Of a stretch of 64,000 nt of DNA, positions 1 to 64,000 are shown piece after piece (position 1 is the first letter of the stretch; each line of letters opens with the position of its first letter). A model generated the notes under the pieces. That model was not told where the DNA came from and searched no databases. It saw only the letters and a list, made by a program, of their open reading frames with translations. The position numbers were made by a program, and so were the translations under genes. This stretch comes from Tolypothrix carrinoi HA7290-LM1 (GTDB lineage: Bacteria; Cyanobacteriota; Cyanobacteriia; Cyanobacteriales; Nostocaceae): the NCBI GenBank assembly GCA_019358935.1, contig JAHHIK010000011.1, positions 1 through 64,000 on the forward strand, in the 5' to 3' direction.

Positions 1-112
1 AGCATCTTTACGCTCAACTCTATAGCGTAATAATAGCACAAAAAGCACCACTGTGGGGTAAACCCCACGACGTGGTTTTCATCCCCGGCATGAATGCGCG
101 GGGCTTTCAACC
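1..112 (-). mobile_element. Probable IS200/IS605-family element end (subterminal hairpins), element continuing out of the window
   Basis: Hairpins GTGGGG-TAAA-CCCCAC and CCCCG-GCATGAATGC-GCGGGG. The minus strand reads GAAAGCCCCGCGCATTCATGCCGGGG, resembling cyanobacterial IS605/tnpB end hairpins. No transposase is visible in the window. Confidence 0.4.
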
Positions 113-175
113 TACCTTTTTGTAAAGTGAAGAGTGAAGAATCCCAAAATTCTTCCTTCTTCCTTCTTTTTATTT

Positions 176-715
176 TTAGAATCTGTCAGTTTCCTGTGGT
201 TGTGAGACTGCTCCCGGTTGACTGATAAAGAAGTTTTGAGCAGCTTCGTTTTGGTAAATACACCTGATATCAGGTTTTTCACTATCCAAATTACCCGTAA
301 AGCCAAAAGTGTTCAGGCGATTTTTGCATTCGTTCACCTGCTGCGATGATACAAGGTTTCGTCGCTCTAAAAGTCCCCAGTTATTTTGGCGGATAACGCA
401 TCCAGGACGCATACTCGGTTGAGCAACGTAGACATTAAACGGGTTGAGAGTCACGAAAAGTCTAGCGTCCATCACCATAGCGCTAGCTCCATACTGCACG
501 CAAATCTCAGGGTTCGGTGCTTTAGTGTCGATAAATTCACGGGAAGCCACGTTTGATGGAGTCAACGTGGTTGTAGAGCTAAAAGCAATACCAATCCCAA
601 TTCCCAAAATCAACACCCCCGCCAAAATCGCCATAGTGGTGAAATTAAACGCAGGAGATTGCAAAGCAGAAGGTTTAGAATCGGTAAATGTTCTACCAGT
701 AGATTTACGTCTCAT
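176..715 (-). CDS. DUF3172-family cyanobacterial membrane-anchored protein
   Basis: 179 aa; one N-terminal TM segment; conserved 'APNPEICVQYGASA..MDARLFVTLNPFNVYV..P.MRPGCV' motif. Confidence 0.8.
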   Translation of the reverse strand: MRRKSTGRTFTDSKPSALQSPAFNFTTMAILAGVLILGIGIGIAFSSTTTLTPSNVASREFIDTKAPNPEICVQYGASAMVMDARLFVTLNPFNVYVAQPSMRPGCVIRQNNWGLLERRNLVSSQQVNECKNRLNTFGFTGNLDSEKPDIRCIYQNEAAQNFFISQPGAVSQPQETDRF

Positions 716-800
716 TGTTGCTTAATCAACTTCACGCCTTAAATAGCCGGGAGTGGTTCAACAGTTCTCCCTCTTTAAGTATGACGAGTCTTTATTGAAA

Positions 801-1175
801 TTGGGCATTGGGCATTGGGCATTGGGCATTGGGCATTGGGCATTGGGCATTGGGCATTGGGCATTGGGCATTGGGCATTGGGCAATGGGCATTGGGCATT
901 GGGCATTGGGCATTGGGCATTGGGCATTGGGCATTGGGCATTGGGCAATGGGCATTGGGCAATGGGCATTGGGCATTGGGCAATGGGCATTGGGCATTGG
1001 GCATTGGGCATTGGGCATTGGGCATTGGGCATTGGGCATTGGGCATTGGGCATTGGGCATCGGTAAGAAAGAAGAAATATTTCTCCCCCTGCCCCCCTGC
1101 CCCCCTGCCCCCCTGCCCCATGCCCCATGCCCCATTACCCATGCCCCATTACCGATGCCCCATTACCCACTCCCC
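801..1175. repeat. STRR heptamer array (TGGGCAT)n followed by complementary-type (TGCCCCA/TGCCCCC)n units
   Basis: About 260 bp of near-perfect TGGGCAT units (801-1060), then CCCCATG-type units; the source of the spurious ORFs in all frames. Confidence 0.95.
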
Positions 1176-1238
1176 CTCACTTTTAATACTTTGGATAGTT
1201 AAACTATCTAGAAATATAAAATATTAATTAAGAAAAAT

Positions 1239-2087
1239 TTGATACATAACTTGAAAAAAGTGACATCTCCAAGACCGTTACTGCTTAACAAAACCTTCAA
1301 AATCTCGCAAATTCAAATCCTTCTCGCTGATAGTCTGACTATTTTTTGGGGAGAATGGCTGGATTTACGTGTGAGAATTGCACAACTAGCTACATCAGGA
1401 TTAATCTCTCCATTGGTATACATTCTCGCTTTTGGCTTTGGTTTGGGAGGTTCAATCAAACCAGGGGTAGGAATTAGTGGTGATTATAAGAACTACTTAG
1501 AATTCATTTTGCCAGGGATGGTGGCGCTGTCGTCGATGACAGTCAGTTTTGTGGGGACGACGTTTTCGATTTGCGGTGACAGACTGTTTACCAAAAGCTT
1601 TGAGGAATTATTGCTTGTTCCCGTGCATCCTTTAGCTTTACACATCGGTAAAATGCTGGCAGGAGTCATGCGGGGGTTGTTGACTTCGCTGGGTGTAATT
1701 TTGGTAGCGTTGCTGTTTACTGGTAACTGGCGTTTTCTGCACCCGTTGTTTTTGTTATTGTTGGTGCTGAGTTGTGCAGTTTTTTCTGGGTTGGGGGTAA
1801 TTGTCGGGTTAAGTGTGCGATCGCTTGAAGCTGTCGGACTCTACAACAACTTTATCATCATCCCCATGTCCTTTTTGGGAGGAACTTTCTTTGACCCAAA
1901 TACATTACCCGCAGCTTTAAAAGTTGTAGTTTATTTGTTACCGCTTACTTATGCCAGCTTAGGACTGCGTGCAGCTGCTTATTTGCCATTGTCGCAGTTT
2001 CCTTGGTATAGCATACCGATTTTGTTAGTGATGGCGATCGCTCTTTCCCTCTGGGGTGCTTACATTTTTGCCCACCAACAAGATTAA
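1239..2087 (+). CDS. ABC-2 type transporter permease
   Basis: About 6 TM helices; 'YLEFILPGMVAL', 'PMSFLGGTFF', 'LPLTYAS' ABC-2 membrane motifs; start codon uncertain. Confidence 0.85.
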   Translation: MIHNLKKVTSPRPLLLNKTFKISQIQILLADSLTIFWGEWLDLRVRIAQLATSGLISPLVYILAFGFGLGGSIKPGVGISGDYKNYLEFILPGMVALSSMTVSFVGTTFSICGDRLFTKSFEELLLVPVHPLALHIGKMLAGVMRGLLTSLGVILVALLFTGNWRFLHPLFLLLLVLSCAVFSGLGVIVGLSVRSLEAVGLYNNFIIIPMSFLGGTFFDPNTLPAALKVVVYLLPLTYASLGLRAAAYLPLSQFPWYSIPILLVMAIALSLWGAYIFAHQQD

Positions 2088-2230
2088 CCTGGCAAAACTT
2101 ATAATGGGTAGTGGTAAGTAGTTGGTAGTTAGTGGTTAATAGAACTGACAAATAATAACCAAGAACGCTCCAACGCTCCAACTAACAAAGGACAAAAAAT
2201 TGCTTTTTTCCATATTTCACTCTCAATGAA

Positions 2231-2716
2231 ATGCTAATTCGCACTGCCACACCAGACGATGTACCCAAAGTATTACCAATGGTTGCTAAAATTTGTGCAT
2301 TGCATAAAAATTGGGACTCTGCCAAGTATGGATTTTTACCTCAACCAGAACAGCGTTATGAAAAATGGTTGACGCGGTTAGCGAATAGTAATGAGCGCAG
2401 CGTCTTCCTAGTAGCGGAAGATGAAGGTAAATTGGGGGGGTTTCTAGTAGCGACAGTTGAGCGAGAAATTCCAATTTACCGTTTACAGGAATATGCTTTT
2501 ATTCACGATATCTGGGTTGAACCAGAATATCGCCAAAACAAAGTAGCGCGACAAATGGTAATGTTGTGTGTCGATCGCTTCAAAGAAATGGAAGTTCAGC
2601 AAATTCGGCTTGATACCGCAGCAGTCAACGAAGCAGCGCGACGATTATTTACATCCTGCGGTTTTCGCATCAGCACCATAGAAATGCTCAAAGAGCTAGG
2701 AGTCAAAAGTCCATAG
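2231..2716 (+). CDS. GNAT-family N-acetyltransferase
   Basis: 'IRTATPDD', 'IHDIWVEPEYRQNKVARQM' (motif A), 'NEAARRLFTSCGF'. Confidence 0.9.
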   Translation: MLIRTATPDDVPKVLPMVAKICALHKNWDSAKYGFLPQPEQRYEKWLTRLANSNERSVFLVAEDEGKLGGFLVATVEREIPIYRLQEYAFIHDIWVEPEYRQNKVARQMVMLCVDRFKEMEVQQIRLDTAAVNEAARRLFTSCGFRISTIEMLKELGVKSP

Positions 2717-2781
2717 TCAAGAGTCATTAGTTATTGGACTCCTAACTCCTAACTCCGCTCCTCCTAACTCTTAACTCCTAA

Positions 2782-3258
2782 CTAGCTAGCTAAAAGTGTT
2801 TTCTCCAGAGGTGTCCAACGGAAGAAGCGATCGCCTCCTCTCTCGATAATCACTTTCACTCGTGGTTCTATACTAGGCAAAGCCGCTAAATATTCAACTT
2901 CCTGATTGGAAAGAATATGCCCTTCAATAATCCACAACACTAGACCCTTTGACTTTGGTGGTAGCTGTTCTAACTGATAGTTGACAACTGGTGGCACATA
3001 GTATACATAGCCTACTGCCGCACCATTAGGGGTAGTTTTTTTACCCAGGTGAGGAGGTCTGATTCCATGAACTCCTGTCAAATAAGCAGCTACATCGCCC
3101 AGCCCTCTTGCGGTAATATGCAGGCAGGCATAACCAGCTGCACGCAGTCGGCGTTGATACCGACCTTCAAATCCTCCTTCCAGAGGTACGTACACGCCAA
3201 GAGCGCCAAATTTTTCCAGGTCGCGAATTAAAGGTTTGCCAGTGGTTATTAGTGCCAT
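2782..3258 (-). CDS. ndhN: NAD(P)H-quinone oxidoreductase (NDH-1) subunit N
   Basis: 'GALGVYVPLEGGFEGRYQRRLRAAGY..ITARGLGDVAAYL..HGIRPPHLGK' NdhN signature. Confidence 0.95.
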   Translation of the reverse strand: MALITTGKPLIRDLEKFGALGVYVPLEGGFEGRYQRRLRAAGYACLHITARGLGDVAAYLTGVHGIRPPHLGKKTTPNGAAVGYVYYVPPVVNYQLEQLPPKSKGLVLWIIEGHILSNQEVEYLAALPSIEPRVKVIIERGGDRFFRWTPLEKTLLAS

Positions 3259-3596
3259 AGATTTTCGTCTTATCCCACTTAGATATCTCTATTATTCACT
3301 GTTAATGGATATATTTAGTTAGATAACAAACTTATAAGTTAGATTAGCTTCACCCGCTGTTATCACCTAAGCTGCATATAATATAGGTTTTTTTAATATT
3401 AGTCATTCATTTAATAGTGTTTTCAGATTCCCCAAGGCTTGGAAAGCGCTTTGCCTAGAGCGTTGTGCTTACGCGTGCTTAAGAGCGTGGGCTACCCTTC
3501 GGGCGAACGCTCCTAGGCGAACGTTTCTGTGCCCGTTAACTTTGTACCATGCGCGGGTGTCGGTGAAAAAGGAAAACAGAATAGTAGTCCAAATTA

Positions 3597-3625
3597 TAGA
3601 CAAACGTAAATAGATGATCTATATT
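3597..3625 (+). promoter_or_regulatory. Candidate sigma70 promoter for the ribosomal protein operon
   Basis: TAGACA-17 nt-TATATT; a second extended -10 (TGaTATAAT) at 3720-3728. Confidence 0.4.
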
Positions 3626-4001
3626 ATTAGATTGTGACCAAAATCTGAAATTAGTTTACCTTCTAATTAGCATTCCTAGCTAGTTTTAGCATTTAGGGCT
3701 GATAATTAAATTCCAAATGTGATATAATCGCTCGGATGGGTAAGAAGCTGATAAACTAAAGAAGCCTTGAGTCAACTTAGGAGCATTGGAATAAAAACCA
3801 AAGCACAACCTAAGGAAAAAAGCGCGTTCCAAAATGCGTTTATTTTGAAACTAGGCAAAAGATTAAGCGATCGCTTAACGTTTTTAGTCAAGTAAAAACT
3901 GAGCATTCATCATGGTTTGATGACATTGCATCAGTTTCAGTCAAGGGATACTGAGCGTTTATAGTATGCTTAAGTCCCACTGCAACACGGACACATGAAG
4001 T

Positions 4002-4030
4002 GCGTTCCGCAAGGTTGCCGAAGGCATCGC
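4002..4030. mobile_element. SDR5-like 21-nt insertion in a HIP1 site
   Basis: GCG + TTCCGCAAGGTTGCCGAAGGC (21 nt) + ATCGC; removing the 21 nt restores GCGATCGC. Confidence 0.6.
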
Positions 4031-4363
4031 TTGTCGTTTTCACTTCTAAAGTCAAGAGCAGTGTCCGAAGAGAAAGTGCCAGAGCAATCGCTTGGACGAA
4101 GCATTGCTGCACAAAGCACTTGCGCTATAAAGCAAGCGCAAAGCTAATTTCAATCATTGATGACTTCCAATTGGCAAGGCATTTTTGGCTGTTCTGGTGA
4201 ATAAATGAGTGAAAATAAACGGATTCAGCAACGCGATTAACGATACGCTTGTTGCTGCACAGAAGCGTCCGCTTGCGGCAAAATGCCCCGAATAAGGCAT
4301 TTAAACTAGTGTGTGTTTGTGAATCCGATTTTAAAAGTAAGTAGATAAGGAGAGCCAGTAACT

Positions 4364-4999
4364 GTGTCTGTAGGCATTCTCGGCACCAAACTGGGCATGA
4401 CCCAAATATTTGACGAAGCAGGAGTATCCATTCCTGTCACCGTCGTCCAAGCGGGACCATGCACAGTAACACAAGTAAAAACAAAACAGACCGACGGTTA
4501 CTCTGCCATTCAAGTTGGCTATCGTGAAGTGAAACCAAAGGCTTTAAACAAGCCGTTGCTGGGACATCTGGCAAAATCAGAGGCTTCAGCATTGCGTCAC
4601 TTACGGGAATATCACATTGAGAACGCTAGTGAGTATTCTTTAGGTCAACAGATTACGGCAGATATTTTTAGTGCAGGTCAAATAGTAGATATAAGCGGTA
4701 AAAGTATCGGTCGCGGTTTTGCGGGGAACCAGAAACGAAACAACTTTGGTCGCGGACCCATGTCACACGGTTCCAAAAACCATAGAGCACCCGGTTCGAT
4801 TGGTGCGGGTACAACACCCGGTCGTGTCTATCCAGGTAAGCGGATGGCAGGACGTTTGGGTGGGAAGCGCATCACAATTCGCAAGCTGACTGTAGTGCGA
4901 GTAGACCCAGAACGTAACTTATTGCTAATCAAGGGAGCTATTCCTGGTAAGCCCGGAGCATTGATAAGTATTATCCCAGCCAAAAAAGTTGGTAATTAG
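4364..4999 (+). CDS. rplC: 50S ribosomal protein L3
   Basis: '[13 protein letters not shown]', '[17 protein letters not shown]'. Confidence 0.99.
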
Positions 5000-5133
5000 T
5001 TAGTGGTTAGTGGTTAGTGGTTAGTAGTTAGTGGTTAGTGGTTAATAGAACTAACAAATAACAACCAACAACGCTCCAACTAACAAAGAACAAATAACAA
5101 CTAACAACTAACGAACATGCAAAGGACAAAAAA

Positions 5134-5769
5134 ATGACATTTGAGTATGTAGTCAAAAATTGGCAAGGAGAACAAGTCGGAGAAAAAAGCTTCGATTTGC
5201 GAGTTGCAAAAGAAGAAACGGCGTCTCATATTGTGCATAGAGCCTTAGTGAGACAGATGACCAATGCTCGCCAGGGAACTGCCAGTACAAAGACCCGTGC
5301 AGAAGTTAGAGGTGGTGGTCGCAAACCGTGGCGGCAAAAAGGTACAGGAAGAGCGCGTGCAGGTTCAATTCGTTCACCTTTGTGGCGTGGTGGTGGTGTA
5401 ATCTTTGGACCAAAGCCCAGAGATTATAACCTGAAGATGAACCGCAAAGAGCGGCGTTTAGCATTGCGGACAGCGTTTGCCAGTCGGATTGACGATTTGA
5501 TTGTAGTAGAAGAATTTGGCAACGAATTTCAACGCCCGAAAACCAAAGAATTGGTACAAGCGATCGCGCGTTGGGGTTCACAACCAGAAAGCAATACACT
5601 TTTAATCTTGTCGGAACGCACCGAAAACGTTTATTTGTCAGCTCGCAACATCGAAAAATTAAAGTTAATTGCCGCTGACCAACTAAACATTTACGACTTG
5701 CTGCACGCTGACAAAATTGTAATTACAGCACCAGCTTTAGAAAAAATCCAGGAGGTCTACAGTGCCTAA
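5134..5769 (+). CDS. rplD: 50S ribosomal protein L4
   Basis: '[33 protein letters not shown]'. Confidence 0.99.
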
Positions 5770-6076
5770 CTTTGACCCCCGTTATTTGCCCGACTTAGTG
5801 CGTCGCCCAATTGTCACCGAGAAAGCGACGATTGCGATGGAGCAGAATAAATACACTTTTGAAGTAATTCCTAAAGCAACCAAGCCAGAAATCAAAGCCG
5901 CAATTGAAAACTTGTTTAATGTCACGGTTGTGAAAGTGAATACCTCAAGACCACCTCGCAAAAAGCGGCGCGTTGGTAAATTTATTGGTTACAAACCCCA
6001 ATACAAGAAAGCCATTGTCACAGTGGCACCTGGGGACGAAGACAAGATTAGACAAGTTCTATTCCCAGAAGTGTAA
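5762..6076 (+). CDS. rplW: 50S ribosomal protein L23
   Basis: 'RPIVTEKA', 'YKKAIVT'; operon position. Confidence 0.98.
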
Positions 6077-6263
6077 TTAGTTAGTGGTTAGTGGTTAGTG
6101 GTTAATTGCTAATGGGTAATGGTGAGAAAGAGCGCTGCGCTCCTGGTTTCCAAGAGTGCCGACTCTGGCTCTAGAGTTGGGGTAATGGGGAAAGCGAAAA
6201 AATAATTAGCAACTAACAACTAACAACTAACAACTAACAACTAACAACTAACAACTAACAATT

Positions 6264-7127
6264 ATGGGTACTCGTTCTTATCGCCCTTATACCCCCAGTA
6301 CTCGCCAAGTTACTATCTCCGACTTTGCGGAAATTACCAAAAGCGAGCCGGAAAAGTCCTTAACGACACACAAGCATCGTCCTAAAGGTAGAAATAACCA
6401 AGGGCGAATTACTAGTCGTCGGCGGGGTGGCGGACACAAACAACTTTACCGGATTATCGACTTTAAACGAGATAAGCGGAATATACCCGCGAAAGTTGCA
6501 GCGATTGAATACGATCCAAACCGCAACGCCCGGATCGCCCTTTTGTTTTACCAAGATGGCGAAAAACGCTACATTCTTCATCCCAACGGCTTGAAAGTCG
6601 GGACAACAGTTATTGCTGGACCTGATGCGCCCTTTGAAGATGGTAACGCCTTACCATTGTCGAATATTCCCTTGGGTACTAGCGTTCACAACGTCGAGTT
6701 AACCCCAGGAAAAGGCGGTCAAATCGTTCGTTCCGCCGGTGCTACCGCGCAAGTTGTGGCAAAAGAAGGAAATTACGTTACCATCAAACTGCCTTCTGGT
6801 GAAGTCCGAATGATTCGGCGCGAATGCTACGCCACCATCGGACAAGTTGGTAACACCGATGCCAGAAACCTGAGCGCAGGTAAAGCAGGAAGAAACCGCT
6901 GGAAAGGTCGCCGTCCTAAAGTCAGAGGTAGCGTCATGAACCCAGTGGATCACCCACATGGCGGTGGTGAAGGTCGCGCTCCCATTGGTAGATCCGGTCC
7001 TGTGACACCTTGGGGTAAACCTACCTTGGGTATGAAGACACGCAAGCGCAAGAAACCAAGCAGCAAGTTAATTGTACGTCGTCGTCGTAAGTCTTCTAAA
7101 CGCGGACGCGGCGGACGCGAGTCTTAA
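6264..7127 (+). CDS. rplB: 50S ribosomal protein L2
   Basis: '[12 protein letters not shown]', '[13 protein letters not shown]'. Confidence 0.99.
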
Positions 7128-7289
7128 AAAGTAAATGGTTAGTGGTTAATGGTTAGTTGTTAGTAGTAAACAACGCTCCAACTAACCACCAACAATAAAC
7201 AACCCTTCGGGTTCGCCAGGTGCTTCAAGCCGGGAAACCCGTCCAACGCACTGGCTCACTAGCAACTAACAACTAACAATTGACAAATT

Positions 7290-7568
7290 ATGGGTCGTTC
7301 TCTAAAAAAAGGTCCCTTCGTTGCGGATCATTTACTCAAGAAAATTGAAAAGCTCGACGCAATCAACAGAAAAGAAGTTATTAAAACTTGGTCGCGAGCT
7401 TCAACAATTTTGCCTCAAATGGTAGGACATACCATCGCGGTTCACAACGGACGCCAACATGTGCCAGTTTTTGTCAGTGACCAAATGGTAGGACACAAAT
7501 TGGGTGAATTTGCCCCGACACGCACATACAGGGGTCATGGCAAAAGTGATAAAAAAGCAGGGAGATAG
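7290..7568 (+). CDS. rpsS: 30S ribosomal protein S19
   Basis: 'RSLKKGPFV', '[13 protein letters not shown]'. Confidence 0.99.
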
Positions 7569-7741
7569 TTATTGGTTAATGGTTATTAGGAGCGTGGGAG
7601 CGTAGTTAGAGGATAGTGGGAGCGTGGGAGCGTAGTTCAGAAAAGAACGCTTTTAATAACAAATAACAACGCTCCTAATAACAACCAACTTTTAACAACG
7701 CTCCAATTAACTACCAACTAATAACCAAAAAGGAGAAACTT

Positions 7742-8098
7742 ATGGCAACTGATACTAAAGAAGTAAAAGCGATCGCCCGTTTTGTACGCATGTCTCCCTT
7801 TAAAGTGCGTCGCGTACTCGATCAAATTCGCGGCAGATCCTATCGAGAAGCGCTGATTATCTTGGAATTCATGCCCTATCGTGCCTGCGAACCAGTATTA
7901 AAGCTGATTAGAAGCGCTGCCGCTAATGCCGAGCATAACGCTGGGCTAGATCGCGCTCAATTGGTGATTACTCAAGCATACGCCGATCAAGGTCCAGTCC
8001 TAAAACGGTTCCAACCAAGAGCGCAAGGTCGAGCTTACCAAATTCGCAAGCCGACATGTCACATCACAGTAGCAGTTGCGACTGGTGCGGCTGAATAA
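7742..8098 (+). CDS. rplV: 50S ribosomal protein L22
   Basis: '[16 protein letters not shown]', 'PRAQGRA'. Confidence 0.99.
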
Positions 8099-8151
8099 GC
8101 TTCTCTCAGTAAAAAAATTGCGTACAGTCAGAAATTTTAGAGGAACTATTT

Positions 8152-8907
8152 GTGGGACAAAAGATTCATCCAGTCGGTTTTCGACTGGGTATTACTCAAG
8201 AACACCAATCACGTTGGTTTGCCGTTCCTGACCGTTATCCAGAACTTCTTCAAGAAGACTACAAACTCCGCAACTACATAGAACAAAAGCTGGGTAGATA
8301 CGCTCAAAACAACGCCGGTATTTCGGAAGTGCGAATTGAGCGCAAAGCAGACCAAATCGACTTAGAAGTACGCACGGCTCGACCGGGTGTAGTTGTAGGT
8401 CGAGGTGGACAAGGTATCGAAGCATTGCGTACCGGACTTCAAGATTTGTTAGGCGGCAATCGCCAAATTCGCATTAACGTAGTTGAAGTACAACGAGTTG
8501 ATGCCGATGCTTATTTAATTGCGGAATACATCGCTCAACAATTGGAACGCCGCGTTTCCTTCCGTCGGGTAGTGCGTCAAGCCATCCAACGCGCTCAACG
8601 CGCTGGTGTGCAAGGCATTAAAGTTCAAGTTGGCGGTCGGCTCAACGGTGCAGAAATTGCCCGGACAGAGTGGACTCGTGAAGGTAGAGTACCTCTACAT
8701 ACCTTACGGGCTGATATTGACTACTCTTACTGCACCGCAAAAACCATTTACGGCATTCTCGGTATCAAAGTGTGGGTGTTCAAGGGAGAAATCATTCCCG
8801 GACAGGAAGAAGCTCCAGCACAACCAACAACACGCGATCGCGAACCTCGTCGTCGTCAACAACAACGCCGTCGCCAACAATTTGAAGATCGTTCAAATGA
8901 AGGGTAA
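8152..8907 (+). CDS. rpsC: 30S ribosomal protein S3
   Basis: '[12 protein letters not shown]', '[12 protein letters not shown]', '[14 protein letters not shown]'. Confidence 0.99.
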
Positions 8908-9011
8908 ATGGGTAATAGGTAATAGGTAATAGGTAATAGCTGAAAAATAATTACCTTTTTCCCAATTACCTTTTTCCCAATTACCAATTCCCAATTCCCA
9001 ATTCCCAAATC

Positions 9012-9437
9012 ATGTTAAGTCCTAGAAGAACTAAATTCCGCAAACAACAACGCGGACGGATGAGCGGTGTAGCTACCCGTGGTAGCAGCCTGAATTTTGG
9101 CGATTTTGCCCTCCAAGCTCAAGAACCAGCTTGGATCACCTCCCGACAAATTGAGGCTTCGCGTCGAGCAATGACTCGTTATATCCGCCGGGGTGGTAAA
9201 ATCTGGATTCGTATTTTCCCAGACAAACCTGTAACCATGCGTCCCGCAGAAACCCGGATGGGTTCCGGTAAAGGTTCGCCTGAGTTTTGGGTAGCAGTCG
9301 TTAAGCCAGGACGGATTTTATTTGAAATTGCTGGCGTTAGTGAAGAAATCGCTCGCGAAGCCATGCGCTTGGCAGCTTTTAAGTTACCAATTAAAACTAA
9401 GTTCATTTCACGCTCCGAATCGGAGCCGCAGGAGTAA
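9012..9437 (+). CDS. rplP: 50S ribosomal protein L16
   Basis: '[13 protein letters not shown]', 'RMGSGKG'. Confidence 0.99.
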
Positions 9438-9440
9438 GTC

Positions 9441-9647
9441 ATGCCTCTGCCTAAGATTTCAGAAGCAAGAGAATTAAGTGACGAAAAACTGTCTGATGAA
9501 ATTCTTGCTGTGAAAAAGCAACTATTTCAATTGCGCTTGCAAAAAGCAACCAGACAATTAGAAAAACCCCATCAATTCAAACATGCTCGACACCGTTTAG
9601 CCCAGTTGCTGACAGTAGAGACAGAGCGCAAACACTCAAGCAACTGA
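9441..9647 (+). CDS. rpmC: 50S ribosomal protein L29
   Basis: '[17 protein letters not shown]'; operon position. Confidence 0.98.
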
Positions 9648-9675
9648 ATTGGTTAAAGAATAAAAGTAGGAGATT

Positions 9676-9927
9676 ATGGCAGTCAAAGAACGAGTTGGTT
9701 TGGTAGTGAGCGACAAAATGCAGAAAACGGTGGTAGTCGCCATTGAAAACCGCGCTCCTCACCCCAAGTACGGCAAAATTGTAGTGAATACCCAGCGCTA
9801 TAAAGTCCACGACGAAGAAAACAAATGTAAAGTGGGCGATCGCGTTCGCATTCAGGAAACTCGACCTTTGAGTAAAACCAAGCGCTGGCAAGTCACAGAA
9901 ATTCTCAACACTAAAGCTACAACGTAA
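9676..9927 (+). CDS. rpsQ: 30S ribosomal protein S17
   Basis: '[12 protein letters not shown]', '[11 protein letters not shown]'. Confidence 0.99.
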
Positions 9928-9970
9928 TAGTTGGAGCGAAAACGCGCCAACGCCACAAGGAAGAAAAATT

Positions 9971-10345
9971 GTGATTCAACCCCAGACCTACCTCAATGTC
10001 GCAGATAATAGCGGCGCCCGCAAATTAATGTGCATCCGCGTTTTAGGCGGAGGCGGAGGAAACCGTCGTTATGGCGGCGTAGGCGATAAAATTATCGCCG
10101 TTGTTAAAGATGCCATTCCTAATATGGCAGTAAAAAAATCTGATGTCGTGGAAGCGGTTATTGTCCGCACCCGCAAAGCCATGAACCGTGATAGCGGTAT
10201 GAGTATCCGCTTTGACGACAACGCCGCAGTAATCATCAACAAAGATGGTAATCCAAGAGGTACGCGGGTTTTCGGACCAGTGGCACGGGAATTGCGCGAT
10301 AAAAACTTTACCAAAATTGTTTCTTTGGCTCCGGAGGTGCTGTAA
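9971..10345 (+). CDS. rplN: 50S ribosomal protein L14
   Basis: 'VADNSGA', 'FDDNAAV', '[12 protein letters not shown]'. Confidence 0.99.
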
Positions 10346-10695
10346 TGTCAAAACAGCCGAAACCTAAAGTTTTTCATAAAATGCACGTCAAAACTGGTGA
10401 CACCGTGCAAGTGATTGCCGGCAAAGACAAAGGCAAAGTTGGTGAAATAGTCAAAGCACTTCCCCAAGTTAGCCAAGTCGTTGTTAAAGGCGTCAACATT
10501 AAAACTAAGCACGTCAAACCCCAAGGCGAAGGTGAATCGGGACGCATCGTCACCCAAGAATTCCCAATTCATAGTTCCAACGTAATGCTTTATTCAACCA
10601 AGCAAAACGTTGCTAGTCGCATCTGCTACACCACAACCCAAGAAGGGAAGAAGGTACGGATGTTAAAGAAAACCGGCGAGATACTTGATAAATAG
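10345..10695 (+). CDS. rplX: 50S ribosomal protein L24
   Basis: '[14 protein letters not shown]' KOW motif. Confidence 0.99.
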
Positions 10696-10803
10696 TTAGG
10701 AGTGAGGAGTTAAGAGTTAGAAATTGACTTTAACTCATAACTCAAAACTCAAAACTCATAACTTCTTCCCTGACAAAGACCAGGGATAAACAGGAAAAAA
10801 ATT

Positions 10804-11352
10804 ATGGCGACAACAAGACTCAAAAATTTATACCAAGAGACAATCGTCCCCAAACTGATGAATCAGTTTCAATACACCAACGTTCATCAGGTACCCAAGT
10901 TGCTAAAAATCACCGTGAACCGGGGATTGGGGGAAGCTGCTTCCAACGCTAAAGCCTTAGAAGCCTCGTTAAGCGAAATTGCGGTGATCACAGGTCAAAA
11001 ACCGGTAGTCACACGGGCGAAAAAGGCGATCGCTGGCTTCAAAATTCGTCAAGGAATGCCTGTTGGGATCATGGTGACACTTAGAGGCGAACGAATGTAC
11101 GCCTTTATTGACCGACTAATCAGCCTTTCTTTGCCTAGAATTAGAGACTTTCGCGGCATTAGTCCCAAAAGCTTTGATGGTCGGGGAAATTACACTCTCG
11201 GCGTAAGAGAACAGTTAATTTTTCCAGAAGTCGAGTACGATAGCATCGATCAAGTACGTGGTATGGATATTTCCATCATCACCAGCGCAAAAAATGACGA
11301 AGAGGGACGCGCGTTACTCAAAGAAATGGGAATGCCCTTTCGCGATCAATAA
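10804..11352 (+). CDS. rplE: 50S ribosomal protein L5
   Basis: '[21 protein letters not shown]', 'LPRIRDFRG'. Confidence 0.99.
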
Positions 11353-11374
11353 GTAACTGTTATACGAGGGAACG

Positions 11375-11776
11375 ATGGCGGCTAACGACACAATTGCAGA
11401 TATGCTGACGCGCATCCGCAATGCTACTATGGCGAGGCATCAAACAACACTAGTGCCAGCGACAAAAACAACCCGTAGTATTGCCAAAGTGCTTCGTGAA
11501 GAAGGCTTTATTTCCGAATACGAAGAAGCAGAAGATGGAGTAAAGCGTAACTTGGTGATTGCCCTGAAATACAAGGGTAAAAATCGCCAGCCTTTAATCA
11601 CTGCCTTAAAGCGGGTAAGCAAACCAGGCTTGCGGGTTTACTCCAACAAAAAAGAATTACCACGGGTACTAGGCGGTATTGGCATTGCCATTATTTCTAC
11701 ATCCAGTGGCATCATGACCGATCGCGAAGCGCGACGTCAAAACTTGGGTGGTGAAGTACTTTGCTATGTTTGGTAA
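11375..11776 (+). CDS. rpsH: 30S ribosomal protein S8
   Basis: '[13 protein letters not shown]', 'SKPGLRVY'. Confidence 0.99.
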
Positions 11777-11934
11777 GAAAGTTAGTGGTTAGTAGGAGCG
11801 TAGATAGTGGTTAGTAGATAGTGGTTAGTAGATAGTAGGAGCGTAGTTCATAAAACAACTAACAAATAACAACTAACAACTAACAACTAACAACTAACAA
11901 CCAACAACTAACAAATAACAAAGGATAAAAATTT

Positions 11935-12483
11935 ATGTCTCGAATTGGTAAACGTCCAATTACAGTCCCCGCTAAAGTACAAATAACAGTTGATGGGACT
12001 TTAGTTGTAGTCAAAGGTCCAAAAGGTGAACTTTCTCGCGACCTGCCGACTAATGTGATTGTCTCTCAAGAAGGGGAAATATTACAAGTAAATCGGCGCG
12101 ATGATTCCCGCACATCTCGGCAGCTACACGGTTTATGCCGTACCTTAGTTGCCAACATGGTAGAAGGAGTTTCCACAGGTTTTCAACGTCGCTTGGAAAT
12201 TCAAGGGGTAGGTTACAGGGCACAAGTTCAAGGTCGTAACCTAATTCTGAATATGGGTTATAGCCATCAAATCCAAATTGCCCCACCAGAGGGAATTCAG
12301 TTTGCAGTTGAAGGCACCACTAACGTCATCGTTAGCGGGTATGACAAAGAAATAGTAGGTAACACCGCAGCGAAAATTCGCGAAGTTCGCCGACCAGAAC
12401 CTTATAAAGGTAAAGGTATTCGCTACGCCGGTGAAGTGGTTAGACGTAAAGCTGGTAAGACTGGTAAGGGTGGTAAGAAGTAA
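11935..12483 (+). CDS. rplF: 50S ribosomal protein L6
   Basis: 'MSRIGKRPI', '[11 protein letters not shown]'. Confidence 0.99.
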
Positions 12484-12485
12484 AA

Positions 12486-12848
12486 ATGAAACTTACTCGC
12501 AAAGAATCTAAACAGCGTCGCCATCGACGCGTCCGTGGGAAAGTAAGCGGTTCTGAAGAACGTCCCCGTTTAGCTGTATTTCGCTCGAACGAGCATATTT
12601 ACGCTCAGGTAATTGATGATACCAAGCATCACACCATTGTGGCGGCTTCGAGTGTAGAACCAGATTTGAAATCTAATTTGGCTACAGGAGCGAACCGAGA
12701 AGCTAGTGTGCAAGTTGGCAAGTTGATTGCAGCGCGATCGCTCGAAAAAGGCATAACTCAAGTAGTTTTTGATCGCGGTGGTAATTTATATCACGGTCGC
12801 ATCAAAGCTTTAGCTGATGCAGCACGAGAAGCCGGCTTAGATTTCTAA
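12486..12848 (+). CDS. rplR: 50S ribosomal protein L18
   Basis: '[16 protein letters not shown]', '[12 protein letters not shown]'. Confidence 0.99.
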
Positions 12849-12991
12849 AATTAGTAATTAGTTAGTGGGAGCGTTGATAGTGGATAGTAGGAGCGTGGGA
12901 GCGTAAATAGTAGAGCAACTAACAAATAACAAATAACAACTAACAACTAACAACCAACAACTAACAACCAACAACCTACATAGCATTAATT

Positions 12992-13519
12992 ATGGCAACC
13001 GAGCGTAAAAACAAAACAAAACGCGCCAAAAAAGAAGAGACAACTTGGCAAGAACGGGTGATTCAGATCCGACGCGTCAGCAAAGTCGTTAAGGGAGGTA
13101 AAAAACTCAGCTTCCGAGCGATCGTTGTCGTTGGTAACGAACGCGGTCAAGTTGGCGTGGGAGTAGGTAAAGCTTCAGATGTAATTGGTGCCGTTAAAAA
13201 AGGCGTAGCCGACGGCAAAAAGCATCTGATCGAAATCCCCATGACCAAATCCAACTCCATTCCTCATCCGATTGATGGCACCGGTGGTGGCGCAAAAGTA
13301 ATAATGCGACCAGCATCTCCAGGAACCGGGGTAATTGCCGGTGGTGCTGTCCGTACCGTATTGGAGTTAGCCGGAGTTCGCAACATTTTAGCCAAACAAC
13401 TCGGCTCCAACAATCCACTCAATAATGCTAGAGCCGCAGTTAATGCCTTATCTACTCTGCGTACCTTCGCTGAAGTTGCCGAAGATAGAGGCGTTCCCAT
13501 TGAGAATCTCTATATCTAA
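12992..13519 (+). CDS. rpsE: 30S ribosomal protein S5
   Basis: '[14 protein letters not shown]', 'GTGVIAGG'. Confidence 0.99.
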
Positions 13520-13627
13520 GTAGTTATTTGTTCTTAGTTAGTGGTTAGTAGGAAACTCAACCAACAACCAATGACTAACAATTAACAACGCTCCAACTAA
13601 CAACTAACAACTAACAGCGTTGCAATT

Positions 13628-14071
13628 ATGAGACTAAATGATGTTCGTCCTCAAAAAGGCTCGAAAAAACGCGGTAAGCGTGTAGGTCGAGGTATTTCTG
13701 CCGGTCAAGGTGCCAGTGCTGGTTTAGGTATGCGGGGTCAAAAATCTCGCTCTGGTAGCAGCACCCGACCTGGTTTTGAAGGTGGTCAACAGCCGTTGTA
13801 TCGCCGTATCCCTAAGTTAAAGGGCTTTCCAATTATTAATCGTAAAAATTACACTACGATTAATGTAGAGAAACTAGCTTCCCTTCCTGCCAATACAGAA
13901 GTTACTTTGGAATCTTTAAAGGCATCAGGTATTATTACTAGTGCCAAAGCACCATTGAAAATTTTGGGCAATGGGGAATTGAGCGTTGCGCTCAATGTTA
14001 AAGCGGCAGCTTTCACAAGCCAAGCTCGAAGCAAAATTGAGGCAGCTGGTGGGAGTTGTGAAGTTATATGA
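13628..14071 (+). CDS. rplO: 50S ribosomal protein L15
   Basis: '[11 protein letters not shown]', '[15 protein letters not shown]'. Confidence 0.99.
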
Positions 14072-14184
14072 ATGATGAAGGATGAAGGATGAAGGATGAA
14101 AAATATATACTTCACATTTTATACTTCTGACGATCGTACTTCACACTTCACACTTCATACTTCATACTTCAAAGGTAGCCCTTT

Positions 14185-15498
14185 ATGATTAGTCGAGACA
14201 AAGCCCCAACGGCTCAAGAAACTTTTATGCAGATGGCGCAAGCAGCTGGGCTAAGAGGTCGGCTGCTTGTCACCGTCGGTATTTTAATTTTGATTCGCCT
14301 GGGCATCTTTTTGCCGGTGCCAGGAATTAATCGCGAGTTGTTTGGTCAAGCTATCCAAAACAACAGCGCTATATTCGGGTTGTTAGACATATTCTCAGGA
14401 CGCGGACTTTCTACTTTGGGAGTCTTCGCCTTGGGCATCTTGCCTTACATTAACGCTTCCATTATTATCCAATTGCTCACGACTGCGATTCCAGCTTTAG
14501 AAAATTTACAGAAAAATGAAGGGGAAGCTGGACGGCGAAAAATTTCCCAAATTACACGCTATGTATCTTTAGGTTGGGCGATTGTTCAAAGTTTTGCTTT
14601 TTCGGCATTTTTCCTTCAACAATTTGCCGTGAATCCGGGTCCGGTTTTTGTAGCAGAAACAGCGATCGCTCTCACAGCTGGTTCTATGTTCGTTATGTGG
14701 GCATCAGAACTAATCACCGAGCGAGGCATTGGTAATGGAGCATCTTTGTTGATTTTTGTCAACATTGTCGCCTCACTACCAAAATCTTTGGGCGATACCA
14801 TCGACTTGGTGCAAGTCGGCGGTCGGGAAATAGTCGGGCGTGTAATTGTACTAATATTAGTGTTCTTGGCAACGATTGTTGGGATTGTCTTTGTTCAAGA
14901 AGGAACGCGGCGCATCCCAATTATTTCCGCTCGTCGTCAAGTTGGTCGGCGTGTTTTGGCAGAGCAACGTAGCTATCTACCCCTGCGGCTAAATCAAGGC
15001 GGTGTCATGCCGATTATTTTTGCGGCTGCCATCTTGAGTTTGCCACTTTTGCTCGCGAATTTTAGCAAAAATCCGGACTTGATTAATATTGTTAACAATT
15101 ATCTGAGTCCGGGTGGTTCTGCGCCTTGGGCATACTCGCTGATTTACCTCGTTTCTATTGTTTTCTTCAGCTACTTCTACTCTTCGTTGATTCTTAACCC
15201 AGTAGATGTGGCGCAGAACTTGAAAAAAATGGGTTCTAGCATTCCTGGCGTTCGTCCGGGTAAAACAACGAGCGAGTATATTGAGCGCGTGACGAATCGA
15301 CTAACTTTTTTAGGTGCTATCTTTTTGGGCTTGGTTGCGATTATTCCCACTGCTGTCGAAAGCTCTTTAGGTGTGCCAACTTTTAAAGGACTTGGCGCAA
15401 CCAGCTTGCTAATTCTGGTTGGTGTGGCGATTGACACAGCAAAACAAGTCCAAACTTACGTCATCTCTCAGCGCTATGAAGGAATGGTGAAACAATAG
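14185..15498 (+). CDS. secY: Preprotein translocase subunit SecY
   Basis: 'FALGILPYINASII', 'ITERGIGNGASL', 'GVMPIIFA', 'IPGVRPG'. Confidence 0.99.
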   Translation: MISRDKAPTAQETFMQMAQAAGLRGRLLVTVGILILIRLGIFLPVPGINRELFGQAIQNNSAIFGLLDIFSGRGLSTLGVFALGILPYINASIIIQLLTTAIPALENLQKNEGEAGRRKISQITRYVSLGWAIVQSFAFSAFFLQQFAVNPGPVFVAETAIALTAGSMFVMWASELITERGIGNGASLLIFVNIVASLPKSLGDTIDLVQVGGREIVGRVIVLILVFLATIVGIVFVQEGTRRIPIISARRQVGRRVLAEQRSYLPLRLNQGGVMPIIFAAAILSLPLLLANFSKNPDLINIVNNYLSPGGSAPWAYSLIYLVSIVFFSYFYSSLILNPVDVAQNLKKMGSSIPGVRPGKTTSEYIERVTNRLTFLGAIFLGLVAIIPTAVESSLGVPTFKGLGATSLLILVGVAIDTAKQVQTYVISQRYEGMVKQ

Positions 15499-16055
15499 TG
15501 ACGCGATTAATCTTCTTGGGACCGCCTGGAGCTGGTAAGGGAACTCAAGCTCAAAACTTAGCTTACGAGTGCAATATTCCCCATATTTCCACGGGTGATA
15601 TTTTGCGTCAAGCAATGAAAGAGCAAACCCTTTTAGGAATCAAAGCTCAAAATTACGTTGATAGCGGCGAATTGGTTCCCGACCTGCTAGTCCAAGAGCT
15701 AGTGCAGGAGCGCCTCAACCAACCGGATACTAAGTCAGGATGGATTTTAGATGGCTTTCCGCGCAAAGTAACGCAAGCAGTTTTTTTGCAAGAATTGCTG
15801 CAAAAAATGCACGTTCCTAACGGTGAAAAGGTGGTCAATCTGGATGTACCAGATGATGTGGTGGTAGCACGTTTACTCGAACGCGGACGAAAAGATGATA
15901 CTGAAGAAGTGATTCGTCGTCGCTTAGAAGTTTATCGCAATGAAACTGCACCTTTGATTGATTATTACAAAGCGAAGCAACAACTCGTCATCGTCAATGG
16001 TAATCAATCCCAAGAAGAAGTCACTAATGAACTCAAGAAGGTAATCGCTTTTTAG
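15498..16055 (+). CDS. adk: Adenylate kinase
   Basis: 'GPPGAGKGTQ', 'HISTGDILR', 'LDGFPR'. Confidence 0.99.
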   Translation: MTRLIFLGPPGAGKGTQAQNLAYECNIPHISTGDILRQAMKEQTLLGIKAQNYVDSGELVPDLLVQELVQERLNQPDTKSGWILDGFPRKVTQAVFLQELLQKMHVPNGEKVVNLDVPDDVVVARLLERGRKDDTEEVIRRRLEVYRNETAPLIDYYKAKQQLVIVNGNQSQEEVTNELKKVIAF

Positions 16056-16077
16056 TTTCACTCATGGGGACTCCTTG

Positions 16078-16138
16078 GAGGACAAGGAGGACAAGGAGGA
16101 CAAGGAGGACAAGGAGGACAAGGAGGACAAGGAGGACT
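16078..16138. repeat. 9-nt tandem repeat (GGACAAGGA)n
   Basis: About six GAGGACAAG units between adk and infA. Confidence 0.9.
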
Positions 16139-16307
16139 CCTTGGAGAATTTTTCCTCCACTCCCCCACTCCCCCTTAGGGCAGGATGAATTGAAAATTTC
16201 GCTAAAATATATTAAGAAACTGTTGATATAATCGCTCCTTTGTGTTCTCTTGCAGATGTAATTACTGCAACTGTCGGAGGAGACTGTTGAATTGAGGAAA
16301 AAATAAA

Positions 16308-16532
16308 TTGTCTAAACAAGATTTGATTGAAATGGAAGGCACTGTCACAGAGTCCCTACCAAATGCGATGTTTCGCGTTGACCTTGACAATGGCTTTAAT
16401 GTTCTGGCTCATATTTCTGGTAAGATTCGCCGGAACTATATCAAGATTTTACCTGGCGATCGCGTCAAAGTCGAGTTAACTCCCTACGACCTAACAAAGG
16501 GTAGAATCACTTATCGACTGCGGAAAAAGTAG
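16308..16532 (+). CDS. infA: Translation initiation factor IF-1
   Basis: '[58 protein letters not shown]'. Confidence 0.99.
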
Positions 16533-16567
16533 GTAAATGTCCAACTTGATGCTGGAGGTAAATATTA

Positions 16568-16827
16568 TTGCCCAACCAAGATGCAATTCAAACTTGTTGG
16601 TACTATTACCGAAGTCTTACCATCTTCTGAGGTTGAACTAGAGAATGGCTCTACAATCATGAGCTCACAAGTTCCAGGTTGAACTTGACAATGCGTCTAA
16701 TATCTTGGCTTACCTCCCCCGGCATCGTCACTATATCAAAATTTTAGTTGGCGATCGCGTCAAAGTTAAGTTGGATAATAACGACCATCAAAAAGCCAGA
16801 ATCACTTATCGGCTGCGAAAGAAGTAA
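16568..16827 (+). pseudogene. infA: Frameshifted, diverged second copy of infA
   Basis: GGAGG RBS, then TTG; pieces in different frames read MPNQDAIQ / LVGTITEVLP.. / [52 protein letters not shown]. Confidence 0.85.
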
Positions 16828-16941
16828 GTATATGTAGAGAATTTTACCATAAACAACTAGATTTGGTGTTTACCAAAAATTTAACTGACTAAATTCCCTC
16901 AAAATGCTATAATTCACTATTTGGAGTCAATTAAGAACGGC

Positions 16942-17055
16942 ATGAAAGTCAGAGCTTCAGTCAAGAAGATTTGTGAAAAGTGTAACGTGATCAAACGTCG
17001 CGGGCGCGTGATGGTGATTTGTGTTAATCCCAAGCACAAGCAACGTCAGGGATAG
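16942..17055 (+). CDS. rpmJ: 50S ribosomal protein L36 (below the ORF-track cutoff)
   Basis: Manual translation [37 protein letters not shown]. Confidence 0.98.
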
Positions 17056-17160
17056 CATCGATACTGCTAGCAATGACGTTAATCAGGTGAGGCGAGAAAA
17101 ATCACCATCAAAAGATACTAACAGCATTCAAACGCCAGAACAATAGGGAGAAAGCAACAA

Positions 17161-17541
17161 ATGGCACGTATTGCCGGAGTAGACCTTCCACGGGACAAAC
17201 GCGTAGAAATTGGTCTAACTTATATCTACGGAATTGGATTATCTAGATCGCAAGAAATCTTAACTAGTACTGGTGTAAATCCAGACATTCGTGTAAAAGA
17301 CTTAAGTGATGCCGATGTAGCAGCGCTACGGGGAATCATCGAGAGCGACTATCAAGTAGAAGGTGACTTGCGGCGTTTAGAGGCACTGAACATCAAGCGT
17401 CTGATTGATATTGGCACCTACAGAGGTCGTCGTCATCGCATGGGCTTGCCAGTCAGAGGACAGAGAACTCGTACCAACGCCAGAACTCGTCGAGGCAGAC
17501 GGCAGACAGTGGCAGGTAAGAAGAAAGCTCCCGGCAAATAA
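17161..17541 (+). CDS. rpsM: 30S ribosomal protein S13
   Basis: '[10 protein letters not shown]', '[15 protein letters not shown]'. Confidence 0.99.
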
Positions 17542-17592
17542 ATTTCTTTTGTCTGACAACAATTATTACCATTATTCAACTACACCGAGATT

Positions 17593-17988
17593 ATGGCGCG
17601 ACAACCAACAAAAAAAAGTGGCAGCAAAAAGCAAAAACGCAACGTTCCTAACGGAATGGCATATATCCAGTCTACTTTCAACAATAGCATTGTCACCATT
17701 ACCGATCAAAACGGAGATGTGATTTCTTGGGCAAGTGCTGGTTCTAGCGGTTTTAAAGGAGCAAAAAAGGGAACTCCCTTCGCAGCCCAAACCGCCGCAG
17801 AAAGTGCAGCACGCCGAGCGATGGACTCTGGAATGCGCCAAATAGAGGTAATGGTTTCAGGTCCTGGAGCGGGTAGAGAAACCGCTATCCGGGCACTGCA
17901 AGGAGCCGGATTGGAAATTACACTGATTCGGGATATTACCCCAATTCCTCACAATGGTTGCCGTCCCCCGAAGCGCCGTCGAGTTTAG
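17593..17988 (+). CDS. rpsK: 30S ribosomal protein S11
   Basis: '[12 protein letters not shown]', '[18 protein letters not shown]'. Confidence 0.99.
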
Positions 17989-18178
17989 ACATTACCAGTT
18001 GGGCGATCGCTCCGGACTCGCAGCATCGTCCACAAGCTATGAGTAAAACTTCAAATACCAACATTGGCAGGTAAGCTTTGAAAAAGCTTGCTAGAAGCTC
18101 CAAAGCATTAAGTAAATAAAGGCGAGGCAATTGATTTGCCTGGCGTTGTGTGCACCTTAAAAGAAGGGAGGCTACTCC

Positions 18179-19126
18179 GTGGCGCAGTTTCAAATTGAAT
18201 GTGTAGAATCCAATACTGAGGAAAGTCGGAACCATTACAGTAAATTTGTCTTAGAACCACTAGAGCGCGGTCAGGGAACAACAGTAGGCAACGCCCTGAG
18301 AAGAGTTTTACTATCTAATCTAGAGGGTACAGCAGTTACCGCAGTGCGGATTGCAGGCGTTTCACACGAGTTTGCCACAGTTCCGGGTGTGCGAGAAGAC
18401 GTACTGGAAATCCTCATGAGAATGAAGGAAGTTATCCTGAAAAACTATTCTTCTCAACCCCAGATTGGTCGTTTACTGGTTACAGGTCCAGCCACAATCA
18501 CTGCGGCACATTTTGATTTGCCTAGTGAAGTAGAAGTCATCGACCAAACCCAGTATGTAGCGACCATTGCCGAGGGAGCAAAGCTGGAAATGGAATTCCG
18601 CATCGAGAAAGGCAAAGGATATCGCACCGTAGAGCGAGGACGTGAGGAAGCTACATCTTTAGACTTTCTCCAAATCGACTCCGTGTTTATGCCAGTGCGG
18701 AAAGTTAATTATAGTGTTGAAGACTTCCGTGGAGATAACTCCACACCAAAAGACCGACTATTGTTGGAAGTTTGGACAAATGGCAGTATCTCACCTCAAG
18801 AAGCACTTTCCTCTGCTGCTGGTATCTTGGTAGATTTATTCAATCCTTTGAAAGATATCTCCCTCGATCCAGTAGATACAGGCGCTGAGATTTCAGAAGA
18901 CCCAACCGCTCAGATTCCGATTGAAGAATTGCAGCTTTCTGTACGAGCTTATAACTGTCTCAAACGAGCACAAGTAAACTCTGTAGCAGACTTGTTGGAT
19001 TTTACCCAAGAAGACCTCTTAGAAATCAAAAACTTCGGTCAGAAGTCGGCAGAAGAAGTAGTAGAAGCTTTGCAACGACGCTTAGGCATTACTCTGCCGC
19101 AGGAAAGAGGCTCAAAACACGCATAG
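18179..19126 (+). CDS. rpoA: RNA polymerase alpha subunit
   Basis: 'EPLERGQGTTVGNALRRVLLS', 'LSVRAYNCLK', 'KNFGQKS'. Confidence 0.99.
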   Translation: MAQFQIECVESNTEESRNHYSKFVLEPLERGQGTTVGNALRRVLLSNLEGTAVTAVRIAGVSHEFATVPGVREDVLEILMRMKEVILKNYSSQPQIGRLLVTGPATITAAHFDLPSEVEVIDQTQYVATIAEGAKLEMEFRIEKGKGYRTVERGREEATSLDFLQIDSVFMPVRKVNYSVEDFRGDNSTPKDRLLLEVWTNGSISPQEALSSAAGILVDLFNPLKDISLDPVDTGAEISEDPTAQIPIEELQLSVRAYNCLKRAQVNSVADLLDFTQEDLLEIKNFGQKSAEEVVEALQRRLGITLPQERGSKHA

Positions 19127-19324
19127 TTGGTTGGAGCGTAGTTAGTAGTTAGTAGTTATTAGTTATTGGCTGATTAACAACTAACAATTCCCCAACTAAC
19201 AACCCTTCGCTCCTCAAAGGCTGTGCTTTGTCTGTCGCTTCTAGCCGCTCTTGTTGCACTGGCTCACTAACAATTCCCCAACTAACAATTCCCCAACTAA
19301 CAACTAACAACTAACAAAAAAATT

Positions 19325-19675
19325 ATGCGTCACCGTTGTCGCGTTAAAAAACTTAGTAAGCCAGCCGATCAGCGTCGGGCTTTATTGCGATCGCTCACCA
19401 CCGAGCTGATTCGTCATGGTCGGATCACCACCACTTTAATTCGCGCTAAAGTTTTGCGAAGCGAAGTGGATAAAATGATTACCCTAGCCAAAGATGGTTC
19501 GCTGACAGCACGTCGTCAAGCCCTTGGCTATATCTTCGACAAACAACTTGTTCATGCGTTGTTTGAGCAAGCCCCCACCAGATATGGTAATCGTCAAGGT
19601 GGTTATACCCGCATTCTACATACCGTCCCGCGTCGGGGTGATAATGCGGAAATGGCAATAATTGAATTAGTCTGA
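19325..19675 (+). CDS. rplQ: 50S ribosomal protein L17
   Basis: 'MRHR', 'RQGGYTRI', '[14 protein letters not shown]'. Confidence 0.99.
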
Positions 19676-19750
19676 GTCATTAGTCATTGGTCATAAGTTT
19701 ACGAATCTTGAACAAATGACTTTTGACAATTGACTTTTGACCAAATCCGT

Positions 19751-20575
19751 ATGTTAGAAAGCCACCACCCTACACCAACTTATAGAGTAGCCCTAGTAAT
19801 TCAATACCTGGGCACTCATTTTCATGGGTGGCAACGGCAACTACAACAGCGCACCGTGCAAGAAGAGATAGAAAAAGCTATCTCAGTTATACTGGGGTAT
19901 CATGTGACACTACACGGCGCAGGGCGAACCGACGCCGGAGTTCACGCGGCAGCTCAAGTAGCCCATTTTGATGCCACAGGTAGAATTCCCGCCGAAAAGT
20001 GGGCAACAGTTCTTAATAGCTATCTGCCCAAAGATATATTGATTCGGGCTTCGGCAGGTGTAAGTAACAGTTGGCACGCTCGCTTTAGTGCAGCTTATCG
20101 ACGGTATCGCTACACACTTTACACCGAAGACCGACCGAACTTGTTCGTTAAACCCTTTAGTTGGCATTATTATTATGCACCCCTGGATGAAGCTTTAATT
20201 CAGGCTGCCCTTAAACCCTTGATGGGAAAGCATCATTTAGCTGCTTTTCACCGTGCGGGTTCAAAGCGCAAGCATTCCTGGGTAGAAGTGCAAGCAGCGG
20301 AGTGTTATCGATCGGGATCGTTTCTTCATATTGAAATTCAGGCAGATGGATTTTTGTATGGCATGGTGCGGCTGTTGGTAGGAATGCTGGTAGAAGTAGG
20401 TTCACACGAGCGATCGCTTTCTAACTTTACAGAAATCTGGACATATCAACACCGGGAAAAAGTAAAATATGCCGCACCCCCCCAAGGATTATGCTTGTTG
20501 CGAGTCGGCTATCCAGATTTTCCCTTTCCCCAAGAAGTTTGGTACGACACCTTACCAAAATTAATTTTTAGTTAG
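19751..20575 (+). CDS. truA: tRNA pseudouridine(38-40) synthase
   Basis: 'YLGTHFHGWQRQ', 'AGRTDAGVHA', 'GFLYGMVR'; ATG at 19751 preferred over the TTG at 19730. Confidence 0.97.
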   Translation: MLESHHPTPTYRVALVIQYLGTHFHGWQRQLQQRTVQEEIEKAISVILGYHVTLHGAGRTDAGVHAAAQVAHFDATGRIPAEKWATVLNSYLPKDILIRASAGVSNSWHARFSAAYRRYRYTLYTEDRPNLFVKPFSWHYYYAPLDEALIQAALKPLMGKHHLAAFHRAGSKRKHSWVEVQAAECYRSGSFLHIEIQADGFLYGMVRLLVGMLVEVGSHERSLSNFTEIWTYQHREKVKYAAPPQGLCLLRVGYPDFPFPQEVWYDTLPKLIFS

Positions 20576-20732
20576 GAGTTAGGAGTTAGGAGTTAGCGGT
20601 TAGTGGTTAGTGGTTAGTGGTTAGTGGTTAAAAGTTAGTAGAACAACTAGAACAACCAACAACTATCTACCAACAACTATCAACCAACAACTATCAACTA
20701 ACCACTAACAAATGACAAAGGACAAAGGACAA

Positions 20733-21194
20733 ATGACAACAAACAAAACTTACCTTCCTCCCGTAGCAACGATTGAGCGTGAGTGGTACGTAGTAGACGC
20801 CACCGACAAACGCTTAGGTCGCCTCGCCACCGAAATCGCCATGATTTTGCGCGGTAAAAATAAACCAGAATATACCCCTCACATGGACACAGGCGGCTTC
20901 GTCATTGTCGTCAATGCCGAAAAAGTCACAGTCACAGGCAAAAAACGTACTCAAAAAGTCTACCGTCGCCACTCCGGTCGTCCCGGTGGAATGAAAACCG
21001 AAACCTTCGCCAAGCTGCAAGACCGCATACCAGAACGGATTATCGAACACGCCGTCAAAGGTATGCTACCGAAAAACAGCCTAGGGAAGCAGTTATTTAC
21101 CAAACTGAAAGTTTACGCTGGTGCAGATCATCCCCACGCAGCGCAACAACCGAAAGAACTACAAATTAATACAATTCCTGGAGCCGAAAACTAA
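20733..21194 (+). CDS. rplM: 50S ribosomal protein L13
   Basis: 'WYVVDA..LGRLA', 'KGMLPKN'; the upstream ATG at 20712 lies in repeat-derived sequence. Confidence 0.98.
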
Positions 21195-21610
21195 TGCAAG
21201 CAGTAGACACCAACAGCGGTCGCGCCGTTTACTGGGGTACTGGTCGCCGTAAATCCGCAGTCGCACGGGTACGCCTAGTTCCAGGTACCGGTCAGATGAC
21301 CGTAAATGGCAAACCTGGAGATTTATACTTCCAATTCAACGCCAACTACCTAGGAGTCATTAAAGCGCCCCTAGAAACTTTGGGACTGGAAAACGAATAT
21401 GACATTTTGGTGAAAGCTGAAGGTGGCGGCTTAACCGGACAAGCGGATTCAGTTCGCTTAGGAGTCGCCCGTGCGCTGTGTCAGCTAGACCCAGAAAACC
21501 GCCCACCTTTGAAAACCGAAGGCTACCTCACCCGCGACCCACGGGCGAAAGAGCGGAAAAAATACGGCTTGCACAAAGCCCGCAAAGCACCTCAGTACTC
21601 GAAACGGTAA
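21194..21610 (+). CDS. rpsI: 30S ribosomal protein S9
   Basis: '[12 protein letters not shown]', '[19 protein letters not shown]'. Confidence 0.99.
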
Positions 21611-21615
21611 GCGAT

Positions 21616-21760
21616 TGGGCATGGGCATGGGGACAAGGAGACAAGGGGGACAAGGGGACAAGGGGACAAGGGGGACAAGGGGACAAGGGGGACAATTCTT
21701 TCCCCCCATCCCCCCCTCTCCCCATCCCCCCATTACCCATTACCCATTACCCGTCCCCAG
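21616..21760. repeat. STRR/GGGGACAA repeat cluster with complementary downstream arm
   Basis: (GGGGACAA)n followed by CCCCCAT/CCCATTA units. Confidence 0.85.
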
Positions 21761-21794
21761 TTATAATTTATATAGATTAACCACGAACAAGTAA

Positions 21795-22043
21795 ATGGCT
21801 AAACCTGATATTCATCCCCAGTGGTATCCAGAAGCTAAAGTTTACTGCAACGGTCAAGTTGTTATGACCATTGGCTCAACCAAGCCAGAATTGCACGTAG
21901 ATGTTTGGTCTGGAAACCACCCATTCTATACCGGCACTCAGAAGATGATTGACACCGAAGGTCGAGTAGAACGCTTCCTTCGCAAGTACGGTATGTCCTC
22001 ATCGTCAGGCGAAGAAGGCGCAGGCGGCAAAAAGAAAAAGTAG
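21795..22043 (+). CDS. rpmE: 50S ribosomal protein L31
   Basis: 'DIHPQW', 'DVWSGNHPFYTG', 'GRVERF'. Confidence 0.98.
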   Translation: MAKPDIHPQWYPEAKVYCNGQVVMTIGSTKPELHVDVWSGNHPFYTGTQKMIDTEGRVERFLRKYGMSSSSGEEGAGGKKKK

Positions 22044-22067
22044 CAAAAAGGCTTGGGCAGTGTTTAC

Positions 22068-22104
22068 GACGACCCTGTACTTTTCGGGGTCGATTGTCTT
22101 TTTT
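22068..22104 (+). terminator. Candidate intrinsic terminator after rpmE
   Basis: CGACCCTG/CGGGGTCG stem followed closely by a T-run. Confidence 0.5.
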
Positions 22105-22145
22105 CCTAAGCCAATTTGTTATTTAAAGGAGCGCGAGCATTCGTC

Positions 22146-23246
22146 ATGGCTGAATCATACCTGCTGGAGAAATTAAAATCCGTTGAACAAACTTTTAATG
22201 AATTAACCCGTCGGCTTGCCGATCCGGATACTGCCAAAAATCCGGATGAGTATCAAAAAATCGCCAAGTCACGCTCTTCTTTAGAAGAGGTGGTAAATAC
22301 TTATGAAACTTGGAAAACTGCTACTGAAGACTTGACAGGAGCGCGTCAAGTTTACAAAGAAGCAAGTAGCGATCCAGAAATGCAAGAAATGGCAGCACTG
22401 GAAGTCGATGAACTTGAGCAGAAAATCGAATATTTAGAAACTCGCTTGAAGGTGTTGCTGTTACCCCGTGACCCGAATGATGATAAAAACATCATGTTGG
22501 AAATTCGCGCCGGTACTGGTGGCGATGAAGCTAGTATCTGGGCAGGGGATTTGCTGCGGATGTATTCGCGCTATGCTGATAGTCAGAGTTGGAGAGTGAA
22601 GCTGGTAAGTGAGTCTCTCGGTGAGATGGGCGGCTTCAAAGAAGTGATTCTGGAAATTCAGGGTGATAGCGTTTACAGCAAGCTGAAGTTTGAAGCTGGA
22701 GTGCATCGCGTGCAGCGTGTGCCGGCAACCGAAGCTGGGGGGCGAGTTCACACTTCTACAGCGACTGTGGCGATTATGCCAGAGGTGGATGATGTGGAAA
22801 TTCACATCGACCCGAAGGATATTGAAATGACTACAGCTCGTTCTGGTGGTGCTGGTGGACAAAACGTCAACAAGGTGGAAACAGCGGTTGACTTGATGCA
22901 CAAACCTACCGGCATTCGCATTTTCTGTACGGAAGAACGCAGCCAGTTACAAAACAAAGAACGGGCTATGCAAATTCTGCGGGCGAAGTTGTATGAAATC
23001 AAGTTGCGCGAACAACAAGAAGAAGTAACTTCGATGAGGCGATCGCAAGTTGGTACAGGTTCGCGTTCTGAAAAAATTCGCACCTACAACTACAAAGATA
23101 ACCGCGCCACCGACCACCGTCTTGGTCAAAACTATTCGCTTAACCCCGTCTTGGAAGGCGATTTAGAACCACTAATTCAATCTTGTATCTCTCAAGACCA
23201 GCAAGAAAGGTTAGCGGAACTCGCAACTTCCGGCGCTAGTAATTAA
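22146..23246 (+). CDS. prfA: Peptide chain release factor 1
   Basis: '[11 protein letters not shown]', PxT motif 'RVPATE', 'GAGGQNVNK'. Confidence 0.98.
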
Positions 23247-23312
23247 TGGGGAGTTAGGAGTTAGGAGTTAGGAGTTAGGAGTTACTAATTCCTCATTCCT
23301 CACTCTTAACTC

Positions 23313-23759
23313 CTAATTATATGTAAAAACCGCTTGTAGTGATGTTGCTTTCAATACACACAGGCGGTTTTCTAATGCGGTGTCAAGTGCATCTTCGATT
23401 TCTCGTCCATAATTGTAATAAGCGAATTCATACCGCATGATGCGTTGTAATTTTGTCCATTCCTTCACTGTAGGACAGGTATAAATTAGCTTTTCAACTT
23501 CATTTTGCCAACGCGCAAAAATTCGGTAGCTGAAAAAGCTGCTGCATACACCACCTTGCTCATCCCAATAAGAAATACAAACTTGATGCTTTAGGCAGTG
23601 GATTTTCTTGATTTTCTGGACACGCTGACCTTGGGCTATAAGTGCTTCTTTGGCTTCTGCTGACGAAATGTGCCACAATTGTGGTTTAATTTTATTAGCG
23701 GCTATTAAACTTTGACCTTTGCGGCGATATTGTGTTTTCTTGCGTGTCCAACTAACCAT
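23313..23759 (-). CDS. Hypothetical protein, divergent from the XRE pair
   Basis: 148-aa ORF with a GGGAGGG RBS; no family recognised. Confidence 0.7.
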   Translation of the reverse strand: MVSWTRKKTQYRRKGQSLIAANKIKPQLWHISSAEAKEALIAQGQRVQKIKKIHCLKHQVCISYWDEQGGVCSSFFSYRIFARWQNEVEKLIYTCPTVKEWTKLQRIMRYEFAYYNYGREIEDALDTALENRLCVLKATSLQAVFTYN

Positions 23760-23983
23760 GATGCACCCTCCCTGTTATTGGCAGCAATGCCCATGTGTAA
23801 GCATTGCCATTTAAGCAAATCGAGTTTTTCGTATGAAAGATTACTGTATAAGCCTTCTTGCTGATAAATACCTTAGTATCTTTAGATTATCACTAACAGA
23901 GGCTGCAAGTCAATATTAACTAAGTTTAATGTTAACTAACTGCATACAAACGCGGAAACGTACAAGTAAACTGGTAATTACAG

Positions 23984-24364
23984 TTGAGTAGCCATCAAGC
24001 CGTGAATACAGAGGCTAGAAAGAAACTAATAGAAATAGTCAAAAAAACTCGTGGTACCATGAGTCAGCGAGCGTTTGCTAAACTTTTGGGAGTTTCTACT
24101 ACTGCTGTTCAGTCATGGGAAAGGGGTGACAGCGTTCCAGATACCGAGAATTTGGCAAAAATAGCAGCTCGTGCAAGCTATACCTTAGAGCAGTTACTCG
24201 CCTATTTAGACGGCAAGTCATTACCAGAAAATTCCGAATTTTCAACGATTTTGAAACAAATCAAGTATATGCCTTTGTCTCAAGTCGCTCAGATAGCTCA
24301 AGCTGCTGCGGAGCGATTTGCTTCTGTTGCTGAAGCTTCAGGAGATGAAGCCAAAGCCAGTTGA
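23984..24364 (+). CDS. XRE-family HTH transcriptional regulator (copy 1; likely GTG start at 24002)
   Basis: 'MSQRAFAKLLGVSTTAVQSWERGDSVP' cro/C1 HTH. Confidence 0.9.
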   Translation: MSSHQAVNTEARKKLIEIVKKTRGTMSQRAFAKLLGVSTTAVQSWERGDSVPDTENLAKIAARASYTLEQLLAYLDGKSLPENSEFSTILKQIKYMPLSQVAQIAQAAAERFASVAEASGDEAKAS

Positions 24365-24574
24365 GAAACACAAAAAACGAATCACTCCAGGTACAAAAAC
24401 ATAAATACGAAACTTGTAAGTAGTGAACATTGTTATCTAAGGATTTAAATGAAGATTGCTTTATTAGAACCTTGCTTTTAGCTTATCAATAACAATGAAG
24501 CATGTCAAGGGGCAAGTAAAATTGTAGGTCTTGCTCACTAAACTTATAAGTACAGTTGAGTAGCTACATCAGCA

Positions 24575-24937
24575 GTGAACATAGAAAGCAGAGAAAAACT
24601 GATTGAAATTATCAAATTAGCTCGTGGTTCAATGAGTCAACGAGCTTTTGGCAAGCTTTTGGGGGTTTCTGCTACTGCTGTACAGTTGTGGGAAAAGGGT
24701 GTGAATGTGCCAGACACCGAATATTTGGCTCAAATTGCAACCAGAGCAGGCTATACGTTGGAAGAGTTACTCTGTTGTTTGGAAGGTAAAGCAGTACCAG
24801 AAACCTCAGATTTGAGTGTGATTTTAAGACAAATCAATCATATGCCTTTGTCTCAAGTGGCTCAGATAGTTCAAGCTGCTGCTGCGAGATTGGCTGCTGT
24901 GGCTGAGTCTGCGGGTGATGAAGCGAAAGTTAGTTGA
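24575..24937 (+). CDS. XRE-family HTH transcriptional regulator (copy 2, paralogue of copy 1)
   Basis: 'MSQRAFGKLLGVSATAVQLWEKGVNVP'; colinear with copy 1 along its whole length. Confidence 0.9.
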   Translation: MNIESREKLIEIIKLARGSMSQRAFGKLLGVSATAVQLWEKGVNVPDTEYLAQIATRAGYTLEELLCCLEGKAVPETSDLSVILRQINHMPLSQVAQIVQAAAARLAAVAESAGDEAKVS

Positions 24938-25129
24938 ATTTTTAGGTAATAGCGATCGCCCATTTCATTACAACCACAAATATTCTGCCCAACACAATCG
25001 CTCTGGGTGCGGCTTCGGTGCCTGAGGGAGTGCAAATTTACCAAATATAAAATACCATTTGGATTGATGAATTCATCACAAAGGAATAGTTAAAAATACT
25101 GATTATTCCCCAAGCATCAAAAATCCAAA

Positions 25130-27814
25130 ATGGTAGCAACCACTGAAAGTCTCGATAAGTTTGTTAATTTTTGTAAGCAGCACATCAAAGGCGAAGAAAG
25201 AAAAGAAGCGCAAACGTTTCTAGATCGGTTTTTTCGAGCGTTTGGACATGAGGGAGCGCTAGAAGCGGGAGCGAGTTACGAAGAAGCGATAAAAAAAGGC
25301 AGCAAGAAGGGTAAAACCGGCTTTGCTGATTTGGTGTGGAAACCCCGCGTATTGATTGAGATGAAGAAGCGCGGGGAAGATTTAAGTAAGCATTATTCTC
25401 AGGCTTTTGATTATTGGACGCGGTTAGTACCAAATCGCCCGCGTTATGTGTTGTTGTGCAATTTTGAGGAATTCTGGATTTTTGACTTTGATATTCAACT
25501 AGATACACCCGTAGATGTAATTCCCCTAGAGCAACTGCCAGAAAGGGCAGGAGCCTTTGCATTTATGGAATTACGGGAAAAAACTCCTGTATTTAGAAAT
25601 AATCAGGTAGTGGTCACAGAACGCGCCGCACACCGCATGGGAGAATTGCTGCTGGAATTGGAAAAGCGCAAAATTGAGAAGTTGACAGCGCAGCGGTTTA
25701 TTTTGCAATGCGTGCTAGCGATGTTTGCTGAAGATAGGCAATTATTACCCCGTGATATGTTTATTTCCTGCGTTCAGGATTGCATAAAAAGGGCAAGTTC
25801 TGACGATGTTTTGGGTGGTTTATTTCGGGAAATGAATCAGCCAGGAATTACGCCAGCGGGACGTTATAAAGGCGTAGATTATTTTAACGGCGGTTTATTT
25901 TCGTTGATTCATGGAATTGATTTGACGCGAGAAGAATTGAATTTTTTGGATGTATCAGCGCGGGAAGATTGGAGTAAAGTACGTCCGGCGATTTTCGGCA
26001 ATTTATTTGAAGGGACGGTGGATAAAAAAGAGCGTCATGCACGCGGAATTCACTTTACTTCAGAAGCGGACATTATGAAAATTGTCCGTCCAACTATTAG
26101 TAGATATTGGGAAGAAAGAATTGAAGCGGCAACGACTATTGCAGAACTTTCGGCTTTGCAATTGGAATTGCAAAGTTATCGGGTGTTAGATCCGGCTTGT
26201 GGTTCGGGAAATTTTCTCTACATGGCGTATCAAGAATTAAAGCGAATTGAAATGCTGTTGCTAGATAAAATTGCCCAGCGTCGGAAGTCGGCTAATGAGC
26301 AAATGCAAATGGGATTTGTCACGCCACAACAATTTTATGGGATGGATACAAATCCGTTTGCGGTGGAGTTAGCGCGGGTAACTTTAATGATAGCTCGGAA
26401 GATTGCTATTGATAATTTAAAGTTGACTGAACCGGCTTTGCCTTTGGATAGTTTGGATAATAATATTGTTTGTCAGGATGCGCTTTTTAGTGAATGGCAC
26501 AAAGCGGATGTAATTATAGGTAATCCTCCCTTTTTGGGTGGTAAGAATATAAGAACAGCTTTGGGAGATGACTATATAGATAAGGTTTTTCAACGCTTTG
26601 CGGATGTGAAAGATTCTGTAGATTTTTGTGCTTATTGGTTTAGGTTAGCTCATAATAGCATTGACGAAAAAGGTAGAGCCGGATTAGTTGGGACTAATTC
26701 AGTTAGTCAAGGGAAAAGTAGAATTGCTGCTTTAGATTATATTACTCAAAAGGGTGGCTATATTCATGAAGCTGTTTCTACACAACCTTGGTCGGGTGAG
26801 GCTAAAGTTCATGTTAGTATTGTGAACTGGAGTAAGGAACAGGCGGAAAAATATTATTTAGATAATCAAGTAGTTTTGAGAATAAGTTATTCACTAAAAG
26901 CGACAATTGATGTTTCACAGGCTATTAGATTAAAAGCTAATCTCAATAAATGCTTTCAAGGTGTAATTCCTGTTGGCAAAGGATTTATTGTAACAGAACA
27001 GCAAGTGAAAGATTGGGCAAAGGCTGACTCAGAAAATCAAAAAGTCTGTAAACTTTTATCAGATGCTACAAGTTTAACTGATAATCCTCATGGAAAGCCC
27101 AAGCGATGGATTATTGATTTTAACGATATGAGTGTTGAGGAAGCTAGTGATTATGTTTTACCTTTTGAACACCTGAAAGCGACTGTTAAACTAGAAAGAG
27201 ATAGAAATCGTAGAGAAGTAACCAAAATAAATTGGTGGAGGTTTGGCGAAAAAAGACCAGCAATGAGAGAAGCGATCGCACCTTTATCCTGCTACTTTAA
27301 TATTCCCAGACATTCTAAATGGTTTATTTTTATCCCGGCTAAACCTAACTGGCTACCAGGTGACTCTACAAATGTTGTTGCTGAAGATGATTTCTATATT
27401 CTTGGAATTATCACATCTAAAGTTCATCGTCTTTGGGTTAGAGCTACAAGTTCAACTTTGAAGGAAGACACTCGCTATACTCACAATACGTGCTTTGAAA
27501 CCTTCCCCTTTCCCCAAAAACCTGAGGCTAAATTAGTTAATCAAATTCGCGCCAAAGCTGAAGAACTTCATCAATATCGCACTCAACAAATGTCAGCGAA
27601 ACAGTGGGGAATTACGACGCTGTACAATAAGTTTTTTAATGAGCCAACGAGCCAACTTTATAAACTGCATGAACAGCTTGATAAATTGGTGATGCAAGCT
27701 TACGATTTTAATCCTAACGACGATATTTTAGAGAAGCTGCTGGAATTGAATTTAGAATTAGCCGAAAAAGAGAAACAAGGTAAAACTATTGTAGGTTCTT
27801 CAGCACCCAGTTAA
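25130..27814 (+). CDS. MmeI-like Type IIL/IIG restriction endonuclease-methyltransferase fusion
   Basis: N-terminal PD-(D/E)xK 'FADLVW..LIEMK'; helical spacer 'PAIFGNLFE..ERHARGIHFTSEADI'; motif I 'LDPACGSGNFL'; motif IV 'IGNPPF'; TRD/C-terminal 'RYT..CFETFPFP', 'TLYN'. Confidence 0.9.
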   Translation: MVATTESLDKFVNFCKQHIKGEERKEAQTFLDRFFRAFGHEGALEAGASYEEAIKKGSKKGKTGFADLVWKPRVLIEMKKRGEDLSKHYSQAFDYWTRLVPNRPRYVLLCNFEEFWIFDFDIQLDTPVDVIPLEQLPERAGAFAFMELREKTPVFRNNQVVVTERAAHRMGELLLELEKRKIEKLTAQRFILQCVLAMFAEDRQLLPRDMFISCVQDCIKRASSDDVLGGLFREMNQPGITPAGRYKGVDYFNGGLFSLIHGIDLTREELNFLDVSAREDWSKVRPAIFGNLFEGTVDKKERHARGIHFTSEADIMKIVRPTISRYWEERIEAATTIAELSALQLELQSYRVLDPACGSGNFLYMAYQELKRIEMLLLDKIAQRRKSANEQMQMGFVTPQQFYGMDTNPFAVELARVTLMIARKIAIDNLKLTEPALPLDSLDNNIVCQDALFSEWHKADVIIGNPPFLGGKNIRTALGDDYIDKVFQRFADVKDSVDFCAYWFRLAHNSIDEKGRAGLVGTNSVSQGKSRIAALDYITQKGGYIHEAVSTQPWSGEAKVHVSIVNWSKEQAEKYYLDNQVVLRISYSLKATIDVSQAIRLKANLNKCFQGVIPVGKGFIVTEQQVKDWAKADSENQKVCKLLSDATSLTDNPHGKPKRWIIDFNDMSVEEASDYVLPFEHLKATVKLERDRNRREVTKINWWRFGEKRPAMREAIAPLSCYFNIPRHSKWFIFIPAKPNWLPGDSTNVVAEDDFYILGIITSKVHRLWVRATSSTLKEDTRYTHNTCFETFPFPQKPEAKLVNQIRAKAEELHQYRTQQMSAKQWGITTLYNKFFNEPTSQLYKLHEQLDKLVMQAYDFNPNDDILEKLLELNLELAEKEKQGKTIVGSSAPS

Positions 27815-27916
27815 ATCACAATAACCTCAGCGTTCCTTTGCGCTTAACTTAGCTACAGGAGTGCGTTTCAAACTCAAACCTCAACATTATGCAATATAAT
27901 ACTAAATAACTTTATC

Positions 27917-28732
27917 GTGAAAACCGACAGCATCTTTTATCGCTTATTTCAAGAATTCCCCAGCATCTTCTTTGAACTCATTGGCGAACCTCCAGAAGAA
28001 GCCAATTTATATCAATTTTCGTCAGTTGAAGTTAAACAAACAGCATTCAGAATTGATGGAGTTTTTCTCCCTACCCAAACAGAGGAAAACCCAGTTTACT
28101 TTGTTGAAGTACAATTTCAGCCAGACTCAGAAATTTACTCTCGACTGTTTGCAGAAATATGTTTATATCTTCGTCAAAACAAGCCGGAAAATGATTGGCG
28201 TGCTGTGGTTGTATATCCAACTCAAAGCACAGACACAGGAGATATAAAACATTACCGCGAGTTCTTCAGCAGTCAGCGAGTCAGTCGCATTTATCTAGAT
28301 GAATTAGGCGAAGCTACATCGCTACCAATTGGCATTGCTACTATCAAGTTAGTGATTTCAGATGAAGAGATAGCGATCGCACAAGCAAGGCAGTTAATAG
28401 ACAGAGTTCAGCAAAATGTCGGCGGTGGAATTCCTCAAGAGCAATTATTACAATTAATAGAGACAATCATCGTCTACAAGTTTCCAAGGATGACTAGGGA
28501 GGAAATACAAGCAATGTTTAGTTTAAGTGAGTTAAAGCAAACCAGATTTTATCAGGAAGCCTTCACAGAAGGCAAGGAAGAAGGCAAACGCGAACTTACT
28601 TTAAACGCTGTACGCCAATTTTTGGCATTGGGGTTTAGTTTAGAGCAGATAGCACAAGGCTTAAGTCTAAGTGTTGAGGAAGTAAGACAAATGGCACAAC
28701 AGCAGTCTTCAAATGAGCAAGGCAATAGTTGA
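27917..28732 (+). CDS. Rpn-family (DUF2887) PD-(D/E)xK nuclease / toxin
   Basis: 'MKTDSIFYRLFQ', 'VEVKQTAFRIDGVFLP..YFVEVQFQ', C-terminal 'EEIQAMFSLSELKQTRFYQE..EG.EEG' tail. Confidence 0.9.
   Translation: MKTDSIFYRLFQEFPSIFFELIGEPPEEANLYQFSSVEVKQTAFRIDGVFLPTQTEENPVYFVEVQFQPDSEIYSRLFAEICLYLRQNKPENDWRAVVVYPTQSTDTGDIKHYREFFSSQRVSRIYLDELGEATSLPIGIATIKLVISDEEIAIAQARQLIDRVQQNVGGGIPQEQLLQLIETIIVYKFPRMTREEIQAMFSLSELKQTRFYQEAFTEGKEEGKRELTLNAVRQFLALGFSLEQIAQGLSLSVEEVRQMAQQQSSNEQGNS
28514..28732 (+). CDS. Putative nested in-frame RpnS-like antitoxin (72 aa)
   Basis: Internal GGAGG about 11 nt upstream of an in-frame ATG (MFSLSELKQ..). The same RBS+ATG starts the downstream stand-alone copies. Confidence 0.6.
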   Translation: MFSLSELKQTRFYQEAFTEGKEEGKRELTLNAVRQFLALGFSLEQIAQGLSLSVEEVRQMAQQQSSNEQGNS

Positions 28733-28773
28733 AATCATAACTTGACAACAAGCTTCAAGAGGAAATACAAGCA

Positions 28774-29016
28774 ATGTTTAGTTTAAGTGAGTTAAAGCAA
28801 ACCAGATTTTACCAGGAAGCCTTCACAGAAGGCAAGGAAGAAGGCATAGAACAAGGCAGAGAACAAGGCATAGAACAAGGCAAACGCGAAGTTACTTTAA
28901 ACGCTGTACGCCAATTTTTGGCATTAGGGCTTAGTTTAGAGCAGATAGCACAAGGCTTAAGTCTAAGTCTTGAGGAAGTAAGACAAATGGCACAACAACA
29001 GTCTTCAAACGAGTAA
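28774..29016 (+). CDS. Stand-alone RpnS-like C-terminal module, copy 2 (80 aa)
   Basis: Near-identical to the Rpn C-terminus, with an expanded EQGI/EQGR repeat and an AAGAGG RBS. Confidence 0.75.
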   Translation: MFSLSELKQTRFYQEAFTEGKEEGIEQGREQGIEQGKREVTLNAVRQFLALGLSLEQIAQGLSLSLEEVRQMAQQQSSNE

Positions 29017-29069
29017 GGCAATAGTTGAAATCCTAATTTGACAACAAGCTTCAGGAGGAAATACAGACA

Positions 29070-29271
29070 ATGTTTAGTATAAGTGAGTTCAAGCAAACCA
29101 GATTTTATCAGGAAGCCTTTGTTTGAAGGTAAGGAACAAGGTAGAGAAGAAGGGAAACGCGAAGTTTATTCAAGCGCTGTACGCCGCCTTCTGGCATTAG
29201 GATTTAGTTTAGAGCAGATAGCATTATGCTTAGGCTTGAGTATTGAAGAAGTAACGCAAGCAGCGCAGTAG
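29070..29271 (+). pseudogene. RpnS-like module, copy 3, with a frameshift
   Basis: CAGGAGG RBS; ATG 29070 reads MFSISEFKQTRFYQEAFV*, and the rest (EGKEQGREEGKREVYSSAVRRLLALGFSLEQIA..) is in another frame. Confidence 0.75.
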
Positions 29272-29395
29272 CCTTTGAAAATCTTCTCTTTATGCCAAGA
29301 ATTAATACGAAATATGTAGTTAAATTTTGTTAATATTTGGACACGGCGTAAGCTTCTGCGCCTCTGTACCACCCTCCCTACCCTAGAGACACTGA

Positions 29396-31090
29396 ATGCT
29401 GCGACTTGAACATATCAGTAAAATTTATCCCACAGGCGAAATTCTCAAAGATGTCAACTGGGAAGTCAAAGTTGGCGATCGCATCGGCTTGGTGGGTGTC
29501 AACGGTGCCGGAAAATCTACCCAACTGAAAATCATCGCCGGCGAAATCGAACCCACCGCTGGCGAAATTATTCGTCCGGCTAGCTTACACATAGCTTACC
29601 TCAACCAAGAATTTGAAGTAGACCCCAGCCGTACTGTTAAAGAAGAATTTTGGCGTGCCTTTGTCGAAGCAAACAAAGTTAATGAAGCTTTGTCACAGGT
29701 GCATCGGGAAATGGAAACGGCAACTCCAGACCAGTTAAACAAACTGATCGACAAAATGGATCGTCTCCAAAGGCAGTTTGAAGCACTTGATGGCTATGGA
29801 TTAGAGGCAAAAATTGACAAAATTTTGCCAGAAATGGGTTTTGATGGCGGTGATAGCGATCGCCTGGTAAGTGCTTTCAGTGGCGGTTGGCAAATGCGGA
29901 TGAGTTTGGGTAAAATACTGCTGCAAAAACCCGACTTATTGCTGCTGGACGAACCTACCAACCATCTGGACTTAGAAACCATTGAGTGGTTAGAAAATTA
30001 CCTCAAAGGGCTGACTACCCCGATGGTAATAGTATCTCATGACCGGGAATTTTTAGATCGCCTCTGCACCCAAATTGTAGAAACAGAACGCGGTGTCTCT
30101 AGTTATTACCTCGGCAACTACTCCGCCTACCTGCAACAAAAAGCCGAAAGTCAACAAGCGCAACTTAATGCTTACGAACGTCAGCAGAAAGAACTAGAAA
30201 AACAGCAAACGTTTGTTGACAGATTCCGCGCTAGTGCTACCCGCAGTACCCAAGCAAAAAGCCGCGAAAAACAACTTGAAAAAATTGAACGCATTGAGGC
30301 GCCCGTAGCTGGTGTCAGAACTTTGCACTTCCGCTTTCCCCCCGCACCCCGCAGCGGACGCGAGGTAGTGGAAATTAAAGATTTAACTCATATCTACGAT
30401 GATAAAATTCTCTTTTTAGGCGCAAATCTTTTAATTGAAAGAGGCGATCGCATCGCTTTTCTTGGTCCAAACGGTGCCGGTAAATCTACTCTCCTGCGTT
30501 TGATTACGGGTAGCGAAAAACAGACAGAAGGGACTGTTCACTTAGGCGACCACAACGTTATTCCCGGTTACTTCGAGCAAAATCAAGCCGAAGCTTTGGA
30601 TTTAAAGAAAACTGTCATGGAAACCATCCATGATGAAGTTCCCGACTGGAAAAATGAAGAAGTCCGCACGCTGTTAGGACGCTTTTTGTTTTCTGGGGAC
30701 ACGGTGTTGAAATCTGTGGCTGCATTAAGTGGGGGAGAAAAAGCGCGTTTAGCATTAGCGAAAATGCTTTTACGTCCAGCGAATTTACTCATTTTAGATG
30801 AGCCGACAAACCATCTAGATATCCCAGCAAAAGAAATGCTGGAAGAAGCAATCCAAAATTATGATGGCACTGTAATTGTTGTTTCTCACGACCGTTATTT
30901 TATTTCTCAGGTAGCAAATAAAATCGTCGAAATCCGCGATGGCGAATTCCGCGTCTATCTAGGGGATTATCATTACTATCTCGATAAAATTGCCGAAGAA
31001 AAAGAACAAGCAAGATTAGAAGCGATCGCCGCTGAAAAAGCCGCCAAAAAAGCCGCCAAAGCTGCAAAAGCCGGCGGCAAAAGGAAATGA
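29396..31090 (+). CDS. ABC-F family ATP-binding protein
   Basis: Two ABC cassettes (GVNGAGKST, FSGGW, LDEPTNHLD; GPNGAGKST, LSGGEK), inter-domain linker, no TM segments. Confidence 0.95.
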   Translation: MLRLEHISKIYPTGEILKDVNWEVKVGDRIGLVGVNGAGKSTQLKIIAGEIEPTAGEIIRPASLHIAYLNQEFEVDPSRTVKEEFWRAFVEANKVNEALSQVHREMETATPDQLNKLIDKMDRLQRQFEALDGYGLEAKIDKILPEMGFDGGDSDRLVSAFSGGWQMRMSLGKILLQKPDLLLLDEPTNHLDLETIEWLENYLKGLTTPMVIVSHDREFLDRLCTQIVETERGVSSYYLGNYSAYLQQKAESQQAQLNAYERQQKELEKQQTFVDRFRASATRSTQAKSREKQLEKIERIEAPVAGVRTLHFRFPPAPRSGREVVEIKDLTHIYDDKILFLGANLLIERGDRIAFLGPNGAGKSTLLRLITGSEKQTEGTVHLGDHNVIPGYFEQNQAEALDLKKTVMETIHDEVPDWKNEEVRTLLGRFLFSGDTVLKSVAALSGGEKARLALAKMLLRPANLLILDEPTNHLDIPAKEMLEEAIQNYDGTVIVVSHDRYFISQVANKIVEIRDGEFRVYLGDYHYYLDKIAEEKEQARLEAIAAEKAAKKAAKAAKAGGKRK

Positions 31091-31097
31091 GGGATAG

Positions 31098-31165
31098 TGG
31101 GGCATGGGGCATGGGGCATGGGGCATGGGGCATGGGGCATGGGGCATGGGGCATGGGGCATGGGT
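31098..31165. repeat. STRR heptamer array (GGGGCAT)n
   Basis: About nine tandem GGGGCAT units after the ABC-F stop codon. Confidence 0.9.
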
Positions 31166-31471
31166 AATAATTCTTTCCCTTTCACGCCAGTTCGCCCAAG
31201 TCGGCAGAGCCGCCCAAGCGACTGGCTCCCCTTTACCCAAAACCCTTTTCCCCTCTTCAAAAAGCCCATTAAACAATTGCCCAATGCCCAACAACGCTCC
31301 AACCAACTATTATCCATTAGCACAAAAATTCAGTAAAAGTTATTCAAATTTAAAATATGTAAAAAAATGGTAATTTTGTCATAAATAAACTTAATAAGCA
31401 CAAATTCACTTGCAGCGGTGAGTAGCAGTGGTATCATTCGGGTATTACAAAAAGTAAAGGGCAATTTTATT

Positions 31472-33070
31472 ATGACCAAGGCACCTATTGCTCCCGTGGT
31501 GCTTGTCATTTTAGACGGATGGGGCTACTGCGAGGAAACACGAGGAAACGCGATCGCCGCTGCTAAAACTCCCGTAATGCAAAGCTTATGGGCAGCTTAT
31601 CCGCATACCCTCATCCGCACATCCGGAAAAGCCGTGGGATTGCCAGAGGGTCAAATGGGTAACTCAGAAGTTGGTCATTTGAATATCGGCGCTGGGCGAG
31701 TTGTACCACAAGAATTGGTACGCATCTCAGATGCTGTCGAAGACGGTTCCATCCAACGCAACCCCGCACTGGTCAAAATTTGCCAGGAAGTCCGTAATCG
31801 AAATGGCAAGCTGCATATAGTCGGGCTTTGTTCCGAGGGTGGGGTACACTCGCACCTGTCGCATTTGTTTGGATTACTTGACTTAGCCAAAGGTCAAGGA
31901 CTTTCGGAAATTTGCATCCACGCTATCACAGACGGTCGTGACACCACCCCAAAAGAGGCTGTAGAAGCAATTGGGTTGGTGCAAAATTACATTGACCGTA
32001 TAGGCGTAGGACGCATAGCCACCCTCAGCGGTCGCTATTACGCAATGGATCGCGATCGCCGCTGGGATCGAGTCAAACGCGCCTATGATGTCATGACACA
32101 AGATGGCGCGGGTGACGGTCGCTCTTCTGTGGAAGTCATACAAGCATCTTACGCCGAAGGTGTTACCGACGAATTCATTTTACCGATACGCATTGCTCCA
32201 GGTGCAGTAGCTGAAGGCGATGGAGTGATATTCTTTAACTTCCGCCCCGATCGCGCCAGACAATTGACGCAAGCTTTTGTCAATCCTCATTTTACCGGCT
32301 TTGAAAGACAGCAAATCACCCCGCTGTCGTTTGCTACCTTTACTCAATACGACCCAGAATTAGCAGTAGATGTAGCTTTTGAACCTCAGAATCTCAGTAA
32401 TATTCTGGGGGAAGTAATTGCCAATCATGATTTAAAGCAGTTTCGCACCTCCGAAACCGAAAAATACGCTCACGTCACCTACTTCTTCAACGGTGGTTTG
32501 GAAGAACCTTTTCCCGGAGAAGACCGGGAACTGGTCAGCAGTCCAATGGTAGCGACCTACGACAAAGCGCCGGCGATGTCAGCAGCACCATTAACAGAGG
32601 TAGCGATCGCCGCCATCGAAAAGAAAATTTACTCCTTAGTTGTAATTAATTATGCCAACCCAGACATGGTAGGGCATACTGGTCAAATAGACGCTACGAT
32701 TAAAGCACTGGAAACCGTTGACCGATGTTTGGGACGCCTTCTAGAGAGCATCGGCAAAGCCGGAGGTACAGCAATTATTACCGCCGACCACGGCAACGCC
32801 GAGCATATGCTAGATGATGCGGGCAATCCTTGGACAGCTCACACCACCAATCCAGTCCCCTTAATTCTGCTAGAAGGAGAAGGCGCAAAAATCCCCGGAC
32901 ACGGTACAAATGTCAGCTTGCGAAGCGATGGCAAGCTAGCCGATATTGCCCCCACAATTCTGGAGATTTTACAGCTGCCGATTCCACCAGAAATGACAGG
33001 GCGATCGCTACTCCAAAATGCTGAGTATGAAGTGCAATTTAAACGCACTCCCGCACCAGTTGGACTGTAA
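31472..33070 (+). CDS. gpmI: 2,3-bisphosphoglycerate-independent phosphoglycerate mutase
   Basis: 'LVILDGWG', 'GQMGNSEVGHLNIGAGR', 'NFRPDRARQ', 'TADHGNAE'. Confidence 0.98.
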   Translation: MTKAPIAPVVLVILDGWGYCEETRGNAIAAAKTPVMQSLWAAYPHTLIRTSGKAVGLPEGQMGNSEVGHLNIGAGRVVPQELVRISDAVEDGSIQRNPALVKICQEVRNRNGKLHIVGLCSEGGVHSHLSHLFGLLDLAKGQGLSEICIHAITDGRDTTPKEAVEAIGLVQNYIDRIGVGRIATLSGRYYAMDRDRRWDRVKRAYDVMTQDGAGDGRSSVEVIQASYAEGVTDEFILPIRIAPGAVAEGDGVIFFNFRPDRARQLTQAFVNPHFTGFERQQITPLSFATFTQYDPELAVDVAFEPQNLSNILGEVIANHDLKQFRTSETEKYAHVTYFFNGGLEEPFPGEDRELVSSPMVATYDKAPAMSAAPLTEVAIAAIEKKIYSLVVINYANPDMVGHTGQIDATIKALETVDRCLGRLLESIGKAGGTAIITADHGNAEHMLDDAGNPWTAHTTNPVPLILLEGEGAKIPGHGTNVSLRSDGKLADIAPTILEILQLPIPPEMTGRSLLQNAEYEVQFKRTPAPVGL

Positions 33071-33218
33071 AAAAGTTAGTCCTTCATGAGTGATGAGTTA
33101 AGAATTAATAATTTTTCGCTCCTCTTAACTCTGTACTTTCGTACAGACGTTCCACCGGAACGTCTCTACCTACTCCTAACTCCTAACTCCGCTCCTCCTA
33201 ATTCATTAAATTCCTACC

Positions 33219-33452
33219 ATGACCGTTACTAATATCGTGCAAGGCATCTGGGCATTTTCTGCCGTTGGTTTGATTGTTTTAGTATTGCTGCATAGTCCGA
33301 AAGGCGATGGCGTTGCTGCCATTGGCGGACAAGCTCAATTGTTTAGCAGCACCAAAAGTGCAGAAACCACACTCAACCGAGTTACCTGGACACTTACGGT
33401 AATTTTCCTCGGCTTAACCGTAGTTTTAAGCGCTGGTTGGCTGCCTAAGTAA
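33219..33452 (+). CDS. secG: Preprotein translocase subunit SecG
   Basis: 'VLLHSPKGDG..IGG.AQLFSSTKSAETTLNRVTW'; two TM segments; follows gpmI. Confidence 0.95.
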   Translation: MTVTNIVQGIWAFSAVGLIVLVLLHSPKGDGVAAIGGQAQLFSSTKSAETTLNRVTWTLTVIFLGLTVVLSAGWLPK

Positions 33453-33454
33453 GG

Positions 33455-34318
33455 ATGGGGAGATGGGGAGATGGGGAGATGGGGAGATGGGGAGATGGGG
33501 AGAACAACCCAACGCCTAAAACCCAAATAAATATAATTTTCCGACGTTTAATTACAGTTTTTGCCTTAGCTATTGGCACAGGGCTGTTAGTCATTTTTAC
33601 TAACTTCCAAAACAACGCCACCCTTGCACAAAATGGCATCTGGACACAAACACCGAAAGATGCATCAGACTTAAGAAAAATTCCCCCCCTCTCCCTTTCC
33701 CCCATTCTCCCTCTCCCCCCCACTTCCCCAAGACCTCATCCCTTACCGCCGACGCTGCTACAGTGGAAAGACAGCACCAACAGCGGTGATTACTTTTCTG
33801 AAGTTAAATTGACTGAAGTCGGTTATTTAGTTTGGTCACAGCTTCCCATTCGCATTTACGTAGAAACACCGAAAGAAATTAGCAGCGAACAGGCTCAAGC
33901 ATGGGTTAATACTGTTGTGCAAGCAGTGCAAGAGTGGAGTGTTTATTTACCCTTGGAGGTAGTAGAAAAACCGGAAGTTGCTAATATTACAATTGTGCGA
34001 AAAGCCCCACCTCTTCAGAAGTCGCCTAATAGCAACATTCCGCGTGCGCGATCGGCACAAACTACTTACGAGTTATACACAAATAACAAAGTTTTATCTC
34101 ACCGCTTCAGTATTTTGCTGAGTCCTACCCAGACTGGTAATTATCTTACCGCAGCCGCCCGCCACGAATTCGGTCACGCGCTGGGAATTTGGGGTCATAG
34201 TCCGATGCCAAGTGATGCTTTATACTTTTCGCAAGTTCGCAATCCGCCGCCCATTTCTGCTAGAGATGTGAATACTTTGAAGCGCGTTTACGAACAGCCC
34301 ACTAGTTTGGGATGGTAA
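33455..34318 (+). CDS. Matrixin/M10-like zinc metallopeptidase (true start uncertain; 5' end is STRR-derived)
   Basis: 'HEFGHALGIWGHS' HExxHxxGxxGH motif; 'ISARDVNTLKRVY'. Confidence 0.85.
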   Translation: MGRWGDGEMGRWGDGENNPTPKTQINIIFRRLITVFALAIGTGLLVIFTNFQNNATLAQNGIWTQTPKDASDLRKIPPLSLSPILPLPPTSPRPHPLPPTLLQWKDSTNSGDYFSEVKLTEVGYLVWSQLPIRIYVETPKEISSEQAQAWVNTVVQAVQEWSVYLPLEVVEKPEVANITIVRKAPPLQKSPNSNIPRARSAQTTYELYTNNKVLSHRFSILLSPTQTGNYLTAAARHEFGHALGIWGHSPMPSDALYFSQVRNPPPISARDVNTLKRVYEQPTSLGW

Positions 34319-34418
34319 TTATAGCATTTTTATCGTAGAGACGTTCCACACCGAACGTCTCTACAATAGGGTAAAAATTTTCAATTCATACTCTTATTCA
34401 GCAACGCCAAATTTATAA

Positions 34419-35555
34419 TTAAAATTTACCTTGCAAAATCGCCTGAAAACGCTTATTTTTTCGTAAACTATCTAAATCTGTATCGGTTTTTGCAGTAGGT
34501 AAATATCTGGTAGGATTCATCTTAATGGCTTGGGCGATGTGATTCACAGCCAAAGTTGTCTTTTTTTGACATGCATAACAGTAACCTTTGTTATATATGC
34601 CGTTTACGTGGTCGGGTTTAATTTGTAGAGAACGGTCAATGCTAGCGTGAGCTTCGCTAAGTTTACCAAGTTTGGCGAGGGCATAACCGCGATTATCCCA
34701 CGCTTCATAGTTGTTTGGATCGGCTTCAATTGCTTTGTCGTAAGATGCGATCGCTTCTTTGCTTTTTCCTAGCCGTCGCAACGTAATACCCCGATTATTC
34801 CATGCATGAGTATCCTGGGGGTCAATTTCAGTCGCTCGATTGTAGCAAATTAATGCTTCTTCATCTTGCTGAAGCTGACCGAGCATATTTCCTTTATTAT
34901 TTAAAGCAGGCGCATATTTTGGGTCTATTTCCAGTGCTTTATCAAAGCTAGAAATCGCTTCTTCTGGCTTTTCCCAACTCATAAAAGCACAGCCACGATT
35001 GAACCACACAGTCGGATCGTCAGGCTGAATGCTAATTGCTTGATCGTAACTGCGAATCGCTGCTTTGAAGCGTTTCAAACTGACCAACGCATTACCCCGG
35101 TTGGTAAAAGATTTATAATAGCTGGGGTTAAATTCGAGCGATCGCTCATAGGCATTCAGCGCTTCTGTATGTCGTCCTAATAACGTTAAAGAGTTACCTT
35201 TAGAATCCCAAGCTGCGTAATCATACGGATACAATAAAAGCAGTTGATCGTAACTTTCTAATGCTTCTTTATGTTTGTCCCATTCAGCCAAAGCCAAACT
35301 GCGATTGTATAAGGCAGTATGGTCTTTGGGATTCAGGGCAAGAGCGCGATTAAAATCCTCAATGGACTCCGCGTAACGCTTTAAGTGTCCAAAAACCAAT
35401 GCGCGACAGCACCAAGCATCAGTATAGTTTGGGTCAAGCTTGAGTGCTGCACTTAAAGGAGCGATCGCTGCGGCAAACTCCCGTGCTTCAAACAGTCGAA
35501 CGCCTTCTTCAAATAAAGTTGTGGCGGTTGCCTGTGTCTCGTCGTTCATAGGCAT
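34419..35555 (-). CDS. Tetratricopeptide repeat protein
   Basis: About ten 34-aa TPR units ('AW.NRG..L..L....EAI.SYD.A....P'). Confidence 0.92.
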   Translation of the reverse strand: MPMNDETQATATTLFEEGVRLFEAREFAAAIAPLSAALKLDPNYTDAWCCRALVFGHLKRYAESIEDFNRALALNPKDHTALYNRSLALAEWDKHKEALESYDQLLLLYPYDYAAWDSKGNSLTLLGRHTEALNAYERSLEFNPSYYKSFTNRGNALVSLKRFKAAIRSYDQAISIQPDDPTVWFNRGCAFMSWEKPEEAISSFDKALEIDPKYAPALNNKGNMLGQLQQDEEALICYNRATEIDPQDTHAWNNRGITLRRLGKSKEAIASYDKAIEADPNNYEAWDNRGYALAKLGKLSEAHASIDRSLQIKPDHVNGIYNKGYCYACQKKTTLAVNHIAQAIKMNPTRYLPTAKTDTDLDSLRKNKRFQAILQGKF

Positions 35556-35642
35556 CGACTCTGTTAAATACCTATAATATTACCGTACTGCAAGCGATGT
35601 ACGATAAGCACAGATGTGCGACAGAGATACATTAAATATTTA

Positions 35643-36179
35643 TTAATAAAATTTTGGGTAAAGACCTTTTCGACTTAAGACTTTGATAGCACGACTGACT
35701 AATTTTATATTTGGATGAGTCAGCAGTTGCTGAAGATAGGGAATAGCTTCAGAAATTTCAGATAAGGGTTTTGCACAATCTGTACAATGTAAAAGGCGTT
35801 CTGGCTCACGCTGCAACATCTCAATAATTAGACTTTGGTATATTTGTTGCGAACATTCTGTTGCAACGCTGGCTAAGAGAATGTCAGCTTCTCTATAAGC
35901 TGGTGCCCATGTGACAATTACAAAAGGTTGGGTTAGTTGATAGGCTTTTACTTCTTTTGTTGAACATTGGTTCAGCCACAGTTTGCGTCTGCGCTGAAGT
36001 AAACTTGGTAGATCGTCACGCTCACCAAGATCAAGTGTTATTAAAAGCTTTTCAACTTTTGATGGAATAGCAGTAATTAGTTCAAATCCAAGAACAGTTG
36101 CTGCCAAAAGCTTATCATCATGGGAAGGGATAGCAATACGGTCACTAACTTTTATGCTTCGGTGAAAGCAGCTTACCAA
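35643..36179 (-). CDS. Hypothetical protein
   Basis: 178-aa ORF, no recognised motif; start uncertain. Confidence 0.5.
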   Translation of the reverse strand: MVSCFHRSIKVSDRIAIPSHDDKLLAATVLGFELITAIPSKVEKLLITLDLGERDDLPSLLQRRRKLWLNQCSTKEVKAYQLTQPFVIVTWAPAYREADILLASVATECSQQIYQSLIIEMLQREPERLLHCTDCAKPLSEISEAIPYLQQLLTHPNIKLVSRAIKVLSRKGLYPKFY

Positions 36180-36375
36180 TCAAAAAAGTCCAGTGACGGT
36201 AATAAGATTCACCTGGATGGCGATGTATCTGGTGAGCAGATATGATTTCAAATGCAAAAGTCATAAAAGCGCGATCGCTCGTTAACTAACCTTTGGTCGG
36301 TACTTATTAACAGGTAAGGTGCGTTAACGTGTAACGCACCCTACCGATTTCAACCGGATTTTGTGCTAGTACTTT

Positions 36376-37341
36376 TTACACGCGACGTAGGTTCATGAGT
36401 TCTTCGGGAGATGCTAGCATATCGATCGCCACAAAGAAAATCTTACCTTGGGGATTGATTAAGAACCGCCAAGCAATATTCATACCCACGGTGACGCCAA
36501 ACCAAGGTGTTTGTACCACACCTGTGATTTTCAGTTGCTTAGAACCATCTGGTAGAACTTCGCTGATACCTTGCTTTGGCATCATATTTAGTCCTTGGGC
36601 TTCTTCGCGCATGTATTTAGCGATCGCCTCATGACCGACTATCGGCTTCTGGAATGGGGGTTGCAGCGCACCGTCGGGAGTAAATAAAGCGATCGCCGCA
36701 TCAAATTTATCTGCGTTCATCGCTTCAATGTAACCCAATACAGCAGGCTCTGTGATACCCTCAATCTTGACTGAAGTAACAGGAGGAGCGCTACGTTTAA
36801 ACGCAGGTTCCGCAGCAGGTTTGGAACTACTTGGACCAAGAGCAGATGTATCGAATCCCATATCTACTACAGTGTTACGCAGTACGGTAATTTGCTGACC
36901 TGCATCAAGCTTCTTGGTCGCTTCTAACACTACTTGCACACCAGGAGACATTTGATAACCGCTGGGAATCGGAGCCACAACCCCTTGTTTCATCAACTCG
37001 CCTAACTCGTACCAAAAAGCCAGCTTGGTGTTTACACTGAAGAAACCATAAGAACGGCTGATTGGAGTGTCAGCACGGCTAGCAAGTTCCCGCATGACTT
37101 GGGTTTGCTCTTCTTTAGACATCTGCTTAATTTGGGTGAGCAAACCTTCCGCTAATTGCAAGCGTGCTACTCCAGGAGCTGCGGGAGTAATTGTCTTACC
37201 CATTTCCGTGTAAGCATACCACAGATAAGCCAGTTGATCGTCAACGCCTAGTTGATCGAATAGCGCTATGGTAGCTGGAATTGGGCTAGGAACTTGAGTG
37301 TTAGAGAAAATATTTTGAGCGGACTCGATACTTAAAGCCAT
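36376..37341 (-). CDS. ocp: Orange carotenoid protein (full-length NTD + NTF2-like CTD), OCPx/OCP3-like
   Basis: 'LWYAYTEMGKTITPAAPG', 'TKLAFWYELG', 'LQPPFQKPIVG', 'VQTPWFG..GMNIAWRFL'; GGAGA RBS before ATG 37341. Confidence 0.95.
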   Translation of the reverse strand: MALSIESAQNIFSNTQVPSPIPATIALFDQLGVDDQLAYLWYAYTEMGKTITPAAPGVARLQLAEGLLTQIKQMSKEEQTQVMRELASRADTPISRSYGFFSVNTKLAFWYELGELMKQGVVAPIPSGYQMSPGVQVVLEATKKLDAGQQITVLRNTVVDMGFDTSALGPSSSKPAAEPAFKRSAPPVTSVKIEGITEPAVLGYIEAMNADKFDAAIALFTPDGALQPPFQKPIVGHEAIAKYMREEAQGLNMMPKQGISEVLPDGSKQLKITGVVQTPWFGVTVGMNIAWRFLINPQGKIFFVAIDMLASPEELMNLRRV

Positions 37342-37994
37342 GTTCGCAATCTCCAATTTGTTTTTGTTAATTAGCTGATAAGCATTCATTCAAAAAAAGC
37401 GAATCTTCTTTTCTGAGAGAGTGGCAATAAACGCGCGTCAACTCCAATCGAGACTTTTAGCGTCCTAAAAGCCAGACAGAAAAAATTATCACCCTTGCAG
37501 GTGTTCTATTTTTTACGTGGTTAATCAAGCCAATCGAGAGACTGGCTGACAAGCTTTGGTTAAATAACGCTCGTTGCGGTTTAACCAAAGCTTTTCAACA
37601 ACGTAACTGCTCACAGTCACCAAGGTTTCCTCAAGGGAGGTTTGGTCACGTAAGTAAGTTTATCAAAGTTAATAAACTTTTGTAAAGTTTTTTTACGAAT
37701 TAGTTACAAAATTTGCTTATCGCTCATATTACATATGTAATGTATAGGTTTTACTGAACTGACCAAGGTGGATGAGGCGTTACTTTTCGACATGCATCGC
37801 GATCGCCTACATATATAGTCAAAATATTCCGATAGTCTTTAAAGTATTAAGTGTGAACGCTATGAGCGTCTCCTCCAAAGAGGATAAAGTATAAAATTTT
37901 CATGAGAGCATCCTTTGTGTCTTTAGTTTTAAGCTTTCGTTCGGCGCAAGTAGAAGGTAACTAGGAGATAAAGCGATCGCATAATTGAAAAACT

Positions 37995-39683
37995 ATGACA
38001 ATTCTAATTACAGGGGCAACTGGAACCATTGGCGGTGAAATCGTCAAACAGCTGGCAGCGAAAAACTTGCCGATACGTGCCTTTGTCCGCAACCCTAGTA
38101 AAGCAGCTCGGTTAAAGCAGCTAGGTGTGGAAATTGCCCAAGGTGATTTTTTGCATCAAGATACCCTTGAAGCGGCATTACAAGGGATAGAAAAGGCATT
38201 CCTCGTTACAGCAAACGATCCGCGTCAAGTGGAGATGGAATCAAATTTTATTGATGCGGCTCAAAAAGCAGGTGTGCAGCACATTGTCAAGCTTTCGGTG
38301 CTGGCTGCAAACCAAAATTCATCCAGCACCTTTCAAAGATGGCATGGGCAAATAGAGAAACACTTAGAAAAATCTGGTATCGCTTGGACGCATCTGCAAC
38401 CAAATATGTTGATGCAGAATATCAAGTGGTTTGCCAAAACCATCGCCGAACAAAGTTCTATTTTTTCAACCGTGGGAGATGCCAAAATCTCTCATGTTGA
38501 TGCCAAAGATGTTGCAGCAGTAGCGGCAGTATGTTTATCCGAGTCCGGGCACGAAAATAAGAGTTACGTTCTTACTGGAGCGGAGGCGATCGCATTTAAC
38601 CAAGTCGCAGACAAACTAGCGAAAACACTGAACCGTCCTGTGACTTTTGTCAATGTCACAGCAGCCCAACTCAAACAAGCAAGGCTAGCAGGAGGTGAAC
38701 CAGAATGGTATTTAGATGCAGAAAATGAGTTATTTGCTTTGTGGGCGTCGGGTACGGGTTCGCCGGTTACGAGTGACATTTTTGATATCACCAAACAATC
38801 CCCAACTTCATTTGATGAGTTTGCGCGGGATTTGGCAAGCGAAAAAGCTTTGGACTTTTTCAATGTCGAACGAGTTGCAGACGGTTTTACCTTTGGAGAA
38901 GGACCAGTTTACGATCAAAAGCAAAGCTGTTTGCTGTTCTGCGATACCCAAGGTGATACTATTTACAAGCTTATCGCAGACAACATAGAAGTGTTTCGCC
39001 GTCCTGCTGGATATCCTAGTGGTTTAGCGTTCGATCCGCAAGGGCGTTTGGTTGTTTGCGAAAATGCAGAACGTCGAGTTACTCGTACAGAAAAAGATGG
39101 GCAAATTGTCACACTTGCTGACAAATTTTCAGGCAAGCGTCTCAACAGTCCCAACGACTTAGTAATTCGCAGTGATGGTACAATTTATTTTAGCGATCCG
39201 CCCTACGGTTTGCCGGAAATGTCGCAAGGTAAAGAACTTGATTTCAACGGCGTTTACAAAATTTCGCCTGACGGGGAACTTTCTCTTTTAATTGCGGATA
39301 TTCAACTGCCCAACGGTATGGTTTTCTCACCGGATGAGCGTTTTCTTTATGTCAATGATACTCAAGCACGCATCATTCACCGCTTTGATGTCAACTTTGA
39401 TGGCACGTTGACAGGCAAATGCATTTTTGCCCAAATGACAGGCGATGCGAATGATTGGGGCGCAGACGGTATTACAGTAGACGCAGAAGGAAGCATTTAT
39501 TCTGTTGGACCTGGTGGAGTTTGGGTTTACTCTGCAAATGGCGAGTTGAAAGACCGCATTTACACCCCGGAAGTAGTTACCAACGTTGCTTGGGGCGATC
39601 GCGATTACAAAACTCTTTATCTGACTGGCATTAGCAGCCTTTACCGCATTCACCGTCCAGTCGGTGGTGTAACACCAAAGTAA
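37995..39683 (+). CDS. NmrA-like NAD(P)-binding domain fused to SMP-30/gluconolactonase beta-propeller
   Basis: N-terminal 'ILITGATGTIG' atypical SDR; C-terminal 'FGEGPVY', 'LNSPNDL..DGTIYFSDPPYG', 'PNGMVFSPD', 'ADGITVDAEG'. Confidence 0.88.
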   Translation: MTILITGATGTIGGEIVKQLAAKNLPIRAFVRNPSKAARLKQLGVEIAQGDFLHQDTLEAALQGIEKAFLVTANDPRQVEMESNFIDAAQKAGVQHIVKLSVLAANQNSSSTFQRWHGQIEKHLEKSGIAWTHLQPNMLMQNIKWFAKTIAEQSSIFSTVGDAKISHVDAKDVAAVAAVCLSESGHENKSYVLTGAEAIAFNQVADKLAKTLNRPVTFVNVTAAQLKQARLAGGEPEWYLDAENELFALWASGTGSPVTSDIFDITKQSPTSFDEFARDLASEKALDFFNVERVADGFTFGEGPVYDQKQSCLLFCDTQGDTIYKLIADNIEVFRRPAGYPSGLAFDPQGRLVVCENAERRVTRTEKDGQIVTLADKFSGKRLNSPNDLVIRSDGTIYFSDPPYGLPEMSQGKELDFNGVYKISPDGELSLLIADIQLPNGMVFSPDERFLYVNDTQARIIHRFDVNFDGTLTGKCIFAQMTGDANDWGADGITVDAEGSIYSVGPGGVWVYSANGELKDRIYTPEVVTNVAWGDRDYKTLYLTGISSLYRIHRPVGGVTPK

Positions 39684-39730
39684 AAGGCAATCATGTGAGG
39701 ATTTCGGGAGAGAGTATTAAATTTTGAATT

Positions 39731-39848
39731 CCCCTTGTCCCCTTGTCTCCTTGTCCTCCTTGTCCTCCTTGTCCCCCTTGTCCCCTTGTCCCCTTGTCTT
39801 TTTGTCCTCCTTGTCCTCCTTGTCCCCCTTGTCCCCTTGTCCCCTTGT
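39731..39848. repeat. (CCCCTTGT/CTCCTTGT)n tandem repeat
   Basis: 8-9-nt units between convergent genes. Confidence 0.9.
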
Positions 39849-39851
39849 CGT

Positions 39852-41000
39852 CTAAGCTCCGCGACTAAATTGCACGCGGGGCTGTATTAATACATTAGTA
39901 TAAAGTTCTTCCAGTCGAGTAATATTATTACTGAGGGTGTATCGCTCTAGTACTCGCTTTCTGGCTTTTTGTCCTAACAGTGTTGTTAATTCCGGATGGT
40001 CTTGGAAGAGTGGCAAAAAAGTTTTTAATTGCGATCGCACTGTTTTAGTATTAAGAATCACACCTGCACCCTTGGACAATACTTCGCCATCTGCGCCGAC
40101 ATCTGTGGCTAAACACGCGCTTCCCACTGCCATTGCTTCTAACAAAGACAGCGAAAGTCCCTCTACTAATGAAGGTAAAATAAATACATCTGCACCGCGT
40201 AAAATTTCGATGCGCCGATTTTCGTTGGCAATAAACCCTAACCAACTTACGCCATATTCGGAACCATAAAAGGTTTCTAAAGAAGATTTCAATGGACCAT
40301 CACCGACAATCAGCAATTTACTATCAAAGCGCATTTGGGCTTGTTTCCAAGCGCGGAGGAGGGCTTCGACGTTTTTTTCTGGAGCGATGCGACCTTGATA
40401 AACAAACAAGCGTTCTGCTTTAAATTCTGCTTTGATTTTAGAAGTTCCCGGACAATACTTGGCAGTATCCACACCGTTGGGAATTACGGCAATATTTTCT
40501 TCTGGCACACCCATACGTGCTAGTAATTCTCGCTGAATTTGAGAAAATACAATCACGCGATCGTAGTTACCCAAAAAAGGCGCATAAAGTTGATACGCCA
40601 AAAGTTGTGTTCCTGATATCAGTTTTGCCCCTTTGCCAGCAAACGGTGTGTGAAAAGTGGCAACTAAGGGCAAATTCAGTTCTTCACAGATTTCTGGCAG
40701 AACAAAGTCAAGCGGAGATAAAGTCAAAGAAGCATGAACTACATCCGGCTTGATACGTTTTAACGACTGAGTTAAAACCTTGGTCGCTTTAAAAGTCGGA
40801 ATTGTGTAAACCTGGGACTTGTAAATGAAGGGTAGCGGAACCTCTGGGCAATTGGGCCAGCTGTCGGCTTGAGATTCTTCTTGGGCGAAGTGAAGGAAAC
40901 TAACTTGATGTCCCCTGTCTAGCAAGGCATTTGTGATTTCCCGACTGTAGGTGACATTGCCGCAAAAGGGTGATTTTTTTCCAATCCAGGCTATACGCAT
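39852..41000 (-). CDS. Glycosyltransferase family 4
   Basis: 'VIPNGVD', 'GRIAPEKNV', 'PSLVEGLSLSLLEAMA'. Confidence 0.92.
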   Translation of the reverse strand: MRIAWIGKKSPFCGNVTYSREITNALLDRGHQVSFLHFAQEESQADSWPNCPEVPLPFIYKSQVYTIPTFKATKVLTQSLKRIKPDVVHASLTLSPLDFVLPEICEELNLPLVATFHTPFAGKGAKLISGTQLLAYQLYAPFLGNYDRVIVFSQIQRELLARMGVPEENIAVIPNGVDTAKYCPGTSKIKAEFKAERLFVYQGRIAPEKNVEALLRAWKQAQMRFDSKLLIVGDGPLKSSLETFYGSEYGVSWLGFIANENRRIEILRGADVFILPSLVEGLSLSLLEAMAVGSACLATDVGADGEVLSKGAGVILNTKTVRSQLKTFLPLFQDHPELTTLLGQKARKRVLERYTLSNNITRLEELYTNVLIQPRVQFSRGA

Positions 41001-41376
41001 TCTTTATTAGCTATCAGGAAAGCGGGTTTGATCTATCAGCTAAATGTCCTTTCTTTTTCGTGTTTTGTGCTGTTGTACTTGCTAGGTTTTTACTTATTAG
41101 AAAATCCCGCGATTACCCAATTCCCAGCGCAAAATTTGACGTTGCTCTACGAAAGTGCATTTTATGGATTTTTTACTTTACTTTTAAGTTGCTAATTCCT
41201 AATAAGTTCATAACAACTTACATAGATGCGATGTATCGCCTCTAGTTAATGTCAGGTTTATTCCCAGCAAGTACCTGATAAATCATTATTGACTTCAGTT
41301 TAGCACGAAAACAAAAGCTTTCAGTAAATAATTGATAATGCCAGAAGAGTGAATAATAACTCCTTTTTTTTGATAA

Positions 41377-43002
41377 CTACTCAGAGAAGTTATACCAGGT
41401 TAATATACTACCTGAAAAGACGATCGCCGCCAATCCCAAAAATACAGCTTGTAATCCAACGAATGTTTCTGCTACTCCTGCCAATGCCAAGGGTAAAGTA
41501 AGGGCAATATTAATCACATTGTTTTGCAGTCCAAAGACTTTACCACGCATTTCGGGTGGGGTTTCGCTTTGGATCGCTGTTTGCATGGGGATACCGACTA
41601 ACGCTCCACACACACCCAACAGCGCTATTAATAAAAGGATAATCCATAACTGTGTTGTGAATATCGACAAACCAATCAAGGATGCTGTCATACCCATACA
41701 TCCAAATACACTTAATTGGGTATAAGAAAAGCGTTGACAAAATTGACCAAGAATGGTTGCCCCAAGAGCAATACCAACACCACCAGATGCGAGTAAAAAG
41801 CCGAATTGGGAGGCTTTTAAGTTGGGAATTATTTCTGCCATGCGAACCGCGAGAACAGTTAAGGCGGCAAAGACAGAAAATAAGATAATAAGTTGGATTA
41901 AAGCATTGCGAAGGCGATGATTTTCTCCTAGATACTTAAAACCATCACGCAGGTCAGCAAAAACGTGGGGGTATTCTGCTTGATTTGAGTGAGATTTTTC
42001 GTTAGTTGACAAAAGTAACAAAATTATGCTGGCGATCGCATAACTACCACCCACCAAAAGTTCTTTACCCAATCCTCCGCTACCACCAACAATTAACTGC
42101 CAAACATGGTCAGCTAAAGCTAACAGCGGTTCCCCGACAGCAAACCCGACAATCACCGATGCCATCATCGTTGTTGTATACAGCGAGTTAGCCGAGAGTA
42201 AATCTTGCTCTTTCACTACCAAAGGAATCGCTGCTTGTTCTGCTGGTGCAAAAAACTGCGTCAGTGTCGAAACCAAAAAAGTTACAACTAAAATCATGCA
42301 AAAACCAACTGGCAAAACTCCGATTGGCTTCCAATCATGAGTTAACCACAACAGCATTGGAATTGCCAAAACCAAAATACCGCGCCAAACATTCGTTGCT
42401 ACTAGCACTGCCTTTTTTGACCAGCGGTCTACAAATACACCCGCAACAGAACCAAACAACACCGCAGGAATGGTAAAAGTCATCATCAGCGCTGATACCC
42501 AACCGCTAATACTTTGATCGCTTGCCTGAAACTGAGTATTTATCAAAGCAATCATCAGCACTAGATATACTTTATCTGCCAATTGGCAGAAGACTTGACC
42601 ACCCCAAAGAGCTAAAAAATTAGGATTTTTGAATACAGGTAAAAAACCCTGTTCACCATCAGCTGATACAGCTTCCTTATTATCTGGCGGTTCTTTGCCA
42701 TTTGTAGAGGTTAATGGCTTATGCTCAGAAGCATCAATTTTGCCATTTTCAGCGGTTTTTTTTTCGCCACCTTTTGTGAGATCGCTTTTTGGTATTTCCG
42801 AGTTTGACAAATTTTTCTCGTTTTGATAAACGTCTGGAGACATTTCTTGGCTATACAAGCGATCGCTTGTATTCGGTACAGCACTAAGATGTGGTGCTTG
42901 TGGTGATGAGTTGAGTGTCCTATTATGTTTTTTGCCGTGACTGGGGGAGCGCGGCAAGATTTTTGGTTCTAAATCAGACGGTTGCATCATAGTTGGCAGC
43001 AA
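41377..43002 (-). CDS. MFS transporter with long disordered N-terminus
   Basis: 'NFLALWGGQ', '[11 protein letters not shown]', 'QFFAPAEQ', 'PEMRGKVFG'; about 12 TM segments. Confidence 0.9.
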
Positions 43003-43978
43003 AATAAGAATCGATCAACGCAGCGGAGCGAATAGGACGACCTAAATGATATTGAGCATATAAGCGCAAAATTTGCTCAACAGATAACCAGCCATCATTG
43101 GCAGCATCAATAGGCATTATCTCTGGTTGCGACAACTGCTGGAGCATAGCCAGTTCTGTCGCATTTAGTCGGCTAGAAAGCACTGGTATTTCTTGGCGAT
43201 GGACAATGGTTTCGTAGGTTGAGGAGGATGGGGAAGACAAGGGAGAGGGGGGAGACAAGGGAGAGGGGGAGGACAAGGGAGAGATAGGAATTTGTTTCTT
43301 ACCCCCTTGTCCCCCCTGTCTCCCTTGTCCCCCTTGTCCCCCTTGTCCCCCTCTCTCCCACTCCCCCCCTCTCCCTTTCTCCCCTTCTTTTCGCAAGCGC
43401 TCCAAAGCTTGTAAACTAACTGTTCCACCAGCAGAGACACTAAATCCTACCTGAGCCTTGGGGTCTGAAAAGTCTGGTATTAAGGGACTTTGAGTCAAGC
43501 AACAAACTTGCACTTGGGGGGTGAGTCCTGAATTCGCTAAAAGGTGAAATACAGCATGTGCCAGATGAGCGAAAATACTTTTTACTTGTGTGGTGGGTAT
43601 CGCTTCCAACCTACCCAGATGTTCATTGAGTAACTCATACAATTCCTCTTGGGGTTGTTCGCTTAGAGCTTGACATAATACAATTTCTGCTAAATACTGA
43701 CTAGCAGCTAGTTTTCCTAAGTCTTTACCAAGACCTGGATAAGTTTTTATAGTTTGCGCTTGTGTAATTTTGTCAAGCGATCGCCCTTGGGCAATCAGTA
43801 GTTCATTGACAACAAACATCCCGCTCCTACCACCAAGGCTTGATTTGTGCTTGCGTGCCCCTGGAGCAATTGCTCGAATCAAACCAAACTCTCGTGTCAA
43901 AATTGTCACTAGCCTATCGGCTTCGCCAAACGCCTGGGTTTTCAGATTAATCCCAGTTGCTTTATAAGTTCTACTCAT
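42974..43978 (-). CDS. recO: DNA repair protein RecO (with in-frame repeat-derived insertion)
   Basis: '[40 protein letters not shown]'; C-terminal '[12 protein letters not shown]'. Confidence 0.95.
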
Positions 43979-44155
43979 TAGTCATTGGTCAAAGTCGGTT
44001 AGTAGTTAGTGGTTAGTAGTTAGTGGTGAGGCAGCGCGGTCATGTTCGTTACCCCCATGAGCGACTGCCTCTCCCGTTGGGTTAGTAGTTAGTAGTGAAG
44101 AAAATCGACTAACTACTAACAATTCCCCGACTAACAAAAAACAAATAACTACTCT

Positions 44156-44830
44156 CTATGATTCCAGGGTATCGCGCTGGCGGATCAAATCGATACCGCG
44201 AGAAGTGCCTAATCTAGTCGCACCCGCTACAATTAAGTCTAAAGCTTGCGAGGCGGTACGAATTCCTCCTGAAGCTTTAATTCCCACTCTTTCTCGTGCC
44301 ACTTCTTTCAAAAGTCGTACATCTGCCACTGTCGCACCACCATTCCAGCCTGTACAGGTTTTGAGAAATGCTGCCCCTGCATCCATAGCTATTTCTGCTG
44401 CCACGCTTTTCTCCGTATCCGTCAGCAGATTAGTTTCCAATATTACCTTTACTTGTTGCCCAGCGGCTTCGCAAATTTCGGCAATTTCCCGATGTATTTC
44501 CTCAGTTTTGCCAGCTTTCAACCAGCCCAAATTAATTACCACATCCAATTCAGCAGCACCATTTTCTAGTGCTTCTTGAGCTTCAAACAGCTTGACGGCT
44601 GAAGTTGTAGCCCCAGTGGGAAAGCCAATCACCGTACAGACTTTAGGATTTTTGCCGTGGAGGAGTTCCGCCGCTTGCTTGACATGGACGGGGTAGACGC
44701 AAACCGCTGCAAAGCCAAATCTGTCTGCTTCTTCACACCATTGCTTAACGTGCTCGCTTGTAGCCGTGGGCATCAGCAGCGCATGATCGATGTATGGCGC
44801 AATATCAATGTCTGGATAATCTGCTGCCAT
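44156..44830 (-). CDS. deoC: Deoxyribose-phosphate aldolase
   Basis: 'IDHALL', 'VIGFPTG', 'ELDVVIN', 'KVILET', 'KASGGIR', 'GATRLGTS'. Confidence 0.97.
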
Positions 44831-44974
44831 TGTTACTTTTACCAGTAATTGATTATTAAACTTTATTTAGAATCTTAAAGACATTTTTATTAAATTAAAC
44901 CATAATTCGTGACATTTTTCTTGAGTATGTGACAGCTGATTGAGTGTTGAGGGTAGTTTCGCTCTCTATTACCC

Positions 44975-46219
44975 TTAGTGTTTAAGTTGACATTCGGCAC
45001 TCGTCAGGGTAAGAAAATGAAAAGCATTGCGATCGCTGCAAAGCGTGCCGTAGCGATCGCCCCCGAATCGAGCATCGCCTGTTGCTAAAAAGTCAAGGAT
45101 AGTTTGCGCTAACTTTTTTGCAGCTAGATATGGTACACCATTACCAATAGTTTTAAACATATTCGTCAACGTCATATTCTCTGGAAGCACAAAATTTGCG
45201 GGTAAAGATTGTATCGCTAAAGCTTCCGCTACAGAAATTCTTCTAACTTTGTAGGGATGCAAATGTACTTCATTATTGCCATAACAAGCTGTGGGAGAAT
45301 AACGCCATCGGTGAAGACGCTTATAAGACTTTTTGGAATCATCTCCTTCATCAACAACAGCAAATTTTTTTATACCAGCCCTAGGTTGAAAATAGTGTTT
45401 TGAATTGGCATGATTTAATACATCATTTTTTCTAAACCAGTATTCAACAGTTAGTTCCTGAAGAATCCCATCAGGAGATGACAGTATAGAATCTTCTTTG
45501 AATAATTCACGCATCCCCCAAGGGTAAGAAAAGACTTTATCTTGAGGATATAAAATATGCTTTTTCCAAGGAAAAGTACCTTCAGGAAGAATATTTTCAC
45601 TCGGAAGTATTATTCCCATATCTTGAATAAGCTTTTTTTGAAAGCCAATAAGAATAATTCTTTCTCTATCTTGAGGTACACCATATTCAATCGCATTAAT
45701 TAACCGCTCTGTTAATACATAACCAGCTTGCTGCAATTGTTGTTTCAGCGCTTCAAAAAATAAACGGTGTTTTGTCGTCTTCCACAATCCCTTGACGTTT
45801 TCAAATAAAAAGAAATCAGGTTGCTGTTGGCAAATTAATTCAACATAGGAAGCCGAAAGTTTACCATTATCTCCCAAGCGTCCTTTGTTCTTACCACCAA
45901 CAGAAAAATCAGGACAAGGAGGACCACCAATAAAACCAATTATATTATTAGATTTGCGGCAATCTTGTACTAACTCTCGCAGACGTTGTGCTGGTAAACC
46001 TTCAATAAGTTTGGTTACGTCGGCTTCTTCCCCATAATGATATCCGTATTTCGGTAATGGCAGATTGAGAGCCTGCCGTGAATAACGATATGCTGTCATG
46101 AAAGGGGAAAAAAGTTCATTTACATAAACGATATTAAAACCGTTGGTTTCAAAACCTAAATCAAGGAAACCAGAGCCGGCAAAAAAGGAAAAGATGGAAG
46201 GGCGATCGCTTGTCATCAC
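44975..46219 (-). CDS. Orphan C5-cytosine DNA methyltransferase (Cfr10I-like, possibly RCCGGY)
   Basis: Motif I 'FFAGSG', IV 'GGPPCPDFS', VI 'ENVKG', VIII 'QDRER', X 'IGNGVP'. The TRD 'RLHRWRYSPTACYGNNEVHLHP' is recalled from Cfr10I-type enzymes. Confidence 0.9.
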   Translation of the reverse strand: MMTSDRPSIFSFFAGSGFLDLGFETNGFNIVYVNELFSPFMTAYRYSRQALNLPLPKYGYHYGEEADVTKLIEGLPAQRLRELVQDCRKSNNIIGFIGGPPCPDFSVGGKNKGRLGDNGKLSASYVELICQQQPDFFLFENVKGLWKTTKHRLFFEALKQQLQQAGYVLTERLINAIEYGVPQDRERIILIGFQKKLIQDMGIILPSENILPEGTFPWKKHILYPQDKVFSYPWGMRELFKEDSILSSPDGILQELTVEYWFRKNDVLNHANSKHYFQPRAGIKKFAVVDEGDDSKKSYKRLHRWRYSPTACYGNNEVHLHPYKVRRISVAEALAIQSLPANFVLPENMTLTNMFKTIGNGVPYLAAKKLAQTILDFLATGDARFGGDRYGTLCSDRNAFHFLTLTSAECQLKH

Positions 46220-46273
46220 ATTAACGCTGCTTACTCTAAACTAAAGTATATTAGCGCCATATCCCGCTGCTAA

Positions 46274-46777
46274 TTGCAAGTTTTATGCCGAAAGAAGATA
46301 AATTTGATTTATCACAAGCTAGCACCTCTGATATCCTCGGTTATGATGACTTTCGAGCGTGAACTGAAAACACGGATTTCTCACGCTCAATTACGAGCGG
46401 CTGTTGCTGTCAACAAAGAGTTAGTATTACTTTACTGGCAAATTGGGCGAGATATTCTTCACAGACAGCAGCAGCAAGGATGGGGAGCAAAAGTAATCAA
46501 CCGTCTTGCAACTGACTTGCAGCAAGCTTTTCCAGAAATCAAAGGTTTCTCACCAAAGACGGCTTCGGTTGCCCATCCCACGGCTGGGGTGGGAGGAATC
46601 GCCGTCCGCCGTCTTGGGCACAGTCTAATTCCGTATTCCTTAGAAGCACAAAAGCCAGTTTTTGATTGTACTAGTGCAGATGGTCTTCGGGGGGCACACA
46701 TTAGTAGAGCCAGAGACTCAGTTGATTATTTTGAACCGATAGTAAAAAGGCTTCTGACCGTAATTAATAATATCTAA
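46274..46777 (+). pseudogene. Chimeric remnant: DUF1016/YhcG N-terminal fragment joined to an unrelated C-terminal fragment
   Basis: 'LKTRISHAQLRAAVAVNKELVLLYWQIGRDIL..QQGWGAKVI.RLA.DL...FP..KGFS' stops after about 70 aa at a GC-rich hairpin (46558-46616). Confidence 0.75.
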
Positions 46778-46843
46778 AAATACATTGCTTTAATAAGTGT
46801 AGGGTAGGCAATGCCCACCCTACTCAACTTTGCGCCTTTGCGC

Positions 46844-46915
46844 CTTTGCGTGAGATTACTCTTCCTACCTTTTAATCACCAATAGCTTCAGCCTGTGCTT
46901 CTGGTAACAAACGCT
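46844..46915. repeat. Direct repeat copy A of the DUF697 gene 3' end (partner 47687-47758)
   Basis: 72-bp near-identical copies; the minus strand encodes RLLPEAQAEAIGD* versus RLLPEAQAEAISG*. Confidence 0.92.
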
Positions 46916-46962
46916 GCATATCCCAAGTCGATATTTAGAGCAATCTCACAAGGATTTGAACT

Positions 46963-47211
46963 ATGTCTGAACCATTCATTGACCTTGATGCAATTTTCAA
47001 TCATGCTTTGCAGGAAACCGAAGATGGTATGAAACTTGGCTTTGATATTAGTGAACCTTGTCTTGTGACACCGTTAGAATGGTACGCCAATAAATATCCA
47101 GAGATTGCGGAACGCTGCAATAAAGCTTTGTTAGAACTTATTGATAAGCAAGCAGCTACTACTCCTGAATTAGTAGCTGCATACTCTGAAATTGATCTGG
47201 ACGGATTTTAA
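46963..47211 (+). CDS. Small acidic hypothetical protein
   Basis: 82 aa with an AAGGA RBS; lies inside the direct-repeat-bounded cassette. Confidence 0.7.
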   Translation: MSEPFIDLDAIFNHALQETEDGMKLGFDISEPCLVTPLEWYANKYPEIAERCNKALLELIDKQAATTPELVAAYSEIDLDGF

Positions 47212-47268
47212 AGGCAGCGGAGATATTGGAATAAATAAAAATAACCTAGTAGGTTAAAGAATTAAAAC

Positions 47269-47607
47269 TTATTTTGGCAAAATTTTCATGATATAGTCAA
47301 TCATTTGTTTAACAGTTACGTACCCATTTAAAAAGTATCCTTCAGGAATTTTTATCCCGAATTCTTCTTCTATAGCTATCAAGAATTCAACTTGATCTAT
47401 TTCATCTATACCTAGAGGATTTACTTTTGGATCAGTAGTGACACGACTAAAACCGCAAGAAATCCTCGCGTCAAATGGAGATATGAATTCCACAGGAAGA
47501 AAAATTGGTGTGTCTAAAGTGATACTCTCTTTCTCTGCTAATAATTGTTCTGCTATAACTTGCTGCAATTTTGGGAAAATATCTAAAAAAGAATATTTAT
47601 CAACCAT
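47269..47607 (-). CDS. Acyl-carrier-protein-like protein lacking the DSL serine
   Basis: 'IFPKLQQVIAEQL...ITLDT' and 'LGIDEIDQVEFLIAIEEEFGIKIP...TVKQMIDYI' match the ACP helix pattern; DSLD is replaced by DEID. Confidence 0.75.
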   Translation of the reverse strand: MVDKYSFLDIFPKLQQVIAEQLLAEKESITLDTPIFLPVEFISPFDARISCGFSRVTTDPKVNPLGIDEIDQVEFLIAIEEEFGIKIPEGYFLNGYVTVKQMIDYIMKILPK

Positions 47608-47714
47608 TTAATTTAATACGTTTTAAATAATTTACTTGATTAAGTCTCACGCAAAGACAAAGAAGAAATCCTTTGCGTCTTTGCGGCTTTGCGTGAGATT
47701 ATTCTTCCTACCTT

Positions 47715-49136
47715 TTAACCACTAATAGCTTCAGCCTGTGCTTCTGGTAACAAACGCTTCACACCTTGCTTAACAAACCCCTGCAAAAAACCAATTTGCT
47801 GATTTTGCACAAAGACATTTTGCAACGTTTGCCGCAATTTATCGAGATTCAAACCACCTTCAGAATTTAAGGCAATTTCCTGCTGCTCGAAATACTCGAT
47901 TAAGCTTAAACCTGCTACTCTGGTAAGATAAGCTGCACTCACACCTTGCACGACACCACCAGCAACAAAGGTGACAGCATTACTCTTGAGGACAGTGCTA
48001 ACAGCTTTCGTAGAAAGTTCTACCAAACCGAGTTTCAGCATCAAACTTCCCATTGCACCGGCTACAGTTTGCGCTTGTTCAAGGGAAAATTTCTGCTGAT
48101 AAATACCACCCAAATCGATTACCATTTGGGCATTAATTGCCGCTGTTGCCAAAATATCCAACGCTGGTACTGGGTTAGCGAATGCCGCAGCCGCAGCGAT
48201 CCACTGATATTGTTCTATTATGGGAGTTGCGCGATCGCCTCTCACCTGATTCAACAACTTCTTCGCATCAGCTTTCAGCAACTTCGCTTTTCTCATCGTA
48301 GTTGTCCACACCAGTTGTTGTTTTTGCTGTGCGACAATCTCATTTAACTGCTGCGTCAACTGCTGAATGTCTGGTGCAGGTTGTTCCATCCATTCTTGCA
48401 GGGAACCGTCTTCTTGATGCTTCCGCACCTTGATGGGCAAAGGAGACACCGCTGTTGCAACTACATTCGTCTGCATCCGCTGTTTCAACGACAGTAACAC
48501 GCTTGCGCGTTCGTCTGGTAAATACTGGTCTTGTTTGTTGAAAACCAGCATTGCAGGTTGATTTGCTGCCTTTAACTGCTGTAAACTTTTAAATTCTGAA
48601 TCTGTCAAATCACCGTTTGTCAAAAACAGAACAAAATCAGATTGATTAACTTCTGAAGTAGCAGTATCTGACTTTTCACTTGCTTCTACAAACAAAGGTG
48701 CTGTTTCGTTGAATTGTACAGATGCGAAATTTTTCCGTAGAACTTGAATTAAGGTGGTTTTACCTACCGACTTTCCACCAGTAACAGCTAGTTTAATTTC
48801 TTGTCTATCTAATTCAAAGAATAATTGATTAACTTGTTCTCGCAGCGTTTTTAAAGCTGGATGGTTTTCAGCTTCACCTGCAAGTTGGTTAATTACGACT
48901 TCAGTAAGTGCGATCGCTTCTTCTACTCTAGCCCGATTTACAGGCATTCCATCAAAGATATCAGAAGCATTTTTGCCGCGATTTGGCTTAAATAACCACA
49001 AACCACCACCAACTGCTACGAGACTCAATAAACCAAACTCTCCCACCTGCACCATTGAATGGTGCATATTTTGCAAAATCCATAGAGAAAAGGACAGTCC
49101 CAATCCTCCCACTAAAATCGGTCGCTGCAACTTCAC
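47715..49136 (-). CDS. DUF697/YcjF-family P-loop GTPase-like membrane protein
   Basis: 'GGKSVGKTT', 'GDLTDSE', 'NKQDQY', 'AAAFANPVPALD'; GTG start at 49136 after a GGAGAA RBS. Confidence 0.85.
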   Translation of the reverse strand: MKLQRPILVGGLGLSFSLWILQNMHHSMVQVGEFGLLSLVAVGGGLWLFKPNRGKNASDIFDGMPVNRARVEEAIALTEVVINQLAGEAENHPALKTLREQVNQLFFELDRQEIKLAVTGGKSVGKTTLIQVLRKNFASVQFNETAPLFVEASEKSDTATSEVNQSDFVLFLTNGDLTDSEFKSLQQLKAANQPAMLVFNKQDQYLPDERASVLLSLKQRMQTNVVATAVSPLPIKVRKHQEDGSLQEWMEQPAPDIQQLTQQLNEIVAQQKQQLVWTTTMRKAKLLKADAKKLLNQVRGDRATPIIEQYQWIAAAAAFANPVPALDILATAAINAQMVIDLGGIYQQKFSLEQAQTVAGAMGSLMLKLGLVELSTKAVSTVLKSNAVTFVAGGVVQGVSAAYLTRVAGLSLIEYFEQQEIALNSEGGLNLDKLRQTLQNVFVQNQQIGFLQGFVKQGVKRLLPEAQAEAISG

Positions 49137-49348
49137 AACTATGATTCTCCGCGCTTTTTCGATCCCTTCTCCTCCAGAATAGATCAAAAATTCCCTTGGA
49201 CAAATTCCACAGGCAACTCCAGACAATCTTCTTTACTTACAAACGGCAGTAAAATTAACTCCCAAGTGTTGTGATACCGGGCTAAACGTGGTTTACCTGC
49301 CGCTTGTCAGTCTCAACAAAGTGTATTTTGGTATCATAGCTTATGAAC
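49108..49348. repeat. Direct repeat copy (about 241 bp; partner 51126-51367) containing the endonuclease 3' end and the DUF697 5' end
   Basis: First about 159 bp differ at 2 positions by eye; the last about 80 bp are more diverged and carry a 1-bp indel. Confidence 0.95.
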
Positions 49349-49350
49349 CA

Positions 49351-49441
49351 TAGGACTTACGCAACAAGGACTTGAAAGCGTTATACCGTAGCGATAATTC
49401 ATGAATTATCGCTACTTGAGTTATGTTTTGCGCTCATTCCT
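49351..49441. mobile_element. Small MITE-like element with internal GTAG palindrome
   Basis: Ends AGGACTTACGCA / TGCGCTCATTCCT; internal GTAGCGATAATTCATGAATTATCGCTAC; a related copy is at 57326-57422. Confidence 0.6.
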
Positions 49442-49548
49442 GAACCAATACGGTTCAGTTAAAACTCAAATTTAGGTAAATAAAGTATTGTTGCCAAAAA
49501 TGATAATTGAGTGTCGTGTATCTCAGGGATTTATAGCCGCTCCAAAAG

Positions 49549-50457
49549 GTGAGAGTCATGTCAAAGACAGAGCATGAATGCTGCGCTATAGAAAAGGCAA
49601 TCTTAAAAAGCTTTAATCGTCAATCTCTACTCTCCAACGACAATTTGCTTTGGAGCGGTATCCGCTTCCAGTTCACTCATAGCAACAGCGCAAGTGCATT
49701 GCCAGAGGAGATTATCTTTCCAGAAAATGCGATTCATATTTATACAGAAATGCCGTCTGATTATGTTATTGAAGCGCGAATTAATGGACGATCGCAAAAA
49801 AGCTCGCTTGTCACGGGTCATAGTCTCATCATTCCACGCGGCACTGCTTATTGGCAATCAGACAACCACAAAAGCAAAGGCATTACTTTAGGTTTGAATT
49901 CCAGCTTTCTTGCCCGCACTCTCTCTGAATCGATTGACTTAGATTGTCTGGAACTGCAACCGCAATTTCCGACGTTTGACCCCCTCATTTATCAAATTGG
50001 GCTAGCGCTAAAAGCTGAATTAGAACAGAATCGGTATTCTAGCCGCTTATATGCAGAATCTGCCGCGACGTTTCTCGTCACCCATCTTTTCCACCATTAC
50101 GCTTGTCGCTTGACAAAAGAGCAAATCACAACAAGTGGCTTGCCTAAGTACAAATTACAACAAGTCATTGATTACATTCATGCCAACCTTGACTGTGATA
50201 TTGGCTTGACTGAATTGGCTGACTTGGCTTTGATGAGTCTCTCCCACTTCTCTCGATTATTCAAACAATCAACGGGATACTCACCCCATCAGTTTGTCAT
50301 CAAGTGCCGCGTCGAGCAAGCTCGTGAACTCCTCCTCAAAAGTGATTTGTCGATCGCGGATATCAGTTATCAAGTCGGCTTTGCCAATCAGGGGCATTTA
50401 ACCAATCATTTTAAGCGTCTGCTAGGAGTCACGCCTAAAGTCGTTCGAGAAAAATAG
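49549..50457 (+). CDS. AraC-family transcriptional regulator
   Basis: C-terminal double HTH 'LAD.A.MS.SHFSRLFKQSTG.SPHQF', 'SIADISYQVGFANQGHLTNHFKR..GVTP'. Confidence 0.95.
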   Translation: MRVMSKTEHECCAIEKAILKSFNRQSLLSNDNLLWSGIRFQFTHSNSASALPEEIIFPENAIHIYTEMPSDYVIEARINGRSQKSSLVTGHSLIIPRGTAYWQSDNHKSKGITLGLNSSFLARTLSESIDLDCLELQPQFPTFDPLIYQIGLALKAELEQNRYSSRLYAESAATFLVTHLFHHYACRLTKEQITTSGLPKYKLQQVIDYIHANLDCDIGLTELADLALMSLSHFSRLFKQSTGYSPHQFVIKCRVEQARELLLKSDLSIADISYQVGFANQGHLTNHFKRLLGVTPKVVREK

Positions 50458-50652
50458 CAGAAACGTGTAAAAAAAGTCAAAACTTGTAAGATTAACTAAG
50501 AGTGCGATCGCTACTTTAGAAATCAGGATGCGCTGCAAGTGTCATTTGCTAGGCTGGATACTTTTATCCACCCTACAAGTTAAAAATTATAGCAGATTGC
50601 AACTGCGTCCTAGAAGTAACAAAACTTAGAGCTTCCAAGGAAAGATATTCTT

Positions 50653-51066
50653 ATGGGAATAAAATTTACCGGCGGTTGTCTGTGCGGATCTGTCCGCTAT
50701 GAATGTTCAGCCGAACCGCTTGCAATGGGCAATTGTCACTGTCGCGATTGTCAACGAGTGACAGGAAGTGCTTATGCTTCCGGACTTATGGTGCCGCAGA
50801 ATACAGTTACCATCACCGGAGATGTGAAATACTATGATGTAATTGGCGATAGTGGCAGCATTGTTGGTCGGGGCTTTTGCCCAAACTGCGGTTCCCGATT
50901 ATTTAGCAAACCCCCAAACCCTGAGCTTATGAACATTATGGCAGGGAGTCTCGATGACCCAAGCTGGTTTAGACCTGTAATGGATGTTTATACAGCCAGT
51001 GCCCAGCCGTGGGATTACATGAACCCGGATCTGCACAAATTTGCCAAGATGCCACCGATGCTTTAA
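50653..51066 (+). CDS. GFA (glutathione-dependent formaldehyde-activating, Mss4-like) family protein
   Basis: 'GGCLCGSVRY', 'CHCRDCQR', 'FCPNCGS' zinc motifs. Confidence 0.93.
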   Translation: MGIKFTGGCLCGSVRYECSAEPLAMGNCHCRDCQRVTGSAYASGLMVPQNTVTITGDVKYYDVIGDSGSIVGRGFCPNCGSRLFSKPPNPELMNIMAGSLDDPSWFRPVMDVYTASAQPWDYMNPDLHKFAKMPPML

Positions 51067-51201
51067 AGTCCCGCGTCATGATGCCTGCCAGACCAACCAC
51101 GCTTCGTCCGCATCAAGAGTGGCAGCCCACTAAAATTGGTCGCTGCAACTTCACAACTATGATTCTCCGCGCTTTTTCGATCCCTTCTCCTCCAGAATAG
51201 A

Positions 51202-51684
51202 TCAAAAATTCCCTTGGACAAATTCCACAGGCAACTCCAGACAATTTTCTTTACTTACAAACGGCAGTAAAATTAACTCCCAAGCATCACGATACTTAGC
51301 TGAACGTGGTTTACGCTGCCGCTTGTCTGTTTCAACAAAGTGTATTTCGCTACCATAGCTTATGAACACATCTACCGGGAAGATATAGAACAGATCAAGT
51401 TTCTCTATATATACCAAGGCAAAATCAAAGTCGGATTTTTTGTACGCTTCTCTAACCATTAGTCGCCGATTTGTCTTGGTGCGGCGATTATCTACGACAT
51501 AATTACCTGAAGGCTGATCAAACCAGGCATATTTAACTTGGATTTTAATCAGAGTTCCTTCGACATCAAACGCCAAATCGTAAGGAAGGCGATCGCCAAC
51601 GGGCTTTAAAACTCCCCAACCACGCTTTAAGGCATGAAGAATTGCAGCTTGTTCTGCTATGTCTCCTCTTAGCTTTGTGTCCAT
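51202..51684 (-). CDS. Free-standing PD-(D/E)xK homing endonuclease, I-Ssp6803I-like (PDDEXK_5)
   Basis: 'TKLRGDIAEQAAI..ALKRGWGVLKP.GDRL.YDL.FDVEG...KIQVK', 'YVVDNRRT.TNRR', 'FISYGSEIH.VETDKRQRKPRS'; E11, D36, Q49, K51 present; strong recalled similarity to I-Ssp6803I. Confidence 0.9.
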   Translation of the reverse strand: MDTKLRGDIAEQAAILHALKRGWGVLKPVGDRLPYDLAFDVEGTLIKIQVKYAWFDQPSGNYVVDNRRTKTNRRLMVREAYKKSDFDFALVYIEKLDLFYIFPVDVFISYGSEIHFVETDKRQRKPRSAKYRDAWELILLPFVSKENCLELPVEFVQGNF

Positions 51685-51715
51685 TTGTTACTTGGATATA
51701 GCTGCTAATCAGCAT

Positions 51716-51761
51716 AAAACAAAACCCTGCAACTTTTGAGTGTTACAGGGTTTTGTTTTTT
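51716..51761 (-). terminator. Intrinsic terminator between tRNA-fMet and the endonuclease gene
   Basis: Minus-strand RNA AAAACAAAACCCUGUAAC-loop-GUUGCAGGGUUUUGUUUU; fully paired with one G.U pair, ending in a U tract. Confidence 0.85.
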
Positions 51762-51765
51762 AAGT

Positions 51766-52086
51766 TGGTGGCGGGAAGTGGATTTGAACCACTGACCTTC
51801 GGGTTATGCTTACCATCTACAGTTTTCACTGCCTGGATTAACCAGTTTGTGGTCTGGACTGTCCCTTTACCCTCAGCTTTCCTGTTAGGGTACCTGCCTT
51901 CCAGTCTCTACACCTTCTCCATTTCTGGAGCTTGGTTCGGGATTACCGCGCTAGTGGCTTCCCCGAGTTTGACAGGTAATCATACGTAAGTTTCTTTACG
52001 TACCGCCCATAGTAAGACTAACTTTTAAGCGTTTAGTCAATCTTACTCGTTGAGCCCGACGAGCTACCAGGCTGCTCTATCCCGCG
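51766..52086 (-). tRNA. trnfM: Initiator tRNA-fMet(CAT), split: exon 1 52086-52053, exon 2 51808-51766
   Basis: Joined exons give 77 nt: CGCGGGATAGAGCAGCCTGGTAGCTCGTCGGGCT|CATAACCCGAAGGTCAGTGGTTCAAATCCACTTCCCGCCACCA. It has a C1xC72 mismatch, three G-C pairs in the anticodon stem and an encoded CCA. Confidence 0.97.
51809..52052 (-). ncRNA. Group I self-splicing intron (IC3-like), 244 nt, ORF-less, inserted between U33 and C34
   Basis: Follows a U and ends in omega-G; P1 GCU|CA pairs with UGGGC (U.G at the splice site); P10 CAUA/UAUG; P3 ACCUGUC/GGCAGGU; P AAACUCGGGGAA; Q AAUCCCGAAC; R AGAGACUGGA; S GGACAGUCC; P9 GCAGU-GAAA-ACUGU. Confidence 0.95.
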
Positions 52087-52098
52087 TCGTCTTTATTT

Positions 52099-52127
52099 AC
52101 TATAACCCAAGCTTTTAAATTTGGCAA
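52099..52127 (-). promoter_or_regulatory. Sigma70 promoter of tRNA-fMet
   Basis: TTGCCA-17 nt-TATAGT, 12 nt upstream of the tRNA 5' end. Confidence 0.75.
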
Positions 52128-53081
52128 CTACAAAAGTGATAATTCTCCAACAACTTCTAAACGCTTGTATTTCCCGAAGTTCATAAACTTTTCTGACAAA
52201 CTTTGAGCGACGCTGGGGCTAATCCAGCCCATCTGCTGAAGCACATGAATAGCAACAGCGTATTTTGCTCGCTTTGCTCCATCTATGACTTTAATTGCCA
52301 ATCCCATGCCTTCACCAAGTCGAGAAATGCACTGCACTCCTTCGGCACCGGATTTACTTACCAGTTCTCCTGGAGCCAAACGCATCAGTTCTGTATCAAA
52401 TTCTCCGTCTCCCGCTACCAAATTGGGATGATGAGTCATGGCACGGACAATGCGCTCCATATCCAAATTGTTACCCGACGCTAGCAGAGCATATAAAGAC
52501 GCTATTTGAGCAAGTTGCATGAAATAGGTGGGTACACCACAATCATCACGAGCGCTGATAAATTCTTCTGCCGGCATTCGTAGCAATTCTGCTACTTTGC
52601 TGACAATCAATTGCTGGATGGGGTGTTTGCGTTCCAAGTAGTTATTTAAAGGAAAATGGCGCTGCTGACACACGGCTAACATCCCCGCATGTTTACCAGA
52701 GCAGTTGTATTCCAAACGACTTTTTTTACCTTCGGGAATCGGACATTGAAGTGCGCTGGGATCGAGATCGGCACGCCAAAGAATATTAAATGCTTGTCGT
52801 ACCTGCTCGATTGTACCTTTGTGAGAAGATACGATAATTGCTAAGTCGCGATCGCTCAAATCATAACGTTCCAGTGTACCTGTGCTGGTAACAGCCAGTG
52901 CCTGAAATGGTTTGAGGGCTGAACGGACAAAAGTTGCTGTTTCGGCGTTTCCCGCAACGGATAGCACCCGTCCCCGTTCATCGCAGACAACAGCTTGGAC
53001 TATGTGCCTCGATTCAATAATCCCTTCCCGCAGCAACCTTACTTCAAGTGCTGCCGCTTGAGTTCGTTTTCCCCTGGTCAT
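52128..53081 (-). CDS. L-asparaginase II family protein
   Basis: 'REGIIESRH', 'RSALKPFQA', 'NCSGKHAGML', 'DDCGVP', 'SKSGAEGV'. Confidence 0.9.
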   Translation of the reverse strand: MTRGKRTQAAALEVRLLREGIIESRHIVQAVVCDERGRVLSVAGNAETATFVRSALKPFQALAVTSTGTLERYDLSDRDLAIIVSSHKGTIEQVRQAFNILWRADLDPSALQCPIPEGKKSRLEYNCSGKHAGMLAVCQQRHFPLNNYLERKHPIQQLIVSKVAELLRMPAEEFISARDDCGVPTYFMQLAQIASLYALLASGNNLDMERIVRAMTHHPNLVAGDGEFDTELMRLAPGELVSKSGAEGVQCISRLGEGMGLAIKVIDGAKRAKYAVAIHVLQQMGWISPSVAQSLSEKFMNFGKYKRLEVVGELSLL

Positions 53082-53168
53082 GGGTGAGAATATATCATTT
53101 TTTGGAGTTGTGAGTTATGAGTTATGAGTTATGAGTTATTCCTTGATTAACTAATCACTCCTAACTAT

Positions 53169-53669
53169 TTAAAGTAAATGCCAAATTATCGTACCAGCAA
53201 CTAGCAATCCCGCCAAGCAAAGACTCGTTATTTGTAAGCGACGGATAATTGGTTTGATTTCATAGCTGACGATTAAGCGATCGCGCATTAGGACTTCTTG
53301 GGGTTTTGCCCAAGTTTGTCCGTCGTACCAACCTGATTCTTCATAAAATATTACCGGACTGAACAGGCGATCGCGTATATAAGACCAGCCCAAATACAGC
53401 CTTATCAGTCCCAGAACTACCCCTACACTCGCTCCACCAGCTCCACACAGCAGAAACTGGGCAATATACTTATTTGGGGTAAAACTTGCTGCCGCAACTG
53501 GTGCTGCCACCACCCAAGATAAACCCCAAATCCAAACCATTTTTGTGATATACTCGCGCCAACTTAAGGTGCAATCACGAAATAGCCAAGAAATTTTTAA
53601 TTCTTCATACTCATTCAGCGGTTGCTGTTCAGCGGGAACTGGGCAATTTGAAACCGAGGAATTTATCAT
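53169..53669 (-). CDS. CGLD27/Ycf36 (DUF1230) family protein
   Basis: '[20 protein letters not shown]', '[12 protein letters not shown]', '[14 protein letters not shown]'. Confidence 0.92.
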
Positions 53670-54121
53670 GTTGGTTTACCCCCACCCTCAGAAGGTTTTG
53701 GATACTCTATGCGTTCCGCATGACCCCAAAACGCTTCTAAATTATAAAACTCGCGTTCTTTAGGCATCATCACATGAACGATTATGTCGCCGTAGTCTTG
53801 CAAAACCCAATTTCCCTCGGCTTTTCCTGCTGTCCGCAAGGGATTTCGTTGTAACTCTGTAAAGACTTTTTCTTCTATTGCGTCGGCGATCGCTCTTACT
53901 TGTACTCTTGAATAACCAGTCATCATCACAAAGTAATCCGCCAAGTAAGATACTTCTGCTACATGAAGCAATACAATATCACCTGCTTTGCGATCTGATG
54001 CTGCTTCGACGATAGTTTCCGCTAACTTTCTACTCATCTGGTCGCTGTCAGTTGATGAGCTTGGAAATGCTTTCTCGCTTAAAAATACAGATTGTAATGG
54101 AATTCCTTGGAAATCAGACAT
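53666..54121 (-). CDS. rsfS: Ribosome silencing factor
   Basis: 'DRKAGDI', '[15 protein letters not shown]', '[10 protein letters not shown]', '[10 protein letters not shown]'. Confidence 0.95.
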
Positions 54122-54284
54122 TAAACCTCAGGTGCTTTCTGTTTTTTGGCAACTACTTTTTACAATTCTTAATTAATAAAATTTAAGAGAATTGTAAAAG
54201 TGCGAACTGGTTTTTTTGAATACTAACAAAAAATCGATTGTCGTTGAAGTTGCATTGATAATTGGTGTGATGTTACCATCGACC

Positions 54285-54884
54285 TCAGCTGACAAAGGGA
54301 CGGATTGTGGTTTGCTTGCGTGATTTTTGCAAGAACCAATTCCGGGTTAAGATTGTGCGCTGATGAATCAAGCAAGAACTTTCGATTAAGAATTTTAAAG
54401 AATAATCGCTAGTTTTCCAGACAGCTCTGTCTATATTTTCTCGGCTAATAGCTCGTAGATTTTCTAATTCTGGGGTATCGCCGCGTCCTGGTTCCAGAGT
54501 ATCTGCTACAAACACGATACAACTTAGGAGACTCATACCTGGTCTACCTAAAGTGTGATTGGCGATCGCTTGTAATACTTCTTCATCTTCTACGCCAAAT
54601 GTATCTCTAGCGATAATAGCACTTACGTCTGCATGTAACAGATGGGGGGCGGCTTCCATCACATAATCAACTTCCAAACCTTCTTTACGTGCGATTGACA
54701 AGAGTTTTTGTGGCGGAAAGTATTTTGCCAAATCGTGCATCAACCCTGATGTAGCAGCTTTTGTTACATCTTCAAGTTGATAATGAACAGCTAGCTCAAT
54801 TGCCATCTGCTCTACTCTGAGAATATGGTTGACTCTAGAAGGAGGCACATTTTCTGCTAACCAGGCGAGGACTTGTTCGCGCAT
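54285..54884 (-). CDS. yqeK: HD-domain Ap4A hydrolase YqeK
   Basis: 'RVNHILRV', 'MHDLAK', 'LLHADVSA', 'AIANHTLG', 'VADTLEPGR'; adjacent to rsfS. Confidence 0.9.
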   Translation of the reverse strand: MREQVLAWLAENVPPSRVNHILRVEQMAIELAVHYQLEDVTKAATSGLMHDLAKYFPPQKLLSIARKEGLEVDYVMEAAPHLLHADVSAIIARDTFGVEDEEVLQAIANHTLGRPGMSLLSCIVFVADTLEPGRGDTPELENLRAISRENIDRAVWKTSDYSLKFLIESSCLIHQRTILTRNWFLQKSRKQTTIRPFVS

Positions 54885-55115
54885 AATGGCTATAACGAAT
54901 TGAAGCTTTTGGCAAAAAACCGCTTTCGAGGTGAATGATAAATTTATATTTTATTTTAACCGAGTTCTCACTTTGAATTGGGTTAACTGAGCGATCGCCT
55001 AACTTTTTGCCATATATACCTATATTTTACACATTTAAACAGCCAGAAGCAGGAGCTAGTTTAAAACTATCTCCTGCTAATCTGACGTGCGATTTTAATC
55101 TAATGGTACTATAGA

Positions 55116-56387
55116 TTACACTTCCTGTTTTGACACTACCGTAGACTCAATAATTGGAGTCTGTGCCTTGACTGAGTAACACAACAACTCATAATTATTT
55201 AAGGCTTGGTCAAACGAATATTGCTCAATCGCAAATTGGCGACTGTTATAACCGAGAGTTTTAACTTTTTCTGGATTTTGGTACAAGTCTAAAACTGCCG
55301 CTGCTAAAGCTTGCGAGTCTTCTGGAGTCACCACAAGACCCCCGCCACTTTGTTTAATCGCTCTTGCTGCTGTACCATTATCGGGTACAGATGCGACTAA
55401 CGCCCGACCGCTGGCAAGTAGCACTTGAATTTTTGATGGCATATTGAAGGATATAACATTTTTCTTTTGCACCACCAAACCGACATCAGCAGCTGCTAAC
55501 ATTTCTGGCAGCTTTTCGCGGGGTTGAAAAGGTAATAGTAAAACGTTATCTGCACCGATATTTTGACATTCTTGTTGCAATCGCTGCAAACCTTTTGCCT
55601 CACCGACAATCACAAAAGCAATATCGGGAACATCGCGCAACGCAGCAGCAGCTTTCACAACAGTTTCTAAGCCTTGGGTGAGGGCAATATTTCCAGAATA
55701 CAAAACGACAAATTTGCCATCTAGGTTGTGTGCGGCACGAAAAGCGTTATTTTCTTTCGGCAAAGGGCGGATAAAATTAACATCAACCCAGTTAGGAATT
55801 TGCACAATTTTGTTAGCAGGTACACCTTTAGAACGCAAATTATCTACAAAACCATCGGCGATGACGCTTATTTTTGTTGCAGTGCGGTAAGCAAATTTTT
55901 CTAAAGTGGCAAAAACCTGGATGAGAAATTTATTTTTGAGTAAACCGACGTGAACAGCGGCTTCGGGTAATATATCTTGAAGATTTAACACTACCGGGCA
56001 ATCATGCAGCCATCCTAAAAGGGTAGTTGGGATGCAAACCGGTAAAGATGGTGACGTGGAGAGAATTACATCTGGACGCCAGCCAAAAAGCGCGGGCAAA
56101 AAACTGGAGACAACGAAGCTAGCATCTAGCAACACTCGATCTAGCAAGTTGGGTTGAGGACGAATCCAAACATAACTGCGTTGGATTTGAACGCCATTTT
56201 TATATTCATTTACATATAACTTGCCCCGATAGCCTTCGTATATTTGACGTTCAGGGTAGTTAGGCATAGCAGTAACTACGCGTACTTCATGCCCGCGTTT
56301 GACTAGTCCCTCTGCTAATTCAGTCATTAGAGGGGCGATACCAATTGGTTCTGGATAGTAGTTGTAGGAGTAAATTAAAATTCGCAT
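55116..56387 (-). CDS. Glycosyltransferase family 4, WcaI-like
   Basis: 'YSYNYYPEPIGIA', 'TAMPNYP', 'IPNWVD', 'YSGNIALTQGLE', 'MPSKI'. Confidence 0.92.
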   Translation of the reverse strand: MRILIYSYNYYPEPIGIAPLMTELAEGLVKRGHEVRVVTAMPNYPERQIYEGYRGKLYVNEYKNGVQIQRSYVWIRPQPNLLDRVLLDASFVVSSFLPALFGWRPDVILSTSPSLPVCIPTTLLGWLHDCPVVLNLQDILPEAAVHVGLLKNKFLIQVFATLEKFAYRTATKISVIADGFVDNLRSKGVPANKIVQIPNWVDVNFIRPLPKENNAFRAAHNLDGKFVVLYSGNIALTQGLETVVKAAAALRDVPDIAFVIVGEAKGLQRLQQECQNIGADNVLLLPFQPREKLPEMLAAADVGLVVQKKNVISFNMPSKIQVLLASGRALVASVPDNGTAARAIKQSGGGLVVTPEDSQALAAAVLDLYQNPEKVKTLGYNSRQFAIEQYSFDQALNNYELLCYSVKAQTPIIESTVVSKQEV

Positions 56388-57216
56388 AAAAAATTATTCA
56401 GAATGACCCCAGTTTTTTGTTTAATGAATGACAACACTTGCTAGCAAAATCGTTTCGCACAAGCGTAGCGCCTATGTTTTAATTTTGGCTTTAAAATCTC
56501 TTCATGTCAGTGATTATTCGTTGAAGATTGAGTAAAATTTGATAGCATGTGCTGAGTTAGTACATGATATTTTTTTTACTATTTGATTAATTTTTGGAGT
56601 ATATGTTTTTATTATTCATTTACGTAAAAACCGTTTGAAGAAAGGCAGAGGGCAGGAGGCAGCTATGCTGAAGGAGCAATCGGATGGGGATTCAAACCCC
56701 AACCGATTGAATCCACCGTGTAGACGGTGGGGTTTTATACCCAGTTGGCTCCAGCCAGAAGGCTGAATCAAAGACATAATTTATACCTTCTGCCCTCTGC
56801 CCTCTGCCTTCTGCCTTCCGCCGAAGGCGGATAATTATTAGTAGAATAGGACACGAGACACGGCAGATTTTGCTAACAATAGCGGTATTGCCACGGTTTT
56901 TAATCAATTTCTGACTTAAAAATTGAGATAGTAGAACTTAAAAAATATTGCTAAGTTGTGTGCCAGCAGCTTTGCCTGGAGGCATTTTTAAAGAGAAAAT
57001 ACATTGGCAACATACAAACCATCGCTTTGCGGGTTCTGTTGCTTAATCGCTAGGGGTTTTTTCAAAAAGACTATTGGGAGTATGAAGGCGATGTCTATCG
57101 ACAAGCCTTTCCCTTGTCTACGCACTCGTATGGTTACAAAAATTTATGTAAATCTACTCAAATAACTTTTAAAATCTTTATTTTGGCAGATGTTTTGCGT
57201 AAGGCGGGTAAAAACG

Positions 57217-57249
57217 AGAATCCCGGTTTCTTTAAGAAACCGGGATTCT
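57217..57249. repeat. Perfect palindrome AGAATCCCGGTTTCT-TTA-AGAAACCGGGATTCT
   Basis: 15-bp inverted repeat with a 3-nt loop; a cyanobacterial dispersed-repeat type. Confidence 0.8.
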
Positions 57250-57444
57250 GAACGTCATGCTGAATAGTTAAAAGACAAGAATAGGACACTTGCGTGCTTT
57301 GGTAAAACTGTCCTTCTTTCTTGCATAGGAATGAGCGCAAAAATAATAGCCAAAGCTTATTATACAGTAGCGGGAATTCATGAATTACCGCTACTTACGA
57401 CGTTACTATTGCGTAAGTTCTGTTGTACTAATTTGGGTAATTGG

Positions 57445-58482
57445 CTAAACAGCACCACTATTTCTATTAAACAGGATGGCTACCGTTTTGAAAATCAGTT
57501 TTAAATCGTACAGTAAGCTCCAGTTTTTTTGATACTGCAAATCTAAGCGAATTACATCCTCAAAACTACGTACAGCAGAGCGCCCATTTACTTGCCATTC
57601 TCCTGTCATACCGGGTTTAACATCCAAACGTTGCCACTCCGGTACTTCATAGCGTTCCACCTCATCGGGTGTGGGTGGTCTGGTGCCAACTAAACTCATT
57701 TCTCCTTTAAGGACGTTCCAAAATTGGGGGAGTTCATCCAAACTGGTTCGCCGCAAAAAGCGCCCAACCCGTGTAATTCTTGGGTCGTTGTCATTCTTAA
57801 AGAAAGCACCTTCGACTTGATTTTTGACTTGAGCTTTCTTCGCTTCTGCATCGACACACATCGAGCGGAATTTCCAAATCTGAAAACGTTTACCCATCCA
57901 ACCACAGCGGGTTTGCTTAAAGAAAATCGGACCGGGATCGTTGATTTGAATGGCAGTGGCTATGGGAATAAATAAAACTGCCGTAATTACCAAACCTACC
58001 AATGACCCGATAACATCTATAACCCGTTTCATCCAAGAGCGCACGCTTGGATGAGTAGTCGGTAACTGCTCACCCAACTTTTGGGGTTCTCTTGGGGGTG
58101 TGTCTCCAAGAGACTCAATCGAAAAAACCTGATCCAGTCCTGTGAGGTTAAGCACTGCCATTACCTGAGGGGTAACATTTTGCAGTGTAAGAGCGATTCC
58201 TTTTTCCTGAGCGGTTTTCAAATTACTGACGAGGGCACCTAAACCACTACTGTCCATAAAAGTAGTTTGGTGGAAGTCAATAATTATTTGCTTGGGATGG
58301 GAATTTACCTCGATTAACTCTTGGCAGGTTTGCTTAAAGGTTACAGCCTCAAGCACGCTCAACCGTGCGGGTATCTGCACTATAGCCGTGTCGTTTAGGG
58401 AAGTAACCGGAAAATCCACCTCTTTGGGTTGGCTAGTCATGAAGCTCTGCACTTTCGTTGCCTTATAAATGTAATCTGCCAA
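57445..58482 (-). CDS. STAS (anti-sigma antagonist) domain fused to a WcaJ/CpsE-type priming sugar transferase
   Basis: 'FMDSSGLGALV' STAS motif; 'KRVIDV', 'GPIFFKQTR.G', 'KFRSM', 'DPRITRVGRFLRRTSLDELPQ..NVLKGEMSLVGTRP', 'KPGMTG.WQV.GR'; likely start ATG 58440. Confidence 0.93.
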   Translation of the reverse strand: MADYIYKATKVQSFMTSQPKEVDFPVTSLNDTAIVQIPARLSVLEAVTFKQTCQELIEVNSHPKQIIIDFHQTTFMDSSGLGALVSNLKTAQEKGIALTLQNVTPQVMAVLNLTGLDQVFSIESLGDTPPREPQKLGEQLPTTHPSVRSWMKRVIDVIGSLVGLVITAVLFIPIATAIQINDPGPIFFKQTRCGWMGKRFQIWKFRSMCVDAEAKKAQVKNQVEGAFFKNDNDPRITRVGRFLRRTSLDELPQFWNVLKGEMSLVGTRPPTPDEVERYEVPEWQRLDVKPGMTGEWQVNGRSAVRSFEDVIRLDLQYQKNWSLLYDLKLIFKTVAILFNRNSGAV

Positions 58483-58661
58483 ACAGTGTTTTGTCTTAGC
58501 GAATAACCGAACTATCGTGCTTAACCAATAGGAATCAAAGTTAATTGCTAGTAGCTTAGTGTGAAATTGAATATCGTCTGCGACGATTCACAATATAACA
58601 AAAAGCTAAAAAACATCCTTGTTGTTGTGTCGGCGCGACGAGTAGGCGTTGCTATCATCGA

Positions 58662-59115
58662 ATGACTGCTAATACTGTTACACCAACCGCACGCCCAGTC
58701 GAGGTCTTTTGTGCCATTCAAGAAGAAGGACTAAATGTGGGAACACGTCAAATTTTTATTCGGTTTGCTCTTTGTGATTGGCATTGTCACTTTTGTGATA
58801 GCGCTCACACTTGGAATGCACCCTCGATTTGTCGGATAGAGCGATCGCCTGGATTACGTGATGAGTGAAATTCACAAAGAATCCTGTCCCACTACCCATT
58901 TTAATAGAATGGGTTGAGCTGCAAAATCTACCTTGTCTACACGATAACATTAGCAAGACTTGGGGCGAACCACTTCTTCATGCCTTATTTTCAGATAATT
59001 TTTACCTCAAATCCGCTCCACCACTGGTTTACCTATATACCTGGAGACCGGCGGACATCGCATGACAAACAATCATAGCGATGATTTTGCCCTACTTAGA
59101 TTCTGTAGGTTTGAT
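58662..59115 (+). pseudogene. queE: 7-carboxy-7-deazaguanine synthase (QueE) pseudogene
   Basis: Pieces in different frames: 'EVFCAIQEEG..VGTRQIFIRFALCDWHCHFCDS', 'ISKTWGEPLLH', 'LPIYLETGGHR', '[10 protein letters not shown]'; truncated at an STRR array. Confidence 0.85.
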
Positions 59116-59133
59116 GGGAGCGTTGTTGGTGGT

Positions 59134-59330
59134 TGGGCAATGGGCATTGGGCATTGGGCATTGGGCATTGGGCATTGGGCATTGGGCATTGGGCATTGGG
59201 CAATGGGCAATGGGCATTGGGCATTGGTAATTGTCTCCCTTGTCCCCCTTGTCCCCCTTGTCCCCCTTGTCCCCCTTGTCCCCATGCCCGATGCCCGCTT
59301 GCCTGCTTGCCCCATGCCCCATGCCCCACT
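59134..59330. repeat. STRR (TGGGCAT)n plus (CCCCTTGT)n plus complementary arm
   Basis: Tandem heptamers and 8-9-mers. Confidence 0.9.
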
Positions 59331-59444
59331 AACCCCAAACAGTTTTGTAAAGCTATCATCAAGCAAAAAATAAATTTGATGAATTTTTGGCGTCAAAATC
59401 AGTACATACTTTTACGGTTAATCTGTTCTTAATACCAAAGTCAG

Positions 59445-61007
59445 ATGCTGAGAAAGGTGATTATTTGGGTCTTAGCCATGATGAAAGCAAAACATTGGCT
59501 TTCCGTATTAAGCTGTTCGGTGATGGTCTGTGCAGCTAGCATTACGGGGTATGCAACATCAGCCTACGGTCTTTCTCTGACCAATACTCTGACAATTCCT
59601 GGTGAAAGTACGGATTTATATTCTTCTCTTGGTAATGGTGCTAACGCCAACCGTTTGGGATTTTTCTCGGATCTCTACTACGATCGCTACCAGAACGTTT
59701 ATTACGGTTTAAGCGATCGCGGTCCGGGTGGTGGTGTAATTGACTATAATCCGCGAGTAGAGAAATTTTCTTTGGATGTTGACTCAAAAACGGGGGCGAT
59801 CGCTAACTTTAAACTATTAGACACTATTCTTTTCACTAAGGATGGTCAAAACTTCAACGGCTTGAAGCCTGATTTATTACCTAACGGCAATAAAGCATCT
59901 CTTGGTCTTAGCTTTGACTCTGAGGGGTTTGCTGTCGCTTCTAACGGCAACTTCTACGTCTCTGATGAATATGGTCCGTCTGTTTACGAATTCAGTCCTA
60001 CAGGCTCATTTATCCGGGCATTTGCAACTCCAGAAAATATAATTCCCAAACAAAGTGATGGGACAATTAACTATGTTGATGGTCGTCCAACCATTACCAG
60101 CGGTCGTCAAGATAACCGAGGATTTGAAGGATTGACTCTTAGCCCGGATGGTAGCAAACTATATACATTGCTGCAAGACCCCTTGGTAAATGAAGGTTCG
60201 CCAGATGGTCGGCGCAGTCGCAATATAAGATTAGTAGAATTTGATACGAAAACAGGTAAAAGTACTGCTCAGTACATTTATCAATTAGAAAGTTTGGCAG
60301 ATATTAACGATCGCATTCCCGGAACCAATGATGATTTTGGGGCAAATTCCCAAGGTCGCAATATTGGGATCAGTGCAATTACAGCTTTGAATGACAAAGA
60401 ATTTTTGGTGCTAGAACGAGATAATCGCGGGTTTGGGGTAGACGCGCTACTAGGTCTAACTGAAAACCCATCGACAACACCACAGCCTGTTGGTAGCAAG
60501 CGTGTATATAAGATTAACCTGACGGATGCAACCGATGTTAGCGGTATCAGTCTGGCAAATACTAATACTTTGCTAGCGCAAATCAATCCCGTCAACAAAT
60601 CGCTATTTTTGGATATTGCGAAAGCTTTGAGTCCAGATAATTCGGGAGATTGGACAAAGATAGCAGAAAAAATGGAAGGACTAGCGATCGGTCCACAACT
60701 TAAAGATGGTTCCTATACGCTGCTAATTGGTACTGATAATGATTACAGCGTGACGCAAATTGGCGATCAGTTAACACAGTTCGATATTTGCAGTAACAAC
60801 AATGGTACTAGCGTTAGTCGCCTACCCATCGACAAAGGCTGTCCTACAGGTCAAAAGTTAGTCCCTGGCTACCTTTATTCATTTAAAGTGACTGCCGCTG
60901 AGTTAGGCAACTTTATTCCACCATCTAAGAAAGTACCAGAACCAACGGCAACTGTTGGGATAATGCTGCTAGGTTTAAGTGGCTTTTGGTTGAAACGGCG
61001 TTCTTAG
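59445..61007 (+). CDS. Secreted phytase-like esterase family protein with PEP-CTERM sorting signal
   Basis: Signal peptide; 'LSDRGP', 'DSEG', 'VSDEYGP', 'NRGFEGL', 'EKMEGLAIGP', 'DNDY'; C-terminal 'VPEPT..GIMLLGL..WLKRR'. Confidence 0.92.
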   Translation: MLRKVIIWVLAMMKAKHWLSVLSCSVMVCAASITGYATSAYGLSLTNTLTIPGESTDLYSSLGNGANANRLGFFSDLYYDRYQNVYYGLSDRGPGGGVIDYNPRVEKFSLDVDSKTGAIANFKLLDTILFTKDGQNFNGLKPDLLPNGNKASLGLSFDSEGFAVASNGNFYVSDEYGPSVYEFSPTGSFIRAFATPENIIPKQSDGTINYVDGRPTITSGRQDNRGFEGLTLSPDGSKLYTLLQDPLVNEGSPDGRRSRNIRLVEFDTKTGKSTAQYIYQLESLADINDRIPGTNDDFGANSQGRNIGISAITALNDKEFLVLERDNRGFGVDALLGLTENPSTTPQPVGSKRVYKINLTDATDVSGISLANTNTLLAQINPVNKSLFLDIAKALSPDNSGDWTKIAEKMEGLAIGPQLKDGSYTLLIGTDNDYSVTQIGDQLTQFDICSNNNGTSVSRLPIDKGCPTGQKLVPGYLYSFKVTAAELGNFIPPSKKVPEPTATVGIMLLGLSGFWLKRRS

Positions 61008-61013
61008 GTAAGA

Positions 61014-61200
61014 GGGAATGGGGAATGGGGAATGGGGAATGGGGAATGGGGAATGGGGAATGGGGAATGGGTAATCGGGCAAGAGAGGGAAAATTCCTCC
61101 TTGTCCTCCTTGTCCCCCTTGTCCCCCTGTCCCCTTGTCCCCTTGTCCCCCTTGTCCCCCTTGTCCCCCTTGTCCCCCTTGTCCCCCTTGTCCCCCTATC
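61014..61200. repeat. STRR (GGGAATG)n and (CCCCTTGT)n arrays
   Basis: Tandem repeats between convergent genes. Confidence 0.9.
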
Positions 61201-61203
61201 TCC

Positions 61204-61848
61204 CTACATTCCCCCATCATCAATAGTCTTAGATTTAGCTTTTGCCTTATTAGCGCTGCGTTTGAGTGCAGAAAGGCGTCCTTCGTATTTAGAACGTTCG
61301 CGCTTGCTGGCAGTGTTGTCAATTAGGGTTTTTAAAGCGCTGCCGAGACTTTTGTAAGCGTTGGGGAGACTATAACCAAAGCGAGTTGCGAGTGCGATCG
61401 CTTTTTCATCTGCGTCGATCAGTTCTCTTATTTGCTTTTCGCCATTATTCTTTTGATATAATCGCCAGCCAGAAACGCCACACAAAGCCAAGGCTAACAC
61501 CAGCAGCAATCCATCCTGCACCCACAATTCACCGACAGCACCTCCTAAACCAATCGCTAGAGCCGCCATTTCCCATCCATCTTTGGGGATGGTATCATTT
61601 TGCACGCGGGCGACTTCGTGCCAAAAAAGTAGGTTACGCTGATCCATTGCGAGCGCATCCCATTTCACCAGGTCAATTTGGATTTCTACCTGGTCTTTGC
61701 CAATTTCTTCGCAGCGGACCAGGGGTGGATTAACCTCAGTTGTGCCTTCAACCGTTACCCAGCTCTGCAATTCTGGCGGTAGTAAGTTTTTCAACCGCCG
61801 AAGTTCACTCATTTCCGCTTTGGCAGAGGAGGTTGCATAGGATGTCAT
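61204..61848 (-). CDS. DUF3318-family cyanobacterial protein
   Basis: 'ELRRLK.LLPPELQSWV', 'QRNLLFWHEV', two TM segments, 'ADEKAI..ATR.GY'. Confidence 0.85.
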   Translation of the reverse strand: MTSYATSSAKAEMSELRRLKNLLPPELQSWVTVEGTTEVNPPLVRCEEIGKDQVEIQIDLVKWDALAMDQRNLLFWHEVARVQNDTIPKDGWEMAALAIGLGGAVGELWVQDGLLLVLALALCGVSGWRLYQKNNGEKQIRELIDADEKAIALATRFGYSLPNAYKSLGSALKTLIDNTASKRERSKYEGRLSALKRSANKAKAKSKTIDDGGM

Positions 61849-61926
61849 AAAATCCAGCCCTAGAAAAATTCAGTATATAGTGAGGGTATCACTTTGGAGT
61901 ATAGCTATAAAGAGTGATAATTTGCC

Positions 61927-62484
61927 TCACTCGTTAGGAAAACTTCCGCGTTTTTTCCGTGCTTCCATTGCCTTCTCCAGAAGTTCTAGTAATCCTGGAG
62001 CTTCTTCTTGAATACTCAGCAATAGTCTTTCGCCAAGTTCGACATTTCCAGGATCTTGTCCTGTTACCATCACCTCTAAGAGACGCGGGATGGCAACGCT
62101 ATCCACAATTTGAATTAAACCCGAAAGACAACGGTTAAATTGTTTTTCGGTAAGAATCGAGTCTTCTAAAGGAAACTCAATAATCGCCCGGATTTCGCCA
62201 TCAGATGGGTCATACTCCCATTGAAGCATTTTCGTTTCCCAGGAAATAGCAAGCATCGTCTGGAGGATAGCTCCTTTATAAGGATGGTCTTTCACTCCCT
62301 GAAGAACTTGAGGGGCAAATACCCGGAAAAATTTTCCCTCTTCATCCAACTGGACAACAATCAGAAAATCCTCTAAATTTTCTGCTTCCACACCTGTGAT
62401 AATACGGTCTTCTTCGTCATCAAGACGGTAGTCCCAACCAAGTTTGTCTAGGTATTTGGCAATCTGTTGCAGATTAGCTCCCAT
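61927..62484 (-). CDS. Conserved cyanobacterial hypothetical protein (possibly YbjN/T3SS-chaperone-like fold)
   Basis: 185-aa ORF; 'ISWETKMLQWEYDPSDGEIRAIIEFPLED'. Confidence 0.7.
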   Translation of the reverse strand: MGANLQQIAKYLDKLGWDYRLDDEEDRIITGVEAENLEDFLIVVQLDEEGKFFRVFAPQVLQGVKDHPYKGAILQTMLAISWETKMLQWEYDPSDGEIRAIIEFPLEDSILTEKQFNRCLSGLIQIVDSVAIPRLLEVMVTGQDPGNVELGERLLLSIQEEAPGLLELLEKAMEARKKRGSFPNE

Positions 62485-62708
62485 AAAAGCCTCACAACGA
62501 ACGGTGGAGCGGCTGTCACCAGACCTAGTTTAACTTGGCTTTGGTAACGCCATAACATCATAAGGGGAAGGGGGAAAGGGGGAAAGGGGGAAACGCTGCC
62601 TTCTGGGGTTGCTAGGGGCGTTTGGAATCATGCGATCGCCATTATCCGTCCAATAACAGATTTAAGTAAGTTGTGGTTGTTACTTAAAATAGAACGAATT
62701 CTGTATAA

Positions 62709-63716
62709 ATGAATATGTCAGACTATTCGAGCATAACAGCAGCCATCATCCAGCAAGCTAAAAAGCTTGAGAATACTTTACCAATAAAAAACGAAGCTTG
62801 CCGTCCCAAATTCTTTTTTCACCCCGAACCTACTGCAAAAGTTTTTATTTTCTTCCACGGATTTACAGCGGGTCCTTATCAATTTGAACCGTTAGGAAAA
62901 GCATTATTTGAAGCAGGTTATAATGTTTTAGTTCCATTGCAGCCCGGTCATGGAGTCGCAGGAAAATGGGACAAGGATAATCCACCTCCTTTGCCAAGTG
63001 AAATCGAAATTTATCAAAATTTTGCTTTTTCTTGGTTGGAAGTTGCTCAAAAGTTAGGAGATAAAGTAATAGTTGGCGGATTATCTACTGGGGCAAATTT
63101 AGCAGCTTGGTTAGCATTAGAACGTCCTCAAGAAATTGAGCGAAATTTATTATTTGCGCCATCGCTTGGTAGTAATAATGCAGTGGTAGATTTTTTAGTA
63201 GAAGTGTTGCCTATTTATTACGAATGGTTAAACAAAGATAATTCCGGTAACTTTGGTTATGATGGCTTTTTGATTCCAGCATTTAGGATATTTTTAGATA
63301 TGGGTAAAGAGATTTTGTCGCGCGTGGAAAAAGAGCCAACAGTGCCGATGTTTGTGATTTATAGTGAAAGCGATCGCGCTATCAACCACCATGAAATAAA
63401 GATTTTATTTGAATCTGTATTAAAACAGCAGCCATCATGGTATCACCGCTTTGATAAAACTCTAGAAATTCCCCACACGATGATGACTAAAGCTGAGGGA
63501 AATAAATATCAAGACTTGCTGATTACTTTAGTTAAAGCTTATGTGGAAAGCGATATAACTTGGGATGAATTGATAAAAGTGGGTTATTTGATACTTCAAG
63601 GTAAAACTTTTGAGGCTGCTGTGAGTGAATTAGATTTAGGTGAAAGAGTTACTCCAGATTTGTCAGTTTTGGTGGCGGTGATGGATGATAAAATGATTAT
63701 TGATGGTTATAATTGA
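62709..63716 (+). CDS. Alpha/beta hydrolase (esterase/lipase-like)
   Basis: 'FFHGFTAGP', 'PGHG', nucleophile elbow 'GLSTG', Asp 'SESD', His 'IPHTM'. Confidence 0.9.
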   Translation: MNMSDYSSITAAIIQQAKKLENTLPIKNEACRPKFFFHPEPTAKVFIFFHGFTAGPYQFEPLGKALFEAGYNVLVPLQPGHGVAGKWDKDNPPPLPSEIEIYQNFAFSWLEVAQKLGDKVIVGGLSTGANLAAWLALERPQEIERNLLFAPSLGSNNAVVDFLVEVLPIYYEWLNKDNSGNFGYDGFLIPAFRIFLDMGKEILSRVEKEPTVPMFVIYSESDRAINHHEIKILFESVLKQQPSWYHRFDKTLEIPHTMMTKAEGNKYQDLLITLVKAYVESDITWDELIKVGYLILQGKTFEAAVSELDLGERVTPDLSVLVAVMDDKMIIDGYN

Positions 63717-63744
63717 AGTCAAGATATAAGTTTTTCAACGCAAA

Positions 63745-63912
63745 GGGGAGGCAGCGCGTTGCGGAGCCAGCGCTGTGCGGAGGTCACGAGCGTTGAGGAG
63801 CCAGTGCGTTGCGGAGGTCACGAGCGTTGTAGCACCTGGCGTGCGACTGGCGTGGGGTTCCCCCCGTTGTAGCGACTGCCGTCGCGCAGAGGTAAACGCA
63901 GAGGAGCGCAGA
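63745..63912. repeat. Nested GC-rich small dispersed repeat cluster
   Basis: Duplicated GCGGAGGTCACGAGCGTTG and GGAGCCAG..CTGGC units. Confidence 0.7.
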
Positions 63913-64000
63913 GTTATAGTTTATTATCTTATTGTGTTCCTACTCTGTGTTCTCTGTGCCTAGTAAGGTTCGTAAAAGATACGAAAGCGAGTTTATAAAA

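Follow-up and report, generated by a model that had tools for sequence, protein, structure and literature searches.

Stand-alone tail copies behind a DUF2887 nuclease gene of Tolypothrix carrinoi, a likely record of tail swapping

In Escherichia coli, the small protein RpnS inhibits the nuclease RpnL, with a specificity that depends on tetrads, variable four-residue repeats located 8 to 20 residues past the internal methionine in the first helix. In the parts of the study available to us (Zhong 2023; PMC10400941), one added tetrad abolished the neutralization of RpnC, and RpnAS and RpnBS did not cross-neutralize. The same parts describe ypaA (RpnESs), an expressed copy of the tail downstream of rpnE, and three more types of stand-alone copy (RpnCSs, RpnFSs, and RpnP1Ss). 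Such copies disappear through deletion or through fusion with the N-terminal domain, and RpnESs and RpnCSs each group with the gene upstream of them. No function is reported for RpnSs in those parts, and RpnL/RpnS tests have been confined to E. coli YhgA-like proteins and one C. difficile gene; an extra cognate antitoxin is the reading suggested there and in Koonin's commentary, which treats the second copy as unexplained flexibility. In K-12, we find that the homology of ypaA begins at the Shine-Dalgarno sequence and that it has one more tetrad than rpnE. Why tetrads vary, and where the downstream copies come from and what they do, is left open by both papers. Our literature searches, which covered mainly journals outside subscription, returned no paper on multicopy or exchanged RpnSs or on the function of DUF2887, listed as a separate Pfam family of unknown function in the part consulted of Steczkiewicz 2012 (PMC3424549).

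Here, we compare these systems with a locus in a 64,000-nucleotide stretch of Tolypothrix carrinoi HA7290-LM1 (the window), whose closest named relatives are Tolypothrix, Hassallia, and other Nostocaceae. As with rpnE-ypaA, RpnCSs, RpnFSs, and RpnP1Ss in the published text at hand, a stand-alone second copy of the tail stands directly behind the gene. Therefore, the anatomy described in a first-pass annotation of this DNA, made from the letters alone, is already known from Zhong 2023 and the K-12 ypaA layout, which limits its surprise; what comparison adds is the origin of the downstream tails. The locus also shares with RpnA, RpnB, RpnC, and RpnP2, as far as the accessible descriptions go, a PD-(D/E)XK domain, an internal start, first-helix tetrads, a helix-turn-helix-like tail, and a defense neighborhood. 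It differs from the E. coli RpnSs in belonging to the DUF2887 subfamily, in having two downstream copies, and in that DUF2887 loci exchange distinct tail types between positions and strains. In addition, the E. coli RpnL and RpnS proteins have been assayed, whereas the DUF2887 module is described here from its sequence.

A second comparison is offered by orphan arrays. In Vibrio cholerae, type VI secretion system (T6SS) immunity arrays grow by sequential displacement, and, as described in PMC5361080, a new allele arriving at a conserved anchor shifts the older immunity element downstream, and the members of the array correspond to alleles that are active elsewhere in the species, a pattern that our locus would share. 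In those systems, however, an injected effector is paired with a separate immunity gene, whereas the putative antitoxin in the window is the tail itself; no delivery system is evident here, and no row exceeds two copies. The orphan pairs CdiA-CT/CdiI and Rhs-CT/RhsI (PMC3150448) resemble our locus as downstream C-terminal modules that in other strains are joined to the full-length gene. Those tips are toxins lacking their delivery part, whereas the tip here is predicted to act as inhibitor and to set specificity, and it has a start of its own. The exported toxin and separate immunity gene that mark T6SS, Rhs, and CDI systems were both absent: no delivery domain was found in the 271-amino-acid protein (Pfam, TIGR01784, structure model), and the ORF list holds no separate immunity ORF at the locus. 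The row in the window works like a displacement-type orphan array and is not a member of that class.

By its profile matches, the nuclease gene (RpnL; positions 27917 to 28732, plus strand; 271 amino acids, GTG start) is a member of the Rpn family, DUF2887 subfamily. Its product matches PF11103 (DUF2887) with an E value of 5.6 × 10−88 (294.7 bits; Pfam cut-off, 24.1) and TIGR01784 (Rpn) with 3 × 10−50 (171.6 bits; cut-off, 52.1), bearing out the Rpn identity that had been proposed for it; PADLOC has no model for the gene. Residues D4, D47, E64, Q66, and R76 are kept in at least 97% of 138 homologues and pair, by motif spacing rather than alignment, with the RpnA catalytic residues D11, D63, E82, Q84, and R94 (Kingston 2017, as far as its text was available). 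The structure model matches NucS/EndoMS (Z 8.5; rmsd 3.3; 103 aligned residues), McrC (Z 7.4), and FokI (Z 6.5), so that model and conserved residues together indicate a PD-(D/E)XK fold with an intact catalytic motif. In the AlphaFold model, the in-gene tail has helices at residues 210 to 237, 242 to 248, and 253 to 270, and the model of the first downstream copy has a helix at 11 to 50. Both models predict a long helix followed by a helix-turn-helix. The fold matches listed for the tail models are generic helix-turn-helix domains, and 7TH0, the RpnAS structure, was absent among the matches listed in sequence and fold searches with the tail. Complex prediction for RpnL with this copy scored 0.11, against a mark of 0.32, and is given no weight in either direction.

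The sole observation here that relates to phage defense is an adjacent type IIG (MmeI-like) restriction-modification gene, directly upstream (25130 to 27814, plus strand), with a 3′ half that varies among relatives. That half (26401 to 27814) is 75 to 84% identical to relatives, versus 94 to 96% for the 5′ half, and the gene is internally deleted in the sister genome, G009. Farther upstream are two tandem helix-turn-helix regulator genes (23984 to 24937), of which G009 keeps one. Between the restriction gene and rpn, G009 (L141) and G001 (L146) have a small ORF, absent from the window, which presumably resembles a double-glycine leader peptide precursor. Downstream, a gene conserved among relatives (29396 to 31090, plus strand), which we take from its sequence motifs to be an ABC-F-type ATPase, serves as the anchor that defines the orthologous loci.

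The signature of an internal start ahead of the variable tail is strong. A GGAGG motif at 28498 to 28502 is followed 11 nt later by ATG 28514, and the two form a predicted internal start (28497 to 28516, plus strand) assigned from conservation, codon bias, and pairing energy. The internal methionine codon is ATG in 138 of 138 distinct intact homologues, which were chosen either because they resemble the query or because they belong to the genus and are related rather than independent. Codon −4 is GAG in 120 of the 138, against 23% of glutamate codons in the nuclease part, and the Shine-Dalgarno sequence ahead of 28514 is synonymously constrained. The median anti-Shine-Dalgarno pairing energy is −9.1 at the internal start and −2.4 at 671 other in-frame ATG or GTG codons. 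An internal ribosome site and start before a variable tail is the sequence signature of RpnL/RpnS, and translation is predicted to begin at 28514. The gene is thereby predicted to carry its own small antitoxin gene within the tail and is likely a toxin-antitoxin gene within a gene. A promoter scan gave no plus-strand site within the gene or the linkers; TTGACA, found in both linkers, was rejected as a promoter, being without a matching −10 element and lost in G004, G008, and L218.

The first-pass annotation had the last 72 codons, from the internal start onward, repeated twice downstream, and this holds. The in-gene RpnS-like module (28514 to 28732, plus strand; 72 amino acids, tail type A) combines a tetrad-bearing long helix with a helix-turn-helix. 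It is followed by linker 1 (28733 to 28773, plus strand; 41 nt), which consists of the 3′ flank of a type A tail and an AGAGG-type ribosome site. Copy 2 (28774 to 29016, plus strand; 80 amino acids, type A) is an intact stand-alone ORF of the RpnSs kind, homologous to the tail, with its own ribosome site, ATG (28774), and TAA stop (29014 to 29016). Outside a 36-nt (three-tetrad) insertion, it is 96% identical to the in-gene module. Its 12-bp tetrad tract (28829 to 28884, plus strand; 4.7 units by Tandem Repeats Finder) starts near residue 18, in the first helix, where the RpnL/RpnS repeats are placed. Linker 2 (29017 to 29069, plus strand; 53 nt, 41 of them matching linker 1) contains an AGGAGG ribosome site and is identical to the G009 linker. 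Copy 3 (29070 to 29271, plus strand) reads, from sequence and relatives, as a frameshifted RpnSs pseudogene of tail type B, 82% identical to the in-gene module. After its ATG at 29070, one extra base near 29118 to 29123 leads to a stop at 29124 to 29126, after 18 codons. This frameshift was rightly called earlier and is shared by G009; the equivalent type B module is full length in G006 and G008 and has a late stop in G004.

Other parts of that description needed adjustment. A linker of about 40 bp is indeed shared, over 41 nt, but only its last 15 to 16 nt are homologous to the gene, the rest being the 3′ flank of the preceding tail type. Each copy does have a ribosome site and ATG, but that of copy 2 is a weaker AGAGG and not GGAGG, and the pairing energies are −10.8 for the in-gene start, −10.3 for copy 3, and −5.9, the weakest, for copy 2. 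The copies differ in tetrad number as stated, but the terminal helices of copy 2 are nearly identical to those of the gene, and only copy 3 is of another tail type. Finally, "array" overstates a row in which one copy is intact and the other dead, and more than two downstream copies were found at none of the loci surveyed below.

We rejected an assembly artifact because a contig from public run X1, possibly the source sample, runs from tail 1 through the linker into copy 2, and its depth over this first junction is that of a single copy, at 494 compared with 493 and 510 on either side. A sequencing error in copy 3 was rejected on the grounds that no indel is listed at the break in any of four public runs and that G009 has the same break. 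In the genome as a whole, a nearby duplicate of the 3′ end (last 300 nt) accompanies 15 of 3,901 long ORFs, 5 of them Rpn-type, and apart from the Rpn-type genes, a single ORF, which is a simple repeat, is followed by a long copy immediately after its stop. Tail duplication behind an Rpn gene is more than chance.

Similar loci were then counted across relatives. The window genome (G000) has nine DUF2887 genes, five with a cognate downstream copy and one with a noncognate copy. Among 138 homologous genes, 38 have a downstream module and 100 (72%) have none. The homologous start is retained in 24 copies, distributed over 21 loci and with boundaries at −15 to −127 nt; 5 of the 24 are broken. Of the other 17 loci, 11 belong to a single Nostoc lineage and have a divergent module, 3 have a new ATG at the stop, 2 have cognate fragments that lack the start, and 1 is unclear. 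A narrow tandem pattern was found in 23 of 389 family genomes (reversed control, 0) and a pattern with longer spacing in 2 of 401 order genomes. Two downstream copies occur at five loci (the window, L028, L128, L213, and L218). At the orthologous locus, a downstream module is present in 8 of the 10 genus genomes where this can be read. No phage-borne RpnS was found among 601 candidate stretches in viral contigs.

Several variants were observed alongside. In Nostoc, a conserved noncognate downstream ORF of 103 amino acids, with two helix-turn-helix units, a dN/dS of 0.34, and its ATG lost in 3 of 10 cases, occurs at L035, L036, L038, L040, L041, L043, L053, L056, L058, and L064. At L133 and L210 (G004 C70), an RpnS head (ribosome site, ATG, and 14 codons) continues in frame into an unrelated ORF of 274 amino acids, and L115 has the same junction out of frame. 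In G000, a DUF2887 gene (C66:17511-18339) is interrupted shortly ahead of its internal start by a repeat element of 56 nt, present in 16 copies of at least 45 nt in the genome, and its RpnS-like part stays intact. Another gene (C160:10903-11900) has a disrupted N terminus, a different tail, which we take to be DUF4351-like, and a downstream copy with an equal tetrad number. Three proteins with Q/A-rich repeats at the end (C101:12107-12472, C120:13220-13363, and C22:17559-17702), presumably of a Uma2-like family, share the DUF2887 helix-turn-helix tail (profile E values, 2 × 10−11 to 7 × 10−6), and C101 has a partial downstream duplicate of its own tail. A second nuclease family may therefore share the DUF2887 tail logic.

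At the orthologous locus there are four tail types, A, B, C, and C′, and the tail tree separates the A, B, and C/C′ groups at 97 to 100% support. Types A, C, and C′ each occur both in-gene and downstream at this locus, and type B occurs downstream only. Type A is in-gene in G000, G003, G004, G006, G008, G009, and L219 (and, judged by a surviving end, G005) and downstream in the window and in the metagenome contig L218. Type C ends the gene in G002, G010, and L218 and lies downstream of it in G003 and G005; type C′ is downstream in G002, L218, and L219 and also stands behind the broken gene of G001. Every linker matches the tail preceding it. The resulting orders are N-C-C′ in G002, N-A-C′ in L219, and N-C-A-C′ in L218, the last being what a crossover that joins a downstream head with an in-gene head would be expected to produce. 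At a second locus, with flanks 98% identical, the in-gene tail of G006 shares 94.5% identity with the module lying downstream at G000 C82 and does not resemble the in-gene tail there. In contigs from public runs X2 (which may be G009 itself), X3, and X5, the nuclease ends in a tail of the copy 2 type, joined directly and with the same tetrad number in X5. As in displacement arrays, downstream modules match the in-gene alleles of other strains (L218/L219/G002 and C82/L173), and tails, on this comparative evidence, do move between toxin and downstream position. Because of this movement, the orphan immunity array and the reservoir of swappable cassettes, set against each other as alternatives in the first-pass annotation, look like two sides of one process.

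The row in the window carries its own trace of recombination. A breakpoint inside the nuclease gene (28308 to 28338, plus strand) was located by maximum chi-square and by a switch in affinity, with a permutation P of ≤0.0004 in 5 of 5 triplets. To its left, the gene goes with G009, and to its right, with G010/G002-type alleles: identity to G009 falls from 97 to 78% and identity to G010 rises from 85 to 96%. Housekeeping genes are 96 to 98.6% identical to G009. Copy 2 with its linker shows 5 differences from the in-gene tail of G009 and 12 from its own gene, and the tree groups it with the G009 tail (support, 69/76). The AU test did not reject a clade of copy 1 and copy 2 (P = 0.10), and we favor, short of statistical significance, the reading that copy 2 matches an in-gene allele of another strain. 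A single event would fit in either direction, an import displacing the resident tail or a deletion promoting the spare tail in relatives.

Our main reading, to which we assign a probability of roughly 0.55, is that downstream modules are displaced allele tails, born as self-starting antitoxins and recruitable back. Incoming DNA, by crossing over between its downstream head and the in-gene head of the resident locus, would insert a new tail and linker and push the old tail back behind the new one; the reverse event would delete a module and fuse the spare tail to the nuclease. The start and head block common to all three modules is the likely crossover anchor. Since a displaced tail would retain its internal Shine-Dalgarno sequence and ATG, it would be born as a gene. 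Relatives carry such spare tails fused to the nuclease, so the row in the window is likely a record of tail swapping. Extrapolating from E. coli RpnC, copy 2, with three more tetrads, would neutralize the matching allele rather than the current putative toxin. We know of no export route for Rpn proteins, and the benefit would therefore likely lie inside the cell, as cover against leftover old toxin while alleles segregate in a polyploid, multichromosome cell or upon the return of the old allele. Selection would then relax and older tails decay, as copy 3 has done. Weighing against displacement are the AU result, the 100 of 138 genes without a copy, the 5 of 24 broken copies, the weak ribosome site of copy 2, and the distance of the window nuclease from E. 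coli RpnE (21% identity over 105 amino acids). Moreover, the copy at most other loci is closest to its own gene, as would fit duplication or conversion in cis.

This last point leads to plain tandem duplication of a gene's own tail, giving an extra or separately regulated cognate antitoxin that later slips in tetrad number while binding is kept. We consider it unlikely, even though the unrejected clade of copies 1 and 2 agrees with it, as do the clustering of RpnESs and RpnCSs with their upstream genes (PMC10400941, parts consulted) and boundaries spread over −15 to −127 nt, as with many independent duplications. Duplication of a gene's own tail cannot yield the heterotypic rows at L218, L219, and C82/L173. 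Fresh duplicates should often have equal tetrad numbers, yet among 29 cis pairs at least 90% identical, 27 differ (20 shorter, 7 longer), always by multiples of 12 nt and even at 99.5% identity; the two equal pairs are at L217 and C160. Between genomes, tetrad number is equal in 82 of 361 comparable pairs (23%; 118 of 138 modules parsed). The mismatch gives a P of 0.025 per pair and 0.19 per lineage (2 of 18 equal versus 23%) in a test that leaves out the duplicate locus L203 and more divergent or truncated pairs, and assemblers may collapse perfect duplicates and so hide equal-tetrad pairs; a mismatch between gene and copy beyond chance is suggestive only. Retained binding also sits poorly with the loss of RpnC neutralization after a single added tetrad.

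Constraint on the copies bears on a further possibility, namely, that they are neutral debris of a recombination hotspot, in which the head block or the nuclease promotes unequal crossovers and the functionless tails decay. The death of copy 3 in both G000 and G009 (one synonymous and three nonsynonymous differences between them), the other broken copies, and the majority of genes without a copy agree with this, and a purifying signal can predate displacement. Between gene and close downstream copy, dN/dS is 0.19 in 13 intact pairs (0.21 between genomes) and 0.28 in 13 further pairs, values that include intact copies only and may reflect divergence from before displacement, when both were in-gene alleles. 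Nevertheless, orthologous downstream copies compared with each other give 0.15 for three copies of type B, which was found downstream only, 0.31 for six Nostoc copies (their genes, 0.15), and 0.34 for the ten divergent orphans. Downstream modules persist in most readable genomes of the genus, and the start is missing in only two cognate fragments. The downstream copies thus read as under real but relaxed constraint with frequent decay, and debris strikes us as quite improbable. The dN/dS near 1 that would have spoken for debris was not found, and the orphan-antitoxin reading of the first-pass annotation gains from these ratios, the invariant ATG, and the constrained Shine-Dalgarno sequence; it had, however, missed that stand-alone RpnSs and their loss through fusion with the nuclease are already in print.

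Frequent switching within one clone, by collapse onto copy 2 from a standing reservoir as in phase variation, appears very improbable. The 53-nt identical head would allow it, a collapsed form exists in relatives, and a fusion of the N-terminal domain with rpnSs is noted for E. coli (PMC10400941, same parts); on the other side, neither a recombinase nor a site was found, a collapse works in one direction only, with loss of the current tail, and no collapsed joint is listed in X1, a weak point because contigs drop rare variants. Immunity against other Rpn paralogues of the same genome, for which there would be partners among its nine DUF2887 genes, is not supported and seems scarcely credible: 4 of 4 copies tested are 93 to 97% identical to the adjacent tail and 42 to 70% to other paralogues, and RpnAS and RpnBS did not cross-neutralize in PMC10400941.

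If tails are displaced and recruited as proposed, nature has placed matched and mismatched toxin-antitoxin pairs next to one another at these loci: the present putative toxin stands beside copy 2, and relatives have the nuclease joined to a copy 2 tail. The data also extend the sequence signature of a gene within a gene to cyanobacterial DUF2887. More tentatively, and as a possibility that we would not bet on, Rpn loci may be self-immunizing polymorphic arrays, whose rows are a decaying but recruitable memory of past specificities. Because the antitoxin would be the toxin's own self-starting tail, each swap would leave a working antitoxin to the previous allele, and tetrad number and tail type could change without poisoning the cell.

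Follow-up and report, generated by a model that had tools for sequence, protein, structure and literature searches.

The window, i.e. the whole stretch of 64,000 nt that was analysed, contains a tRNA-fMet gene (52086-51766, read from the sequence) that is interrupted by a group I intron and followed by a homing endonuclease gene, all features of this module lying on the minus strand. The 5' exon (52053..52086, 34 nt) ends with U33, the 3' exon (51766..51808, 43 nt) begins with CAU and includes an encoded CCA, and the 244-nt intron (51809..52052) lies between U33 and C34. Its borders, between U and C on the 5' side and between G and C on the 3' side, are the sole canonical placement, with G as the last base of the intron. 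The coordinates and anatomy of an initiator tRNA cut after U33, as given in a preliminary description of this DNA, thus hold. Three G-C pairs in the anticodon stem and a mismatched pair 1:72 are marks of initiator tRNAs, and both are seen in this sequence. The 5' exon pattern was found at no more than one mismatch in 50 of 52 related loci.

We found no ORF of at least 40 aa on the tRNA's strand of the intron, and on the opposite strand one 78-aa frame crosses it. The Rfam model RF00028 matched the intron with 47.1 bits (E = 7e-11 in the region and 2.2e-10 in the genome) over model positions 1-253, which is the whole model; this is under the gathering score of 50, and at that threshold no match is listed for the intron. 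When 24 homologous introns were folded together with RNAalifold, 69 pairs were predicted, 30 of which stay paired despite changes on both sides, and the RNA structure of the intron is therefore under selection. The covarying pairs agree with the group I core described earlier. We read the predicted helices as P3, P4, P6, P8 and P9, and the P7 pairing is a by-eye identification only. A 3-bp P1 (GCU/GGC) and a 4-bp P10 (UAUG/CAUA) can also be drawn by eye; the GGGC motif is invariant and hence gives no covariation.

The preliminary description had raised the question of other tRNA-fMet copies in this genome, which is 99.65% complete in 184 contigs. Neither an uninterrupted target site with up to 2 mismatches nor a second exact tRNA-fMet 3' exon was found in it, and the interrupted tRNA-fMet gene is the sole initiator tRNA gene found. 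Because its host gene is the only one, the intron would have to splice. In practice, a sole initiator tRNA gene of this kind may be missed in annotation, as the zero tRNA calls of ARAGORN over the 64,000-nt window show. Upstream of the tRNA gene there is a promoter-like site (TTGCCA-17 nt-TATAGT, 52099..52127, minus strand), which scored 10/12 in the consensus scan and is a consensus match only.

The nuclease gene (51202..51684, minus strand) starts 81 nt after the CCA and encodes an intact protein of 160 aa. By its sequence and its catalytic residues this protein is placed in the I-Ssp6803I family of PD-(D/E)XK homing endonucleases. It aligned to PDB 2OST with E = 6.9e-68 and to Pfam PF11645 with E = 1.5e-55 (187 bits, cut-off 26.1); the PADLOC model "HEase", labelled just "homing endonuclease", gave 1.3e-73, and NCBIfam has no family for the protein. 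The catalytic residues E11, D36, Q49 and K51 are all present in the window's protein, and the intact I-Ssp6803I-like gene of the preliminary description is confirmed. These four residues are invariant in 49 of 49 rows of free-standing (outside) forms and 10 of 10 rows of intron-encoded (inside) forms, some rows being one species reached twice. The 2OST chain has Q at the position of E11, presumably as expected of a catalytic mutant.

Behind the tRNA lies a terminator-like hairpin of 18 bp (51716..51759, minus strand; RNAfold), with an A-run before and a U-run after it, and the 81-nt spacer folds with -30.2 kcal/mol. A comparable strong hairpin with A- and U-runs stands right behind the tRNA in 40 of the 40 spacers folded, with differing stem sequences, and 20-45 nt are left in these spacers between the hairpin and the start codon of the nuclease gene. 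The consensus terminator scan did not list the hairpin at 51716..51759, and the consensus scan gave no promoter-like site in the interval between hairpin and start codon. Our guess is that the nuclease gene is expressed by run-through from the tRNA promoter. Contigs from four metatranscriptome runs, aligned to 51150-52130, were considered as evidence of splicing or expression and rejected: the exons of tRNA-fMet are nearly universal and each run samples a mixed community, so that the contigs are not assignable to the host. Of these mixed-community contigs of unassignable organism, some with 99% likeness extend across both exon-intron borders, one lacks precisely 244 nt, and in three the 3' exon is followed directly by 5' exon sequence.

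The genes around the module are conserved. The upstream neighbour is an Asparaginase_II gene (52128..53081, minus strand, Pfam PF06089), syntenic across Nostocaceae loci, and the downstream neighbour is a DUF697 gene (47715..49139, minus strand, Pfam PF05128), which was found in 43 loci with 70-95% identity when queried in frame. Generally, the gene order in Nostocaceae is fixed as RsfS, CGLD27-like, Asparaginase_II, tRNA-fMet, nuclease and DUF697.

To describe how common the arrangement is, we sorted the 52 related loci by exon motifs and reading frames. It turned out that 43 have the outside layout, with an intron of 242-245 nt and the nuclease gene downstream of the tRNA at a distance of 55-95 nt (39 loci) or 202-1185 nt (four loci). 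Six loci have the nuclease gene inside an intron of 648-713 nt (one deltaproteobacterial MAG, one gammaproteobacterial MAG and four Patescibacteria), and three have a tRNA-fMet gene without an intron, followed by nuclease remnants. Among the 43 outside genes, 33 are intact; breaks or truncations affect the other 10 (L022, L034, L037, L041, L043, L045, L046, L047, L050 and L053). A second sample consisted of 401 evenly drawn genomes of the same order. A nuclease match was found in 27 of them, and by our own count of long matches the intron occurs in 64; many further matches of 60-95 nt to query positions 106-198 cover the core of another group I intron and probably stem from the tRNA-Leu group I intron. 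Both parts are present in 24 genomes, which by their coordinates comprise 19 outside and 5 inside layouts, the latter in one genus (three genomes of 3.6-4.0 Mb), a sister genus and another family (one genome each). The remaining 40 of the 64 intron-bearing genomes have no nuclease match, and in the window's own family this applies to 20 of 27 sampled genomes.

The outside layout is therefore the majority state among nuclease-holding cyanobacterial genomes and ordinary for this clade. The preliminary description had left open how often this chromosomal arrangement is reported; with 43 of 52 loci, 19 of 24 genomes and inheritance with neighbouring genes in Nostocaceae, it is no unusual case.

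We then searched the 3' parts of the nuclease genes with a profile HMM of 44 ORF-less introns (nhmmer). At E<0.1 it matched 27 of 44 gene tails, always in the same position and colinearly, pairing intron nt ~14-100 with gene nt ~391-473, i.e. the last ~80 nt of the gene. The best E-value was 7.8e-7 among the relatives; the window's own match is weak (E = 0.032), and the case rests on the relatives. In the window, the intron-derived tail corresponds to gene nt ~397-465 (51220..51288, minus strand), which is homologous to intron nt ~20-88 (51965..52033, minus strand), a stretch that holds the 3' strand of the 5'-proximal hairpin, the GAAA-capped P2 and the 5' strand of P3. A three-way alignment of the intron, the inside tail and the outside tail likewise gave one homologous block.

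In ten intron-encoded forms the frame starts 17-29 nt past the 5' splice site and stops directly before the P3 strand CCUGUCAAAYUCGGGGAAGC, with L038, which reads through, as the exception (n=10). By eye, their final codons form a GAAA-capped hairpin, the stem of which varies by lineage yet stays paired, and in L059, L062 and L063 the leader pairs with the "..LIL.." codons, which correspond to the hairpin strand of the ORF-less intron. The ORF-less intron has the same three elements, and its first helix closes a 13-nt loop where the inside forms hold the gene. In the free-standing gene the three elements make up the last ~25 codons, the stop codon being lost and P3 translated, as ...PVQLGEA... 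in many relatives and ...PVEFVQG... in the window. The P2 stem is paired in the intron copies, whereas by eye the homologous stretch of the gene tail is not.

Two loci of another family extend this pattern. The tail of L081 aligns to its own intron nt 20-135 and that of L082 to nt 20-153, with scores of 43 and 47; shuffled sequences averaged near 21.5 and reached at most 36 and 35. For L074, L075, L076, L078 and L079 the pairwise scores between tail and intron did not exceed those of shuffles, and in the three-way alignment the L039 tail has no relic, for which a second origin or a later replacement is possible. In the window and most loci no nucleotide-level relic was detected beyond intron nt ~100.

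Since the gene tail is homologous to intron P2-P3 and the inside frames end exactly there, the gene appears to have escaped from the intron. We read the ORF-less intron as an ORF-bearing intron minus roughly codons 1-132, and the free-standing gene as a copy that took part of the ribozyme along when it moved out. The rearrangement could have gone through a tandem duplication followed by reciprocal loss, or through a fragment inserted ectopically. A second 5' exon or leader remnant would be expected under the tandem-duplication route and was therefore looked for by eye upstream of the free-standing start codon, where nothing convincing was found.

The same comparison bears on the opposite direction, in which a free-standing nuclease beside an ORF-less intron would be the ancestral, pre-invasion state and the gene would have moved in later, giving the Synechocystis type. 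Such a path is reportedly known as the Bonocora-Shub pathway, where a free-standing nuclease that already cuts the insertion site later enters the intron. We consider this order of events very unlikely here. Collaborative homing of such a kind is described for phages in PMC3984707, and the protein tree has no strongly supported direction. Against it, the gene tail is homologous to the ribozyme elements P2 and P3, and further in L081 and L082, beyond the Pfam domain, and P2 pairs by eye in the intron copies and not in the tail. Besides, inside forms were found in cyanobacteria and in three further phyla, and their branches lie at the base or close to it. Of the two possibilities that had been left open, ancestral state or escape, the relic at the gene's end favours escape.

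With only 139 columns to build on, the protein trees have poor resolution, and the argument on direction is carried by the relic instead. A quickly built tree of 80 rows places 48 of the 49 outside forms together (SH-aLRT 80), with the inside forms and more distant family members outside that group. With a smaller set, one common clade for all outside forms is not rejected by the AU test (p 0.51), which is no proof of such a clade; in the tree of this set, rows with unknown context nest among the inside forms.

The selection analysis drew on 30 loci in which the nuclease gene is intact and the neighbour gene has no gaps; these loci gave 433 usable pairs. The dN/dS of the nuclease core (codons 1-139) was 0.087, compared with 0.075 for the neighbouring Asparaginase_II gene. 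The median dS was 0.76 for the nuclease and 0.79 for Asparaginase_II, the two values being correlated over the 433 pairs (r = 0.73), and in 48% of the pairs the dS of the nuclease gene was the lower one. The parity of dS and the low dN/dS show that the nuclease gene descended with its neighbours under purifying selection, which has lasted about as long as the divergence of these genera. Since dS parity with the flanking gene shows vertical descent without cross-species spread, any homing must be within species, where its traces are invisible in these data.

These values speak against the idea that the window's gene is an inert leftover, a recently stranded and inactive copy heading for decay. 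In favour of it, the nuclease gene of the closest relative, L037, is 98% identical and frameshifted, nine further loci are broken, and the consensus scan found no expression signal. The window's own frame, however, is intact, the dN/dS stays at 0.087 across the 433 pairs, 63 of the 139 core columns show no variation and none of the four catalytic residues is lost. We regard an inert leftover as highly improbable, the least credible of the readings weighed here.

Decay nevertheless has its place among the relatives. In L068, a locus of another family with the intron and without the nuclease, the first ~8 nuclease codons remain behind the tRNA hairpin. Together with the frameshifted L037 and the intron-less loci with remnants, this shows that the nuclease decays first and the intron is lost afterwards.

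The distribution of target sites fits a protective role of the intron. Among the 27 sampled nuclease-holding genomes, the exact uninterrupted target occurs in 3, which are exactly the three intron-less ones; their nuclease genes are two fragments and one copy with residues ~10-60 swapped for unrelated sequence. Among the 46 genomes behind the cyanobacterial loci, the exact target likewise occurs in 3, all intron-less with a wrecked nuclease gene; both counts (3/27 and 3/46) come from mutually related genomes. The preliminary description had named free-standing homologues that commonly sit beside intron-less, cleavable genes as one refuting case, and the exact targets were found only with wrecked nuclease genes. 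A variant of the target with 2 mismatches occurs in 8 of the 46 genomes, four of which have an intact nuclease gene (4 of 33 genomes with an intact gene). In both of the two variant-bearing genomes inspected, the variant lies in a tRNA-Met gene of an accessory array of 14-15 tRNA genes. The split module proposed earlier is partly supported: immunity by the intron and cutting by the outside nuclease would fit the exact targets found only beside wrecked nuclease genes. For a spread of both parts by co-conversion the synonymous divergence, equal to that of the flanking gene, gives no evidence.

Taken together, the locus is probably an old, vertically inherited trans-homing module that escaped from the tRNA-fMet intron and keeps the intron as its immunity. 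In the ancestor, the loop of the 5'-proximal hairpin of a tRNA-fMet intron would have held the nuclease gene, which is the arrangement of Synechocystis-type genomes and some CPR, delta- and gammaproteobacterial genomes. In the lineage of this genome, the intron would have been stripped of the gene when a stretch from roughly the start codon to roughly codon 132 was deleted, and a full copy of the gene with ~80-130 nt of intron (hairpin strand, P2, P3 and beyond) would have landed behind the terminator-like hairpin. From then on the pair was inherited together with its chromosomal neighbours. The intron presumably splices out and, by splitting the target in the anticodon arm, would shield the tRNA gene from the nuclease, which selection has kept functional. 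The most likely substrate of the nuclease is an intron-less tRNA-fMet allele that has entered the cell or arisen in it, and repair from the resident allele would restore the intron, plus the nuclease gene when the tract is long enough. Once the nuclease gene has decayed, the intron could later be lost.

The housekeeping-like selection could also be explained by domestication, in which the nuclease no longer spreads itself and is kept for a benefit to the host, for example by destroying incoming intron-less tRNA-fMet DNA of phages or plasmids, or by keeping the tRNA-fMet locus uniform across genome copies. In both dN/dS and dS it is on a par with the housekeeping gene next to it, over a dS of ~0.8; its position is fixed and syntenic, its catalytic residues are invariant, and PADLOC has a model for the protein, though labelled only "homing endonuclease". 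Against this reading, the outside gene is broken or truncated at 10 of 43 loci, and a nuclease match is lacking in 40 of 64 intron-bearing sampled genomes and in 20 of 27 of the window's own family; moreover, none of the analyses indicated a host function. We therefore hold domestication to be unlikely, and the trans-homing module with the intron as immunity remains the preferred explanation.

A bolder form of this explanation, which we find doubtful, is that the nuclease left the intron once, early in heterocyst-forming and related cyanobacteria, and has since been a resident guardian under housekeeping-grade selection that eliminates or converts intron-less initiator-tRNA genes, as an addiction-like pair or even a defence that serves the host. 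If true, it would be a chromosomal homing endonuclease that turned from parasite into long-term resident, and all stages of that change would still be visible at a single syntenic locus.

In Synechocystis PCC 6803, I-Ssp6803I is encoded inside the tRNA-fMet intron and cuts the anticodon arm of intron-less tRNA-fMet genes. The window shares with it the protein family, the host gene, the insertion after U33, the intron core and the catalytic residues, and over residues 1-139 its protein is ~75% identical to the intron-encoded protein of L059 (3.6-Mb genome, 655-nt intron). Unlike I-Ssp6803I, the window's nuclease is encoded outside the intron, 81 nt behind the tRNA and beyond a strong hairpin. 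In contrast to the cyanobacterial inside forms (644-655 nt), the window's intron has 244 nt, and the window's protein has an extra tail of ~10 residues that appears to be translated from former intron P3.

The states at this locus can also be compared with the life cycle of homing endonucleases, which Goddard and Burt 1999, cited in PMC1995217, are said to have described as invasion, decay and loss. Four states that resemble it occur at one syntenic locus: an intact nuclease beside the intron, a broken one beside it, the intron by itself, and an intron-less tRNA with nuclease remnants. What differs is that the intact genes are vertically descended under long purifying selection, without the shallow, host-incongruent history of frequent cross-species reinvasion. 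With its natural variants, namely intact, broken and deleted forms, the intron alone, and intron loss with remnants, the locus makes the life cycle directly testable in culturable cyanobacteria.

The closest functional parallel is in phages, where collaborative (trans) homing involves a free-standing nuclease gene beside a group I intron that is ORF-less or has a defunct ORF, in the expected target gene (PMC3984707). Examples are F-CphI with the cyanophage psbA intron and T4 mobE with the nrdB intron/I-TevIII (PMC3984707, PMC2790892, PMC6083498). The window similarly has a free-standing nuclease beside an ORF-less intron in its presumed target gene. It differs from the phage systems in that it lies on a bacterial chromosome, in an essential single-copy tRNA gene, with long vertical inheritance. 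Besides, the window's nuclease would be the intron's former passenger and not an unrelated enzyme converged on the site, and the direction here would be out of the intron, not into it. In the literature that was searched, we found no description of an I-Ssp6803I homologue encoded on its own downstream of a tRNA-fMet gene with an intron; mentions of homologues are possible in Bonocora and Shub 2001, Orlowski et al. 2007 and Paquin et al. 1997. What stands out is the clear molecular fossil of escape combined with unexpectedly housekeeping-like selection: the relic documents traffic out of an intron, and the split state has since stayed stable throughout a large bacterial clade, under purifying selection.

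The region between the module and the DUF697 gene contains a direct repeat of 241 nt. Copy 1 (51126..51367) covers nuclease codons ~107-160 and 76 nt downstream, and copy 2 (49108..49348) consists of a decayed, frameshifted nuclease 3' end fused to the true start of the DUF697 gene. We considered copy 2 as the trace of a foreign nuclease allele and rejected this, as its closest sequence is copy 1 of the window, with 225 of 241 positions identical, and not that of other lineages. An AraC-type regulator gene (49549-50457) and a GFA-family gene (50653-51066) are inserted on the plus strand between the two copies (49549..51066), and among the 52 loci this insert occurs only in the window and in L037.

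In and behind the nuclease, the free-standing I-Ssp6803I-type (PF11645) homing endonuclease gene of 160 aa (51202-51684, minus strand), there is a direct repeat of 241 nt, which covers nuclease codons ~107-160 together with the start of the conserved downstream neighbour, the DUF697 gene (47715-49139, minus strand). The proximal copy (51126-51367) lies at the intact nuclease gene, while the distal copy (49108-49348) is frameshifted and fused to the real DUF697 gene, and the two copies share 94% and 90% identity in the two parts of the repeat. Between them is a 1.8-kb insert (49349-51125), in which two genes, one for an AraC-type regulator and one of the GFA family, are located on the strand opposite to the nuclease. 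Among 52 related loci, this repeat-insert-repeat structure was seen elsewhere only in the closest relative, L037. Compared between the window and L037, the distal copies match at 225 of 239 positions and the proximal copies at 234 of 241; the distal copies are thus the more diverged, and we conclude that the repeat/insert event is older than the split of the two genomes. Single-crossover integration of a circular fragment would fit as a possible origin of the repeat and the insert.

In L068, from a genome of another family, the intron is present and the nuclease gene is absent. Ahead of the DUF697 gene, this locus still has the conserved spacer motif and a remnant of nuclease codons 1 to ~8, in minus-strand orientation and ~50-75 nt behind the tRNA CCA. 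The remnant is a footprint left when an outside nuclease gene was deleted. The nuclease gene is also absent from L070 and L071, two intron-bearing tRNA-fMet genes that are ~610 kb apart on one contig of one genome and have near-identical introns. A number of the ORF-less introns are enlarged by 14-70 nt of inserted sequence, located between query positions 123 and 136 in L074 and L084 (intron lengths 297 and 311 nt), and in the P9 region in L075 and L079 (intron lengths 258 and 262 nt).

The 244-nt intron of the tRNA-fMet gene (51766-52086, minus strand) scores slightly below the Rfam gathering score, and ARAGORN did not call the tRNA at this position, therefore routine annotation could omit the gene, and the genome would then seem to lack an initiator tRNA. 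The same genome has two more group I introns, C30:8671-8936 (63.6 bits) and C18:56060-56312 (61.3 bits), which are above the Rfam cut-off; ARAGORN called no tRNA at either.

The genome also encodes a second PF11645 family member of 218 aa (L003:1349-2145, contig C50; 34% identical, E 1e-20), which begins 66 nt behind a tRNA-Arg(TCT) gene that is not interrupted, and is thus a free-standing relative adjoining another, intron-less tRNA gene. Some nuclease-bearing genomes contain dense tRNA arrays with 14-15 genes within 2 kb; array tRNA-Met genes at L098:934-1010 and L099:935-1006 carry a variant of the nuclease target with two mismatches, which are stem-compensated.
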